Below are positions 1 to 5,500 of a stretch of 5,500 bases of DNA, piece after piece; the first letter of the stretch is position 1, and each line of letters opens with the position of its first letter. Source of the DNA: Candidatus Jordarchaeales archaeon (lineage in GTDB: Archaea > Asgardarchaeota > Jordiarchaeia > Jordiarchaeales > Freyrarchaeaceae); the NCBI GenBank assembly GCA_038858525.1, contig JAWCFL010000062.1, positions 1-5,500 on the forward strand, in the 5' to 3' direction. The translations under genes and the position numbers were made by a program. The notes under the pieces are model-generated. The model was not told the origin of the DNA. It made no database searches and worked only from the letters and a program-made list of their open reading frames with translations.

Positions 1-1335
1 GGCTTAGAGGTGGGCTTGATCGAGCGGTCCTTCAGTGTTTCAGATAAGGCTCCATGCTCTATTAGGATAGATAGGCTTGAGAGCACGGACCGTGTAAGGA
101 TACTGCTTTACGTTTCGAGGAACGACACTGGCTTCCCCGTTACGAACGCCACAGTAAAACTCTTCTATATTAATGGAAGCGAAATTGTGCCGGACAGGAC
201 AGAGGACTATGGGAATGGGTCTTACTTCGTGGAGTTTACTCCGCCCGGTGAGGGCTTCTACAAGTTTAAGATAGTTGTGTCGGGGAGTCGCATAGAGACG
301 GCGGCGGTGACGGTTGAGCTTGCTTATAGTCCGCCGCCGTTGCCCTTGGGGTTGGTTGTTGGAGTTCTGTCTTTGATTGTGCAGTCTGCTCAGTCTGCTC
401 AGTTCTCACGTGTTCTCGCCTTTCTGGGTGTTTCGGTTGCGGCTGTGGTTGCTGGTGGTGTTGTTGGCGGTAGGTATTATAGGAGGTGGAGGGCTCCTGT
501 TAGGGCTATGGGTGCCGTGGAGAACGTGCTTGTTACGCACAGGGAGACGGGTCTTCCGTTGTGGAACTTTGACGTTCTCTCGCTGGATGTTGATGCTACG
601 CTTGTGTCGGGCTTCGTGTCGGCGGTGAGGAACTTTGCCGAGGAGATGAGGCTTGGGGGGTTCAACGTGCTAGAGACGCGCATTGGGACGTTCGTGAGGG
701 CTGAGAGCGAGCTTCTAGAGGTCGTTTGCGTCACTGGGAAGGTTGGCAGGCTTGAGGTTGAGTGGCTTAGGGGTAGGCTCGCCGAGTTTCTGAGGCTTGT
801 GGAGGCTGAGGCTGGCTCAGCGCTGAGGAAGTGGGAGGGTGGCGACGTCTCAGAGTTCAGGGATGTCTTCAGGCGTGCCTTCAGCAGCGTCTTCAACTAT
901 CCGAGGCTTGTCAGGCTTCACGAGGCGAGAATGAGGGGGCTGATTAAGGAGAGGGGCCGCTTGACTGGCGCCATCGCTTCCCTAGAGAAGGAGGCTAGGA
1001 AGGCTGGTGAGCTTTTCGAGAGGAGAGCTTTGAGCGTTGAGGAGTATGAGAGGCGTGTCTCTGAGCTGAGCCGTGAGAAGGAGGCGCTTGAGCAGAAGAT
1101 TGCGAGCATAGATGACACGCTTTCGAGGATGCGGGTGAGAGAGCTTATAGTAACGGGTAAGGTTGAGGAGGTAAGGGCGAGGTTTAACGAGATAAGGGCT
1201 GAGATAGACGAGCTCAGGAAGAAGGAGGAGAAGGGCGAACTAACCGACAGGGAGAGGAAGAGGCTACGTAGCCTTGAGAAGGAGCTCAGGAAGCTCATAG
1301 ACGAGCTGGGCAAGATAGAAGCTGGCGGCATGTAA
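1..1335 (+). CDS. 5'-truncated single-pass membrane protein: Ig-like beta-sandwich ectodomain, TM helix, cytoplasmic longin-like domain and C-terminal coiled-coil hairpins (Asgard-type)
   Basis: The frame is open from base 1 (GGC TTA GAG GTG...), so GTG at 10 is not the true start. The beta-rich module (TGFPVTNATV...GNGSY...GFY) carries 4 N-x-S/T sequons. The hydrophobic helix VLAFLGVSVAAVVAGGVVGG (412-471) is followed by basic RYYRRWR. ENVLVTHRETGLPLW...DATLVSGFVSAVRNFAEEM...KWEGGDVSEF (~514-894) resembles archaeal longin domains. An E/K/R-rich heptad region runs 895-1332. Stop is TAA at 1333-1335. Confidence 0.88.
   Translation, partial: GLEVGLIERSFSVSDKAPCSIRIDRLESTDRVRILLYVSRNDTGFPVTNATVKLFYINGSEIVPDRTEDYGNGSYFVEFTPPGEGFYKFKIVVSGSRIETAAVTVELAYSPPPLPLGLVVGVLSLIVQSAQSAQFSRVLAFLGVSVAAVVAGGVVGGRYYRRWRAPVRAMGAVENVLVTHRETGLPLWNFDVLSLDVDATLVSGFVSAVRNFAEEMRLGGFNVLETRIGTFVRAESELLEVVCVTGKVGRLEVEWLRGRLAEFLRLVEAEAGSALRKWEGGDVSEFRDVFRRAFSSVFNYPRLVRLHEARMRGLIKERGRLTGAIASLEKEARKAGELFERRALSVEEYERRVSELSREKEALEQKIASIDDTLSRMRVRELIVTGKVEEVRARFNEIRAEIDELRKKEEKGELTDRERKRLRSLEKELRKLIDELGKIEAGGM
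514..894 (+). other. Longin-like domain within ORF1 (residues ~169-295 of the track translation)
   Basis: The predicted order is beta-beta (ENVLVTH / LPLWNF), helix (DATLVSGFVSAVRNFAEEM), three strands (FNVLET / TFVRAE / LEVVCVT), then helices (WLRGRLAEFLRLVE, FRDVFRRAF). This matches the longin beta2-alpha-beta3-alpha2 layout and the 'LxSGFxSAxxxFxxE' helix typical of Asgard longin/roadblock-like proteins. Recognised by eye; no HMM was run. Confidence 0.65.
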
Positions 1336-1372
1336 CCCGGAGCCAGCTTCCCCCCTCCTTCTTGTTTCTTTT
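1318..1372 (+). terminator. Hairpin over the ORF1 stop codon followed by a pyrimidine/T-rich tract; probable terminator
   Basis: GAAGCTGGC (1318-1326) is the exact reverse complement of GCCAGCTTC (1342-1350), giving a 9-bp stem with a 15-nt loop that contains the TAA. It is followed by CCCCCTCCTTCTTGTTTCTTTT. Confidence 0.55.
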
Positions 1373-1389
1373 GGGTGTTTTAGGTGCTC

Positions 1390-1453
1390 GGGAAGAGTTT
1401 AAATTTTGGTCGTGTTTTTCGTTGTGCTGGCTTCTAGGTGCGAGGTTGGTGGT
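1390..1453 (+). promoter_or_regulatory. Putative archaeal BRE/TATA promoter and ribosome-binding site for ORF2
   Basis: Purine-rich GGGAAGAG (1390-1397) lies directly before TTTAAA (1398-1403). GAGGT (1442-1446) and GGTGGT (1448-1453) lie just upstream of ATG 1454. Confidence 0.45.
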
Positions 1454-2260
1454 ATGGGGTCGAGGTTTCTTGTTGTGAGCCAGATTGACGCGACCGTTGG
1501 GAGCCCTCATCAGAGGGAGCTTGAGGAGTTCAGCGCATCAAAGTTCCCCCTCTTCAGGGATTTCGGGCTGGAGAGGGTTCGCGGCGTGGTTTGCGGGGAA
1601 TTAGGCGGCAGGTTTGAGGGTCTCGGGCTGGGGGAGGACTGGTCTTTCACGCTTGAATTCTTCCCGGAGGTTAACGTCCACGTGCTTTACTTTTACTATG
1701 GGGACGAGTTTGGCGACGTCGAGGGCGAACTGAAGTTCTTGTTCTCGGGCGAGAGAGCTTACTGGGTTCCCGGAGAGGACTTGGTCACATTCACAGGCAT
1801 CGCTCTAAACTTTCTGGAGGCGAAGCTGGTGGGGCGGGAGCCCGTGGACAGGAGCTACGGTGAAAAGTCTGGGCTCATGGTCAAGATCCTAGAGGAGAGA
1901 AGGGAGCCCTTTAGGCTACTAAGGGCGGAGGACGCTGAGGGGCTCGGAAGGTTCGTGGGTGCAGAGGTGCTGAGAAACGGCTCCGAGTGGAGGATAAAGA
2001 GGGAGGTTTTCCCGCAGGTCTTCGTCGAGGTGCTCTACAGCAGAGACATGCTCGACGTGTCCTATTCTGGCAGAAACTTGCCTAGCGTGGGAAGCTACCA
2101 ACTCGAGCTACTCGCTACCTTCCTCATAAACCACATTATAAGGTTCATAACGGTAGAAAACCACGGAAAAGTGAAGCTTCCAAGCATCTGCTACAAGATG
2201 TTCTCGAGAATGTTCACTAAGGAGAAGGGGTGGAGCCACCACACAAGCGATGCTACATGA
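1454..2260 (+). CDS. DUF3786-like protein of unknown function, 268 aa, with two internally duplicated halves
   Basis: ATG 1454 (MGSRF...) is preferred over GTG 1406 because of the SD-like sequence and the promoter position. The motif LGG...G-E-DWSFTLEFFPEVNVHVLY...GDEF...LKFLFS...GEDL resembles the DUF3786 consensus as I recall it (GG...GD.s......P.vp......DeEF....lFD...EDl). A second, degenerate copy follows (SEWRIKREVFPQVFVEVLY...LDVSYSG). Stop is TGA at 2258-2260. Confidence 0.75.
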   Translation: MGSRFLVVSQIDATVGSPHQRELEEFSASKFPLFRDFGLERVRGVVCGELGGRFEGLGLGEDWSFTLEFFPEVNVHVLYFYYGDEFGDVEGELKFLFSGERAYWVPGEDLVTFTGIALNFLEAKLVGREPVDRSYGEKSGLMVKILEERREPFRLLRAEDAEGLGRFVGAEVLRNGSEWRIKREVFPQVFVEVLYSRDMLDVSYSGRNLPSVGSYQLELLATFLINHIIRFITVENHGKVKLPSICYKMFSRMFTKEKGWSHHTSDAT

Positions 2261-2316
2261 ACGAAGCTCCAAAGCTACAGCTACCAGCGCAAAAGGCTCA
2301 CTTTTATTTATCAGCT

Positions 2317-2335
2317 CCCTTTTTTCTTTCTTTTC
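2317..2335 (+). terminator. Oligo-T tract, probable terminator of ORF2
   Basis: CCCTTTTTTCTTTCTTTTC begins about 57 nt downstream of the ORF2 stop. Archaeal intrinsic termination occurs at oligo(dT) tracts. Confidence 0.45.
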
Positions 2336-2489
2336 CGCTGTGTGAGTTAGACCCGCATTTGCTCTCGGCTTTAGTTAAACGCCCACGGTCGCGTCATTTC
2401 CGTTTTCCTGTTCCTTCTTTCCTTTTTCTTTTCTTTTTTAGTCGTCTTGCTTTTGCGTCTTTGTCGTTACGTTTAAATGTCTTTGTGGT

Positions 2490-2534
2490 ATTATAACGGT
2501 GATTATTATAATGGTGGTTATTATAATGGTGGTT
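2490..2534 (+). repeat. 3 x 15-bp tandem direct repeat (ATTATAAYGGTGRTT) overlapping the promoter, RBS and start of the ATPase gene
   Basis: 2490 ATTATAACGGTGATT, 2505 ATTATAATGGTGGTT, 2520 ATTATAATGGTGGTT. Copies 2 and 3 are identical and copy 1 matches at 13/15. Each copy contains the TTATAA palindrome (ATTATAAT in copies 2 and 3). Confidence 0.92.
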
Positions 2535-3749
2535 ATACCGAGGAGAGAGCTGGACCATGCTCTTCGCGGCTTCAAATGGCTACTGGTTTATGGGCGGAGG
2601 AAGACCGGGAAAACCTTCTATGTGAGGGAGAACGCTGAGTACGACAGGTACTTTGTGGTTCCGAGGAACAAGGTTCTCATCGACCTCTGCAGTGGGGAAG
2701 ATTATTCGCAGAGCGAGTTCAGGAGAGTTCTCCCCCTCATGGTTAGGGAAGAGAAGATCGTGGTGGACGAGTTCCACCGTTTGGATGAACCCGTGCTCTC
2801 GACTATTCAAGCTCTGAGCGGCGTTGGTCATCTTATACTGATAACGTCAACAATGCATTACTTCAAGGAAATGGTTGGGAAGGGGAGCCCGCTCCTCGGC
2901 CTCTTCGAGCTAAGGCAGGTTTCACTTGTTGACCCAAGGGACGCCCTGATCTTCGCTGAATCCCTCGGATTGAGAGAAAGAGAGATGTTTGAGGCCGCTT
3001 GCATCGTTCAGGAGCCGTGGCTTGCGCCGGTCGTTGAAAGGTACAGGGAGGAGGCACCATTCAGGCTAAAGGAGGCGCTGAGGGTCTACACCCCCCACCT
3101 GGTGGGGGAAGTTTTCGCGGAGGAGGACGTCGAACTCACAGCCAGATACTCAGCTATTCTGGGCGCCATAGCCAATGGAAAAAACCATTCTTCTGAGATA
3201 TCAAGCTACCTCTACTCGAAGGGGCTGATCGAGAAGGACAACCCCGGCCTCATCTCCCAGTACCTTAAAAACCTCATCCAGATGGGGCTAGTCAAAGCCA
3301 CACCGATAGAAGGAAAGAAAAGAAGGGGCTTCCAGTACAGGCACGCCTCCCCAATACTGGACATCGCATACTACCTAAACGAGAAATACGGCTTCTTCGA
3401 GGCAGACATGGACGAGCAGAGGGTTGGAGAAGTGTTCAGCGAGAGGATGCCATTATACATGGAGTGGTTTTTCGAGGAACTGTTGTCGAGAATGTTCAGC
3501 ATGCAGCCAGTCAAAATATCGAAGCCAGACCTGGAGGTGGACGTAGCACTCAGAGAGCACATGAAAGTGAGAGTCGTGGCGGAAGTAAAATGGAAAAGGA
3601 ACGTTGACAGCAAAGAGGTGAGCAAGATCGAGGAAAAACTAGCTAGGTTCGGAGAAGCGAGAAAAATACTGATCGTTCCAAGTGAAGACGTGCTTAAAAG
3701 AACACCCGAAAACATCGAAGTATGGGACTGGAAAAAACTGAAAAGGTAA
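2526..3749 (+). CDS. Archaeal ATPase, COG1672/DUF234 type: P-loop ATPase, winged-helix and C-terminal PD-(D/E)xK nuclease-like domain
   Basis: Walker A GRRKTGKT (2592-2615) follows hydrophobic WLLVY. Walker B is IVVDEFH (2757-2777), with ITST as a sensor-like strand. A wHTH-like segment reads YSAILGAIANG...SEISSYL...ISQYLKNLIQMGLV. The nuclease motif is EVD...AEVKW (3534-3593). The start is ambiguous among GTG 2499, ATG 2511 and ATG 2526; 2526 gives MVVIPRRE, like the short N-termini of this family. Stop is TAA at 3747-3749. Confidence 0.9.
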   Translation: MVVIPRRELDHALRGFKWLLVYGRRKTGKTFYVRENAEYDRYFVVPRNKVLIDLCSGEDYSQSEFRRVLPLMVREEKIVVDEFHRLDEPVLSTIQALSGVGHLILITSTMHYFKEMVGKGSPLLGLFELRQVSLVDPRDALIFAESLGLREREMFEAACIVQEPWLAPVVERYREEAPFRLKEALRVYTPHLVGEVFAEEDVELTARYSAILGAIANGKNHSSEISSYLYSKGLIEKDNPGLISQYLKNLIQMGLVKATPIEGKKRRGFQYRHASPILDIAYYLNEKYGFFEADMDEQRVGEVFSERMPLYMEWFFEELLSRMFSMQPVKISKPDLEVDVALREHMKVRVVAEVKWKRNVDSKEVSKIEEKLARFGEARKILIVPSEDVLKRTPENIEVWDWKKLKR

Positions 3750-3892
3750 ATAACACTGAACCGACATAACCGCTAAGAAGCCTTGAAGAGCAAATCACAA
3801 TCAAAAACATGAAAAGCACGCAACAACAAGAGCTACGAGAATACACCATGAGCAGCCGGACAAGCATAAGCAACACAGCCGTCAACGTCCTG

Positions 3893-3914
3893 GAAAACAA
3901 AACCAAAAACAAAA
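3893..3914 (-). terminator. Oligo-T tract on the minus strand, probable terminator of ORF4
   Basis: The minus strand reads TTTTGTTTTTGGTTTTGTTTTC, starting about 35 nt downstream of the ORF4 stop (plus strand GAAAACAAAACCAAAAACAAAA). Confidence 0.5.
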
Positions 3915-3948
3915 GAGTGAAGGAAAGTCCTTAGTGTAGCAGATCGCT

Positions 3949-5499
3949 TTACTTCTTTCTTCTTCCCTTCTTCTTTTTAACATCATCCCCGTACTTTTCG
4001 CCTTCCTCTTCTTCAGCTTTTTCTCCGCTTTTCTCCTCCGCCTCTTCTTCCTCCAATTCCTCTGCCTTCTTTGCCTCCTCTTTTTCCTCCTGCTTCTCCA
4101 GCTCACTGAGTATCGCTGCGCTTATGTCAGGTGGGACTCCTATGGATGCAAGTAGCCGCTCCCTGTCCGCCGGCGCACTAGCCCTGAGCTCCTTCAGGAC
4201 GGTGACAGCTCCCTCACTGCTCAACCCGCTCTCAACCAGTAATGGCACCAGCTTGTCCACGACCTCAACGGGCATCGCGGCGACTCTTGGCTCGACACCA
4301 ACGATCGCCATCTCCTCCCAGAGAAGGGACAGGATCACGTCGTCCCTACTAAGCGGCTTCTTAACCTCAACTTTGGCACCCTTCTCTATGGCTTCAATCA
4401 AGCTATCTATGCGCCTTATGATTAGAGGTATACGCATCCTCTTCACATAGACGTACCCTGCGAGGCTAGCGGGCGGAGCGATAACTGCAAGCGACACGAT
4501 CAGGAACATCGTCAAAGGTATTCTCACGTTAATCCCAGGTATTGCAACGCTCCTCTCCTTAACGTTCAGCACCTGGAAGGCTTGAGACGACTCGTAGTTC
4601 TCCGCGGAAGCTGAAACTACGATGGGTATGGTGGAGGGGGCGCTCGTTGGAACCACGAGTATGTAGCGTCCATCCCCTATGTATGTTAGTGGTACGCCGT
4701 TAGCAGTCACAGTAGCCCCTGGAACAGGGTTACCGTAAGCATCCTTATACTCGAAAACCAAAACAACAAAGGGAACACTATTCTCAACCTCGCCATAGCC
4801 TCCGAGCAGGACCAAGTATGGTGTAGCCCCTCCGAGGGCGAAGTTGCTCGCCGGAGTAACTGATGCCGCGACTGGAAGTATGCTGAACTCCACCTGCATC
4901 GGCTGAGCAGAGTAGTCCTCCTTGGAGGCGCTGAACACCACAGTGTACTTGCCCGGAAGCATATTGGTCGTATCAATACTAAGCGCGTAGACTCCGCCAC
5001 CTAAACTCTTAAGCTGAGCTTCAAACACGACTACGCCATCCTTCTTTATAACGCAGCTAACATTAGCATTTACAACTGGCACATCATTATGCATGTCCCA
5101 AACAGTAACCGTCAAGTTAAGCGTGTCCCTCCACCGCGTCTCGGAAACCTGAACGTTCTGGATGCTCATCGGAACAGGCTTAACAAACAAGTATATTGTC
5201 TTCTCCACCGGAACGTAGTTCTCTAGTTTGACGGTGAATGCGATGCTGTAGCTTACACCCGAGGAGAGAAGTGAAGTGTTGAAGGTTCCCGTGTAGTTGC
5301 CATCTCCATCCGCGTCGGTGAGAACGCCGATGAACCATGTCCCCTCAATGGAGTAGAAGACGCTTGCCACATTCCTCAGGGGCTCACCCGTAAGATTATC
5401 CTTGCAGTAAACGTAGAATGTGAAGCTGTCCCCAAAGACTACGTCGTATGTAGGCTTAAACTCTACGGATATTGGTCTTGGAGAGATTATTATAATCCT
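3949..5499 (-). CDS. 5'-truncated large cell-surface/membrane protein: at least 3 tandem Ig-like repeats, TM helix, helical cytoplasmic domain and acidic/polybasic tail
   Basis: I translated upstream of GTG 5370 and the frame stays open to the window edge (RIIIISPRPISVEFKPTYDVVFGDSFTFYVYCKDNLTGEPLRNV...), so the gene begins outside the window. It has three ~100-aa beta-rich repeats and 5 N-x-S/T sequons. The TM helix LTMFLIVSLAVIAPPASLAGYVYV (4444-4515) is followed by KRMR. The tail is E-rich and ends KKKKGRRKK. Stop is TAA at 3949-3951. Confidence 0.88.
   Translation of the reverse strand, partial: RIIIISPRPISVEFKPTYDVVFGDSFTFYVYCKDNLTGEPLRNVASVFYSIEGTWFIGVLTDADGDGNYTGTFNTSLLSSGVSYSIAFTVKLENYVPVEKTIYLFVKPVPMSIQNVQVSETRWRDTLNLTVTVWDMHNDVPVVNANVSCVIKKDGVVVFEAQLKSLGGGVYALSIDTTNMLPGKYTVVFSASKEDYSAQPMQVEFSILPVAASVTPASNFALGGATPYLVLLGGYGEVENSVPFVVLVFEYKDAYGNPVPGATVTANGVPLTYIGDGRYILVVPTSAPSTIPIVVSASAENYESSQAFQVLNVKERSVAIPGINVRIPLTMFLIVSLAVIAPPASLAGYVYVKRMRIPLIIRRIDSLIEAIEKGAKVEVKKPLSRDDVILSLLWEEMAIVGVEPRVAAMPVEVVDKLVPLLVESGLSSEGAVTVLKELRASAPADRERLLASIGVPPDISAAILSELEKQEEKEEAKKAEELEEEEAEEKSGEKAEEEEGEKYGDDVKKKKGRRKK
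4561..5499 (-). repeat. Three tandem Ig-like protein repeats in ORF4 (~5182-5499, 4879-5181, 4561-4878)
   Basis: Motifs recur in the same order in each repeat: KDNLTGEPLRNV / WDMHNDVPVVNANV / KDAYGNPVPGATV; DGDGNY / LGGGVY / IGDGRY; KLENY / SKEDY / SAENY. Repeats end in a beta strand followed by xP (FVKP, SILP) or NVK. Confidence 0.75.
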
Positions 5500-5500
5500 G

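Follow-up and report, generated by a model that had tools for sequence, protein, structure and literature searches.

A longin-fold domain behind the transmembrane helix of a predicted surface glycoprotein from a Jordarchaeales archaeon

Asgard archaea carry many genes for longin, roadblock and small-GTPase proteins of eukaryotic type. To our knowledge, the cellular sites at which these proteins act and the ways in which they are controlled are almost unknown. The first reading frame of a 5,500-base contig (C62), which was analysed in its entirety and is referred to here as the window, raises the question of whether a longin domain can form the inner part of a cell-surface protein, and what it would do there. 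The source organism is a hot-spring member of the Jordarchaeales (Asgard), an assignment that agrees with the names attached to proteins of 97 and 82% identity. A sequence-only reading had described the frame as an Ig-like ectodomain joined across one transmembrane (TM) helix to a cytoplasmic longin domain and coiled coils. We examined this proposal using structure prediction, family alignments, profile searches and gene-neighbourhood comparison.

The reading frame, its outer part and its membrane topology

Frame-1 translation of nt 1-1332 of the window (+ strand, as for all features below) gives 444 stop-free residues, followed by a stop codon at 1333-1335. The frame is open at its 5' end because the contig begins at that point, and the GTG listed at nt 10 is not its true start. 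Two proteins, P0002 and P0003, are near-identical to the window protein, P0001 (99 and 97%), P0004 and P0005 are longer orthologues, and the open frames of same-genus orthologues span 974-978 aa. The missing N-terminal part was located at the end of another contig of the same genome, C51, where it sits behind RACo and DUF2804 genes, the same neighbours as in the related locus L009. It carries further N-x-S/T sequons and a signal-peptide-like start, consisting of a basic n-region and a hydrophobic run of ~18 residues. We annotate nt 1-1335 as the 5'-truncated coding sequence of a putative type I surface glycoprotein of ~970 aa. Within it, the parts follow one another in the order Ig-like sandwich, Pro-rich linker, hydrophobic stretch, Q-rich stretch, TM helix, RYYRRWR motif, longin domain and helical tail.

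The membrane-proximal beta module (nt 49-327, residues ~17-109) was modelled by AF2 as a seven-stranded sandwich with a pLDDT of 86.7 and a pTM of 0.74. Foldseek matched this model to solved titin, Dscam, NCAM Ig and filamin domains in the PDB with E values of 2e-4 to 2e-3, bearing out its earlier description as Ig-like. The Pfam Filamin family gave a sub-threshold match to the window protein (E 0.0076, 17.5 bits against a cut-off of 26.9); nothing in Pfam or NCBIfam matched the 444 residues above cut-off, and below it there was only coiled-coil noise besides this weak Filamin match. All four sequons (nt 121-222) lie in the Ig-like module at the positions noted previously, namely NDT at residue 41 (nt 121), NAT at residue 49 (nt 145), NGS at residue 58 (nt 172) and NGS at residue 72 (nt 214), and none follows the TM helix. 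Between the Ig-like module and the TM helix is an extracellular juxtamembrane element (nt 328-411), the pattern of which is kept in 16 family members. It comprises a Pro-rich linker (328-345), a 14-residue hydrophobic stretch (340-381, residues 114-127), which precedes the TM helix and is shorter than it, and a Q-rich linker (382-411) that includes a 9-nt tandem repeat at 382-403. Some family members have sequons within this juxtamembrane linker.

The single TM helix was placed at residues 138-157 (nt 412-471), where the Kyte-Doolittle profile in a 19-residue window reaches its maximum of 2.35; no other segment attains 1.8, and the TM segments align in all family members. The helix is followed directly by the basic cluster RYYRRWR (nt 472-492, residues 158-164) and then by a short juxtamembrane helix with an invariant Pro, the whole region extending over nt 472-516. 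In the AF2 model of the inner part this helix covers model residues 2-13, and the Pro that is invariant in the alignment is P7.

The distribution of four sequons versus none is weak for the window protein alone because its cytoplasmic part has just six Asn residues, but across 16 family members the signal is strong. In these members, the ectodomains contain 286 sequons in 5945 residues, compared to 107.5 +/- 9.1 expected from composition-preserving shuffles, and the cytoplasmic parts contain five in 4463 residues, compared to 12.3 +/- 3.0 expected. Within the 15 residues flanking the TM helix on either side, the same 16 members have 80 Lys and Arg residues inside versus 13 outside, extending to the family the positive-inside signal that had been read from RYYRRWR. 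Full-length relatives also have an N-terminal hydrophobic signal segment at residues 5-30. These three lines of evidence agree with the proposed placement of the Ig-like part outside and the longin part inside, and the outside-in topology of a type I single-pass protein is thus supported at the family level by sequence. The ectodomain is predicted to be N-glycosylated, given the excess of sequons outside, their deficit inside and the STT3/AglB gene encoded in the genome.

We considered whether the hydrophobic stretches at residues 114-127 and 138-157 could together form a helical hairpin, which would put the beta module and the longin domain on the same side of the membrane. The first stretch is conserved, and in two relatives (P0021 and P0022) it attains TM-like hydropathy. 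However, it is just 8-15 residues long and stays below TM strength in most members, including the window protein. Moreover, the linker that separates the two stretches contains sequons in several members, basic residues accumulate after the second stretch only, and the full-length members combine an N-terminal signal segment with a sequon-rich ectodomain. A hairpin is therefore very improbable.

The longin-fold domain and the helical tail

The inner domain (nt 511-918, residues ~171-306) starts ~15 residues past the TM helix, directly beneath the membrane. Its AF2 model has a pLDDT of 84.1 and a pTM of 0.80, and DSSP assigned the elements E14-21, E27-32, H44-60, E64-66, E71-76, E80-86, H91-117 and H125-138. 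This b-b-a-b-b-b-a-a succession is the longin order b1-b2-a1-b3-b4-b5-a2-a3, with a five-stranded antiparallel sheet. When the model was compared to 48,161 solved chains by VIA-align, the best 35 were all longins, with Z scores of 8.1-10.9 over 110-132 aligned residues spanning model residues 12-147. They included Sec22b (Z 10.9), Fuzzy (10.6) and a Lokiarchaeota longin (8yqg, 9.1), as well as VAMP7, Mon1-Ccz1, TRAPP and SRX. The best Foldseek matches were Fuzzy, AP sigma, zeta-COP and Mon1/Ccz1. The longin assignment, made previously for residues 169-295, is in line with both the element order and the structural matches, and the modelled longin fold of residues ~171-306 is well supported. Two family motifs fall within the domain, L-V-S-G-F-x-S-A-x-x-x-F-x-x-E at nt 601-645 and W-x-G-(G)-D at nt 826-858.

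Sequence searches were far less informative. Pfam returned no longin match (PF13774, PF19036 or PF01217) in the window protein at E values up to 1, and phmmer found no match to the longin region among PDB sequences. A profile built from 28 relatives had Trs23 as its best PDB match at a non-significant E value of 0.1. The Pfam families Fuz_longin_1, Clat_adaptor_s, Longin and Robl_LC7 appeared only below threshold and in few relatives or paralogues, and a language-model atlas search gave weak leads only (0.81-0.86). No Pfam or PDB profile assigns the domain to one particular longin subfamily.

Since roadblock and longin folds have a common core, the domain might instead be classed as Roadblock/LC7 of the MglB/LAMTOR type. 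Roadblock chains were indeed matched by VIA-align at Z 7-7.9 over 87-99 residues, the AF2 model has a helix ahead of the first strand, and two relatives have weak Pfam Robl_LC7 matches. This classification nevertheless seems highly unlikely. The top 35 structural matches are all longins and take in both C-terminal helices (~120-130 aligned residues), whereas the roadblock matches end at about residue 108-114, and the helix ahead of strand 1 continues on from the TM segment. Pfam found no Roadblock/LC7 match (PF03259) in the window protein.

The longin domain is followed by a conserved helical tail of 137 residues (nt 922-1332, residues 308-444). Its 3.5-residue heptad periodicity was matched by only 0.2% of shuffled sequences, and the tail is conserved in alignments A2 and A4. 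Two helix-Gly-turn motifs in the tail (nt 1009-1068 and 1210-1296) resemble SHOCT. Sub-threshold SHOCT or GvpG matches were found in the tails of seven of eight members: SHOCT (PF09851) at the same tail position in five of the eight, with E values of 0.005-0.12, and the SHOCT-like GvpG profile in six. Neither is among the best 25 matches of the window protein. Otherwise, Pfam matches to the tail were of coiled-coil type and below threshold. The coiled coils of the sequence-only reading are thus retained as heptad-patterned helices; these are broken by Gly turns, so 'helical tail' is the better description.

The order of a longin followed by heptad-patterned helices had been likened to that of longin SNAREs, and one could suppose that the protein acts in membrane fusion as a tether or fusogen similar to Sec22, Ykt6 and VAMP7. 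The Sec22b and VAMP7 longins are among the best structural matches, and Pfam Syntaxin weakly matches the tail (E 0.04-0.08, sub-threshold). Against this, neither Synaptobrevin (PF00957) nor a SNARE profile is among the 20 families listed for the whole protein at E values up to 1, a tail profile recovered only generic coiled coils from the PDB, and the Gly turns interrupt the tail. The protein is anchored in the membrane ahead of its longin and ends in a soluble, hydrophilic C-terminus, which is the reverse of tail-anchored SNAREs, and a large extracellular domain is present. We therefore rejected a longin-SNARE identity on the basis of the profiles, the tail matches and the position of the anchor; a SNARE-like role in fusion is hardly credible, and the likeness suggested earlier breaks down at two defining features, the SNARE motif and the anchor position.

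Conservation of the family and its gene neighbourhood

The inner module is the best conserved part of the family, and the ectodomain is variable and rich in sequons. Between orthologues, identity is 82-86% in the cytoplasmic part versus 63-74% in the ectodomain. The cytoplasmic module has a constant length of 285-288 aa and 37 invariant alignment columns; the ectodomains range from ~70 to 750 residues. This conservation in both sequence and length implies a conserved cytoplasmic partner. The full module was found in all 11 searched genomes of one Asgard order, at one to six copies each, and the longin subtype in 215 of 400 genomes of the phylum. Three giant proteins (1563-2582 aa) from other Asgard families also have this longin subtype after a sequon-rich ectodomain and a TM helix. 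Soluble proteins of the same longin subtype are encoded in the same genome: one paralogue is fused to Roadblock/LC7 (Pfam 1.5e-16), another is fused to a winged helix, and a further protein adjoins a Roadblock gene. When proteins of 77-266 aa were searched with a profile, all the names returned were Asgard. Fold-level look-alikes joined to envelope domains were seen in Thermoplasmatota and bacteria at TM-scores of 0.67-0.69, which do not imply homology. In the papers that we searched, there was no account of a longin that follows a glycosylated ectodomain and a TM helix.

There is no small-GTPase or roadblock gene in the 5.5-kb window; 12 Ras-type matches are listed for the genome. In a complete Freyarchaeum relative (G116), only one of six paralogues has Ras/Arf-type genes within 5 kb; four Arf/Ras-type genes stand on the opposite strand at distances of 2-7 kb from it. 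For the remaining five, the nearest Ras/Arf-type gene is 100 kb or more away, and in a genus-mate (G114) the nearest Ras-type gene is ~270 kb away. A GTPase neighbourhood was thus rejected as a family trait. The proposal of the sequence-only reading, that the protein could signal to or recruit small GTPases or membrane-remodelling machinery, gained no support. Gene order seldom pairs Asgard GTPases with their regulators (PMC10933270). Downstream in the window are genes for a 284-aa DUF3786-like protein and a 416-aa AAA/DUF234-like ATPase, which are kept within the genus; they are absent beside the Freyarchaeum members and are therefore not counted as partners. Nearby genes include one for a giant surface protein of ~1430 aa with Ig repeats, and the same holds for a relative from another family of the order. 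A language-model atlas search with the cytoplasmic tail of the giant protein encoded near the window gene gave no usable match. Two metatranscriptome libraries from a single study contain three short contigs that cover parts of the gene at 96-100% identity. These contigs are a weak sign of expression, as DNA carry-over is possible, and the parts of the gene that they leave uncovered are uninformative.

Possible function and comparison with known systems

Since the protein has no SNARE motif, Pfam family or conserved GTPase neighbour, its function is inferred. Our tentative main reading, to which we assign a probability of roughly 45%, is that this predicted type I N-glycosylated Jordarchaeales protein is a surface protein whose membrane-held longin-helical module docks a conserved cytoplasmic partner. 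The protein would act as an adhesin or receptor-like surface protein, and the longin-plus-helical module may serve as a docking platform at the membrane. The partner would most likely be a small GTPase of the genome or a soluble longin/roadblock protein, a choice modelled on the eukaryotic longin platforms Mon1-Ccz1, Fuzzy-Inturned, TRAPP and SRalpha-SRbeta. The helical tail could provide self-association or a second contact; a two-copy co-fold of the 285-residue cytoplasmic module scored 0.00 in a run without controls and is neutral on self-association. A physical link would thereby join the cell surface to eukaryote-like switch machinery inside.

A more specific and rather doubtful version makes the protein a transmembrane coupling device, in which ligand binding or clustering of the ectodomain acts through the TM helix on the longin module, which then recruits or regulates a small GTPase or a roadblock/longin regulator. 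If this is true, the recruitment of GTPases by receptors or cargo in eukaryotic trafficking and signalling would have a prokaryotic forerunner in such a device. Alternatively, and somewhat less improbably, the protein may be a structural envelope or adhesion glycoprotein in which the ectodomain does the work, either as part of the cell coat or where cells touch each other, and the longin and tail just oligomerise, sort or anchor it, with the cytoskeleton or a certain region of the membrane as possible anchoring sites and no GTPase involved. The large, variable and sequon-laden ectodomain resembles archaeal surface glycoproteins, and the giant Ig-repeat protein encoded close by, together with the lack of a conserved GTPase linkage, is also consistent with such a role. 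The heptad-patterned tail carries SHOCT-like motifs, a motif type proposed to oligomerise, and eukaryotic SNARE longins are sorting determinants bound by coat adaptors (3egd, 4afi, 2vx8). What weighs against a passive anchor is that no other part is as conserved as the inner module, whose length stays fixed behind very different ectodomains; this points to a specific, conserved interaction in the cytoplasm. In addition, the soluble paralogues of the longin subtype are fused to or encoded beside Roadblock domains, typical parts of GTPase platforms.

The family offers its 285-residue inner module as a concrete, expressible bait for partner fishing. If a GTPase partner were found, the link from surface to switch would be older than eukaryotes; if not, the module would show that prokaryotes also use the longin fold for purposes other than GTPase binding. 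Lokiarchaeia in culture have complex surface proteins and no ordered S-layer (PMC9834061), and the family is a candidate identity for some of these proteins.

A shared fold is not a shared function, and longin domains can also act in sorting and in autoinhibition. Fold and element order are the same in the longins of Fuzzy-Inturned (CPLANE), Mon1-Ccz1 and TRAPP Bet5/Trs23 (7q3d, 5ldd, 3cue), for which 118-132 residues align at Z 10.2-10.6. Foldseek ranks Fuzzy first, and Trs23 is the best, albeit non-significant, PDB sequence-profile match. The sequence identity to these eukaryotic platform longins is just 8-14%. They are soluble, peripheral and hetero-dimeric, whereas the window longin is fixed behind a TM helix and a predicted glycosylated ectodomain. 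Sec22b, VAMP7 and Ykt6 (3egd, 2dmw, 4afi, 1iou) include the best structural match (Sec22b, Z 10.9) and have in common with the window protein a longin followed by heptad helices. In contrast, longin R-SNAREs have an R-SNARE motif and a C-terminal tail or lipid anchor, and the window protein has neither and carries a large ectodomain. The SRX domain of SRP receptor alpha with SRbeta (1nrj, 5ck3, 2go5; Z 8.8-10.0) is a membrane-held longin fold that works with a small GTPase. There, the TM anchor is on the GTPase and the longin is soluble, whereas here the anchor is on the longin protein, and nothing indicates a link to SRP.

Within the phylum, the Lokiarchaeota Roadblock-Longin protein (8yqg) has the same fold (Z 9.1). 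Asgard longin and roadblock domains have been described in fusions to GTPase, TRAPPC3 and two-component domains (PMC10933270, bioRxiv 10.1101/2020.10.19.343400), and Asgard roadblock and longin proteins dimerise as in TRAPP and Ragulator (PMC10933270). The described soluble forms, including the Prometheoarchaeum roadblock dimers (9jq8, 9jue), are cytoplasmic and in this differ from the membrane-spanning window protein. Ragulator, in which LAMTOR1-anchored roadblock dimers dock Rag GTPases, is anchored through lipidation of a separate subunit at the cytoplasmic face of the lysosome, has no ectodomain and uses roadblock rather than longin domains. The idea that it shares with the docking reading of the window protein is that of a permanent, membrane-held platform of the longin/roadblock superfamily.

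The receptor-like gene and its missing N-terminus

The window takes up all 5,500 bases of contig C62, which belongs to a metagenome-assembled genome of 2.09 Mb (92.7% complete), and its DNA is present in hot-spring metagenomes from at least six studies. Frame 1 of the + strand (window 1-1335) is open from base 1 to a stop codon at 1333-1335 and encodes 444 residues. Related proteins are 99%, 97% and 82% identical, the last two being hypothetical proteins of Candidatus Jordarchaeales, a lineage of the Asgard archaea, at NCBI. The contig begins inside the frame and truncates it; two relatives are longer, at 695 and 964 residues, and the open frames in genus-mates encode 974-978 aa. The missing N-terminus was found at the end of C51, another contig of the same genome, where RACo and DUF2804 genes precede it as they precede the orthologue at the related locus L009. 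It begins with a basic stretch and a hydrophobic run of ~18 residues, and many sequons follow. Three short metatranscriptome contigs, from two libraries of one sediment study, cover nucleotides 282-493, 619-863 and 827-994 with 96-100% identity to the gene. One of the three lacks 3 nt, in frame, at nt 355 in the juxtamembrane stretch. This hints weakly at transcription of this gene or that of a close strain, DNA carry-over being a possible alternative.

Domain structure and membrane topology

Residues 17-109 were modelled as a seven-stranded Ig-like β-sandwich (AF2 pLDDT 86.7), which holds all four sequons (residues 41, 49, 58 and 72) and whose nearest solved structures are Ig-like domains of titin, Dscam, NCAM and filamin. 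A Pro-rich linker, a 14-residue hydrophobic stretch and a Q-rich linker lead to the TM helix (residues 138-157), the sole segment reaching TM strength. The basic cluster RYYRRWR follows directly, and beyond it lie a longin-fold domain (residues ~171-306) and a 137-residue E/R/K-rich tail. The short hydrophobic stretch and Q-rich linker form a membrane-proximal element (window 340-411) that is conserved in 16 of 16 family members examined; a perfect 9-nt tandem repeat (382-403) falls within its coding sequence.

Profile and sequence searches alone did not name the longin domain. Exhaustive phmmer searching gave 30 relatives at E ≤ 1e-3, 22 of them at E ≤ 1e-10, and 28 sequences, including four paralogues from its own genome, were aligned and the domain folded. 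The resulting model (pLDDT 84.1, pTM 0.80) has the element order of longins, b-b-a-b-b-b-a-a. The top Foldseek matches in the PDB were Fuzzy, AP sigma and mu, zeta-COP, Mon1/Ccz1, SRX, Trs23 and Sec22b. In an independent structural alignment against 48,161 representative chains, the best 35 matches were all longins (Z 8.1-10.9), among them the solved Lokiarchaeota longin 8yqg (Z 9.1), and covered residues 12-147 of the 151-residue model; roadblock domains ranked after them (Z 7-7.9), sharing only the core. Since the best structural matches are longins, the sequence-only reading, which had placed a longin at residues 169-295, stands. That reading had also proposed coiled coils behind the longin. 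The tail does show a significant 3.5-residue, heptad-type periodicity, equalled in 0.2% of shuffles, but Gly turns interrupt it and it is not a single long coiled coil. Two helix-Gly-turn motifs in the tail are similar to SHOCT, and SHOCT or SHOCT-like GvpG profiles gave sub-threshold matches in seven of eight members; this possible resemblance is a lead only.

Four sequons outside and none inside are weak evidence of topology in a single protein, and 16 family members were therefore used. The outer parts contain 286 sequons in 5945 residues (107.5 ± 9.1 expected from shuffles) and the inner parts 5 in 4463 residues (12.3 ± 3.0 expected). Within 15 residues flanking the TM helix, K+R number 13 outside versus 80 inside. 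Full-length members have a hydrophobic signal segment at the N-terminus, and the genome encodes an STT3/AglB oligosaccharyltransferase. The sequon excess and deficit, the flanking charges and the signal segments bear out the proposal that the Ig part lies outside and the longin inside. A helical hairpin, which would put both domains on the same side of the membrane, could draw on the hydrophobic stretch preceding the TM helix, which is conserved; it is nevertheless unlikely, because this stretch is mostly too short and weak to span a membrane and the linker after it carries sequons in some members. We read the stretch as an extracellular membrane-proximal element. Overall, the gene very probably encodes a surface glycoprotein with a cytoplasmic longin.

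Distribution of the inner module

Of 16 members measured, most have an inner module (longin plus tail) of 285-288 residues; the ectodomains in front of it range from ~70 to 750 residues. The module has 37 invariant columns (15 members) and is 82-86% identical between orthologues, compared with 63-74% for the ectodomain. When its profile was searched against 400 genomes of the phylum, the full module was found in 11/11 genomes of the order, at 1-6 copies per genome, and the longin part alone in 215/400, mainly within very long open frames. Five such frames were excised and inspected. Three, from other families (1563, 1583 and 2582 aa), have 42-74 sequons and a TM helix, with the longin 35-55 residues past it; the remaining loci have the same longin without a preceding TM helix. 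Because the order recurs in these three frames, ectodomain-TM-longin is a recurrent Asgard design, of which the window's protein is an order-specific, short-tailed variant.

In the genus-mate genome G114, adjacent short frames of 138 and 179 aa (C1:158847-159357, - strand) match module profile positions 1-68 and 69-169, ~2.5 kb from the intact orthologue, and are possibly a broken tandem paralogue. Fold look-alikes of the longin model in the ESM Atlas (TM-score 0.67-0.69) are found in Thermoplasmatota, in proteins carrying DUF11/CARDB surface repeats, and in bacteria, in proteins that contain OmpA or SH3_3. These modelled similarities hint that a longin/roadblock-like domain may also form the inner part of envelope proteins in organisms other than Asgard archaea.

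Possible function and gene context

We suggest that the protein may be a membrane-held docking platform whose likeliest partner is a small GTPase or a longin/roadblock protein (probability of the whole statement about 0.45). The longin-plus-tail module, anchored under the membrane, would dock this partner. The suggestion rests on a module that is strongly conserved and constant in size, on its position right beneath the membrane, and on paralogues of the same longin subtype. Four soluble ones (L005:1096-1881 (-), L006:1486-2103 (+), L004:1516-2007 (+) and L003:961-1848 (-), all in the same genome) have in common the motif D-x-x-L-x-S-G-F-L-S-A-I-x-x-F. Of these four, one is fused to Roadblock/LC7 (Pfam 1.5e-16), another to a winged helix, and one adjoins a separate Roadblock gene. 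The partner class taken by itself is more tentative. The main rival is that the protein has a structural or adhesive role at the surface and that its inner module does no more than sort, anchor or oligomerise it; we hold this to be less likely still. The earlier echo of longin-SNAREs was not sustained: Synaptobrevin and SNARE profiles gave no match, coiled-coil matches were generic only, and the membrane anchor precedes the longin, the reverse of tail-anchored SNAREs.

Gene context in the window, the genus and the loci of Freyarchaeum, a relative with a complete genome, does not indicate a partner. The two genes downstream are retained within the genus and absent beside the Freyarchaeum members. 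The nearer (1406-2260 (+), 284 aa; start likely near 1454, giving about 268 aa) has a sub-threshold Pfam DUF3786 match, lies downstream of the receptor gene across the genus and shares 84% identity with the protein at L009. The DUF3786-like gene may belong with corrinoid methyltransferase genes (B12-binding, URO-D, MtrH, RACo), which precede the receptor gene on C51 and at L009. The next frame (2499-3749 (+), 416 aa; 90% identical at L009) has weak AAA_14, AAA_16 and DUF234 matches, which suggest an archaeal-ATPase type; a 15-nt unit repeated 3.5 times in tandem at 2485-2536 contains the listed start, and translation probably begins near 2526-2538 instead. On the opposite strand, 3949-5499 (-) holds part of the gene for another surface protein that crosses the membrane once; it has ~1430 aa at L009, of which the C-terminal 516 are encoded here, with Ig-like repeats weakly related to the receptor's module, one TM helix, and inside a conserved helical domain and a tail that is acidic then basic. 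Its Freyarchaeum orthologue (1422 aa, 33% identity, E 2e-54) is encoded directly behind two longin-family members, so that genes for this protein and the longin family are neighbours in two families of the order.

One of the six Freyarchaeum paralogues has four Arf/Ras/Rag-like GTPase genes 2-7 kb away on the opposite strand (L015:12981-18579), one with a longin-like N-terminus; a radical-SAM gene lies between cluster and paralogue. No such cluster recurs beside the other five, each of which is at least 100 kb away from the nearest Ras-type match; for a genus-mate orthologue this distance is ~270 kb. This context matches the report that Asgard GTPase genes seldom share an operon with the genes presumed to regulate them (PMC10933270).

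In the openly accessible literature searched, we found no account of a longin that follows a TM helix and a glycosylated ectodomain. Longin domains in Asgard archaea, and their extensive domain shuffling, are well known. The published Asgard longin fusions are to GTPase, roadblock, TRAPPC3 and two-component domains (PMC10933270; bioRxiv 10.1101/2020.10.19.343400).
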